DNA from: an uncultured virus (IMG/VR IMGVR_UViG_2875455138_000005)
Taxonomy: Duplodnaviria; Heunggongvirae; Uroviricota; Caudoviricetes
Reading direction: 5' to 3' (one strand)
Length of the DNA stretch: 25,243 nt
IMG/VR virus record: IMGVR_UViG_2875455138_000005
Location: 62,001 to 87,243 of that record
Below the pieces are notes generated by a model. It worked only from the letters and a program-made list of their open reading frames with translations, made no database searches and was not told where the DNA came from. Within the stretch, counting starts at the first letter, position 1; the number at the start of each line of letters is the position of its first letter. The translations under genes and the position numbers were made by a program. This document shows, one piece after another, positions 1 through 25,243 of this stretch.

Positions 1-1
1 C

Positions 2-247
2 TACTGTCAGAAGGTTTTAGATACTGTACCAGTTGAAGAATTGAAAAATGCAATATATGGGGTTCTAAGACCTAATTTCTTTAACAATAGGGCAAGGTTT
101 AAGAAATATGGGATTGATTTTCAAACCAAGAAAGAGTTTATGGAGCCTGATTTTCCTTTAACTCCAGAAATTTTAAGCTTGGCAAAATGGCCAACAACTA
201 CATATTACATATGGGACAATACAAAAATTGAGAGCTCTCAGAAGTGA
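2..247 (+). CDS. C-terminal part of a phage hypothetical protein (5' end outside window)
   Basis: Frame is open from position 2 (YCQKVLDTVPVEELKNAIY...) to TGA at 245-247. Confidence 0.7.
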   Translation, partial: YCQKVLDTVPVEELKNAIYGVLRPNFFNNRARFKKYGIDFQTKKEFMEPDFPLTPEILSLAKWPTTTYYIWDNTKIESSQK

Positions 248-308
248 GACTCTCAATAAAATTTGTCTTTTAAAGAGTAAAAATAAAATATAAGAGGTGG
301 AGTCTGCG

Positions 309-524
309 GTGAACTATCCAGAAAGCTTAAAAGAGAAAGCCGAAAAGATTAAAGACGAAGTAAGAAGCGGAAAATTAGAAGAGGAGAAAATAAAAGCGAT
401 TGCTAAGTCTGCAGTTGAACTTTTAAGATCCGAAGAGAAGAGCCATACACATTATGCAGAAGTTGTCGGTGCAATTGCTGCAAACCTAGAAGATTTCTTT
501 AAGTCTTATCTAAAAGAGGATTAA
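309..524 (+). CDS. Phage hypothetical protein
   Basis: ORF 297..524; GAGGTGG RBS fits GTG start at 309. Confidence 0.75.
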   Translation: MNYPESLKEKAEKIKDEVRSGKLEEEKIKAIAKSAVELLRSEEKSHTHYAEVVGAIAANLEDFFKSYLKED

Positions 525-561
525 TATAACAGGATTAAAAGAAAGGATAAAGGGATGTTTA

Positions 562-789
562 TTGAAAAGGTACTATGTTAGATGTAAAGATCACAAAGAC
601 GAAAATACGTCTTTAATAATTGAGGCGTTATCACCTGAACAGGCAAAAGAACAAGCATATGAAGTACATAAAGTAAGAGATATTTATAATGTGAGTCTGG
701 GAGAAGGAAAGTCAAGGAATTATCTTGAACGAAAATATGCTCCATACATAAAAAATAACAACAGCAAGGCGGTAATTATCTTTTCATAA
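562..789 (+). CDS. Phage hypothetical protein (75 aa)
   Basis: TTG start after AAAGGGA; co-oriented gene array. Confidence 0.75.
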   Translation: MKRYYVRCKDHKDENTSLIIEALSPEQAKEQAYEVHKVRDIYNVSLGEGKSRNYLERKYAPYIKNNNSKAVIIFS

Positions 790-801
790 GGGAGGACGTC
801 C

Positions 802-999
802 GTGCGCATATCTGATCCAATAAAAGAAACACTTGTGCAAAATATAGATCAACTTAGTAGCAGAGTTGATGAGTTGTTCATTTATCTTGAAAATGAGTTG
901 CCGTCAACATCTGAAAGACAATGGAAAACTATAGACAATAAATTCGGTGAGATTTTTACTAAATCTAAGGAATTACAAAATTACATAAGTTGTTTATAA
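802..999 (+). CDS. Phage hypothetical protein (65 aa)
   Basis: AAGGGAGG RBS then GTG. Confidence 0.75.
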   Translation: MRISDPIKETLVQNIDQLSSRVDELFIYLENELPSTSERQWKTIDNKFGEIFTKSKELQNYISCL

Positions 1000-1186
1000 A
1001 GGTGAGCAATATCCCCTTGATATAAGGACATCTGTGTTACTTAATATTCAAAATCATCAGTATTTCTTAACAATTATTTATATGATTGGTAGCATTTATT
1101 AAAGAAAGAAGGTGATTTATGAGATTGTCTGTTTGATAAGTATTGGCGCCAGATGAGAATTATATTTTTACAAAGGGGATATTTTA

Positions 1187-1948
1187 ATGAACAGTTATTT
1201 TTATCGAACGATCTTAGCACTAGTTGCCGTATTTGTGCTGGCCTTTTCAACATTTCCTCCGAACAGTGATGCAAAGAGCACAATCTCAACAGATAATGTC
1301 GACAAGGATAAAGTAAAATCAGAGGCAGAATTTATTGCAGATCACACTATTGATGTGAGTAAAAAGACTAAGGAAAAACTTCTTTCCAAGGCAGAAAAAG
1401 CAATTGAAGATGGAGACATTAAGTATCATAAATCAAACGAAAAGGTATTTGATAATGCATCAGTTAGAGCTATTAAGTATGATGATGGCACAGTAACTTA
1501 TTCGGTTTCTTATTTATACGTGGACACTGAAAAAGTAGACAGAGTTAGCTCATTTAATGTTTCGTTTGATAGCGATATGAATATTGAAGAGTACTATGAA
1601 GTTGACATGAAGAAAATCAGCAGCACTCAAAACGAAATGAATTATTGGGTTAATGGCGTTAAGGATGAGGACAAGTCTGGGGTCTTTGAAACAAAACAAA
1701 CTTCAGAGGACAAAGGAAGTACATCTAACATGATGAGTGCTCAGAAGAGTTGGACTGGATGCGTATCAGATTGCTTAGGTGATAAGAATATTAGCCAATG
1801 GGCAATTACCGGTTTAGCTATTTTATGTGGAGTTTCATGCACAGCTGGTGTTCCAGCAACAGCAGGGACTGCTTGCTATGCTTGTGTAAATTCTGCTGGT
1901 ATTATTGGTGTAAATGCATTCTTTGATTGTATGGAGAAGTGTAAATGA
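1187..1948 (+). CDS. Secreted protein with C-terminal Cys-rich halocin-C8-like bacteriocin domain
   Basis: Sec signal peptide (..SDA|K), acidic pro-region, C-terminal ~65 aa hydrophobic domain with 8 Cys in CxxxC/CxxC pairs (WTGCVSDC..LCGVSC..ACYAC..DCMEKCK). Confidence 0.7.
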   Translation: MNSYFYRTILALVAVFVLAFSTFPPNSDAKSTISTDNVDKDKVKSEAEFIADHTIDVSKKTKEKLLSKAEKAIEDGDIKYHKSNEKVFDNASVRAIKYDDGTVTYSVSYLYVDTEKVDRVSSFNVSFDSDMNIEEYYEVDMKKISSTQNEMNYWVNGVKDEDKSGVFETKQTSEDKGSTSNMMSAQKSWTGCVSDCLGDKNISQWAITGLAILCGVSCTAGVPATAGTACYACVNSAGIIGVNAFFDCMEKCK

Positions 1949-2109
1949 TCAATATCTTAAGTAAAATACTATTTGTTTTGTCTGGTTGCGCTTTGTTGAT
2001 CTTTGGGATAATTTTAAAGAATGGATCAATGGCTTTTGGATTGTTTGCCTTATTCTTCATAGCAGCAATAATTGTTCGTGTATTTCATAAACGAACTCAA
2101 AACCATTAG
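1945..2109 (+). CDS. 54-aa two-helix membrane protein, candidate bacteriocin immunity protein (not in ORF track)
   Basis: ATGA overlap with upstream stop; MINILSKILFVLSGCALLIFGIILKNGSMAFGLFALFFIAAIIVRVFHKRTQNH. Confidence 0.7.
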   Translation: MINILSKILFVLSGCALLIFGIILKNGSMAFGLFALFFIAAIIVRVFHKRTQNH

Positions 2110-2127
2110 CAGCAGCCTTATTGTACT

Positions 2128-2154
2128 GTAGGGGAGGAAACTCTCCTACTTTTT
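2128..2154 (+). terminator. Rho-independent terminator
   Basis: GTAGGGGAG-GAAA-CTCTCCTAC followed by T run. Confidence 0.8.
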
Positions 2155-2186
2155 AAAAAATATTAAGAGTAAAAATAAAATAGTTA

Positions 2187-2215
2187 TTGATTGTTCGGGA
2201 GAAAGCGAGTATATT
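2187..2215 (+). promoter_or_regulatory. SigA-type promoter
   Basis: TTGATT-N17-TATATT preceded by A-tract element GAGTAAAAATAAAATA (2167-2182). Confidence 0.6.
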
Positions 2216-2241
2216 AGAAATATAGGAAGCGAGGTGATGCA

Positions 2242-2427
2242 TTGGAGTGTGTTAAATGCAGGGATCACATTGGCGACATCGTTTATTACATAAGAATAAC
2301 TGACAACAAAGAATGCAAGGAATTCCCGGTACATAAAGAATGCGGAGAAGCAATCAAGAAAGAATGCATTGAGAATTGCAAAGACATGAAATTAGAAAAG
2401 ACATTGGATTACTTGCAGTTATTTTAA
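2242..2427 (+). CDS. Small Cys-containing phage protein (CxxC...HxxC, possible zinc binder)
   Basis: GAGGTGA RBS, TTG start. Confidence 0.75.
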   Translation: MECVKCRDHIGDIVYYIRITDNKECKEFPVHKECGEAIKKECIENCKDMKLEKTLDYLQLF

Positions 2428-2473
2428 GAGTAAAAATAAAATATTCCTTTTATTGAGAATGGAGAGATGCTAA

Positions 2474-2704
2474 ATGGATAAATTGAAAGTTTGTTTACAT
2501 AAAAAAGGTGCTCATACGTTAGAAAGAACTGTTAATGGGGACTGGATATTAGATTCAAAACCAATTACTCAGGATCAAGCAATTAAAGAACTAGTTGAAG
2601 CGGTTAGTGATTTAGGATATTGGTGCCAAGTAGCAAAAGATGTTTTAGATAAAGAAGATTTTAATGCAGTTCAAGAAGCGTATGAATACAAAGAGGAGGT
2701 ATAA
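2474..2704 (+). CDS. Phage hypothetical protein
   Basis: GGAGAG RBS, ATG. Confidence 0.75.
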   Translation: MDKLKVCLHKKGAHTLERTVNGDWILDSKPITQDQAIKELVEAVSDLGYWCQVAKDVLDKEDFNAVQEAYEYKEEV

Positions 2705-2899
2705 ATGGCGAAATCAAGATTAAACGGTTATTGGGATAACAAGTTGGATGCCAACGAAACAGTTTATGTTGAGAGGGTTTATAAGAAAGGATATGTAACT
2801 GGATTTAAGTATTTACAAGTTGGTGAGAAAGAAGTTACTTCACCATTTAGGGCTACATATGAAGAGTTAGAGGGGAATTATAATCAACGGAAATACTAA
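2705..2899 (+). CDS. Phage hypothetical protein
   Basis: AGGAGGT RBS, abuts upstream stop. Confidence 0.75.
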   Translation: MAKSRLNGYWDNKLDANETVYVERVYKKGYVTGFKYLQVGEKEVTSPFRATYEELEGNYNQRKY

Positions 2900-2960
2900 T
2901 AATTTCCCGGGCAAGCGCAGTATACGACAAATCAAAACAAATAATGAGGTGAGATCAATT

Positions 2961-3167
2961 ATGAACAAAGAACAATGGGTAGTTGAGGTCTATGCAGGAA
3001 ACCAATACGTTGGAAAAATGACTTTGCCGAATTCAAAAGAAGTGGAGACTTTTGATCACAGGGAACAAGCAATTACTGAGGCACAGAAACTGAAGGCAAA
3101 AGGCACCATAGGAATCTGGTGTAAAGTAGTACCACATAAGGAGGAACGTAATGCATCTAGCTATTAA
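2961..3167 (+). CDS. Phage hypothetical protein
   Basis: GAGGTGA RBS fits ATG at 2961. Confidence 0.75.
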   Translation: MNKEQWVVEVYAGNQYVGKMTLPNSKEVETFDHREQAITEAQKLKAKGTIGIWCKVVPHKEERNASSY

Positions 3168-3228
3168 ACTTGGGAATTTTAAGTAATGTCTAAATAAAAT
3201 TCAATTTTTATCGAGAGGAGCAACTGAA

Positions 3229-3354
3229 ATGCAGGATAAATTAATGTCAGCAGTTCACTTTATTGAGGTCAATCGGGATGAAATGGGTGACAAGAAATCA
3301 CTAAACATGCTTTTAAAAGCCGTAAAGAAAATCATCAATGAGGGAGAAAAATGA
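3229..3354 (+). CDS. 41-aa phage protein (not in ORF track)
   Basis: GAGGAG RBS; MQDKLMSAVHFIEVNRDEMGDKKSLNMLLKAVKKIINEGEK; ATGA overlap with next gene. Confidence 0.7.
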   Translation: MQDKLMSAVHFIEVNRDEMGDKKSLNMLLKAVKKIINEGEK

Positions 3355-3671
3355 GGTTTCACATACTTGAAGAGAAACAAATGAGAGGCATCGGTTTTAC
3401 AGATCACGTGAAATCAAAGTGGTACTTCATAAAATCAATTCACCCTAATATTACTTTTAATTTAACAATACATAAAAACAGTCTAAACGGTGAAATTGAT
3501 GTTCTAAATGAAAGAAGTTTGCAACCATATGATTATCAGTACTACATGAATGCTTATACAAGAGAAAAACTTGAATTTCCACATATCATACATGATAAAG
3601 TCCAAGAAATTATGTCTTACTTAATTGAAGAGGGAATTATCTCAGATTACACATTAGGAAGTTACATATAA
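3351..3671 (+). CDS. Phage hypothetical protein (106 aa)
   Basis: GAGGGAG RBS, ATG. Confidence 0.8.
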   Translation: MRFHILEEKQMRGIGFTDHVKSKWYFIKSIHPNITFNLTIHKNSLNGEIDVLNERSLQPYDYQYYMNAYTREKLEFPHIIHDKVQEIMSYLIEEGIISDYTLGSYI

Positions 3672-3683
3672 GGAGGTGGATAA

Positions 3684-4091
3684 GTGGGACGGCATAAAGC
3701 AACATTTGAAGGGAAGGTAATTAAGAAAAGTTGGGGGCTGGATATTCTTTGCGGTATTACTGAAAAGGAAAAAACTGAGTTCAAAGCCTTCTTCGAAGGA
3801 ATTATTGATTTAGACCCAATTGAAGTCGGAGGGAAAGTGTATATCCCAGGGTTTAACGAATACGTAGTCGTAACAGACAGGCAGCGCAACATAAAAAATG
3901 AATGGACATATCAGACTGATAAGATCATTAAGACAATTGAAGACAAAGAAAGTCTTGAAAGAGCAATTAAAGAGCAAGCGGAATTTGAAGAGGAATGGCA
4001 GAAACATGTCAGACAAGAGAATCATCAAGTTGAAGAACAAAATGAAGTGAGTAAAACATCCTGGTGGAAGAGGTTAATTAAAAAAGACTAA
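3684..4091 (+). CDS. Phage hypothetical protein (135 aa)
   Basis: AAGGAGGTG RBS, GTG start. Confidence 0.8.
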   Translation: MGRHKATFEGKVIKKSWGLDILCGITEKEKTEFKAFFEGIIDLDPIEVGGKVYIPGFNEYVVVTDRQRNIKNEWTYQTDKIIKTIEDKESLERAIKEQAEFEEEWQKHVRQENHQVEEQNEVSKTSWWKRLIKKD

Positions 4092-4103
4092 AGGAGAGAT
4101 TTT

Positions 4104-4451
4104 TTGAATAAGGATACAAAAGATATTTGGAACGGTTTCTTTATCGGATCAGGTTCTCTGATTGTAGTTGGGTTACTTATTTTTGTTGAAGCATTGACTA
4201 TGTCACTAGTTGTCTATTATGGATTGAATCATGTGTTAAATCCATTGCTTATTGATACATACAATATTCAAAATGTTCATGTCACTTTACCTCATGCATT
4301 TGTTATTGGTGTTTTACTCAACGTATTTGTCAAAGGTGTAAAACAGTCAGATCAAGAAAGAAACGAGAATATCTTCAAGAAAGCAGGTAAGTCTTTACTG
4401 TATTCAGCTTTTGCGTTGATTGTTCTGTATGTGAGCACACTATTTATTTAA
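4104..4451 (+). CDS. Phage membrane protein (115 aa, about 3 TM segments)
   Basis: AAGGAG RBS, TTG start, hydrophobic segments. Confidence 0.8.
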   Translation: MNKDTKDIWNGFFIGSGSLIVVGLLIFVEALTMSLVVYYGLNHVLNPLLIDTYNIQNVHVTLPHAFVIGVLLNVFVKGVKQSDQERNENIFKKAGKSLLYSAFALIVLYVSTLFI

Positions 4452-4538
4452 CAAGAAGAAATTCGGAATATTCAAAGCGAAAGAATTCTTTTCTTCAATC
4501 ACATTTAAAATGAAATTAAATACATGGAAGGTGATGTT

Positions 4539-4844
4539 ATGGAATTAACAAAGAAGATTACAACAACTAGAGGCACGTATGAAATTAAATTAGTTGCTGA
4601 AGAAGGAAAGGGGCTAGGATGGGACATTCTAGAATGGGAGGTTAAGGATCTTGTTACAAAATGCACACTGGCTGCAGGCAATGGAATGCCTTTATCACAT
4701 GTTCCTTATCCCTTAAAACGATTGACGTTGGTTGATAAAGTTAAGCGAATTGTTAGTCATGTCGAATCAGATGAAACAACAAAAAAGAGAAAAGCAAATG
4801 ACATTAAGGAATTCAATGAATGGAGCGGAGTTCTGAACGCGTAA
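4539..4844 (+). CDS. Phage hypothetical protein
   Basis: GGAAGGTGA RBS fits ATG at 4539. Confidence 0.75.
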   Translation: MELTKKITTTRGTYEIKLVAEEGKGLGWDILEWEVKDLVTKCTLAAGNGMPLSHVPYPLKRLTLVDKVKRIVSHVESDETTKKRKANDIKEFNEWSGVLNA

Positions 4845-4893
4845 TCGGTTAAAAGTTTTATTTTAAACCGATTTTGCAAAAGGAGAGTCAGAT

Positions 4894-5256
4894 ATGATCT
4901 TAAAAGAAATTGCTTTATATGAAGAAACACTAAATAAACATTTGCCAAATGAAACAAAAATGGTTCTTCATTACAGAAATGTAGAGGCAACTGAAAACGA
5001 AGATAAAATCACATTAAGGTTTGCTATTGATTCATTGGTGTATAAATGGCTTGAACTAGGCGGGGTATTAAAGGGTTCTTATAAAATGAAAATGACAAGC
5101 TTAGAGGATGAAACAAAGGAGGTTAACGTGAAAATCGAAAAAATCCAAACGAACTCAGACAGAGGTTTGGCGGTGGAAATAGAATTTAATGTACTCAGTC
5201 CATTTCGGAGCATTGAGGGCGTAGCTGGCATTCATTCGTTCTCCATAAAAGGATGA
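4894..5256 (+). CDS. Phage hypothetical protein (120 aa)
   Basis: AAAGGAG RBS, ATG. Confidence 0.8.
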   Translation: MILKEIALYEETLNKHLPNETKMVLHYRNVEATENEDKITLRFAIDSLVYKWLELGGVLKGSYKMKMTSLEDETKEVNVKIEKIQTNSDRGLAVEIEFNVLSPFRSIEGVAGIHSFSIKG

Positions 5257-5276
5257 TTTTAAGGAGTTGATTAGAC

Positions 5277-5573
5277 ATTAGTATAAGTCAAAGGCAGTCT
5301 CAACGTATTCGAGAAGCTCTGATAAATTCAAACACAACTGCTGAGGAAATTGGAATGGATAAGGCATTATCAGAAGTTCTCAATCTACTCAAGAGAAGAA
5401 TTTTGGAGCTGGAAACTTTGTATTATCCAGAGTGGGAATATGAAAATGCAAAAGTGAAGCTTGAAGAGCTTAGAAAAATGGTGAATAGAATTAATGCACT
5501 TCGAGGAACCGGGAAGGATGAACAAAATGAATTTGAAAATGCAGGAAGCGGTTTTACATCTCAACAAATATGA
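5277..5573 (+). CDS. Phage hypothetical protein, probable ATT start (track start 5355)
   Basis: Frame is open upstream of ATG 5355 to 5271; AAGGAG at 5261-5266 lies 10 nt before in-frame ATT. Confidence 0.6.
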   Translation: MSISQRQSQRIREALINSNTTAEEIGMDKALSEVLNLLKRRILELETLYYPEWEYENAKVKLEELRKMVNRINALRGTGKDEQNEFENAGSGFTSQQI

Positions 5574-5835
5574 CAGCAGTTCAAAAAGTGCTCAAGATGC
5601 ACAGAAGTTGTTGAATGCTTTAAAGGATACATACGATGTAGTCGGTTGCCGGTTTAGACATTATAAAGGCGGTCTTTATAAGGTTATTGGAGAGGTCATT
5701 CACACTGAAACAGAAGAAAAGCTGGTTACATATGAAGACCAATATGGTGTTCTTTGGGCAAGACCTAAAGAAATGTTCTTTGGAAAAGTGGTTGTTGAGG
5801 GTAAAGAGATTAAGAGATTCACAAAAATAAACTAA
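5527..5835 (+). CDS. DUF1653-family protein
   Basis: FRHYKGGLYKVIGEVIHTETEEKLVTYED..LWARPKEMF motif; start uncertain (5494/5518/5527). Confidence 0.8.
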   Translation: MNLKMQEAVLHLNKYDSSSKSAQDAQKLLNALKDTYDVVGCRFRHYKGGLYKVIGEVIHTETEEKLVTYEDQYGVLWARPKEMFFGKVVVEGKEIKRFTKIN

Positions 5836-5848
5836 AAGGATGATGAAA

Positions 5849-5983
5849 ATGAATAAAAAATACGGACTTTATTGCATGGGAACACTTGTTAATACTTATG
5901 ATGATGCTATCGAGGCTCATAATGATGCTGTATATGCTCAAGAAGAAAGCGGAGTACTGCATGAAGTAAGAGAAATTCAATAA
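5849..5983 (+). CDS. 44-aa phage protein (not in ORF track)
   Basis: AAAGGA RBS; MNKKYGLYCMGTLVNTYDDAIEAHNDAVYAQEESGVLHEVREIQ. Confidence 0.7.
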   Translation: MNKKYGLYCMGTLVNTYDDAIEAHNDAVYAQEESGVLHEVREIQ

Positions 5984-6003
5984 AAATAAGAGGAGGATAT
6001 TAT

Positions 6004-6198
6004 ATGATTCAAGGGTTTTATAAAGATCAGAAACTTCACCTTCTAGAAGATCCTATGCAGCAGTACACCGTCATGAAAGTTGAAGAAAATGCAGTATGTG
6101 TTTACCGGTGGATCAATGATTATAGACACAAGATTGAAAGATTCACAGATGTTGAAGAGGCTAAAAAACTCCTTGGAGAAGGGTGGCCGAAACAATAA
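6004..6198 (+). CDS. Phage hypothetical protein (64 aa)
   Basis: AGGAGGA RBS, ATG. Confidence 0.8.
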   Translation: MIQGFYKDQKLHLLEDPMQQYTVMKVEENAVCVYRWINDYRHKIERFTDVEEAKKLLGEGWPKQ

Positions 6199-6235
6199 CA
6201 AAGGAAGACACAATGAAATTTATACAGAAACAATT

Positions 6236-6474
6236 GGAGGACGAATAGATGTCGCAAAGTAACTATAGGCCATCAGTTCCTAGATGGGTTGGCTATATAC
6301 TAGAGCTAGACAAGAAAAGAAGACAAAATCAGTACAGAGGCTCACTAACGTCAGGTCAAGAGAAGAAGGACTGGGACGATTGGAAGCGTAGATATTCAAG
6401 AAAATTAAAGTACGCAAGATTAAACGGATGGACGATCGAAGAGGAGTGACAATTCCTAAGGAGGACGAATAGAT
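6236..6474 (+). repeat. 15-bp direct repeat GGAGGACGAATAGAT flanking the 66-aa gene
   Basis: Identical copies at 6236-6250 and 6460-6474. Confidence 0.8.
6249..6449 (+). CDS. Basic phage hypothetical protein (66 aa)
   Basis: GGAGG RBS, ATG. Confidence 0.8.
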   Translation: MSQSNYRPSVPRWVGYILELDKKRRQNQYRGSLTSGQEKKDWDDWKRRYSRKLKYARLNGWTIEEE

Positions 6475-6523
6475 ACGGCTTGAATCTAGATAAAATCACA
6501 GTTTCATAGGAAGGGGAAGTAAA

Positions 6524-6673
6524 ATGAGTGCAGCAAGAAAGTGGAGAGATCTAAGAAGCAAATTAATTGGTTATAAGGCATTCGGTAAATTTAGCGATGT
6601 TGTTATTGACCATATTCTCAATGATATGTATGAGTTGGACTTAAGACACGAAAAAGATAAAATCAAAAAATAG
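6524..6673 (+). CDS. 49-aa phage protein (not in ORF track)
   Basis: AAGGGGA RBS; MSAARKWRDLRSKLIGYKAFGKFSDVVIDHILNDMYELDLRHEKDKIKK. Confidence 0.65.
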   Translation: MSAARKWRDLRSKLIGYKAFGKFSDVVIDHILNDMYELDLRHEKDKIKK

Positions 6674-6691
6674 AGAAAAGGGAGTTGTGGA

Positions 6692-7042
6692 ATGGGAGCT
6701 GCTAAACAGTTATACGTTAAGCGCAGTCACTTTGTAACCTTGGATGAAGCAAAAGAAAATACGCAAGTACATATGAAGAATGGTGGTTCTTACACTGCTT
6801 TAAAAGGAGAGCTGATTGCGACCAATTTAGAAGGGGATCAAATGGTTATCACGCAAGAGCAGAAGGATAACTACATTCCAGTACCGATGACAGAGCTATC
6901 AGACTATGAAGCTCAAATGGCCAAAGGCTATGCTGAGATGGCTGAGATCAACTTAGAAATGGTTGAAGCTTTCCATCATGCTGAAAATGAAGCAGAAACA
7001 ACTACGAATAGCTTAGTTAACGGGGAATATAAAGAATATTGA
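6692..7042 (+). CDS. yosL: YosL-like MazE (NdoAI) antitoxin mimic
   Basis: C-terminus MAKGYAEMAEINLEMVEAFHHAENEAETTTNSLVNG resembles the B. subtilis NdoAI C-terminus (recalled as MRRGYMEMAKINLNISSEAHFAECEAETTVERLVSG); directly upstream of nrdI as in SPbeta. Confidence 0.85.
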   Translation: MGAAKQLYVKRSHFVTLDEAKENTQVHMKNGGSYTALKGELIATNLEGDQMVITQEQKDNYIPVPMTELSDYEAQMAKGYAEMAEINLEMVEAFHHAENEAETTTNSLVNGEYKEY

Positions 7043-7434
7043 TTATTACATATGAAAGCAAGACAGGTAACGTTAAAAGGTTTGCTCAAGCATTACAAAG
7101 GGAGTTAAACTTTGACATCATTGAAATTACAGATGACTTAATTGTTGAAGAAGAATTCATACATATTACATATACGATAGGCTTTGGGGAAGTACCTGAA
7201 AGGACTTTGCATTTTATTATTAAGAATAAAAATAAAATAAAAGGAGTTGTTGTGAGTGGTAACAAGGTTTGGGGTGATAACTATGGTTTAGCTGGGGACA
7301 AGCTTTCAGCAATGTTCCACGTACCATTGTTATTAAAGTTTGAACTAAGTGGAACAAAACAAGACTTGCAGAAGATTAATCGGGAGGTACAGCTTATTGA
7401 CAAACACAATTCCAAAGTGGATCAAGCTCAATAA
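7039..7434 (+). CDS. nrdI: Class Ib RNR flavodoxin NrdI
   Basis: YESKTGNVKRF, TYTIGFGEVP, SGNKVWGDNYG, KFELSGT motifs. Confidence 0.95.
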   Translation: MIITYESKTGNVKRFAQALQRELNFDIIEITDDLIVEEEFIHITYTIGFGEVPERTLHFIIKNKNKIKGVVVSGNKVWGDNYGLAGDKLSAMFHVPLLLKFELSGTKQDLQKINREVQLIDKHNSKVDQAQ

Positions 7435-9496
7435 TGAGATCATGATTCAGAAAGACGGTAAGTTTCAATTTGAGAAGGATAAGGAGGCCGTACACAGTTA
7501 CTTTGTTGATTACATTAATCAAAATACAGTGTTTTTCCATGACTTAAAAGAGAAACTGGATTATCTGATTAAAAATGATTATTACGAAGAAGAATTCTTA
7601 AGCAAATACACATTTGAACAGATTAAATCGATTTTTAAAATTGCTTACAGTTACAAATTCAGATTCCCATCTTTCATGAGTGCGTTTAAATTCTATAATG
7701 ACTATGCTTTGAAGACAAACGACAAAACAAAGATCCTGGAGAGATACGAGGATCGAGTCTCTATTGTAGCTTTGTATTGTGCAGATGGTGATTATGACAA
7801 GGCTATTGAGGAAGTACAAGCCATGATGAAACAAGAGTATCAGCCGGCAACGCCTACTTTCCTTAATGCAGGACGTAAGCGAAGAGGTGAAATGGTAAGC
7901 TGTTTCTTGCTTGAAGTGGGAGACAGTTTGAATGATATTTCACGGGCGATCGATATTTCCATGCAGCTGTCTAAGCTAGGTGGAGGAGTAGCGCTTAATC
8001 TAAACAAATTAAGAGCCAAAGGTGAAGCGATTAAAGATGTAGAGAATGCGACTAAAGGTGTCGTAGGTGTTATGAAATTATTGGACACTGCTTTTAGATA
8101 CGCAGACCAAATGGGACAAAGGCAAGGGTCTGGAGCAGCTTATCTAAGTGTATTCCACCCAGACATTACAGACTTCCTGGATACCAAAAAAATCTCAGCA
8201 GATGAAGATGTCCGAGTTAAAACACTGTCTATTGGTGTAGTTCTTCCTGATAAATTTATTGAATTGGCTAGAGAAGATAAGGACTTTTACATGTTCTATC
8301 CTCATTCAGTTTACAAAGAATACGGACAATATCTCGATGAGATGGATATCAATGAAATGTATGATGAGCTTGTTGAAAACCCTAAAGTTAGGAAAGCAAA
8401 GGGGAATGCTCGAAAGCTGTTAGAGCAATTGGCCATTCTTAGGAGCGAATCGGGCTATCCGTATATCATGTTTGCTGACAACGTAAATAAAGTGCATCCA
8501 AATGAACATATTTCAAAAGTGAAGTTTTCCAACCTCTGCAGCGAGGTACTCCAATCATCTGAAGTATCAATTTATACAGATTACGATCAGGAAGATGAAA
8601 TTGGATTAGATATCTCATGTAATCTTGGATCCATGAACATTGTAAATGTAATGAGTAACCAATCAATTGCTTCAACGGTCAGAATAGCAATTGACTCACT
8701 GACAACTGTCACAAGGAAAACAAACATTGTAAATGCCCCAGCTGTTGCGAGAGCAAATTCACTAATGCGATCAATTGGTCTAGGGCAGATGAACCTGCAC
8801 GGTTTTCTAGCTCAAAATAAAATCGCTTATGAAAGTGAAGAAGCTAAGGACTTTGCAAATACATACTTTATGATGGTTAACTTCTACTCCCTGCAGCGTT
8901 CAATGGAAATTGCACGAGAAACAGGGGAGACATACTACAAATTTGATGGATCAGCTTACAAATCAGGTGAGTATTTCGAAAAGTACGTAACAAATGATTA
9001 TATCCCTAAATATGAGAAGGTTAAGAACCTATTTGGAGATCAACATATTCCTAATATTGAAGATTGGATGAAGCTTAAAGAGGACGTAATAAAATATGGC
9101 TTGTATCACTCGTATAGGCAAGCTGTTGCACCTACTGGAAGCATCTCATATGTTCAATCATCTACGGCCGGTGTAATGCCTATTATGGAGAGAATTGAGG
9201 AACGTACATACGGAAACAGTAAGACATATTATCCAATGCCAGGTTTATCGGCTCAAAATTGGTTCTTCTATAAGGAAGCTTATGATATGGACATGTTTAA
9301 GGTAGTTGATCTTATTGCAACTATACAGCAGCACGTCGATCAAGGGATTTCATTTACACTTTTCTTAAAGGATACGATGACGACGCGCGATCTAAACCGG
9401 ATTGACTTATACGCGCATCACAAAGGAATTAAAACGCTGTATTATGCTCGAACGAAGGATACAACACAAGAGGGTTGCCTTAGTTGTGTAGTGTAG
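7397..9496 (+). CDS. nrdE: Class Ib ribonucleotide reductase alpha subunit, no intron or intein
   Basis: PATPTFLNAG, VSCF, SNLCSE, ISCNL, APTGSISY, TLYY, C-terminal CLSC; GGGAGG RBS fits TTG at 7397. Confidence 0.97.
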   Translation: MTNTIPKWIKLNNEIMIQKDGKFQFEKDKEAVHSYFVDYINQNTVFFHDLKEKLDYLIKNDYYEEEFLSKYTFEQIKSIFKIAYSYKFRFPSFMSAFKFYNDYALKTNDKTKILERYEDRVSIVALYCADGDYDKAIEEVQAMMKQEYQPATPTFLNAGRKRRGEMVSCFLLEVGDSLNDISRAIDISMQLSKLGGGVALNLNKLRAKGEAIKDVENATKGVVGVMKLLDTAFRYADQMGQRQGSGAAYLSVFHPDITDFLDTKKISADEDVRVKTLSIGVVLPDKFIELAREDKDFYMFYPHSVYKEYGQYLDEMDINEMYDELVENPKVRKAKGNARKLLEQLAILRSESGYPYIMFADNVNKVHPNEHISKVKFSNLCSEVLQSSEVSIYTDYDQEDEIGLDISCNLGSMNIVNVMSNQSIASTVRIAIDSLTTVTRKTNIVNAPAVARANSLMRSIGLGQMNLHGFLAQNKIAYESEEAKDFANTYFMMVNFYSLQRSMEIARETGETYYKFDGSAYKSGEYFEKYVTNDYIPKYEKVKNLFGDQHIPNIEDWMKLKEDVIKYGLYHSYRQAVAPTGSISYVQSSTAGVMPIMERIEERTYGNSKTYYPMPGLSAQNWFFYKEAYDMDMFKVVDLIATIQQHVDQGISFTLFLKDTMTTRDLNRIDLYAHHKGIKTLYYARTKDTTQEGCLSCVV

Positions 9497-9509
9497 GAGG
9501 TCAGATTCT

Positions 9510-10025
9510 ATAAAAAACAAATATGAAATCAGAGGCGACACTACAGCCATATTTATTGAGAGTGAAAAATTTGGATTGATAGAAACAATAATTGCTACAG
9601 AAGATTTACCAAAAGCCCAAGAAATTGAAGGTTGGTGGTGCGTTAGTTGGGATTCTTGCATTAAAAACTTTTATGTGAGAGGAAACAAAAAAGTGAAAGA
9701 TGGTGTTTGGAAAAAGGTTAGACTTCACAGATGGTTGATGGGAGTGACTGATCCAAAAACGCAAGTTGACCATATGTTACGAGATACTTTAGATAATTGT
9801 CGATGGTCTTTACGTATTGTATCAGCATCTGAAAATAGCCAAAACAGAAGAGTTCCTTCAAACAACACTAGTGGACATAGGGGTGTCTATTGGAATAGCA
9901 ATAGGCAAATGTGGGAAGCGAGGATAGACGCAAATCGAAAAACGATATACTTAGGTTATTTCAGCAATAAATCCGATGCTGCCAGAGTAAGAAAAGAAGC
10001 AGAGGAGAAGTATTGGATTATTTAG
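9510..10025 (+). CDS. Free-standing HNH endonuclease with C-terminal AP2-like domain; probable ATA start
   Basis: [60 protein letters not shown] at 9495-9500 precedes in-frame [17 protein letters not shown]. Confidence 0.85.
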
Positions 10026-10036
10026 GAGGAACAAAA

Positions 10037-11005
10037 TTGACAAATTACACAGCAGCAAACTGGTCAAAGCATGAAGATGATTTCACCCAAATGTTTTACA
10101 ACCAAAACGTAAAGCAGTTTTGGCTTCCGGAAGAGATCGCATTAAACGGCGATCTTCTCACTTGGAAGTATCTTGGAACAAAGGAACAAGACACTTATAT
10201 GAAAGTTTTAGCTGGACTTACATTATTGGACACAGAGCAGGGGAACACGGGTATGCCGATTGTGGCTGAGCACGTCGAAGGCCATCAGCGAAAAGCGGTT
10301 CTTAATTTCATGGCGATGATGGAAAACGCGGTGCACGCAAAATCTTACAGCAACATCTTTCTTACATTAGCTCCAACAGAGAAGATCAACGAAGTGTTTG
10401 AATGGGTTAAAAACAATAAGTTTCTTCAAAAGAAAGCAAGAACAATTGTTTCAATTTATGAAGCAGTTCAGAAAAACGATGATATTTCCTTATTCAAAGC
10501 GATGGTTGCGTCTGTGTTTCTGGAGAGTTTCCTTTTCTATTCAGGGTTTTATTATCCACTTTACTTTTATGGACAAGGGAAGCTCATGCAGAGCGGGGAA
10601 ATTGTAAATTTAATTATCCGTGACGAGGCGATACACGGCGTTTATGTCGGATTGTTAGCTCAAGAGATATACAAGAAACAAACTCTTCAGAAGCAAAAAG
10701 AACTGTTTACATGGGCTTTAAGTTTGCTCCAAGAGCTTTATGAAAATGAATTAGAGTATACAGAAGATGTTTATGATCAGGTTGGTTTAGCTCCAGATGT
10801 AAAGAAATTCATCAGATACAATGCGAATAAAGCTTTAAACAATCTGGGATTCGATCATCTGTTCGAGGAAGAAGACGTTAATCCAATTGTTATTAATGGA
10901 TTGAGCACAAAGACTAAATCCCATGACTTCTTTTCAATGAAGGGCGTTGGCTATAAAAAAGCAACAGTAGAATCATTAAGGGACACGGATTTTATATTTG
11001 ATTAA
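10037..11005 (+). CDS. nrdF: Class Ib ribonucleotide reductase beta subunit, intronless
   Basis: [51 protein letters not shown] fits TTG at 10037. Confidence 0.97.
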
Positions 11006-11717
11006 ACTTAAAAAAGACAGTCTTGTCGGTAAAGTTTATGTGAATAACGCAAACCAAAAGTACAAAGTGGTTCAAGTTTTTAGAGAAATGAACAGATATA
11101 AATATAGAATTCGATTTCTTAAAACTGGGTATGGAAGAGTTGTTGAAAAAGTTGAAATGAAACGCGGGAAGATAAAAGATAAGTTTGAGAAGTCTGTATT
11201 CGGAGTAGGGTACATGGGCAATGTGAAAATGACTGATCATAAAAAGGAGTACAGTGTTTGGAGCGGAATGCTTGAGCGTTGCTATCATCCAAGGGGAAGT
11301 GGTTATGAAAGATACGGTGCCAAAGGAGTGACTGTGGAAAGAAGGTGGCATTGCTTCGAGAATTTTTTAGAGGATCTCCCTTTGATTAAAGGGTATGATG
11401 AGATACTGTTTTCTCAAGGAAAGATTCATTTGGATAAAGATAAAATTCAAATAAATGTGCCAATAAATAAAAGGAAATACTCACTTGTAACATGTTGCTT
11501 CTTAACTAAGAAAGAAAACAACAATTATAGAGACTTAGAAAATATTAAAAAAGAAATATTCGCATTATCTCCTGAAGGAGTTTTGATTGAAGCTAAAGGA
11601 ATTAGGGAGTTTGCAAGAGACCATGGATTAATTAAACAAGGTATTATGCGGTGTTTATCTGGAAGGGCTAAAACACATAAAGGATGGAAATTCAAATATA
11701 AAAGAGAGGCGATTTAA
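10998..11717 (+). CDS. Free-standing HNH-type homing endonuclease with C-terminal NUMOD1/IENR-like DNA-binding module
   Basis: [78 protein letters not shown]. Confidence 0.8.
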
Positions 11718-11966
11718 ATGAGATTAATTAAATTAGAGCAGCCAAATTGCAATCCCTGCAAAATGGTGTCCAATTACTTAAATGATGCAGGCGTCGAATA
11801 TGAGACAGTTGATGTTACACAGAAGCCAGAAGTGGCAGCGCAATATGAGGTAATGGGCGTACCGGTAACCATTCTTCTGAGTGTTCAAGGAGAAGAAGTA
11901 AAACGAAGTATCGGTTTTATACCTGGTGAGTTAGACACCTTAATAAATGATTTAAGGGGTCAATAA
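11718..11966 (+). CDS. Thioredoxin/NrdH-like redoxin (YosR-like)
   Basis: CNPC active site, GVP cis-Pro motif; follows nrdF. Confidence 0.9.
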   Translation: MRLIKLEQPNCNPCKMVSNYLNDAGVEYETVDVTQKPEVAAQYEVMGVPVTILLSVQGEEVKRSIGFIPGELDTLINDLRGQ

Positions 11967-12472
11967 TGGGATTATTGATATTGGCTGGGATTGTTCTTGT
12001 TGCAACAACAATAGTTGTTTTAATAGATACATACGGGGAATTGATTTTATCTGTAATCTGTGGATTCGTTGCTGCAGTTGTTGTACTAATTGTTGCTGGA
12101 CTTATTGCAGTGTTTTTCCCCTTTGATAACCACGCAGTATTAGAAGAAAAGGTAAGTGTTTATTCAATTAAAGACAACATTAATGTCAGTGGAAAATTTG
12201 TACTGGGTTCAGGGATCATCGACGATACACAATATTTGTATTTCGTAATAGAAAAAGAAGGGTTTAAGTCAGTACATAAAGTTAAAGCAGAAACTTCTAG
12301 AGTAAAAGAGGGAAACTATAAAACTCCATATGTGAAAAAGTATCGTTATGAATATACGAATAAATTTGTAAGATTCATGTTTGGGGAATCTCCGCCTTTT
12401 AAGGATAGCTCATACGATTTCTTTTTACCGGAGCATACGGTTACCCAGGAATATAAAGTTGACCTTGAATAG
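11966..12472 (+). CDS. Phage membrane protein with two N-terminal TM helices
   Basis: Hydrophobic N-terminus; TAATG coupling. Confidence 0.8.
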   Translation: MGLLILAGIVLVATTIVVLIDTYGELILSVICGFVAAVVVLIVAGLIAVFFPFDNHAVLEEKVSVYSIKDNINVSGKFVLGSGIIDDTQYLYFVIEKEGFKSVHKVKAETSRVKEGNYKTPYVKKYRYEYTNKFVRFMFGESPPFKDSSYDFFLPEHTVTQEYKVDLE

Positions 12473-12523
12473 TCAATAAACGGGTAAGTTTAAACAAACT
12501 AAAATTAAAGGAGCTAACACATA

Positions 12524-12952
12524 ATGCAAATTAAAATCAAATATTTAGATGATACACAAACAAGAATCAGCAAAATTGAACAGGGCGATTGGATTGATCT
12601 GCGGGCAGCTGAAGATGTAGTAATCAAAAAGGACGAATTTAAACTTATCCCATTAGGAGTGGTAATGGAGCTACCAGAAGGGCATGAGGCTCATATCGTA
12701 CCTCGGGGAAGTACATTTAAAAACTTTGGTATCATTGAGACAAACTCAATGGGTGTTATTGATGAGTCCTACAAGGGAGACAATGATTTCTGGTTCTTCC
12801 CTGCATATGCATTACGGGATACAGAAATTAAAAAAGGGGATCGTATTTGTCAGTTCAGAATTATGAAGAAAATGTCTGCAGTTGAATTGATTGAGGTAGA
12901 TCATCTAGGCAACGATGATCGCGGTGGGCACGGATCGACTGGAACTAAGTAA
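12524..12952 (+). CDS. dut: Trimeric dUTPase (YosS-like)
   Basis: [31 protein letters not shown] motifs. Confidence 0.95.
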
Positions 12953-13061
12953 TACAAGCCCTGGCTTAGATCATGATGTTTGTCCAGTGGAGGGTCTTAG
13001 CCAGGGTACAACTTAAAATACTCAAAAAATTCAACAATTATACCTACAAAGGAGATGCTGG

Positions 13062-13226
13062 ATGAAAAAAAGATTACGTAAAAAGGCGTGGATGATAGGG
13101 AATACAAAACATGGCGAATTCATGTTTAATGTAATTGATAAGGTAAATGCAGATGGATATGTGTATTATCCAAAAGGACGCTATCATGTAGACAGAAAAG
13201 GGAACATGTACAAGTTTAAAATTTAG
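13062..13226 (+). CDS. 54-aa basic phage protein (not in ORF track)
   Basis: AAAGGAG RBS; MKKRLRKKAWMIGNTKHGEF...KFKI. Confidence 0.65.
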   Translation: MKKRLRKKAWMIGNTKHGEFMFNVIDKVNADGYVYYPKGRYHVDRKGNMYKFKI

Positions 13227-13287
13227 AAAAAAGCGAAATTGTGATGACTGAAGTTTATAAAGAACTTAGGGATACCAAAGGGTTTAT

Positions 13288-13314
13288 TTTTTCACATTTT
13301 TCACATTTTTCACA
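13288..13314 (+). repeat. 3 x 9-bp tandem repeat TTTTTCACA
   Basis: Three exact copies. Confidence 0.9.
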
Positions 13315-13387
13315 TTAATGTAGGGATGTCGATTGAACGAACATCTCTATAAAAGAAGACTTTTATAGAAAAGTGAGGTGAGATTCA

Positions 13388-13687
13388 GTGAACAATTATG
13401 TAGATAAAATTAAAGAACATCTTCATAAAATTGCTGAGCTTGAAAAAGGATTGGCATTATTCAGTGAAGATGAAGAAGAATACATAAGCTTATTAGCTAA
13501 GATTCAGGAGCAGTTTTATTTTATATCCGACGAAGCAATGGAAGGATTTAAAGAATTAACTATACATATAAGAAATACAGGACAGAAAAGAATACAACGG
13601 GGAATTGATCAGCTGCCTCACACAATCAAAGAAAGTGTAAGCGAAGAAATTAAAGACATAAAGAGATCCGGCGAGCTGTTTGATTGA
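13388..13687 (+). CDS. Phage hypothetical helical protein (99 aa)
   Basis: GAGGTGA RBS, GTG start. Confidence 0.8.
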   Translation: MNNYVDKIKEHLHKIAELEKGLALFSEDEEEYISLLAKIQEQFYFISDEAMEGFKELTIHIRNTGQKRIQRGIDQLPHTIKESVSEEIKDIKRSGELFD

Positions 13688-13733
13688 ACATAGTTATTTA
13701 TAAGATAAAAATAAAATAAGGAGATGTATTAGA

Positions 13734-14144
13734 ATTACATACTTTACGTTATTACTTGCAGCATACTTATTTGCACTAAACATTAATGAAATTAGATTAA
13801 TTACTCGAGGAGAACAGAACGTATACGCTAAAGTTACGCATATGCTTTCTAATTCACCGTATAAAGAACTGAAGAAAAATAAGAACTTAGTATATGTCAT
13901 TACATTGTTCAAGGGGATTTCATTCATCATCCCCTTGGCTACTATTGGATTGATTACGCACGGTAACTTGTTAATGTTAGCTTGGACAGCTTTTGCTTTA
14001 ATATATACCGGTTTAACAATGTTTAAAATTCTTGATGTTTTGGAAGGTGACTCAAACAATCATCAAAACAAGTTCGTGTACATGCTGTTTGTTTGCGGTA
14101 ATATTGTCTTCGTGATTAACTTTATTATTGGTCGTTTCGTTTAA
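13734..14144 (+). CDS. Phage membrane protein, probable ATT start (track start 13842)
   Basis: Frame is open back to 13704 and adds a hydrophobic segment; AAGGAG lies 10 nt before ATT 13734. Confidence 0.65.
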   Translation: MTYFTLLLAAYLFALNINEIRLITRGEQNVYAKVTHMLSNSPYKELKKNKNLVYVITLFKGISFIIPLATIGLITHGNLLMLAWTAFALIYTGLTMFKILDVLEGDSNNHQNKFVYMLFVCGNIVFVINFIIGRFV

Positions 14145-14755
14145 GCGTCTAATTCATGTTCATGATACGCTTCAAGCCATTTAAGCCCTGGCCTAGAAGG
14201 ATGTCTTGGTGAATTCTTAACTGTGAGAAGCCTGTTGTAATGGGTTTTGATAACAAATGCCTCGTCTTTATTTATTCCTTTTAGGAGCTGTTTAACATCG
14301 TTGCATTGCTTATTAAAACTTCGTTTATCGAATCGCTTTGGACAATCACCCCAAGCAAAGATTACCTTTTTAGATTCTTTAGCTAAATTGGCTATAATTT
14401 GATGATTAGTCTTAACGGTAGCTTCATACAGGCTACTGTTCTCTTTTTGAAGCTTATGAATTATTGAGGATAGTTCCGCTGAATTTGTTTCGTAAAAAGG
14501 ATAGAGATTGACAATATGAATGGATCCAACTTCATTTAATGAGTGGCTAAAATTACATAACTTAGTTATAGTGAGGTCGGATACTTCTTTGTCAGCAATA
14601 CTTGGATTTAACATAATAAACACATGTGAAGAGTCTAAATTATTATTAAGCTTTATTGATAAACAATATCTTGCTTCAATTGAGTCTGTTAATCTTTCAG
14701 TTTTACATTCCAGTACTTCTTTAACCACCGCTGGCTTGTATTTGTAAACAGACAA
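14141..14755 (-). CDS. DUF1643-family protein
   Basis: FIMLNPSIAD, IVNLYP, VIFAWG, PRHP motifs; GAGGTGA RBS fits TTG at 14755. Confidence 0.85.
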   Translation of the reverse strand: MSVYKYKPAVVKEVLECKTERLTDSIEARYCLSIKLNNNLDSSHVFIMLNPSIADKEVSDLTITKLCNFSHSLNEVGSIHIVNLYPFYETNSAELSSIIHKLQKENSSLYEATVKTNHQIIANLAKESKKVIFAWGDCPKRFDKRSFNKQCNDVKQLLKGINKDEAFVIKTHYNRLLTVKNSPRHPSRPGLKWLEAYHEHELDA

Positions 14756-14825
14756 AAAGATCACCTCATTCCATTATGTGGGCAAGGATATTTTACCAAA
14801 CAATGGAATTGAAAGGAAGGAAATT

Positions 14826-15665
14826 ATGAGTCAATTTGATATGCAGTACAACACAATCATAAATGACATAATTAATAATGGAGTATCTGACGAAGAATTC
14901 GATGTCAGAGCCAACTGGGATACAGATGGAACCCCAGCTAATGCACTCAGTGTAATCAGCAGGAAAATGCGATTTGACAATACTGAAGTACCAATTTTAA
15001 CGACTAAAAAAGTTGCCTGGAAAACAGCAATCAAAGAATTGCTTTGGATATGGCAGCTTAAATCAAATGATGTCAACGAATTAAACAAGATGGGTGTGCA
15101 CATCTGGGATCAATGGAAACAAGAAGATGGTACAATCGGCAAAGCATATGGATATCAGCTTAGTAAAAAGAACAGAGTGCTAAACTGTGAAAAAGTTGAT
15201 CAGGTTGATTATCTTCTTCATCAGTTGAAAAATAATCCATCATCACGCAGACATATTACAATGCTTTGGAATCCTGATGATTTAGACTCAATGGCTTTAC
15301 CACCTTGTGTATATGAGACACAGTGGTATATAAAACAAGGAAAGCTTACCTTAGAGGTAAGAGCTCGTAGCAATGACATGGCTTTAGGGAATCCGTTTAA
15401 TGTGTTCCAGTACAATGTTTTGCAGCGTATGATTGCTCAAGTTACTGGCTATGAGCTAGGTGAATATGTCTTCAATATTGGAGACTGTCACGTATACACT
15501 CGTCATATAGACAATTTGAAAATTCAAATGGAAAGAGAGCAATACGAAGCACCTGAGCTATGGATTAATCCGGATGTAAAAGACTTTTATGATTTCACAA
15601 TTGACGATTTCAAACTGATTAATTATAAGCATGGAGACAAGCTTTACTTTGAGGTAGCAGTATAA
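14826..15665 (+). CDS. thyA: Thymidylate synthase (thyP3/ThyA type)
   Basis: PILTTKKVAWK, ALPPC, RARSNDMALGNPFN, DCHVY; RBS fits ATG at 14826 (279 aa). Confidence 0.97.
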   Translation: MSQFDMQYNTIINDIINNGVSDEEFDVRANWDTDGTPANALSVISRKMRFDNTEVPILTTKKVAWKTAIKELLWIWQLKSNDVNELNKMGVHIWDQWKQEDGTIGKAYGYQLSKKNRVLNCEKVDQVDYLLHQLKNNPSSRRHITMLWNPDDLDSMALPPCVYETQWYIKQGKLTLEVRARSNDMALGNPFNVFQYNVLQRMIAQVTGYELGEYVFNIGDCHVYTRHIDNLKIQMEREQYEAPELWINPDVKDFYDFTIDDFKLINYKHGDKLYFEVAV

Positions 15666-16171
15666 TGCTATCTCTTATTGCTTGCTGCGATAAATCAATG
15701 GCCATTGGGTATGAGAATAATTTGCTTTACCATATTCCTGAAGACATGAAACGTTTTAAAGAACTCACTACAGGAAAGTTGTGTATTCAGGGAAGGCTTA
15801 CATATGAAACGATCGTAAACATTACAGGAAAGCCACTTCAAAACCGAAAGAATATCATACTGACCAAAAATAAGGATTTCAAGCCTGATCACTCTTCATT
15901 CGTTTACCATTCGGTTGACGATGTTTTAAAGCTTATACGTGGTCAATTGGATACAAATGAAGAAGTAATGGTTATTGGAGGAGGCGTTATTTACGAGGCA
16001 TTCTTACCACATGCTGATAAGGTTTATTTGACGATTGTTGATTCAGTTGCTGAGAAGGCAGATTCATATTTTCCAAGGTTAAATGACGATTGGAGAGTAA
16101 TTGAAAAGGATCATAGAAAAGCAGAAAACAATACCACATATAATTATTCATTTGTGACTTACTCAAAATAA
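15665..16171 (+). CDS. dfrA: Dihydrofolate reductase
   Basis: AIGYENNLLYHIPEDMKRFKELT, GRLTYE, PLQNRKNIILT, VIGGG, ADSYFP; coupled to thyA. Confidence 0.95.
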   Translation: MLSLIACCDKSMAIGYENNLLYHIPEDMKRFKELTTGKLCIQGRLTYETIVNITGKPLQNRKNIILTKNKDFKPDHSSFVYHSVDDVLKLIRGQLDTNEEVMVIGGGVIYEAFLPHADKVYLTIVDSVAEKADSYFPRLNDDWRVIEKDHRKAENNTTYNYSFVTYSK

Positions 16172-16196
16172 ATTGAGAATAAAAATAAAATAGTTA

Positions 16197-16225
16197 TAGA
16201 CTTTTGAGAAGCTGAATGATAAGAT
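16197..16225 (+). promoter_or_regulatory. SigA-type promoter with extended -10
   Basis: TAGACT-N17-TAAGAT with TG at -15/-14; same upstream A-tract element as the 2187 promoter. Confidence 0.55.
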
Positions 16226-16255
16226 AAAGACAAGTTAAAAGCTTGTCTTTTTTTT
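16226..16255 (+). terminator. Rho-independent terminator after dfrA
   Basis: AAAGACAAG-TTAAAAG-CTTGTCTTT followed by T run. Confidence 0.8.
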
Positions 16256-16300
16256 ACATACTTTTAGAGTGAAAATAAAATAATAAATAGGAGTGGCGAT

Positions 16301-16666
16301 ATGAAAACTGCAACAGATTATCTTGTTTCCATTTCCAAACCTCTTGTTGCAATTGAGGAGACTAAACAACGACTTCAAAATGAAATTGATAACCTTTATA
16401 AAGAGCTAGGCAAAGTTGATAAAGAGCTCAATGAATTTTATCACAAGCTAGAAGAGGACAAATTTAATGCATCAGAGGGATATCATCTTTCGTTAAAAGA
16501 GCAAAAGATATTGAGAAAGCGAAGAAGCTTAAAACAAGAGCTTCAATTATTGAACACACTTTTCGGGAGTTTAAACAAAAACGGATGGACTCTTGAATCA
16601 CTAAAAATTGCAGAGTATAGGATTAGCAAAAAGAAAAACAAGCACTTACAGTATGAATCGGTTTAA
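16301..16666 (+). CDS. Phage coiled-coil hypothetical protein
   Basis: AGGAG RBS; heptad-rich sequence. Confidence 0.8.
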   Translation: MKTATDYLVSISKPLVAIEETKQRLQNEIDNLYKELGKVDKELNEFYHKLEEDKFNASEGYHLSLKEQKILRKRRSLKQELQLLNTLFGSLNKNGWTLESLKIAEYRISKKKNKHLQYESV

Positions 16667-16725
16667 AGACATAATCCACATTCACCTTGTGAATACATAT
16701 TGAATCCTTATAAGGAGGTGATTAA

Positions 16726-17094
16726 TTGCAACAAAAAGAGCGAGAATTGTTGTCAAAGAAAGAACAGCTTGAAATTGATGTTTTAGAAAAGGAAGCAGCT
16801 TTACTCAGGCTAGAAGTGGAACAAGAAAACTTCAATCTCCACAAAATTGGGGAGATCGGAGTACTTAAAGATTTTCTTTTATACATAAAGAAATACAGAG
16901 CAATGTTTACTGTGCAGCAAGCAAAAGAATTTAGAAATATGAATAGTCGAATGAGTGAAATCATCAAAGTCCATCATGGACAAGTATTGGTTGATGAAGA
17001 AGCTTTAGAGAGATTCATTGATGATATTGAGGATAAAATTAATTTAATTGAGATTGGAGGAGGGGGAAATAGCGGTGTGGATGATATATGGTAA
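16726..17094 (+). CDS. Phage hypothetical protein (122 aa)
   Basis: AAGGAGGTGA RBS, TTG start. Confidence 0.8.
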   Translation: MQQKERELLSKKEQLEIDVLEKEAALLRLEVEQENFNLHKIGEIGVLKDFLLYIKKYRAMFTVQQAKEFRNMNSRMSEIIKVHHGQVLVDEEALERFIDDIEDKINLIEIGGGGNSGVDDIW

Positions 17095-17120
17095 CGCGCC
17101 CGGCGGCTGGACGCCGAGAA

Positions 17121-17216
17121 TTAGCGTCCAAGAAGGGTGAAAATAGGTTTTCTGAATGCGAAAACAAATGCCGCTGTAAGAGCAATAGCTACTTTATCTT
17201 CGGTTGATATTTTCAT
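17121..17216 (-). CDS. 31-aa hydrophobic peptide (type I toxin-like)
   Basis: GAAAGGAGGT RBS; MKISTEDKVAIALTAAFVFAFRKPIFTLLGR; GC-rich hairpin downstream. Confidence 0.7.
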   Translation of the reverse strand: MKISTEDKVAIALTAAFVFAFRKPIFTLLGR

Positions 17217-17264
17217 GAATCGAACCTCCTTTCGGTAACTTAGGTATATTGTACCACATAAATA

Positions 17265-17278
17265 CGAATGTGTGTTCG
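17265..17278. promoter_or_regulatory. LexA (DinR)-like SOS box over the -35 region of a minus-strand extended -10 promoter
   Basis: CGAATGTGTGTTCG, 1 mismatch to CGAAC-RNRY-GTTCG; minus-strand TG-N-TACAAT at 17248-17256. Confidence 0.65.
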
Positions 17279-17310
17279 TTTTTTTAAAAAATTTCGGGAG
17301 GGATTGCGGA

Positions 17311-17622
17311 ATGGCTGAAACGAAAGAGTATGTACGGATTAAGAAGGCGCCCTGTAGATCGATATGGTATGCAGATAAGATTGGGAGCATTTTTCCTTCG
17401 TTAGGGACTTGGGAGAACGCGTATAAGGTCGATAGTCCGGACAGGGCGTTGTATATTCGAAAAGAAGACGCCGAACTCATCGTCACTGAAAAGCGACCAG
17501 CACCGTACGAATTAAACGATTCAATAGCAGCGCTGAAGCTCGGCGTACCTGAACACCTTTATCATCACGTTTGGTGCCTTATTTACGAAATCGAAGCATT
17601 ACAAGAGGAGGCCACAAGATGA
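17311..17622 (+). CDS. Phage hypothetical protein
   Basis: GGGAGGG RBS fits ATG at 17311. Confidence 0.7.
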   Translation: MAETKEYVRIKKAPCRSIWYADKIGSIFPSLGTWENAYKVDSPDRALYIRKEDAELIVTEKRPAPYELNDSIAALKLGVPEHLYHHVWCLIYEIEALQEEATR

Positions 17623-17960
17623 TCGATAAATTGACGAAAGATCAACTCGAAGTAATCCGAAAGCGTTCGGAGAAGGCTACGGAAGGCCCGTGGCGAATCG
17701 GGAAGCAATCACCAAACGGATTAAATAATATCGGAACAATTGGCGGATTACTGACTGCACAAACAACGGATGAAGAGGACGCAAATTTCATCGCAAACGC
17801 CCGCCAAGATATTCCGTCGCTACTCGATCACATTACTTTTCTAAACGAAGTAATATCGAGCTGCCGATGCGCTGAGTGTGGCGATGAATTGGGGGAAGAT
17901 TGGGCAACTAACAACGGAGTAGCGTTTTGCAATTACTGTGCTGGACTTAATTCTTTATGA
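17619..17960 (+). CDS. Ead/Ea22-like phage protein with C-terminal zinc ribbon
   Basis: EKATEGPW..DANFIANARQDIPSLLD motif; CAEC...CNYC; AGGAGG RBS. Confidence 0.75.
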   Translation: MIDKLTKDQLEVIRKRSEKATEGPWRIGKQSPNGLNNIGTIGGLLTAQTTDEEDANFIANARQDIPSLLDHITFLNEVISSCRCAECGDELGEDWATNNGVAFCNYCAGLNSL

Positions 17961-17989
17961 AATCTGTATTTTAAAGAGAAGGTGATGCA

Positions 17990-18112
17990 GTGAAAGAGTC
18001 GTTGAAGAATGATTTTCAAGAGTTTGTGAGTATTGCAAAAAGCTTTCTTGCTGTTTCTGGAGCAGTCTTTTGGTTATTGATAATTTCACTTGTTTTTGCT
18101 GGAGGCTATTAA
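17990..18112 (+). CDS. 40-aa single-TM peptide (not in ORF track)
   Basis: AAGGTGA RBS, GTG; MKESLKNDFQEFVSIAKSFLAVSGAVFWLLIISLVFAGGY. Confidence 0.65.
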   Translation: MKESLKNDFQEFVSIAKSFLAVSGAVFWLLIISLVFAGGY

Positions 18113-18113
18113 A

Positions 18114-18302
18114 ATGAATCAATCATATAAATTTAGTCTAGAAAAATTACCAATAGAAAGCTTAGAGAACCTGAAGACAGACATACAAAATAGAATTAAT
18201 GATGGCTTGCGTACTGATAACAACGTATACATAAAAGACCAAAGAAGAAAACTTCAAATCTTTTTAGACGAGCTGGTTAGACGAAGTACACTTGTTCACT
18301 AA
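18114..18302 (+). CDS. Phage hypothetical protein (62 aa)
   Basis: GGAGG RBS fits ATG at 18114. Confidence 0.75.
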   Translation: MNQSYKFSLEKLPIESLENLKTDIQNRINDGLRTDNNVYIKDQRRKLQIFLDELVRRSTLVH

Positions 18303-18316
18303 AGGAGGTGAATACA

Positions 18317-18355
18317 ATGCCAGAAGTACTTTACGGATTTGGAAGAGGAGCGTAA
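18317..18355 (+). CDS. 12-aa micro-ORF MPEVLYGFGRGA ending in an arbitrium-like hexapeptide
   Basis: AAAGGAGGTGA RBS at 18301-18311, ATG, TAA, then a hairpin. Confidence 0.75.
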   Translation: MPEVLYGFGRGA

Positions 18356-18377
18356 AAAAGAGGGGATTAATCCCCTC
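18354..18377 (-). terminator. Terminator of sspC, possibly bidirectional
   Basis: GAGGGGA-TTAA-TCCCCTC with A6 on the left (U6 on the minus strand). Confidence 0.8.
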
Positions 18378-18382
18378 ATAAA

Positions 18383-18595
18383 TTAATGAAATTGACCATT
18401 CATGCTTTGCTGAGCCATGCGAACCAAACGTTTTGTGATTTCTCCACCTACTGAGCCGTTTGCTCGGCTTGTTGTGTCTGCTCCCAGTTGAACACCAAAC
18501 TCAGAAGCAATTTCATACTTCATTTGTTCAAGGGCACCAGCAGCTTGAGGCACAAGTAATTCATTGCTGTTGTTTGATCTGTTTTGTTGAGCCAT
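18383..18595 (-). CDS. sspC: Alpha/beta-type small acid-soluble spore protein
   Basis: [37 protein letters not shown] signature; AGGAG RBS. Confidence 0.95.
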
Positions 18596-18639
18596 ATGAT
18601 CATCTCCTAAAGTAGTATGTAAACAAGTTTGTTCAATTG

Positions 18640-18668
18640 TAGTGTGTGGAGATGATTTGAAAATATAC
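18640..18668 (-). promoter_or_regulatory. SigG-type promoter of sspC
   Basis: Minus strand GTATA-N17-CACACTA. Confidence 0.6.
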
Positions 18669-18696
18669 ACATTAAATTTGAAGTGAGGTGATTTAA

Positions 18697-18720
18697 ATGT
18701 CGATTGGTCATGGAGCATAA
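18697..18720 (+). CDS. 7-aa micro-ORF MSIGHGA (arbitrium-like hexapeptide after Met removal)
   Basis: GAGGTGA RBS at 18685-18691, 5-nt spacer, ATG TCG ATT GGT CAT GGA GCA TAA. Confidence 0.7.
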
Positions 18721-18754
18721 GTTAACACGTACTTAAACAAAGAAGGGGGATAAA

Positions 18755-19582
18755 ATGAAAATCGATTATGTTTCAGATCTGCATATTAATCACTGGATAC
18801 CTTGGAACAATAACCAAATCAAATGGGAAAGGCGAACAAGGGAGATTATTAGAAGGTTGATATCTAATGGAAATGGAGAGGTATTAATCATTGCCGGTGA
18901 CTTTACTGAGTGGAATCAACAGACACTATGGGTACTTGATGAAGTAGCAAAGCAGTATGAAAAGGTCTACTTCACATATGGTAATCATGATCTTTATCTA
19001 CTCAGTAAAAATCAGCAACGAAAATATTCCGATTCTTTGGGAAGGGTGCATGATTTAATTCAGAAGGCAGCAGACATCAATAATGTCACTCCATTAATAA
19101 AGTCTACGGATACATACAAAGGAAAAGCCTTTGCTGGAGATGTCATGTGGTATCTTCCAAAAGGAAATGAAGGATGGGATTTCTTCAAAGGTGTCTCCAA
19201 TGATTCAAACTATATCAGCCTAAATGGATACAACAAAGAAGATGGGGTAAGAGCAATGTGGAAAGAATCAATGGATTGGTATGATACTCTTGAAAACTCT
19301 CACATTGATGTATTTGTCTCACATGTCCCACCTGTTCACAATCCCTGTTCTCCGTTTGAGCCTAACAGCTGCTATATGGTCGATTTGCCATTCATTAATG
19401 CCGAACATTGGATTTGTGGACACGATCATTTACAAGCTGAGTTTTATATAGAAGGAACGAGCTTTCACATGAACTGTATTGGATATCCGTATGACTATGA
19501 TATGTACCCAAGAGTAAATGAGATACCAGGTAATCAAGTTGATACGTATAAAACGTTTGAGCTGAAGACATTTGAAATTTGA
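18755..19582 (+). CDS. yotB: Calcineurin-like metallophosphoesterase
   Basis: SDLH, AGD, GNHD, SHVPP, GHDH motifs; next to sspC as in SPbeta. Confidence 0.9.
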
Positions 19583-19591
19583 GGTGAAACC

Positions 19592-19813
19592 GTGAAGAAA
19601 AAATCAGATGATGTGTGGACAGTCGTGTATAAAGATCATGATGAAGAACCTAATGCTTATTCATACTATTCCAAATTAGATGCAGAGACGGCAAAACTGA
19701 CAATTGAAAAATCAAACGGTACTCAGTTAGTCAATGAAAAGGAAGAAGTCGTTGGGCATATTCATTTAGACTGGGTCTATTTAATCCAAGGAAGGTTATT
19801 TAAAACTGACTAA
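19592..19813 (+). CDS. Phage hypothetical protein
   Basis: GAGGTGA RBS, GTG. Confidence 0.75.
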   Translation: MKKKSDDVWTVVYKDHDEEPNAYSYYSKLDAETAKLTIEKSNGTQLVNEKEEVVGHIHLDWVYLIQGRLFKTD

Positions 19814-19862
19814 GATAGAGAAAATAAAATTCTAATTTTATACGAAAGAGGGGGGATTGAAT

Positions 19863-20051
19863 ATGAAGAGAATGGAGCAGCCGGAAATTAACGATATCAA
19901 AACTTTAAAAGAGAATATTAGTAATTTCACAGTGGAGCTGGAGAAGGGGGATAAAGTCCAAATTATTGATATCGGTGAAAGAGGTTATGACTTGCGGCAT
20001 GTTGACAGCGGTGAAGTGTTGAGGGAATGTGGATGGGATTTATTCGTTTAA
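19863..20051 (+). CDS. Small phage protein, possible SH3-like beta fold
   Basis: GAGGGGGGA RBS; LEKGDKVQIIDIGERGYDL. Confidence 0.7.
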   Translation: MKRMEQPEINDIKTLKENISNFTVELEKGDKVQIIDIGERGYDLRHVDSGEVLRECGWDLFV

Positions 20052-20087
20052 AATATTGATTTCCTACAGAAACGTGGTGATGACTTA

Positions 20088-20300
20088 ATGAGTTCATTTG
20101 AAGAATTGGCTAGAGAAAATGAAAAAATTGCTAGAAGGAAAGCAAAACGTATTCAAAGAGCTAGAGAATACACCTATCATATCGAACTCTCCTTTTCAAA
20201 AGCTGATCCGATATTAAAATCATTTCTTACTCAGTCTTTTGATGAATTAAGAAAGATTTTAAAGAATGATGATAAAGAAGATAATAAATATAACATTTGA
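20088..20300 (+). CDS. Phage hypothetical protein
   Basis: GGTGA RBS, ATG. Confidence 0.7.
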   Translation: MSSFEELARENEKIARRKAKRIQRAREYTYHIELSFSKADPILKSFLTQSFDELRKILKNDDKEDNKYNI

Positions 20301-20319
20301 ATGAAGAGGAGATGGCTGT

Positions 20320-20563
20320 ATGGCAATAAAAGAGAGGGGTAATTCACTTATACAAATATGATTTTGAAGATGGAAAATATGCTCTAAATATAGGTTGTGA
20401 TGGGTCTGCCAACTTAGACACAAAGGCATTTAGAATAATGTTAAATCAATGCGTAGGGCATCCTAACATGACGCTATTTGATGATAAGTCTAAAAGGGAT
20501 AAGAGGTATGTAAAAGCAAGAAGAATGCTTTTAGATGCAGGATATACAATAGAAGAAAAATAG
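20320..20563 (+). pseudogene. Frameshifted ~80-aa phage gene
   Basis: GAGGAG RBS and ATG 20320; removing one A from the run at 20328-20331 gives MAIKRGVIHLYKYDFEDGKY...GYTIEEK. Confidence 0.6.
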
Positions 20564-20607
20564 ATAAAATGTTTCTAATTTTATACCGGAAGAGAGGGAT
20601 TACTACT

Positions 20608-20784
20608 ATGATTGGGAAAGCACTATACAATAATTCATGGTTTGAAGTTGCAAATATCAACTTTGACTCAGGGCATATCATAATTAAAAACGACAGTGAA
20701 AACTCGTTGGGTTTGAGAATAGGTGAAACACTGACACTTGACCTTGATTACGTCGATGATGTAAAAATTGGACTTTTGCTGTGA
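20608..20784 (+). CDS. Phage hypothetical protein (58 aa)
   Basis: GAGAGGGA RBS fits ATG at 20608. Confidence 0.7.
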   Translation: MIGKALYNNSWFEVANINFDSGHIIIKNDSENSLGLRIGETLTLDLDYVDDVKIGLLL

Positions 20785-20857
20785 ATGCATAAAATGCTGA
20801 CTTAATTTGTAAAGGGAAATTAAGGTTGGGGTCGTCTGACTTTATAGGAGGAATAAA

Positions 20858-21049
20858 ATGAATGAAATGTTTTGGCTACATCAATATGCAATATATTTAA
20901 ACAATCAAATTTGGTCTTTGCGAGAATTTGGCAAACTTGAAAACATTAGATTAGAACAAGCTGAAGACATTATTGAATGCTTACCCAAAAGCAAAATTGC
21001 TTTAGAGTTTGCAAACAGTCAGCAGGTAAATTTATCGCTAACCAACTAA
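20858..21049 (+). CDS. Phage hypothetical protein (63 aa)
   Basis: AGGAGG RBS, ATG. Confidence 0.75.
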   Translation: MNEMFWLHQYAIYLNNQIWSLREFGKLENIRLEQAEDIIECLPKSKIALEFANSQQVNLSLTN

Positions 21050-21110
21050 GAGCATCTGTGTCTGAAATAATGAAAGAAGAACCTCATAAGTGTGAGAGGG
21101 GGAATTAATA

Positions 21111-21272
21111 ATGAGTATGCAAAGAGGAGCAAATACACCGGTGGAGTTGGCTAAATCAATTCAGAAACTCGGAAGGGAAATGCTAGAATTTAGGGACTGT
21201 ATCAATGGTATTCGTGAAATTGTTATTACTCTAGATGAAGATGATGGGTCATTTACGATTACAACAGATTAA
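21111..21272 (+). CDS. 53-aa phage protein (not in ORF track)
   Basis: GAGGGGGA RBS; MSMQRGANTPVELAKSIQKLG...FTITTD. Confidence 0.65.
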   Translation: MSMQRGANTPVELAKSIQKLGREMLEFRDCINGIREIVITLDEDDGSFTITTD

Positions 21273-21304
21273 AATGTTGATTTCATTTAGAAAGGGGGAC
21301 GGGG

Positions 21305-21982
21305 ATGGACGATTATCTACAAATACTTAATGAGGTTAAACCGATAGAAATGCTATTAACAACAAAAGAATTCACTGTTCAGATGATAAGTGTTTACTAC
21401 GAAGTTCCTGAAGATACAATTAAATCAGTACTTAAAAGGAACATGAAACTCCTTAAGCAATATGCAGAAATAAGAACAGTTGAAATGAAAATATTGAAAC
21501 ATGAATCAGCAATTTTTAAATCAGCCAGATTTAAAAAAGTTAGAAAGTTATCGTTAGTCAATATATACGGTTTCCTTAGGATAGGCTTACTTTTGCACAA
21601 CAGTATCATAGCGAGGGAATTTCAGAAAAATGTTAGGCATCTTGACCTGCCGGAAAGGCTAACAGATATCGTGATCGGGAGTGCCGAATATAAAGCAAAA
21701 GAAAAGAAGCTGGGTTTATTTATCAGCACGGCTTTTAGTGGCATTTTCAGTATCGAGCAGCAAGTAAAATGTGGAGCTTATTTTATTGATTATGTAATAG
21801 ATAAAAAGGTTGCTATCGAATGTGATGAACACGGGCATAAATATTACTCAAAACATAAGGAATTGGAAAGAGAAGAATACATAAAAAGAAATGGATATAA
21901 ACTAATTAGATTCAATCCAGATAGTGAGGAATCAATTTTTAAACTGATCAACAGAGTATTTATGGAATGTCAAACTGCATAA
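21305..21982 (+). CDS. Protein with putative N-terminal DNA-binding domain and C-terminal DUF559/Vsr-like PD-(D/E)xK nuclease
   Basis: IEQQVKCGAYFIDY..VAIECDEHGH..REEYIKRNGYKLIRFNPD. Confidence 0.75.
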   Translation: MDDYLQILNEVKPIEMLLTTKEFTVQMISVYYEVPEDTIKSVLKRNMKLLKQYAEIRTVEMKILKHESAIFKSARFKKVRKLSLVNIYGFLRIGLLLHNSIIAREFQKNVRHLDLPERLTDIVIGSAEYKAKEKKLGLFISTAFSGIFSIEQQVKCGAYFIDYVIDKKVAIECDEHGHKYYSKHKELEREEYIKRNGYKLIRFNPDSEESIFKLINRVFMECQTA

Positions 21983-22014
21983 AATCGGTCTTTTAAAAAG
22001 AAAGGAATGATTTT

Positions 22015-22472
22015 TTGATAACAGTAGTTAAAGGCGATATTCTAAGTGCATCTGAGGATATCATTTGTCATCAAGTAAATTGTCAAGGAGTTATGGGTGC
22101 TGGATTGGCGAAGCAAATCAAAGAAAAGTATCCATCTGCATACAGAGTTTATAAATACATGTGCGACAACGTAGTATACAAGCCTGACTTGTTAGGAAAG
22201 GTTCGGGAGTGAAAGAGCATGACGGAAAGATTATTGCCCATATCTTCGGACAACTCTCTTATGGAAGAGGGAGGGTATTCACCGACTATGAAGCTTTAAA
22301 GTGGGGCTTAGAGCTAATTAAAACCTCAGCTATGACAAATAGAAGATCCATTGCCTTGCCTTATGGAATCGGGTGCGGCTTGGCGGGTGGAAATTGGAAT
22401 GATGTGAACAAAATGATCGAATCCATCTTCGAGGACTACGAAGTGACAATTTACAAGTTAGGTCAGAACTAA
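22015..22472 (+). pseudogene. Macro domain protein (TARG1/Poa1p/DarG-like) split by a 1-nt frameshift into ORFs 22015-22212 and 22209-22472
   Basis: VKGDIL..IICHQVNCQGVMGAGLAKQIK in ORF1; IALPYGIGCGLAGGNW in ORF2; adding one G to CGGGA at 22204-22208 fuses them. Confidence 0.85.
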
Positions 22473-22516
22473 TTTTAGGATAAAAATAAAATAAGATGAT
22501 TAGGGGGTGAGTAGAG

Positions 22517-22702
22517 ATAGCTGAAGAACTTAAAACAATTCAAATACTGTACAACAAAATGGAAAGACAAATGAGCACAGTTAAGGAAGCTCTCGAGAAC
22601 AAAGAATACGAAAGAGCCCACCGTAACCTAATCAACCTTTCGGATAATAATGAAGAATTGATGCAGGAAATCAGATGGACTCAAAAAGGGATTAAGATTT
22701 AA
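22517..22702 (+). CDS. 61-aa helical phage protein with ATA start (not in ORF track)
   Basis: GGGGGTGA RBS, ATA-AEELKTIQILYNKMERQM...KGIKI; overlaps the convergent XRE gene by 11 nt. Confidence 0.65.
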   Translation: MAEELKTIQILYNKMERQMSTVKEALENKEYERAHRNLINLSDNNEELMQEIRWTQKGIKI

Positions 22703-22931
22703 CTTTTCTTCTTTCTTTATGGTTCCATTCGTACAGCTCTTCAATTGAGCAACCAATGGCATCGGCAAAAGTCATGCCCGTAGCTAAGTTCATATTTGCT
22801 TTAGCTCCACTTATATAATCGTGGATACGTTGTCTCGGGTATCCTGTGCGTTTGAATAGGTCATCAACTGTGAGGCCATATTCAAACATTAATTCATTTA
22901 AACGTGGGCGTAGGGGTGTCCATTGCTTCAT
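22692..22931 (-). CDS. yotL: XRE-family helix-turn-helix regulator (YotL-like)
   Basis: LTVDDLFKRTGYPRQRIHDYISG..NMNLATGMTFADAIGCSIEELY; position before the RecU-like gene. Confidence 0.8.
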   Translation of the reverse strand: MKQWTPLRPRLNELMFEYGLTVDDLFKRTGYPRQRIHDYISGAKANMNLATGMTFADAIGCSIEELYEWNHKERRKVKS

Positions 22932-22967
22932 TTCGTACACTTCTTTCAATATTAATTGACATAAAAC

Positions 22968-22996
22968 AGTGTAGCAAAGGTTTATTTTAATTTCAA
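22968..22996 (-). promoter_or_regulatory. SigA-type promoter for the XRE gene
   Basis: Minus strand TTGAAA-N17-TACACT with TG extension. Confidence 0.6.
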
Positions 22997-23028
22997 TTTT
23001 GATTTCAATATTTTAGGAGAGTGATTGA

Positions 23029-23583
23029 TTGGCAGGTACAAACCAGGGTAAGGTTTTTGAAGCAAATATAGAAAAATCAGCTGCAGATCAAAAGCTGTTC
23101 TTCTACAGAATTAAAGATGTAAATCCAGTGTTTTTAAAAAGGGGAGCTGCAGTATCAAAAAACAAATATGACTGCTTTCTATTCTTTAAGGGATACTTGT
23201 TCCCCTTTGAGCTTAAATCAACAAAGGATAAGTCTGTATCCTTCAGTGAAAAGATCATCAAGCCACAACAGATTAAACACTTAAAAGAGGCTACTCAATA
23301 TTCAAATGTAATCCCTGGGTTTCTGTTTCAATTTAGAGAGCCAGAAAATAAAGTTTATTTCGTACATATTAATGATTTCCTTACATATAAGAACATAGCT
23401 GAAAAACAGTTGAAACATAGATATAAGAATAAAGTAAACAAAGCCAGCATTCCAATTGCAATTTGCGAAGAGATCGGCACAGAAATTCGTTCGATGAAGA
23501 AAAAAGTAAACTATACATATTACTTGAACAAGCTTTGCGATGATTTGATTAAAAAAGAACAGCAGAGTGTGAGCGCTGTATGA
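23029..23583 (+). CDS. yotM: RecU-like Holliday junction resolvase (YotM-like)
   Basis: NQGKVFEANI, YDC..FELKST, IKPQQIKHL motifs. Confidence 0.8.
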   Translation: MAGTNQGKVFEANIEKSAADQKLFFYRIKDVNPVFLKRGAAVSKNKYDCFLFFKGYLFPFELKSTKDKSVSFSEKIIKPQQIKHLKEATQYSNVIPGFLFQFREPENKVYFVHINDFLTYKNIAEKQLKHRYKNKVNKASIPIAICEEIGTEIRSMKKKVNYTYYLNKLCDDLIKKEQQSVSAV

Positions 23584-23744
23584 GTGAGTTCGTTAAATCA
23601 TCTTCAAAGCAATCGTTTGAAATAGAAAAATATCATATAACGATTGAAAGCATGAATCAACCATCGGCTGAAGCAATTAAGAAAGTCAATTTAAAAGTGA
23701 ATGAAGTAATGTCTAATTTATTAGCAAAAGAAAAGAGCCATTAA
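23580..23744 (+). CDS. 54-aa protein, probable recombination directionality factor at the SprB position (not in ORF track)
   Basis: ATGA overlap with yotM; last phage gene before the att site; function inferred from synteny only. Confidence 0.6.
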   Translation: MSEFVKSSSKQSFEIEKYHITIESMNQPSAEAIKKVNLKVNEVMSNLLAKEKSH

Positions 23745-23757
23745 TCTGGCTCTTTTT
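23731..23757 (+). terminator. Rho-independent terminator
   Basis: AAAAGAGCCA-TTAATC-TGGCTCTTTT then T. Confidence 0.85.
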
Positions 23758-23805
23758 ATTGTTGTACTTAAACTATAATGCTTGTGACGATTATCGGGAT
23801 GACCT
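23758..23805. other. attR prophage/host junction inside pbuX (crossover near 23781-23785)
   Basis: PbuX homology begins abruptly at VTIIG (normally preceded by PPVVTGSV); base composition shifts here. Confidence 0.75.
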
Positions 23806-24701
23806 TAATGCCGGTCGCGATGAATCATATTGCCGGCGGGGAAGGCAGCAAGGATTTCGGTGATCCGGCTAACCTTGCCCTCGGATTTACGGTGCTCGTC
23901 ATCATCGTGCTGCTTTATCGGTTTACAAAAGGATTTTTGAAATCCATTTCGATTTTAATCGGCATTGTCATCGGGACGGCCATCGCATATTTTATGGGAA
24001 AAGTGCAATTTGACAATGTGGCGAATGCTGATGCCATTCAAATGATTAAACCGTTTTACTTCGGGACGCCGACATTTCATGCGGCACCGATTATTACGAT
24101 GTCCATCGTTGCCATTGTCAGCCTTGTTGAGTCAACCGGCGTCTATTTCGCTCTCGGTGATCTGACAAACCGGCGCCTGTCTGAACGTGATTTAGCAAAA
24201 GGCTACCGTGCGGAAGGCCTGGCGGTATTCATCAGCGGCATTTTTAATGCTTTTCCGTACACGGCTTATTCCCAAAACGTCGGCCTCGTGCAGCTGACGG
24301 GAATTAAGAAAAACACGGTTATCGGTGTCACGGGCGCACTTTTAATGGTCTTCGGCCTTTTTCCGAAAATCGCAGCCTTCACGACCATCATCCCGTCTTC
24401 CGTACTGGGAGGCGCGATGGTGGCCATGTTCGGCATGGTCATTTCCTACGGCATTAAAATGCTCAGTCAAATTGACTTTAAAAAGCAGGAAAACCTTCTG
24501 ATTGTCGCGTGTTCGGTCGGATTGGGACTCGGTGTAACCGTCGTTCCCGATATGTTTAAGCACCTGCCGTCTTACTTAAATCTGCTGACCACAAACGGAA
24601 TCGTCGCCGGAAGCTTTACCGCCGTCCTTTTGAATATTATTTATAATATGATTCCTAAAACGAAAAAAACCCTTGATGTGACAAGGGTTCAAGAGGGTTA
24701 G
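23778..24701 (+). pseudogene. pbuX: 3' part of xanthine permease (NCS2 family) interrupted by the prophage
   Basis: VTIIGMTLMPVA, VESTG, KGYRAEGLA, SQNVGLVQLTG (NAT motif); N-terminal portion missing. Confidence 0.92.
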
Positions 24702-24762
24702 TTATCCGTCTTTCTTAAAAAAATAACATTTTAATAACATTTCTTTATGAAATCCCGAGATC

Positions 24763-24811
24763 GAGGATGCTTCCGAAAGTTTGCTGAACTTTTTGTGAGG
24801 CATCCTCTTTC
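24763..24811 (+). terminator. Long hairpin plus T run after pbuX
   Basis: GAGGATGCTTC...GAGGCATCCTC with inner AAAGTT/AACTTT stem. Confidence 0.55.
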
Positions 24812-24944
24812 ATTTATTATTTTCATTGTTTGAAAAGAAACAAATTGAGTGATGAGGCATCCGCCTTATTTCGGCCGAAAAACCGTCCCGGACTATATGT
24901 ACGTGAACGAGTATCTTGTGCACGGATCCTTACAAATGAGAGTG

Positions 24945-24969
24945 AAAAGAAGGGAAAGCCCCTTCTTTT
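24945..24969 (-). terminator. Terminator of the LCI-like gene
   Basis: AAAAGAAGGG-AAAGC-CCCTTCTTTT. Confidence 0.8.
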
Positions 24970-25243
24970 AATTAATCCATCCTTCAAAAGTTGCGCGATA
25001 GAACCCTTCGATTATCTCTACTTTCTTAAGGTAATATGTAACACCATTCTTAACAGTTGTATTTGGGATATCCCATCTATGAAGGTAATCCATTGTAAAA
25101 GAATCTTTGGTCGCTTGTGTCGAAATTTTTGTTTGAGTTGAGTCGCTATTTGTATGACCAGGGCTAGATGCAAAAGCAGGGGCAGCGGAAACGAGTAAAG
25201 CGAGAGACAAGGCAGAACCAGTTAAAACTTTTTTTAATTTCAT
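24968..25243 (-). CDS. Host secreted LCI-like antimicrobial peptide precursor
   Basis: Signal peptide MKLKKVLTGSALSLALLVSAAPAFA nearly matches the recalled LCI precursor leader; aromatic beta-rich C-terminal ~45 aa. Confidence 0.7.
   Translation of the reverse strand: MKLKKVLTGSALSLALLVSAAPAFASSPGHTNSDSTQTKISTQATKDSFTMDYLHRWDIPNTTVKNGVTYYLKKVEIIEGFYRATFEGWIN

Follow-up and report, generated by a model that had tools for sequence, protein, structure and literature searches.

Candidate leaderless mini-genes beside sspC in SPbeta-like phages carry the arbitrium signals of other phages

Very short signaling precursors are well known in streptococci, where SHP (of the Rgg system) and ComS (of the ComR system) have no Sec signal and carry their active part at the C terminus. 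Their genes adjoin the gene for their own receptor, and a dedicated exporter and protease are needed. Among phages, arbitrium is the model of virus-to-virus communication, and two recent studies indicate that phages influence each other by means of look-alike secreted signals. Mature clade-2 signals mostly have the form xxxRGA, with xxxHGA and xxxRGG as further forms. According to Table S2 of one of the two studies (Gallego-del-Sol et al., Cell 2026, PMC13220667), the proposed clade-2 arbitrium signal found most often is GFGRGA, with 56 of 281 systems, and SASRGA (42), NPGRGA (13), SIGHGA (9), TIGRGG (5), and TIGRG (3) are found in others; in Table S1 of the same paper, an AimP ending in ...FKVATIGRG is assigned the active peptide TIGRG. 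The free N-terminal amine of hexapeptide residue 1 is reported to be bound by the receptor AimR (PMC6458997). Added cognate peptide is reported to stop prophage induction (PMC13220667), and pushing a rival into lysogeny is described as a gain for the emitting phage (Manley et al., bioRxiv 10.1101/2025.10.13.681967).

Here we describe two mini-ORFs in an SPbeta-like Bacillus provirus of 87,243 bp. The window, the whole stretch of 25,243 nt that was analyzed, corresponds to provirus positions 62001-87243. The features of the locus, in window coordinates, are as follows.

18114..18302, + strand: upstream gene, 62 aa, without assigned function; stop codon TAA at 18300-18302
18301-18310, + strand: SD of mini-ORF1, AAAGGAGGTG, overlapping the TAA of the upstream gene, with a 6-nt spacer to the ATG
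18317-18355, + strand: mini-ORF1 (A-type), 12 codons, ATG at 18317, stop TAA at 18353-18355; product MPEVLYGFGRGA, that is, MPEVLY + GFGRGA
18360-18377, - strand: sspC terminator hairpin GAGGGGATTAATCCCCTC, GC-rich and intrinsic, with its T-run on the - strand
18383-18595, - strand: sspC, 70 aa, alpha/beta-type small acid-soluble spore protein (PF00269, E 7e-23; phrog_10367)
18685-18690, + strand: SD of mini-ORF2, GAGGTG, with a 6-nt spacer to the ATG
18697-18720, + strand: mini-ORF2 (B-type), 7 codons, ATG at 18697, stop TAA at 18718-18720; product MSIGHGA, that is, Met + SIGHGA
18755..19582, + strand: YotB-like metallophosphoesterase gene, 275 aa, with its own RBS (PF00149, E 1e-17; phrog_1649)

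A preliminary description of this DNA had reported two micro-ORFs with ribosome-binding sites on either side of sspC, ending in GFGRGA and SIGHGA, and both are indeed present on the + strand; the spacers, given there as 5 nt, are both 6 nt when counted from the end of GGTG. The SD match of mini-ORF1 is 9 nt long, the best among 1,619 short ORFs in the provirus, and is kept in relatives. Mini-ORF2, judged by sequence comparison, is a start codon set directly onto a complete mature arbitrium signal. An in-frame stop lies 24 codons (mini-ORF1) or 7 codons (mini-ORF2) ahead of each ORF's own stop, and the products, at 12 and 7 residues, show neither the Sec-type signal peptide nor the ~40- to 50-aa precursor of an AimP. 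The 62-aa upstream gene, which has no Pfam or PHROG match, is also found 5' of the mini-ORF in phi3T, Goe14, and many IMG/VR relatives. Since the TAA of this gene runs into the SD of mini-ORF1, the two form one + strand unit that ends with mini-ORF1 as its final cistron. Between the mini-ORFs, sspC is convergent with mini-ORF1 and divergent from mini-ORF2, and its hairpin has no U-tract when read on the + strand. The neighbors of the mini-ORFs (the 62-aa gene, sspC, and the metallophosphoesterase gene) include no adjoining receptor gene, and no exporter or transporter linked to the locus was found in the gene list, Pfam, and PHROG assignments of the window.

As for expression, no sigma-A-type promoter adjoins either ORF on the + strand between 17200 and 19200, the only one being at 17429. 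The yosX promoter was considered as a possible driver; it is reported to be repressed by MrpR in SPbeta (PMC10516654), and phi3T, Goe14, SPbetaL1, and SPbetaL5 have a homologue of yosX upstream. By tblastn there is no yosX homologue in the window, and the MrpR/yosX link is therefore not used as evidence. In a relative, two RNA libraries (X1 and X5) each gave a single long contig over the locus at ~94% identity, possibly by DNA carry-over, a third (X9) covered the locus in part, and a fourth (X23) had no reads; such contigs say nothing on strand or level of transcription.

Three scans exclude a chance origin. ATG ORFs of 5 to 25 codons on both strands of the provirus number 1,619; only two of them end in [RH]G[AG], and these are the two mini-ORFs. 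An SD match of at least 6 nt precedes just 12 of the ORFs, both mini-ORFs included. When IMG/VR was scanned with a generic pattern (GGAGG, 4 to 9 nt, ATG, 8 codons, [RS]-G-A, TAA), 14 of the 19 loci found were the sspC-flank locus (10 GFGRGA, 3 SASRGA, and 1 NPGRGA). Finally, across six whole phage genomes the 26 known peptides occur 18 times directly before a stop codon: as 6 of the phages' own AimPs, as 11 sspC-flank mini-ORFs (one starting with ATC instead of ATG), and as 1 out-of-frame chance match.

The hexapeptide ends, first noted as arbitrium-like, are in fact the exact signals of other arbitrium systems, as both GFGRGA and SIGHGA stand in a published list of 26 peptides proposed as the mature signals of clade 2 (PMC13220667, Table S2). 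All six peptide types seen at the two sites are on that list. GFGRGA, SASRGA, and NPGRGA occur in the 12-codon form, and SIGHGA, TIGRGG, and TIGRG occur as Met plus peptide.

These signals are foreign to the phages that carry them. The provirus has one AimR match (G000:C1:26585-27505), which lies ~53 kb from the mini-ORFs and outside the window, so that the window holds no aimR, as had been stated, and the AimP encoded 3' of this aimR ends in SIIRGA. Both mini-ORF peptides thus differ from the phage's own hexapeptide, the comparison that the preliminary description had proposed. No second AimR was found in the provirus; among 41 records, 36 have an AimR match, always at a single aimR locus (in two pieces in G018 and SPbetaL5), and no second receptor in cis for the mini-ORF peptides was found in the provirus or its relatives. 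None of the 14 carriers of an intact GFGRGA mini-ORF uses GFGRGA as its own signal (these are SIIRGA, SAIRGA, GMPRGA, SASRGA, SPSRGA, GVVRGA, or GIVRGA), and the own signal is GFGRGA, SIGHGA, NPGRGA, or TIGRG(G) in 0 of 37 SPbeta-like phages. The real GFGRGA and SIGHGA systems that we located in IMG/VR are in proviruses of 26 to 46 kb, none of them SPbeta-like. The earlier suggestion that the target is the AimR of another SPbeta-like phage is supported as to the foreign signal and, judging by the systems located, needs changing as to its owner.

Conservation of RBS, frame, and terminal stop in related phages, on which the original proposal had been staked, was seen in many relatives. At least one intact copy is present in 22 of 34 SPbeta-like sspC loci. 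Intact A-type homologues of mini-ORF1 occur in 8 of the 34, and also in Goe14 (GFGRGA) and SPbetaL1 (both SASRGA and GFGRGA), and the A-type 12-mers share M-x-x-[VT]-[LF]-[YH] ahead of the signal. MSIGHGA has 11 further copies in the 34 loci, with synonymous codons TCG/TCA/TCT and GGT/GGC. The other alleles at the two sites, MVQTL[HY]SASRGA, MGQVLHNPGRGA, and the B-type sisters of MSIGHGA, MTIGRGG and MTIGRG, each end in a listed signal, and SIGHGA and TIGRGG are separated by four substitutions that convert one real signal into another. Homologous alleles off the known list also exist (MTGFRRGA, MYGFRKGA, FGFGKGV, and FG[LF]GKGV fused to an upstream gene). An SD-like GAGGTG, GAGGGG, GGGGTG, or GAGGGTG (GAGGGTA in L094) precedes 17 of 18 B-type homologues, with none in L093, and its distance to the ATG is 6 nt in 16 homologues and 4 nt in L064.

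Taken together, these observations make it probable that the mini-ORFs are real accessory mini-genes of SPbeta-like phages; they would encode the signals of phages living in the same Bacillus subtilis-group hosts, and they have neither a leader nor a cognate receptor. Their best explanation, which we favor to a similar degree from sequence comparison, is that they specify orphan, leaderless "forged" arbitrium signals that are made in the cytoplasm and aimed at the AimR of rival phages. For this we infer translation, methionine removal, cleavage, AimR binding, timing, and benefit. Transcripts of the + strand across the yos/yot-type gene block would serve for translation of both mini-ORFs. MSIGHGA would lose its initiator methionine, because Ser is a second residue permissive for methionine aminopeptidase, which would leave exactly SIGHGA in the cytoplasm. 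MPEVLYGFGRGA would act as a mini-precursor from which a cut after the conserved Leu-Tyr/His frees GFGRGA, either inside the cell or by subtilisin-type proteases after release at lysis. We know of no protease that makes this cut in the 12-mer. The cut after Leu-Tyr must nonetheless be postulated, because AimR is reported to bind the free N-terminal amine of the hexapeptide (PMC6458997); for the same reason the 12-residue product of mini-ORF1 cannot itself be the direct AimR ligand that had been envisaged. The free peptides would then be bound by the AimR of a rival whose signal is GFGRGA or SIGHGA, whether it is co-resident or co-infecting; the rival's aimX would be switched off, and the rival would be held in, or pushed into, lysogeny during replication of the SPbeta-like phage. 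Once the cell has lysed, neighboring cells might take up these peptides through Opp.

This last step could also be the whole of the matter. The leaderless products might act outside the producer, leaving it at lysis or via a non-Sec exporter, with the 12-mers trimmed extracellularly and the peptides entering neighbors through Opp, where rivals would become lysogenic or stay dormant. The conserved Leu-Tyr/His ahead of the signal does resemble a processing site, which would be pointless without processing, and short leaderless precursors of this kind exist in the Rgg/SHP and ComR/ComS systems. Extracellular factors of dense Bacillus cultures are reported to act on arbitrium peptides (PMC8612742), and supplied cognate or noncognate peptides alter lysogeny and induction (PMC13220667; bioRxiv 10.1101/2025.10.13.681967). 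Against this, the B-type product is Met plus the whole mature peptide, already where AimR is, so that no extracellular step is required; no exporter is linked to the locus, and release by lysis alone would give a late and diluted signal. We regard purely extracellular action as unlikely, though it is the most credible of the alternatives to cytoplasmic forged signals.

A second alternative is that the mini-ORFs are debris or neutral passengers, remnants of recombination with arbitrium modules or gene starts that have stayed open without a translated effect. Many lineages are indeed broken. A copy carries a 1-nt frameshift in phi3T and in two IMG/VR relatives, a B-type copy is frameshifted in L076, elsewhere ATG has become ATC or ATA or the copy has decayed at its tail, and 12 of the 34 loci have no intact copy; as far as such sequences can tell, the mini-ORF genes are dispensable. 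The RBS module of mini-ORF2 also drives a normal gene (MDFSSVKEGD...) in L065, L068, L075, L089, and Goe14, so that mini-ORF2 might mark a scar of recombination. The variation in mini-ORF1 is of coding type, with 6 of 9 variable sites at codon position 3 (P = 0.04), but the unbiased codon-position tests, this one and another with P = 0.32, are weak. An argument that all changes within a class are synonymous was dropped as circular, because the peptide defines the classes.

The codons speak against debris, in that they suggest genes that have converged on the peptide and were not copied. The Ser of SIGHGA is AGC in real aimP genes and TCN in the mini-ORFs, the first Ser of SASRGA is TCN in the former and AGT in the latter, and the Arg of GFGRGA is CGT and AGA, respectively; a search for real SIGHGA aimP genes gave 0 matches with a TCN Ser codon and 2 with AGY. 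The 3' flanks of the mini-ORFs are unrelated to those of real aimP, the residues ahead of the signal are MPEVLY, MVQTLH, and MGQVLH versus ..FHVA, ..ITVA, and ..VQVA in real AimPs, and no homology to aimP extends beyond the mature peptide. On these differences in codon families and flanks, an origin of the mini-ORFs as 3' fragments of aimP is rejected. Debris would also have to account for six peptide types that all coincide with listed real signals, for a start codon that coincides with the maturation site in each of the three B-type alleles, for three synonymous DNA alleles of MSIGHGA and further ones of YGFGRGA, for the kept RBS of the B-type copies, and for the concentration of IMG/VR matches at one locus. 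We find this explanation improbable.

Least probable of all, and very unlikely in our view, is that the mini-ORFs act on their own phage, either by feeding into its own AimR from inside the cell (as a counter of multiplicity or timing, close to the internal feedback raised in the preliminary description) or as regulatory ORFs tuning yotB and sspC. Some AimRs do answer noncognate clade-2 peptides, that of phi3T responding to SIIRGA, SASRGA, SPSRGA, and GVVRGA (bioRxiv 10.1101/2025.10.13.681967), and mini-ORF2 lies 34 nt 5' of the RBS of the metallophosphoesterase gene. However, synthetic GFGRGA is reported not to have reduced induction of SPbeta, phi3T, or Goe11 (PMC13220667), which makes internal feedback unlikely, and where phi3T without aimP is described as answering only four noncognate peptides out of 30, GFGRGA and SIGHGA are not named among the four (bioRxiv 10.1101/2025.10.13.681967). 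Mini-ORF1, as last cistron before the hairpin, leads nothing. Mini-ORF2 and its RBS are kept before at least three other downstream sequences in relatives, the metallophosphoesterase gene being no fixed partner, and mini-ORF2 is thus not a leader peptide. Nor was there a fixed position before a regulated gene or an RNA switch, as a regulatory leader or upstream ORF would have; the sspC terminator alone folds significantly (z = +1.15 in the mini-ORF2 region), which excludes an RNA element, and a regulatory role would leave the exact matches to foreign signals unexplained.

Returning to forged signals aimed at rivals, we looked for the rivals themselves. By contig-name prefix, 4 of 12 real GFGRGA proviruses come from the same source as SPbeta-like proviruses, two of which have an intact mini-ORF; the SPbeta-like phages from the sources of the two real SIGHGA proviruses do not carry MSIGHGA. 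Matching rivals are thus seen together and, in these small numbers, are not enriched. In its broadest form, to which we give about an even chance, the proposal is that the sspC locus holds a small, fast-changing arsenal of orphan mini-genes, each templating a rival's finished signal. Made intracellularly, this signal would need neither secretion nor maturation outside the cell nor Opp; it would saturate the AimR of the rival, so locking the competitor in dormancy, and the alleles (SIGHGA to TIGRGG; GFGRGA, SASRGA, and NPGRGA) would track rivals in a counterfeit-signal arms race.

The preliminary description knew of no account of such genes, and our literature searches, with the supplementary tables of preprints outside their scope, likewise found none; the available text of PMC13220667 and of bioRxiv 10.1101/2025.10.13.681967 makes no mention of orphan mini-genes. 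Species-representative genomes gave 0 matches to the 7-codon B-type pattern and no copy with the LYGFGRGA + TAA pattern (1 chance match in Streptomyces). This, together with the frameshift in the phi3T copy, may be why the mini-ORFs went unnoticed. If the proposal is true, manipulation of rivals would be a weapon shaped by evolution instead of a by-product, the mini-ORF products would offer a rare example of quorum signals synthesized in the cytoplasm already active, and an unannotated class of genes of 7 to 12 codons would be added to phage genomes. It would also help explain the fast diversification of arbitrium signals, and a start codon, either present or absent, would offer a simple genetic handle on prophage competition in polylysogens.

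The closest known relatives of the mini-ORF products are the clade-2 AimP propeptides of the SPbeta/phi3T group, whose last 5 or 6 residues are the same as those of the mini-ORF products and of the alleles in relatives. The real AimP ORFs considered here are 37 to 48 aa from the ATG and have a hydrophobic N terminus, whereas the mini-ORFs have 12 and 7 codons and no signal peptide. AimP is encoded directly 3' of its cognate aimR; the mini-ORFs are far from the aimR of their phage, which pairs with SIIRGA. AimP has Val-Ala before the signal, where A-type mini-ORFs have Tyr or His, and codon families and flanks differ as well. With SHP and ComS, mini-ORF1 and its SASRGA and NPGRGA paralogues share the short precursor, 12 codons with the signal as the last six residues. 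SHP and ComS have an adjoining receptor gene, while the mini-ORFs have no linked receptor or exporter and their signal belongs to another element.

The prophage quorum signals of Phaeobacter (PMC13345283) follow the same logic, in that a prophage signal is described as triggering the lysogeny program of a competitor; that system is a LuxI/LuxR acyl-homoserine-lactone system belonging in full to the emitter, and not a ribosomal copy of a rival's peptide. Nearest in idea is the arbitrium cross-talk of Gallego-del-Sol et al. (PMC13220667) and Manley et al. (bioRxiv 10.1101/2025.10.13.681967), in which the peptide of one phage acts on the AimR of another, lysogeny of the receiver rises or its induction is blocked, and the emitter gains. 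In the cross-talk they describe, the emitter's own secreted cognate signal resembles that of the receiver, whereas the mini-ORFs are separate orphan genes that carry the exact foreign signal, with neither leader nor receptor.

The 87,243-bp IMG/VR provirus, whose bases 62001-87243 make up the window, belongs to the SPbeta group, and its nearest isolated relatives over this locus are the phi3T-type phages, Goe14, SPbetaL1, and SPbetaL5. The preliminary description had placed two micro-ORFs with ribosome-binding sites (RBS) on either side of sspC, ending in GFGRGA and SIGHGA, and both were confirmed on the + strand. The RBS are strong, as proposed, and that description holds with two corrections: the measured spacers are 6 nt rather than 5 nt, and mini-ORF1 begins at 18317.

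Features of the sspC locus (window positions)
ends 18302, + strand: 62-aa gene of unknown function, whose stop codon overlaps the mini-ORF1 Shine-Dalgarno (SD) sequence
18301-18310, + strand: SD of mini-ORF1, AAAGGAGGTG, with a 6-nt spacer to the ATG
18317 (ATG) to 18353-18355 (stop), + strand: mini-ORF1, 12 codons, product MPEVLYGFGRGA
18360-18377: hairpin, the intrinsic terminator of convergent sspC, 4 bases past the mini-ORF1 stop
18383-18595, - strand: sspC (Pfam SASP, E 7e-23)
18685-18690, + strand: SD of mini-ORF2, GAGGTG, with a 6-nt spacer
18697 (ATG) to 18718-18720 (stop), + strand: mini-ORF2, 7 codons, product MSIGHGA, on the other side of sspC from mini-ORF1
18755-19582, + strand: metallophosphoesterase gene, its RBS 34 nt after mini-ORF2

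No sigma-A-type promoter adjoins mini-ORF1 or mini-ORF2, and folding analysis revealed no structure in the RNA surrounding mini-ORF2. RNA-library contigs from two runs (11 kb at depth 64 and 2.3 kb at depth 41) cover the locus of a relative with an intact allele, although their strand and level are not given and they may be DNA.

DNA around SspC relatives in IMG/VR was fetched blind to the mini-ORFs, yielding 65 loci, of which 34 are SPbeta-like (SspC identity of at least 81%) and 31 are more distant. A-type mini-ORFs, 12 codons long, are bounded by the upstream unit on one side and the sspC terminator on the other. Eight of the 34 SPbeta-like loci, plus Goe14 and SPbetaL1, have an intact MPVV[LF]YGFGRGA, and MVQTL[HY]SASRGA stands in tandem, immediately upstream, in 3 of the 34, plus SPbetaL1. 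B-type mini-ORFs, composed of Met and the signal, occupy the opposite flank of sspC; the 34 loci include MSIGHGA (11), MTIGRGG (2), and MTIGRG (4, and also SPbetaL5), with one frameshifted copy (locus L076). The scan of related sspC loci proposed in the preliminary description found at least one intact known-signal mini-ORF in 22 of the 34 SPbeta-like loci, and there was none in the 31 more distant ones. When the whole of IMG/VR was scanned with a generic pattern (GGAGG, 4-9 nt, ATG, 8 codons, [RS]-G-A, TAA), 19 loci matched, 14 of them at the sspC-flank site: 10 GFGRGA, 3 SASRGA, and 1 new product, MGQVLHNPGRGA, of the NPGRGA type, whose ORF immediately precedes a GFGRGA copy. The remaining five are unrelated, and one has an internal stop.

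These endings are those of real signals, meaning the proposed mature peptides of clade-2 AimR/AimP systems. In the available text of PMC6458997, GFGRGA is among six major arbitrium peptide families, and in that of PMC13220667 it served as a representative clade-2 peptide. Table S2 of the latter covers 281 clade-2 systems; among their proposed mature peptides GFGRGA ranks first (56), with SASRGA at 42, NPGRGA at 13, SIGHGA at 9, and TIGRGG at 5. In the available Table S1 rows of the same paper, TIGRG is the active peptide of propeptides ending ...FKVATIGRG (the Table S2 PDF prints ATIGRG, 3), and real SIGHGA propeptides, from B. subtilis, B. velezensis, and B. amyloliquefaciens, end ...GDVQVASIGHGA. 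Since five are listed and TIGRG stands in Table S1, all six mini-ORF peptide types match real signals. In each of the three B-type alleles (SIGHGA, TIGRGG, and TIGRG), the start codon falls exactly on the proposed maturation site.

Among 1,619 ATG ORFs of 5-25 codons on both strands of the whole 87,243-bp provirus, only mini-ORF1 and mini-ORF2 end in [RH]G[AG], and both belong to a set of 12 whose SD match spans 6 nt or more. Across six complete phage genomes, any of 26 listed peptides occurs before a stop codon 18 times; all were examined, and they comprise 6 own AimPs, 11 sspC-flank mini-ORFs (one with ATC for ATG), and 1 out-of-frame chance match within a gene.

The window lacks aimR, as had been claimed: the single AimR match lies outside it, at provirus positions 26585-27505, and is followed by the provirus's own AimP, which is 46 aa long, has a hydrophobic leader, and ends in SIIRGA. 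Of 41 related records, 36 have an AimR match, at one locus each, and the gene is in two pieces in record G018 and SPbetaL5. In these two (L135/L146 and L150/L151, OQ921345.1, respectively), the aimR pieces have internal stops and the adjoining aimP (SAIRGA) is intact; each carries an MTIGRG mini-ORF. Comparison with own AimPs, also suggested beforehand, showed that carriers of GFGRGA never use it: in the 14 phages whose GFGRGA mini-ORF is intact, the own signal is SIIRGA, SAIRGA, GMPRGA, SASRGA, SPSRGA, GVVRGA, or GIVRGA. GFGRGA, SIGHGA, NPGRGA, or TIGRG(G) is the own signal of none of the 37 SPbeta-like phages with a readable AimP. SASRGA is the own signal of 8 of these 37, and none of the 8 has a SASRGA mini-ORF.

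Real GFGRGA AimPs were found in IMG/VR at 12 of 55 pattern-matched loci, in provirus records of 28-95 kb, and adjoin AimR in four of five records checked (28-46 kb); two real SIGHGA AimPs were found in proviruses of 26 and 34 kb. Contig-name prefixes assign 4 of the 12 real-GFGRGA proviruses to a common source with an SPbeta-like provirus, and in 2 of these cases the SPbeta-like partner has the GFGRGA mini-ORF intact, so both phage kinds meet in one host. Both real SIGHGA proviruses (L222 and L223) also share a source prefix with an SPbeta-like provirus (L023, which is record G035, and record G036); G035 and G036 carry GFGRGA mini-ORFs (G036 an NPGRGA one too) but not MSIGHGA.

In the available text of PMC13220667, supplying the cognate peptide prevents a resident arbitrium prophage from being induced by mitomycin C, and in that of bioRxiv 10.1101/2025.10.13.681967 an emitter benefits from driving a rival into lysogeny and arbitrium-phage polylysogeny is common. 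On these grounds, the mini-genes are most likely forged rival signals, copying another phage's mature peptide. A competitor sharing the cell, whether resident or co-infecting, would be held dormant by such signals, which could possibly act on neighbors too, after lysis. By the textbook rule, initiator Met is cleaved from products with a small second residue (Ser or Thr, for instance), and its loss alone would turn MSIGHGA into exactly SIGHGA in the compartment that holds AimR, the cytoplasm. Freeing GFGRGA from the mini-ORF1 product would need a cut after Tyr6, and the conserved Leu-Tyr/His of the 12-mers suggests a defined protease site. AimR grips its peptide via the free N-terminal amine (Q299/E300) and the C-terminal carboxylate (R228) (PMC6458997, available text). 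Regulation of the phage itself by these peptides, raised in the preliminary description as internal feedback, is unlikely: synthetic GFGRGA had no effect on SPbeta, phi3T, or Goe11 induction (PMC13220667, available text), and phi3T lacking aimP answered only four non-cognate peptides, GFGRGA and SIGHGA not being named among them in the available text of bioRxiv 10.1101/2025.10.13.681967.

The mini-ORFs are spelled differently from real aimP. The Ser of SIGHGA is AGC in aimP and TCG, TCA, or TCT in the mini-ORF; the first Ser of SASRGA is TCA or TCT and AGT, respectively; and the Arg of GFGRGA is CGT and AGA. An origin as pieces of aimP is ruled out, as these codons differ and the flanks share nothing. 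Residues preceding the signal are alike among the mini-ORFs, M-x-x-[VT]-[LF]-[YH], whereas real AimP propeptides have ...Val-Ala. Codons, flanks, and pre-signal residues unlike those of aimP point to a distinct small family of genes in which the half encoding the signal appears to have been retargeted. As a gauge of coding constraint, variable sites fall at third codon positions in 6 of 9 cases among ungapped mini-ORF1 alleles (P = 0.04) and in 3 of 6 for mini-ORF2 (P = 0.32). MSIGHGA has three synonymous DNA alleles, and four substitutions separate the SIGHGA and TIGRGG alleles, converting one real signal into another. Restriction of changes within a peptide class to synonymous ones was discounted as evidence of constraint because the argument is circular.

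A 1-nt deletion giving MPVVLMDLEEEHKKRGE occurs in phi3T and two IMG/VR relatives, and the start codon is lost in three further copies (ATC in one; ATA with a decayed tail in two). None of the homologous pieces FG[LF]GKGV, MYGFRKGA, and MTGFRRGA is on the known signal list. Twelve of the 34 SPbeta-like loci are without any intact copy, and a search of 185,579 species, each represented by a single genome, with the 7-codon B-type and LYGFGRGA-TAA patterns gave only a chance Streptomyces match. Broken copies, loci without an intact copy, and the lack of these patterns in the species genomes indicate that the mini-genes are accessory and strain-variable.

In phi3T (L001, KY030782.1), the frameshifted GFGRGA mini-ORF lies at ~1730-1790 of that locus and reads MPVVLMDLEEEHKKRGE before its stop, and the sspC locus has no B-type ORF; the intact Goe14 and SPbetaL1 copies and the broken phi3T copy form natural wild-type/mutant pairs among isolated phages. 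Loci L065, L069, L070, and L072 have, at the mini-ORF1 position, ...EEMIWVFG[LF]GKGV-stop as the fused tail of a different upstream gene, and separate diverged homologs occur in L068 (GTG-FGFGKGV, following TAG) and L091 (GTG-YGFRKGA). The diverged peptides of these six loci may represent either decayed copies or the signals that uncatalogued systems use.

Upstream, a 40-aa ORF at 17990-18112 (+), with a GTG start, an AAGGTG RBS, and a hydrophobic C-terminal stretch (...FLAVSGAVFWLLIISLVFAGGY), probably encodes a small membrane protein. It has no family match in Pfam or PHROG, and its stop falls within the next gene if that gene is read from an alternative TTG start. The intergenic motif AAATCTGTATTTTAAAGAGAA has three window copies with at most 3 mismatches, at 259-279, 17960-17980, and 21982-22002 (+), against 0 expected by shuffling. 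Each immediately precedes a gene's RBS, and the motif stands at the sspC-terminator junction in relatives without mini-ORF1 (L081, L085, L087, and L004); it possibly serves as a marker of module boundaries or of a regulatory site.

The strings YGFGRGA, HSASRGA, MSIGHGA, MTIGRG, and HNPGRGA are absent from the literature searched (subscription journals outside its scope), in which GFGRGA and SIGHGA appear only as real AimPs (PMC6458997 and PMC13220667). No description of leaderless or orphan arbitrium signal genes was found in this literature, which also excludes closed preprint supplements, or in the available text of PMC13389391, PMC12768286, PMC8612742, and PMC10769878. Arbitrium signaling and cross-talk are already known; leaderless orphan signal genes would be a new form.

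Follow-up and report, generated by a model that had tools for sequence, protein, structure and literature searches.

Arbitrium serves as a model for communication between viruses. As described in PMC6458997 and PMC13220667, AimR, the receptor, holds the signal hexapeptide by its free N-terminal amine via Q299/E300; the addition of the cognate AimP blocks prophage induction (PMC13220667). Among the mature peptides of clade 2, GFGRGA is the commonest, with 56 of the 281 systems in Table S2 of PMC13220667. Phages were shown in 2025–2026 to respond to each other's signals (PMC13220667, Cell 2026; bioRxiv 10.1101/2025.10.13.681967); the peptide of one phage can naturally alter the lysis–lysogeny decision of another. 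According to the latter report, non-cognate signals can drive other arbitrium phages to lysogeny with a proposed gain for the emitter, and the opportunity comes from polylysogeny of arbitrium phages, which is common. In the cross-talk of these two studies, manipulation relies on the AimP that the emitter secretes as its own signal, and the receptor it acts on is permissive. The AimP genes are situated directly 3′ of the cognate aimR, and the AimP precursors, which are the arbitrium pre-pro-peptides in Bacillus phages, have about 40–48 residues with a Sec-type signal peptide at the N-terminus; the genuine GFGRGA precursors comprise 40–44 residues, beginning with MKKVF and then a hydrophobic stretch. 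Once bound to AimR, the mature peptide causes a drop in aimX expression.

A second kind of small signal precursor is represented by SHP and PrgQ, ComS being a further propeptide of this kind. As characterized in PMC10075063, the PptAB-exported SHP/PrgQ precursors of RRNPP-type signals are not seen by SignalP as Sec substrates, and their mature peptide lies C-terminally; they have 17–30 residues, with basic residues at the N-terminus and a hydrophobic stretch. In Lactobacillales, the RRNPP-type signal LCP/SIP is encoded by a very short ORF without an export leader, and the LCP genes are paired with their own RopB-type receptor for self-communication (PMC10518010). In such systems, the peptide is secreted and taken up again at its full length, without processing.

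Here, we describe a 12-codon minigene of SPbeta-like phages which resembles each of these systems in part. It was found in a stretch of 25,243 nucleotides (hereafter, the window), i.e., positions 62,001 to 87,243 of the 87-kb IMG/VR record IMGVR_UViG_2875455138_000005 of an uncultured virus from the Caudoviricetes, a provirus that belongs to the SPbeta-like Bacillus phages. Like AimP of the GFGRGA type, its product is encoded by a phage of an arbitrium-using family and shares the last six residues with the proposed mature signal. Unlike AimP, it has 12 residues and no signal peptide, and its gene is not located beside any aimR. It is as short and leaderless as the LCP ORFs, but it lacks a linked receptor: its neighbors are a 62-aa ORF without a known family and sspC, with no adjoining RRNPP receptor gene. 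The active part is presumed to reside in its C-terminal half, as it does in SHP/PrgQ. In contrast to the natural arbitrium cross-talk, this is a separate, receptor-less and leaderless gene with the exact signal of a rival. We found no description of such minigenes in the literature; an earlier one may exist in closed bioRxiv supplements or subscription journals.

Organization of the Minigene Locus

The sequence-only reading of the window had pointed out a micro-ORF with a near-perfect ribosome-binding site overlapping the upstream stop, devoid of a signal sequence and ending in a hexapeptide of the arbitrium type. The frame reads as described there, its ribosome-binding site is strong and does overlap the stop codon of the preceding ORF (Table 1). 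GFGRGA, placed in that reading among the catalogued peptides, is indeed a catalogued mature signal (PMC6458997; Table S2 in PMC13220667), and PMC6458997 names it as one of six major families of arbitrium. Of all ORFs of 6–45 codons in the 87-kb record, just three, the minigene included, possess an 8/8 match to AAGGAGGT at a spacing of 4–11, and a Shine–Dalgarno site (GAGGTG, GGTGGTG, or GGAGGTG) is present in every context with an intact minigene. The minigene was annotated in none of the eight phage records inspected.

Table 1. Features of the minigene locus and its surroundings (coordinates of the window).
Feature	Position	Strand	Remarks
Leaderless 12-codon minigene MPEVLYGFGRGA	18317..18355	+	ATG 18317 to TAA 18355, stop included; codons ATG CCA GAA GTA CTT TAC GGA TTT GGA AGA GGA GCG TAA
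Shine–Dalgarno site AAAGGAGGTGA	18301..18311	+	AAGGAGGT core 7 nt 5′ of the ATG, 8/8 match
GFGRGA codons (GGA TTT GGA AGA GGA GCG), proposed forged signal	18335..18352	+	
Terminator-like hairpin (16226–16250), then promoter-like site (16253–16281; TTTACA-17-TAAAAT, 10/12)	16226..16281	+	Consensus matches only
Conserved junction motif AAATCTGTATTTTAAAGAGAA	17960..17980	+	Left edge of the variable cassette before sspC
40-aa ORF, C-terminal half hydrophobic	17990..18112	+	No Pfam or PHROG match
62-aa ORF	18114..18302	+	No Pfam family; TAA 18300–18302 overlaps the Shine–Dalgarno site of the minigene
sspC, convergent gene of an alpha/beta-type small acid-soluble spore protein	18383..18598	-	PF00269, E 7e-23; right border of the minigene locus
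Hairpin GAGGGGA-TTAA-TCCCCTC	18360..18377	.	-12.8 kcal/mol on the + strand

The micro-ORF forms the last cistron of a plus-strand unit, as had been proposed. Judging by the consensus matches, this unit likely starts at the terminator-like hairpin and promoter-like site, just 5′ of which thyA and dfrA are located. A promoter scan of the SPbetaL1 locus returned one weak site, which is no more than in the shuffled controls. The 21-mer AAATCTGTATTTTAAAGAGAA was found at 22 IMG/VR loci, either with the 40-aa gene, a minigene, or an unrelated gene after it, or with sspC immediately adjoining. The 40-aa ORF corresponds to a hypothetical protein in the annotation of phi3T and Goe12; the 62-aa ORF is missing from some carriers of the minigene (locus L181 and RNA-library contig X15). 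In the annotation of the relatives, the bordering gene is likewise named sspC.

The hairpin reported to follow the micro-ORF does exist, but its main role is a different one. Since the terminator scan scores it for the minus strand only, and its U6 tract is the complement of 18354–18359, where the A-run behind the stop of the micro-ORF lies, it is primarily the terminator of sspC; on the plus strand, it would terminate weakly at best. The stop codon of the minigene lies 4 nt before this hairpin and overlaps the A/U tract of the terminator. Such an arrangement could fit an ORF that arose by chance or an element acting purely in cis, with an irrelevant peptide, e.g., one whose translation modulates hairpin read-through into antisense sspC; besides, a certain number of chance hexapeptide matches is expected, since very many DNA stretches were scanned at the first stage. 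This possibility is very improbable, however: the minigene is still present where sspC is truncated or replaced, the locus accommodates three distinct tails, each of them a catalogued signal, and the pattern of changes (see below) is that of a peptide and not of a DNA element.

A Family of 12-Codon Minigenes Beside sspC

The minigene belongs to a small family of minigenes of SPbeta-like phages with a uniform layout, in which twelve leaderless codons combine a six-residue head, M-x-x-[V/T]-[L/F]-[H/Y], with a six-residue tail. The tails seen at the locus are GFGRGA, SASRGA, and NPGRGA. Matched by eye against the 26 mature peptides of clade 2 in Table S2 of PMC13220667, all three were on the list, ranking 1, 2, and 7, respectively; for three random tails ending in RGA, the probability of this outcome is ~4e-9. 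The match of the micro-ORF to GFGRGA exceeds chance: the degenerate pattern GF-G-[R/S]-GA followed by TAA occurs at 55 loci in all IMG/VR, comprising 14 instances of the minigene locus, 12 genuine aimP, and 29 unrelated ones. Across five whole phage records, 236 micro-ORFs were found (ATG start, 8–16 codons, Shine–Dalgarno match of at least 6/8); only seven of them end in RGA, and every one of these is 12 codons long and lies at the minigene locus. Within these limits, no minigene adjoining aimR was found in the five records.

In SPbetaL1, MVQTLHSASRGA and MPLVLYGFGRGA are arranged in tandem. MVQTLHSASRGA was also found in SPbeta, Goe11, and the loci L093 and L102, whereas MVQTLYSASRGA is present in L176 and MGQVLHNPGRGA together with MPVVLYGFGRGA in G001. 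The SASRGA minigene of SPbeta itself is intact and unannotated (NC_001884.1, 129848–129886).

The heads (MPEVLY, MVQTLH, and MGQVLH) contain neither Lys or Arg nor a long hydrophobic run, so both features of the SHP/PrgQ precursors mentioned above are missing. The residue before the tail (P1) is Tyr, as in MPEVLYGFGRGA, or His in the minigenes, as opposed to Ala in all 12 genuine aimP loci and in all 16 own AimPs that were read.

GFGRGA and the Arbitrium Systems of the Carriers

The comparison with the prophage's own aimP, suggested in the sequence-only reading, revealed a different signal. The sole PF22871 match in the 87-kb record (record positions 26585–27505) resides inside the ORF 26402–27547, and the AimP encoded 3′ of this aimR ends in SIIRGA. 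The minigene (record positions 80317–80355) is ~52.6 kb away from this only AimR, which is only 35% identical to an AimR of the GFGRGA type. Hence, GFGRGA is foreign to its carrier, given the SIIRGA end of its own AimP and the low identity of its single receptor to the GFGRGA type. Besides aimP and the minigene, no other arbitrium-like micro-ORFs were found in the record; an IRGA* at 29335–29349 was rejected as a micro-ORF, since it comprises just four codons following a stop.

The same situation was encountered in the other carriers. In each of the 14 phages with an intact GFGRGA minigene, the own signal is a different one: SASRGA in five, SPSRGA in three, SIIRGA in two, and GIVRGA, GVVRGA, SAIRGA, and GMPRGA in one each. 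The absence of an own GFGRGA system among the carriers is weakly significant (0.045 if they are independent). Of the five phages with SASRGA as their own signal, none harbors an SASRGA minigene, and in one of them NPGRGA occupies that slot. A second arbitrium receptor was not found in the carriers, which have one AimR per phage; a 66-kb fragment (G013) has no AimR at all. Thus, the carriers possess neither a matching receptor for the tail nor the corresponding signal of their own. At the same time, the genuine GFGRGA-type aimR–aimP pairs sit on contigs of 28–95 kb, and two IMG genomes contain both such a contig and a carrier of the minigene, so both kinds of prophage do co-reside.

It is conceivable, albeit quite unlikely, that the product is directed at the carrier's own lysis–lysogeny circuit and not at rivals, e.g., as a weak cross-talk ligand of the own AimR made intracellularly late in infection. 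Clade-2 peptides do engage in cross-talk with non-cognate AimRs (PMC13220667; bioRxiv 10.1101/2025.10.13.681967), and we found no literature on a test of GFGRGA with an AimR of the SIIRGA type (the term does not occur in the body of bioRxiv 10.1101/2025.10.13.681967). On the other hand, synthetic GFGRGA and SASRGA were without action on SPbeta, phi3T, and Goe11 in the experiments reported in PMC13220667, leaving their induction unreduced, though the SASRGA minigene is present in both SPbeta and Goe11. Furthermore, the same GFGRGA minigene occurs alongside seven different own signals of its carriers, and the tails correspond to the commonest foreign signals, not to near-variants of the own ones.

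Another conceivable origin is a functionless relic, namely the 3′ end left from a former second aimP (arbitrium) locus or from a longer gene; we find this hardly probable. The carriers contain no AimR remnant in addition to their single AimR. In the genuine GFGRGA aimP, Arg is encoded by CGT, the Gly codons are different, and the flanks are unrelated, whereas Arg of the minigene is AGA; Ser is likewise AGT in the minigene vs. TCA or AGC in the genuine aimP. As far as these codons and flanks tell, the minigene is not a DNA copy of aimP. The longer-gene variant of this explanation is considered below together with the decayed forms of the minigene.

Conservation, Decay, and Selection

A neutral sample of 26 IMG/VR loci was obtained by anchoring on the sspC terminator alone. 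The minigene with ATG and GFGRGA is intact in 11 of these loci, reduced to a remnant in 7, and missing in 3; these counts are not independent, since many of the sampled prophages are closely related. Goe14 and SPbetaL1 likewise possess an intact copy. A frameshift was found in phi3T, Goe12, and the IMG/VR loci L087 and L111, and decayed forms occur in SPbeta (where the start is lost as well), Goe11, SPbetaL4, and SPbetaL8. Therefore, the minigene is dispensable, being broken or absent in many lineages. In a scan of metagenome contigs, 22 of 23 loci were unrelated, and in the remaining one (L124) the minigene has exactly the sequence of that in the window; a scan of genome contigs with the sspC-terminator anchor gave a single locus, an unrelated match in a marine MAG, and no Bacillus genome.

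The frequent breakage of the minigene agrees with the relic explanation, as does one clade in which a related tail, GFGKGV, without a start of its own constitutes the C-terminus of a 102-aa ORF. However, a TAG/TGG difference is what separates this fused form from its unfused sisters, and the remnant is devoid of the R and A of the signal. A degraded fragment of a longer unrelated gene had been named in the sequence-only reading as a case that would speak against its interpretation; the conserved block instead begins at the ribosome-binding site across five different upstream contexts, so the Shine–Dalgarno site and the ATG are both part of it.

The nucleotide changes, mostly synonymous, are also at odds with a relic. 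They were counted by hand in seven ORF haplotypes, six with ATG and one (L093) with ATC. In codons 4–12, six changes are synonymous, one is a conservative replacement (L5F), and one is a double change that retains Leu (CTT to TTA/TTG). The synonymous excess is significant at P 0.002–0.004 (with a synonymous fraction of 0.27–0.30) or ~3e-4 if the Leu path is regarded as synonymous. Each haplotype with an altered tail has lost its start or frame, too. The minigene is hence under purifying selection at the peptide level, while in terms of DNA identity the 39-nt block (82–100%) is not clearly higher than the adjoining 3′ end of sspC (79–98%).

RNA-library contigs from three of four libraries (X15, X18, and X20) span the minigene with 90–95% likeness, and X17 has none over it; strand, ends, and transcription are not readable from such contigs, and DNA carry-over is possible. 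Overall, we are inclined to believe that the minigene is translated and selectively maintained, with a tail representing the signal of other phages (GFGRGA) and not the own SIIRGA.

Proposed Function of the Minigene

The explanation which accommodates these observations best, and which we regard as rather likely, is that the product of the minigene is a forged rival signal becoming active once it is trimmed to the hexapeptide. Accordingly worded, the minigene probably lets its carrier counterfeit the choice of a rival phage between killing the cell and dormancy. We infer translation, processing, the route of the peptide, its binding, and the direction of its effect as follows. The minigene would be expressed as the last cistron of an operon of the lytic cycle. 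The 12-mer may then be cleaved after the conserved Tyr/His, either in the cytoplasm or by extracellular proteases after phage-induced lysis. We are not aware of a protease cleaving at a Tyr/His P1 site. The freed hexapeptide could occupy the AimR of GFGRGA-type phages, represented by co-resident prophages or by phages infecting the neighbor cells, which would import it via Opp. As a result, aimX of the rival would be switched off and the rival held in or pushed into lysogeny to the benefit of the carrier. The need for trimming, anticipated in the sequence-only reading, follows from the binding mode of AimR: since it is by the free N-terminal amine that the receptor holds the hexapeptide (PMC6458997), the uncut 12-mer should be inactive as an agonist.

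The uncut molecule might act in the opposite way, as an antagonist. In such a case, the 12-mer, or the 11-mer left once Met is removed, would putatively enter the groove of the rival AimR by its RGA end, and the N-terminal overhang would prevent the closure which releases DNA, making the rival deaf to its own signal and keeping it lytic or inducible. The closure of AimR requires anchoring of both peptide ends, as reported in PMC6458997, and the usual processing site (Ala at P1) is absent from the minigene. The head (V/T-L/F-H/Y) is conserved and its changes are mostly synonymous; hence, it may belong to the active molecule rather than being a disposable spacer. Still, antagonism appears unlikely to us: the first three residues of the tails exactly match the genuine signals, which an agonist needs but an RGA-anchored blocker would not, and the induction of a co-resident rival would mean competition within the same cell.

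Under the forged-signal explanation, a broader generalization can be put forward, on which our opinion is evenly divided. SPbeta-like phages, SPbeta included, would be equipped with a modular set of 12-codon "forgery" minigenes that have neither a receptor nor a leader and combine a conserved head for processing with an exchangeable tail copying the commonest rival signals (GFGRGA, SASRGA, NPGRGA) but never the own one. The tails would be swapped as rivals change, NPGRGA filling the slot where the own signal is SASRGA, and co-resident or neighboring rival prophages would be silenced during the lytic cycle of the carrier.

Implications for Communication Between Phages

The GFGRGA minigene may have been left unnoticed because it is broken in SPbeta and phi3T, the standard model phages. 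More generally, genes of 12 codons, which are skipped by annotation pipelines, can hold biologically specific information. If the proposed function is true, these minigenes would represent the first genes dedicated to counterfeiting a signal in virus–virus communication. With a dedicated receptor-less and leaderless gene bearing the exact signal of a rival, accidental cross-talk would become evolved deception, and such counterfeiting would help to explain the diversification of arbitrium signals.

Anatomy and surroundings of the micro-ORF

The micro-ORF product is MPEVLYGFGRGA, and the sequence-only reading of a ribosome-binding site overlapping the upstream stop, twelve codons and a hairpin thereafter agrees with the window sequence (see the table). 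Of the ORFs of 6–45 codons in the 87-kb record, just three, the micro-ORF among them, stand behind a suitably spaced 8/8 match to AAGGAGGT. The genes thyA and dfrA lie upstream, followed by a hairpin, a promoter-like site and six plus-strand ORFs without functional annotation; as initially proposed, the micro-ORF is the last cistron of the series beginning after this site. The hairpin behind its stop is indeed present, but the terminator scan scored it for the minus strand only, where it trails the convergent sspC and runs into U6, which is complementary to the A-run behind the micro-ORF stop. On the plus strand, it is a weak terminator at best.

A variable cassette before sspC is bordered on its left by the exact 21-mer AAATCTGTATTTTAAAGAGAA, which may be a boundary of recombination or have a regulatory role. 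Further upstream, there is a mosaic segment common to the unrelated temperate Bacillus phage phi105.

Coordinates of the features discussed (window unless a record is named; G000 is the whole provirus record, its coordinate = window coordinate + 62,000; G001 is another carrier record)
Feature	Location	Strand	Remark
Terminator-like hairpin	16226-16250		downstream of thyA, dfrA
Promoter-like site	16253-16281		directly after the hairpin
phi105-like segment	17654-17809		156 bases within a 129-aa ORF, 88.5% identical to phi105 ORF9
21-mer AAATCTGTATTTTAAAGAGAA	17960-17980		common to 22 IMG/VR loci
62-aa ORF	18114-18302		upstream of micro-ORF; stop TAA 18300-18302
Ribosome-binding site AAAGGAGGTGA	18301-18311	+	overlaps 62-aa ORF stop
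Micro-ORF MPEVLYGFGRGA	18317-18355	+	ATG 18317, stop 18353-18355; twelve codons
7-bp hairpin	18360-18377		downstream of micro-ORF stop
sspC	18383-18598	-	convergent to micro-ORF; Pfam SASP, E 7e-23
AimR ORF	G000 26402-27547		single PF22871 match of the record, 26585-27505
MVQTLHSASRGA minigene	SPbeta NC_001884.1 129848-129886 (= L004:1442-1480); L005:1446-1484		in SPbeta between yosZ and sspC, own Shine-Dalgarno site
MGQVLHNPGRGA minigene	G001:C1:7322-7360	-	same contig as L097/L179
9-10-codon micro-ORF	G000:C1:418-447; SPbeta 59999-60031; SPbetaL1 75283-75315; Goe14 51434-51466; G001 78199-78231		MGISLHSEH, MGKVSFLKEK, MGNVSLHSEH or MGKFRLHSEH
9-codon micro-ORF near aimR	SPbeta 74269-74298; SPbetaL1 89865-89894; Goe14 67456-67485	-	MSNNHSHLI, MSNSRPHLT or MSNNRPHLT

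A signal foreign to its carrier

The hexapeptide GFGRGA, named in the sequence-only reading as a catalogued peptide, is counted among the six major arbitrium families in PMC6458997 and ranks first of the 26 clade-2 mature peptides in Table S2 of PMC13220667 (56/281 systems). Comparison with the prophage's own aimP gave no match. The window forms the last 25 kb of this 87,243-base provirus, which among phage records is closest to Spbetavirus (phi3T, Goe12-14, BUCT083, SPbeta L-series). The AimP following the AimR ORF ends in SIIRGA, and a GFGRGA-type AimR shares just 35% identity with the resident AimR. Since the record encodes one AimR, paired with the SIIRGA AimP, GFGRGA is not the phage's own signal, and the phage lacks a receptor for it. 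One AimR per record was likewise found in 15 of the 16 records searched, and none in a 66-kb fragment (G013).

The own AimP could be read in 14 carriers of the intact GFGRGA minigene and ended in SASRGA (five carriers), SPSRGA (three), SIIRGA (two), or GIVRGA, GVVRGA, SAIRGA and GMPRGA (one each). Though the commonest signal, GFGRGA was the own signal of none (P = 0.045 if the carriers are independent), which is weak evidence; the sampling is small and phylogenetically clustered. Genuine GFGRGA aimR-aimP pairs occur on twelve IMG/VR contigs of 28–95 kb, with PF22871 confirmed on one (L037), and had no match among the sequenced isolates of the phage collection. In two IMG genomes, a contig of this kind occurs together with an SPbeta-like one that carries the minigene.

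Maintenance and decay of the minigene

No gene is annotated at the minigene site in the eight phage records inspected. Alignments show it intact in the window, Goe14 (MPVVLYGFGRGA) and SPbetaL1 (MPLVLYGFGRGA), frameshifted by a 1-nt deletion in a T-run in phi3T and Goe12, with ATA as the start and a decayed tail in the GFGRGA slot of SPbeta and Goe11, and without a start after a 5-nt deletion in SPbetaL8 and SPbetaL4; for Goe13, BUCT083, phi3Ts and hybrid phages, the alignment scores, taken alone, equal that of phi3T. A scan of IMG/VR anchored solely on the sspC terminator, and hence blind to the minigene state, returned 26 loci: 11 with intact ATG and GFGRGA, one with ATC replacing ATG, two with the phi3T-type frameshift, one each with SPbeta-type and SPbetaL4-type decay, seven with a GFGKGV remnant lacking its own start, and three without a trace of the minigene. 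As these prophages are related, the counts are not independent events. The minigene is evidently dispensable and broken in many lineages, which fits an accessory weapon and, equally, a weakly useful gene.

Seven ORF haplotypes were compared, six with ATG and one (L093) with ATC; codon 3 varies (E, V or L). Changes in codons 4–12, counted by hand, comprise six synonymous ones (GTA/GTT, TTA/TTG, TAC/TAT, GGA/GGT, GGA/GGG, GCG/GCA), one conservative replacement (L5F) and a double change of ambiguous path from one Leu codon to another (CTT to TTA/TTG). The synonymous excess has P = 0.002–0.004 (synonymous fraction 0.27–0.30), or ~3e-4 if the Leu path was synonymous. The 39-nt block is 82–100% identical between carriers at the DNA level, a range close to that of the sspC 3' end (79–98%), so the signal of selection lies in the position, not the number, of changes. 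An altered tail is always accompanied by a lost start or frame, and no intact haplotype has an altered tail, a pattern that fits a gene either maintained or dead.

The micro-ORF could also have been a degraded fragment of a longer, unrelated gene. In four loci of the GFGKGV clade (L103, L105, L108, L109), TGG lets the upstream ORF continue into the remnant, and the resulting 102-aa product has WVFGFGKGV (WVFGLGKGV in L108) at its C-terminus. In the sisters L086 and L090, the upstream 92-aa ORF stops at TAG in the TGG position, and in L096, the seventh locus of the clade, the remnant is further truncated; the fused ORF is read here as decay plus accidental fusion. What speaks against a fragment is that the carriers become homologous only from the ribosome-binding site onward; upstream of it, the contexts are unrelated (about 45–50% identity) and comprise the 40-aa gene with or without the 62-aa gene, another minigene, or other DNA.

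Recent copying from aimP was considered as well. The minigene codons for the hexapeptide are GGA TTT GGA AGA GGA GCN, vs GGT TTT GGA CGT GGT GCG or GGA TTT GGT CGT GGC GCT in genuine aimP, the flanks being unrelated; similarly, the one genuine SASRGA aimP read has TCA GCT AGC AGA vs AGT GCA AGT CGA in the minigene. Hence, it is the peptides that are identical, and the minigene is not a recent DNA copy.

Rearrangements around the block were also observed. In five IMG/VR loci (L086, L092, L097, L098, L100), sspC is reduced to its last ~18 codons (31-aa open frame), and three of these retain an intact GFGRGA minigene. A relative is represented by a 14.6-kb RNA-library contig, used as sequence only. 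It skips 165 bases (window 18127-18293), the 62-aa gene being absent, and sspC (window 18358-18729) gives way to 1,020 other bases; the 18293-18358 block with the minigene is nevertheless retained.

A family of minigenes

In SPbetaL1, another 12-codon ORF, which has a ribosome-binding site of its own, encodes MVQTLHSASRGA and starts 71 nt before the MPLVLYGFGRGA ATG. The same minigene is intact and unannotated in SPbeta, whose own signal is GMPRGA; its tail, SASRGA, is the second commonest clade-2 signal. It is also intact in Goe11, L093 (two synonymous changes) and L102, with the variant MVQTLYSASRGA in L176. The own signals of its carriers are GMPRGA, GVVRGA or GIVRGA, and the five phages with SASRGA as their own signal lack it. 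One of the SASRGA phages, G001, carries in that slot MGQVLHNPGRGA, followed by MPVVLYGFGRGA; the catalogued tail NPGRGA differs from the SASRGA allele in the three specificity residues, with the head and RGA kept.

All members share a six-residue head, M-x-x-[V/T]-[L/F]-[H/Y], and a six-residue tail. Compared by eye with the published clade-2 mature peptides, the three tails hold ranks 1, 2 and 7; granted the RGA ending, the chance of three random tails all being listed is ~4e-9. SPbeta, SPbetaL1, Goe14, G001 and G000 together contain 236 ATG micro-ORFs of 8–16 codons whose Shine-Dalgarno match reaches 6/8 or better. Just seven of them end in RGA; each of these is 12 codons long, scores 7/8 or better and sits at the sspC minigene locus.

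Two other conserved micro-ORFs were encountered: one of 9–10 codons, not arbitrium-like (Shine-Dalgarno 7–8 of 8), in five whole records, and one of 9 codons on the strand opposite aimR, ~2 kb upstream of it (6–7 of 8).

Known systems and proposed mode of action

The minigene product probably acts like a mature AimP signal. Of the four features that define AimP and could be tested, it lacks three: a signal peptide, whose absence the sequence-only reading had noted, a gene adjoining aimR, and the Ala-P1 context. Its likeness to the RopB leaderless communication peptides is leaderlessness alone (PMC10518010), and the basic-hydrophobic leader found in PptAB substrates is absent from it (PMC10075063). 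In a search of openly accessible texts, no description of receptor-less, leaderless arbitrium-signal genes was found.

Peptide-bound AimR ceases to activate aimX, so lysogeny is favoured and prophage induction blocked (PMC13220667, PMC8612738). The location of the minigene among nucleotide-metabolism and early-type genes suggests expression during the lytic programme. The 12-mer would then be cut after the conserved Tyr or His; the head is constrained and, unlike genuine AimPs, does not offer Ala at P1, which points to processing by a route other than the secreted pathway. According to PMC6458997 and Table S4 of PMC13220667, AimR binds the free N-terminal amine of the hexapeptide by Q299/E300 and its C-terminal carboxylate by R228, and closure requires both ends; alternatively, the uncut peptide may act as an antagonist, blocking closure. 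Under the cleavage reading, released GFGRGA would occupy the AimR of GFGRGA-type phages; induction of SPbeta, phi3T and Goe11 is unaffected by GFGRGA or SASRGA (PMC13220667).

Foreign signals can push other phages into lysogeny to the benefit of the emitter, and two arbitrium prophages are present in 35% of the genomes analysed (bioRxiv 10.1101/2025.10.13.681967). In a polylysogen, replication of the carrier would proceed with the rival prophage held silent. Once the cell has lysed, the peptide could be trimmed outside it and taken up by neighbours, biasing rival infections toward lysogeny.

Follow-up and report, generated by a model that had tools for sequence, protein, structure and literature searches.

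Arbitrium is the model for communication between viruses, and very short coding sequences are familiar in Bacillus as the leader peptides and upstream ORFs of operons, for example the erm and cat leaders. The accessible part of Gallego-del-Sol et al. 2026 (PMC13220667) describes 281 clade-2 AimR receptors that share only 26 proposed mature peptides, with SIGHGA assigned to nine of them, TIGRGG to five and ATIGRG/TIGRG to three (Table S2 of that paper). The full-length AimPs listed there end in ...QVA-SIGHGA, ...KVA-TIGRGG and ...KVA-TIGRG and come from B. subtilis, B. velezensis, B. amyloliquefaciens and B. atrophaeus. Signals can also act between phages: the signal of a resident prophage sends a superinfecting phage with which it cross-talks into lysogeny, and the emitter benefits (10.1101/2025.10.13.681967 and PMC13220667, in their accessible parts). 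The closest leaderless system is SIP/LCP, in which a 24-bp usORF encodes the mature ligand of a RopB-type RRNPP receptor in streptococci and other Firmicutes (available text of PMC10518010).

The window, the whole 25,243-nucleotide stretch of DNA analysed here, forms the final 25 kb of a provirus record of 87 kb that is rated 99% complete, and comes from an SPbeta-like Bacillus phage with 74% identity to SPbeta across sspC-yotB. An earlier, sequence-only reading had proposed that a micro-ORF in this window yields a ready-made hexapeptide of the arbitrium type. Our analysis supports and extends that proposal: the predicted hexapeptide, SIGHGA, is the mature peptide of natural AimPs of other phages.

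A seven-codon ORF lies between the sspC promoter and yotB

The micro-ORF reads ATG TCG ATT GGT CAT GGA GCA TAA (24 bp including the stop codon), and the features around it are collected in Table 1. Five spacer nucleotides, TTTAA, separate the motif GAGGTGA (18685-18691) from the ATG, exactly the arrangement that the earlier reading had given. The Shine-Dalgarno (SD) consensus is complementary to the 3' end of 16S rRNA, and the translation signals of the micro-ORF are excellent by this measure (an 8-nt SD whose GAGG core lies 8 nt from the ATG), suggesting that it is translated. Because an in-frame TAA abuts the start codon, neither an N-terminal leader nor a start farther upstream is possible in the window. 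Of 18 representative loci, 9 (that of the window among them) have the upstream in-frame stop 0 codons from the ATG, and the A3 allele has a 29-codon open stretch upstream that has no SD and is not hydrophobic (translation read by hand).

Table 1. Features at the micro-ORF locus, in window coordinates.
Feature	Position	Strand	Basis
Micro-ORF MSIGHGA and stop, seven codons, Met + SIGHGA (mature arbitrium peptide of other phages)	18697..18720	+	Sequence, conservation
Micro-ORF Shine-Dalgarno GAGGTGAT	18685..18692	+	8-nt consensus match; GAGG core ends 8 nt before ATG
In-frame TAA abutting the micro-ORF start	18694..18696	+	Last three bases of the spacer
sspC, alpha/beta-type small acid-soluble spore protein	18383..18598	-	Pfam SASP 7.2e-23
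Putative sigma-G-type promoter of sspC	18640..18668	-	Adjoins micro-ORF SD back-to-back; conserved in relatives
Terminator-like hairpin after sspC	18360..18377	-	T-run on minus strand only
yotB ribosome-binding site GAAGGGGGA	18742..18750	+	Sequence
yotB, calcineurin-like metallophosphoesterase	18755..19582	+	Pfam Metallophos 1.1e-17

Seven-codon ORFs are common, 132 of them occurring on the two strands of the 87,243-bp record. An SD match of at least 5 nt precedes 10 of the 132, and one of at least 7 nt precedes the micro-ORF only; among the 383 ORFs of 6-8 codons in the record, it is also the only one whose peptide ends in G-[A/G].

The position assigned by the earlier reading, between yotB and the sspC promoter, is correct, the putative promoter standing back-to-back with the micro-ORF SD. 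This promoter candidate has a -10 element CACACTA (18646-18640) and a -35 element GTATA (18668-18664) separated by a 17-nt spacer, as judged against the sigma-G consensus. Homologues of the spore protein gene are annotated as sspC in SPbeta, Goe11 and Goe14. Identity to phi3T, Goe12 and Goe14 is about 90% and limited to sspC and its promoter, with homology stopping at the micro-ORF ATG. The gene that follows the micro-ORF is yotB in the window but not in every carrier. One yotB homologue, 92% identical to the window's at the protein level, lies on a 6.5-kb contig filed under a Streptomyces sp. assembly (L161), which also carries the HNH-type upstream gene of Bacillus SPbeta-like phages and is probably a contamination of that assembly.

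On the opposite strand, the sspC frame remains open upstream through the promoter and the micro-ORF, forming a 111-aa ORF (18383-18718, minus strand). The phi3T homologue (phi3T_187, L004:1502-1789) is annotated with an N-terminal extension, at 95 aa, across its own promoter, which is probably an annotation artefact. Minus-strand coding of the site was rejected, since the variable sites of the micro-ORF fall on the second positions of that frame.

Micro-ORF peptides match three natural arbitrium signals

The earlier reading had called for a search of AimP C-termini for SIGHGA, and this search was positive: the peptide occurs in the nine of 281 natural clade-2 systems tabulated in PMC13220667 and in full-length AimPs of two viral contigs (...QVASIGHGA) recovered by degenerate-motif scans, which also recovered TIGRGG AimPs in four contigs. 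These SIGHGA and TIGRGG AimPs lie just downstream of AimRs that are 33-34% identical to the window's AimR. Sister alleles of the micro-ORF, read from their sequences, encode two further natural codes, TIGRGG and TIGRG, which the earlier reading had not foreseen. Sequence confirmation covers SIGHGA and TIGRGG, the natural TIGRG being known from the supplement of PMC13220667. Measured against the peptides listed in that source, all three micro-ORF peptides consist of Met plus a natural mature signal, with the ATG exactly at the maturation boundary, and they have the clade-2 C-terminal form (six residues, mostly xxxRGA, with variants ending in GA or GG). Chance identity is negligible, because only 26 natural codes stand against 20^6 possible hexapeptides.

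None of the phage and provirus records examined annotates the micro-ORF. Neither SIGHGA nor TIGRGG appears as a string in any main text of the literature searched, which comprised sources other than subscription journals and bioRxiv supplements, and searches for an orphan, second, truncated or mimic AimP in literature other than subscription journals returned no paper describing the unit.

The unit is a conserved island with a coding signature

Altogether, 22 SPbeta-like phage records (duplicates removed, window included) carry the unit beside the sspC promoter, and three isolated phages have it: Goe11 and BUCT082 with MSIGHGA, and SPbetaL5 with MTIGRG. The micro-ORF is present at 12 of 41 yotB-anchored loci and at 18 of 67 sspC-anchored loci, or 18 of 35 when only those with the SPbeta-type sspC leader are counted. 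The unit is thus missing from about half of the SPbeta-type loci, including those of SPbeta and phi3T. The segment is deleted in SPbeta, the SD is present with no ORF in phi3T, and in Goe14-type phages the homologous SD starts a real gene of 76 aa.

Peptides in the 22 records are MSIGHGA (14), MTIGRG (5) and MTIGRGG (2), the remaining record having a 1-nt deletion. There are nine DNA haplotypes but only three intact peptides, and intermediates such as SIGRGA are absent from the 22 records. The comparison of synonymous with peptide-switching changes that the earlier reading had proposed places the variation on third positions: in codons 2-6, it touches 5 of 5 third positions but only 2 of the 10 first or second positions (Fisher p=0.007, from 15 sites only and in related sequences). 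The two replacements are S/T and H/R, and codon 7 is Ala, Gly or stop. Random stops or frameshifts among homologues, named beforehand as the outcome that would count against a peptide, were mostly not seen; 21 of the 22 records have an intact ORF with synonymous variation, one is frameshifted and one lacks the SD.

Mean pairwise identity across eight representatives is 0.83 in the SD and spacer and 0.85 in the ATG and codons 2-6, compared to 0.66 in the upstream flank and 0.55 in the downstream flank, so that the SD and micro-ORF form a conservation island. This conservation is not due to chance. The unit stays beside the sspC promoter while the next gene changes between yotB and ORFs of 122 aa, 109 aa, 185-193 aa or 70 aa (at least five kinds), at a gap of 10-124 nt. 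With altered units in three of the 22 records, selection is evidently not universal: L135:1140 has a 1-nt deletion that yields MTIGRGDELKPT, L141:1135 has lost the SD, and the spacer of L131:1142 is shorter by 3 nt.

Scanning viral contigs for the window's exact 24 nt returned no match, because relatives use TCA and TGA. With the generic pattern M-xxx-(MRN codon)-G-[A/G]-stop, five matches were found in 10 SPbeta-like genomes, all at the micro-ORF locus, and the reversed-pattern control gave none. No other leaderless arbitrium-like ORF was found in the window's own record or elsewhere in the 10 genomes with this seven-codon pattern, outside which the six-codon alleles fall; leaderless copies of natural codes outside the motif are possible. 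An eight-codon ORF, MDCC[VM][EA]RI, which has an SD-like motif, lies about 1 kb downstream of aimP at eleven loci (L177-L188, L301, L302); we rejected this candidate, which appears to be an out-of-frame artefact inside the 3' end of a protein-coding gene.

These patterns bear on the reading that the peptide has no function, the unit being either what recombination has left of an aimP 3' end or a uORF or ribosome-loading site of a generic kind, acting to stabilise or tune the rightward transcript, with a peptide that was inherited and not selected. Such an origin would fit the end of homology to phi3T, Goe12 and Goe14 at the ATG and the sharing of the SD with the real Goe14 gene, which mark the site as a module junction, as it would the lesions in 3 of 22 records and the lack of the unit in half of related phages. 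It would also fit the 15 of 16 nt shared across the core by allele B1 and the natural TIGRGG aimP. However, that 16-nt core was the sole match in a blastn-short comparison, and natural aimP loci have no flank homology to the unit. Natural SIGHGA aimP genes use AGC ATT GGA/GGG CAC GGT GCG/GCA, whereas the micro-ORF uses TCN ATT GGT/GGC CAT GGA GCA, leaving 11 of 18 nt identical and a different Ser codon family (TCN versus AGC). The lack of flank homology together with the different codon usage indicates that the unit was not copied recently from the 3' end of an aimP, and the lack of flank homology argues against a relic of such an end. Further against an unselected peptide, variation sits on third positions (p=0.007), each of the three alleles equals a living natural code with no intermediates in 22 records, and the start codon falls exactly at the maturation boundary; a role at the RNA or transcript level is disfavoured by the lack of both a conserved RNA structure and an Rfam match and by the changing downstream gene. 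We regard a functionless peptide as quite improbable.

Expression and other readings of the site

No sigma-A-like promoter was found on the plus strand at 18200-19000. The nearest plus-strand candidate, at 16253-16281, is 2.4 kb upstream and could read through to the micro-ORF, promoter counts in such searches not exceeding those in shuffled sequence. An AT-rich promoter pattern scanned over viral contigs gave chance matches only. The interval 17960-19578 is spanned, at about 94% identity, by contigs from the RNA libraries of two studies; these may be DNA carry-over and carry no information on strand, ends or transcription, so that they weigh neither for nor against expression. Farther upstream, a 168-aa ORF (15665-16171, plus strand) resembles dihydrofolate reductase; the corresponding position in Goe14 is annotated as dfrA. 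Behind the ORF, at 16226-16281, come a terminator-like hairpin and the region's best plus-strand match to a sigma-A-like promoter, from which a transcript reaching the micro-ORF could start.

Several other roles for the site were considered. An RNA element was rejected for the lack of an Rfam match at the micro-ORF and of a consensus structure (RNAalifold predicts 0 pairs). An operator of the repeated SPBRE kind was rejected as well, since the 87-kb record has no second copy of the site. Nor does the locus look like a cis-regulatory leader or uORF, having at least five different downstream genes at gaps of 10-124 nt, no RNA structure and no Rfam match.

The peptide differs from the carrier's own signal

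The window's phage has an arbitrium system of its own, with an AimR of 381 aa (PF22871, NF038310) and an AimP of 46 aa (NF033802) at 26402-27708 of the record (L176:503-1809). Its AimP ends in ...SVASIIRGA and gives the mature peptide SIIRGA. Exactly one AimR is present in this 99%-complete record, and the micro-ORF lies 53 kb away, at position 80697. Each carrier record searched has a single AimR locus, and in all carriers AimR is tens of kb from the micro-ORF, which is thus nowhere adjacent to a cognate aimR. The code of the carrier's own AimP differs from the micro-ORF peptide in 21 of 21 readable carriers, the 22nd being a fragment with no AimR. As predicted from these sequences, then, the micro-ORF peptide is not the carrier phage's own code, a result that the earlier reading had not foreseen. 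Seven own codes occur among the carriers (SIIRGA, SAIRGA, SASRGA, GMPRGA, SPSRGA, GFTVGA and GIVRGA), and one allele, MSIGHGA, travels with all seven, ruling out co-variation of the micro-ORF with the carrier's AimP. Three carriers have a disrupted AimR and an intact micro-ORF (L186, in the record of L136; L303/L305, in the record of L209; and L300, in SPbetaL5), the disruptions being internal stop codons or a gene split into two CDSs.

The peptide could still act at home, as a weak cross-talking ligand of the carrier's AimR that imparts a cell-autonomous bias to lysogeny or prophage stability. SIGHGA and the window phage's SIIRGA share 4 of 6 residues, cross-recognition of peptides that differ at one position is documented (accessible part of PMC13220667), and the natural SIGHGA receptor has the carrier receptor's AimR contacts for peptide positions 5 and 6. 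However, it is unlike carrier receptors at N206 and at the P1-P3 contacts (as listed in Table S4 of PMC13220667). The own codes GMPRGA, GFTVGA and GIVRGA share only G5-A6 with the peptide of the MSIGHGA allele that accompanies them, and allele and own code show no co-variation. In Goe11, deletion of the six AimP residues abolishes arbitrium control (PMC13220667, in its accessible part) even though MSIGHGA is present, so the micro-ORF product does not replace the phage's own signal there. Tuning of the carrier's own switch seems quite unlikely to us.

Phages with such codes do meet, as source assemblies that they share indicate. In three cases of four, a natural TIGRGG provirus shares its source assembly with a carrier (L279/L192, L278/L203 and L270/L126), as read from IMG/VR contig-name prefixes and in natural TIGRGG records that are only 20-33% complete. 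The carrier allele in these assemblies is TIGRG twice and SIGHGA once, never the exact TIGRGG. These co-occurrences point to polylysogeny of arbitrium phages with different codes.

Discussion

We judge it somewhat probable that the micro-ORF is a leaderless, receptor-less mini-gene that makes a rival phage's mature signal inside the cell and silences the rival's AimR. The steps from translation through Met removal and receptor binding to an effect on fitness are ones that we infer. The strong SD and ATG would drive translation of the seven codons, with no leader, secretion or processing. Methionine aminopeptidase removes Met when Ser or Thr is at position 2, and by the specificity of the enzymes, deformylase and methionine aminopeptidase should take the fMet off before the Ser or Thr of the micro-ORF peptide; a retained Met or formyl group could prevent AimR binding. 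The free hexapeptide would stay in the cytoplasm and bind the AimR of a SIGHGA-coded phage co-resident in, or entering, the same cell. The rival's aimX would then be switched off and the rival pushed or held in lysogeny, while the carrier's own AimR, with its other code, would be left alone. As a result, the carrier prophage and its host may escape lysis by the rival, or the carrier may monopolise the cell on induction. Counting against this reading are the failure to find a sigma-A-like plus-strand promoter at 18200-19000, the altered units in three of the 22 records, the absence of the unit from about half of the SPbeta-type sspC loci, and the three shared assemblies in which the carrier allele never equals the TIGRGG of its neighbour.

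Jamming of rivals could also be population-wide, if the leaderless peptide left the cell by a non-canonical route and neighbours imported it via Opp. SIP offers a precedent, coming from a 24-bp ORF with no secretion or processing sequences and yet being secreted and re-imported (available text of PMC10518010), and secreted non-cognate arbitrium peptides manipulate other phages (PMC13220667; 10.1101/2025.10.13.681967, in their accessible parts). However, the micro-ORF peptide has no export signal and is hydrophilic, whereas SIP-type peptides are described as hydrophobic in the available text of PMC10518010, and at none of the loci examined is a transporter gene linked to the unit. Broadcast of this kind is in our estimate unlikely.

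Taken as a forged rival signal that acts within the producing cell, the micro-ORF suggests that phages can forge each other's lysis-lysogeny signals. On the broader proposition, that SPbeta-like phages carry a dedicated signal-forgery gene whose alleles follow at least three rival codes as an arms race proceeds, the own code staying private, we are evenly divided. If forgery is borne out, accidental cross-talk has been turned into an evolved weapon by a gene whose only product is the rival's signal; it would be the first communication-jamming weapon between viruses and would rank with the smallest genes known to function. Such a gene would offer part of the reason for the diversification and exchange of arbitrium codes, and would give the AimR branch of the RRNPP family a leaderless way of producing peptide signals. 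It would also mean that selection can act on seven-codon ORFs, a class that annotation pipelines throw away. Three isolated phages that carry the unit (Goe11, BUCT082 and SPbetaL5) make the idea directly testable.

Comparison with known systems

The micro-ORF, very short, preceded by a strong SD and placed directly before the first gene of a transcription unit, resembles the leader peptides of Bacillus operons. Unlike those leaders, it has no conserved attenuator or RNA structure, its downstream gene is not conserved, and its peptide matches a known diffusible signal.

With the canonical AimP of SPbeta-group phages (NF033802), the micro-ORF shares the final six residues (SIGHGA, and TIGRGG or TIGRG in the sister alleles), the presumed target, AimR, and an arbitrium phage as its carrier. 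It differs in having neither the secretion signal nor the cleaved pro-region of AimP (seven codons directly after an in-frame stop, as against about 40-47 codons in the AimPs read), in lying away from aimR (53 kb in the window's record) and in a code other than the carrier's own. AimP depends on secretion, extracellular cleavage and import by Opp, in place of which the micro-ORF product would need Met removal.

Like SIP/LCP, as described in the available text of PMC10518010, the micro-ORF is an ultrasmall gene of 24 bp for a mature peptide, with no leader or processing sites. LCPs in that description are hydrophobic peptides that retain Met, are encoded next to their own receptor and act as a signal for the producer; in contrast, the micro-ORF carrier encodes no cognate receptor, the unit has no adjacent RRNPP receptor gene and one other-code AimR per carrier, and its peptide copies the code of another element.

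The nearest functional parallel is arbitrium cross-talk (PMC13220667; Manley et al. 2025, 10.1101/2025.10.13.681967, in their accessible parts), in which the peptide of one phage represses the AimR of another, favours lysogeny of the receiver and benefits the emitter, effects that we infer for the micro-ORF. In those accounts, cross-talk arises incidentally from the similarity of self codes that full-length AimPs supply, whereas the micro-ORF would be a separate, dedicated gene that copies an exact foreign code while the carrier's own code remains private.
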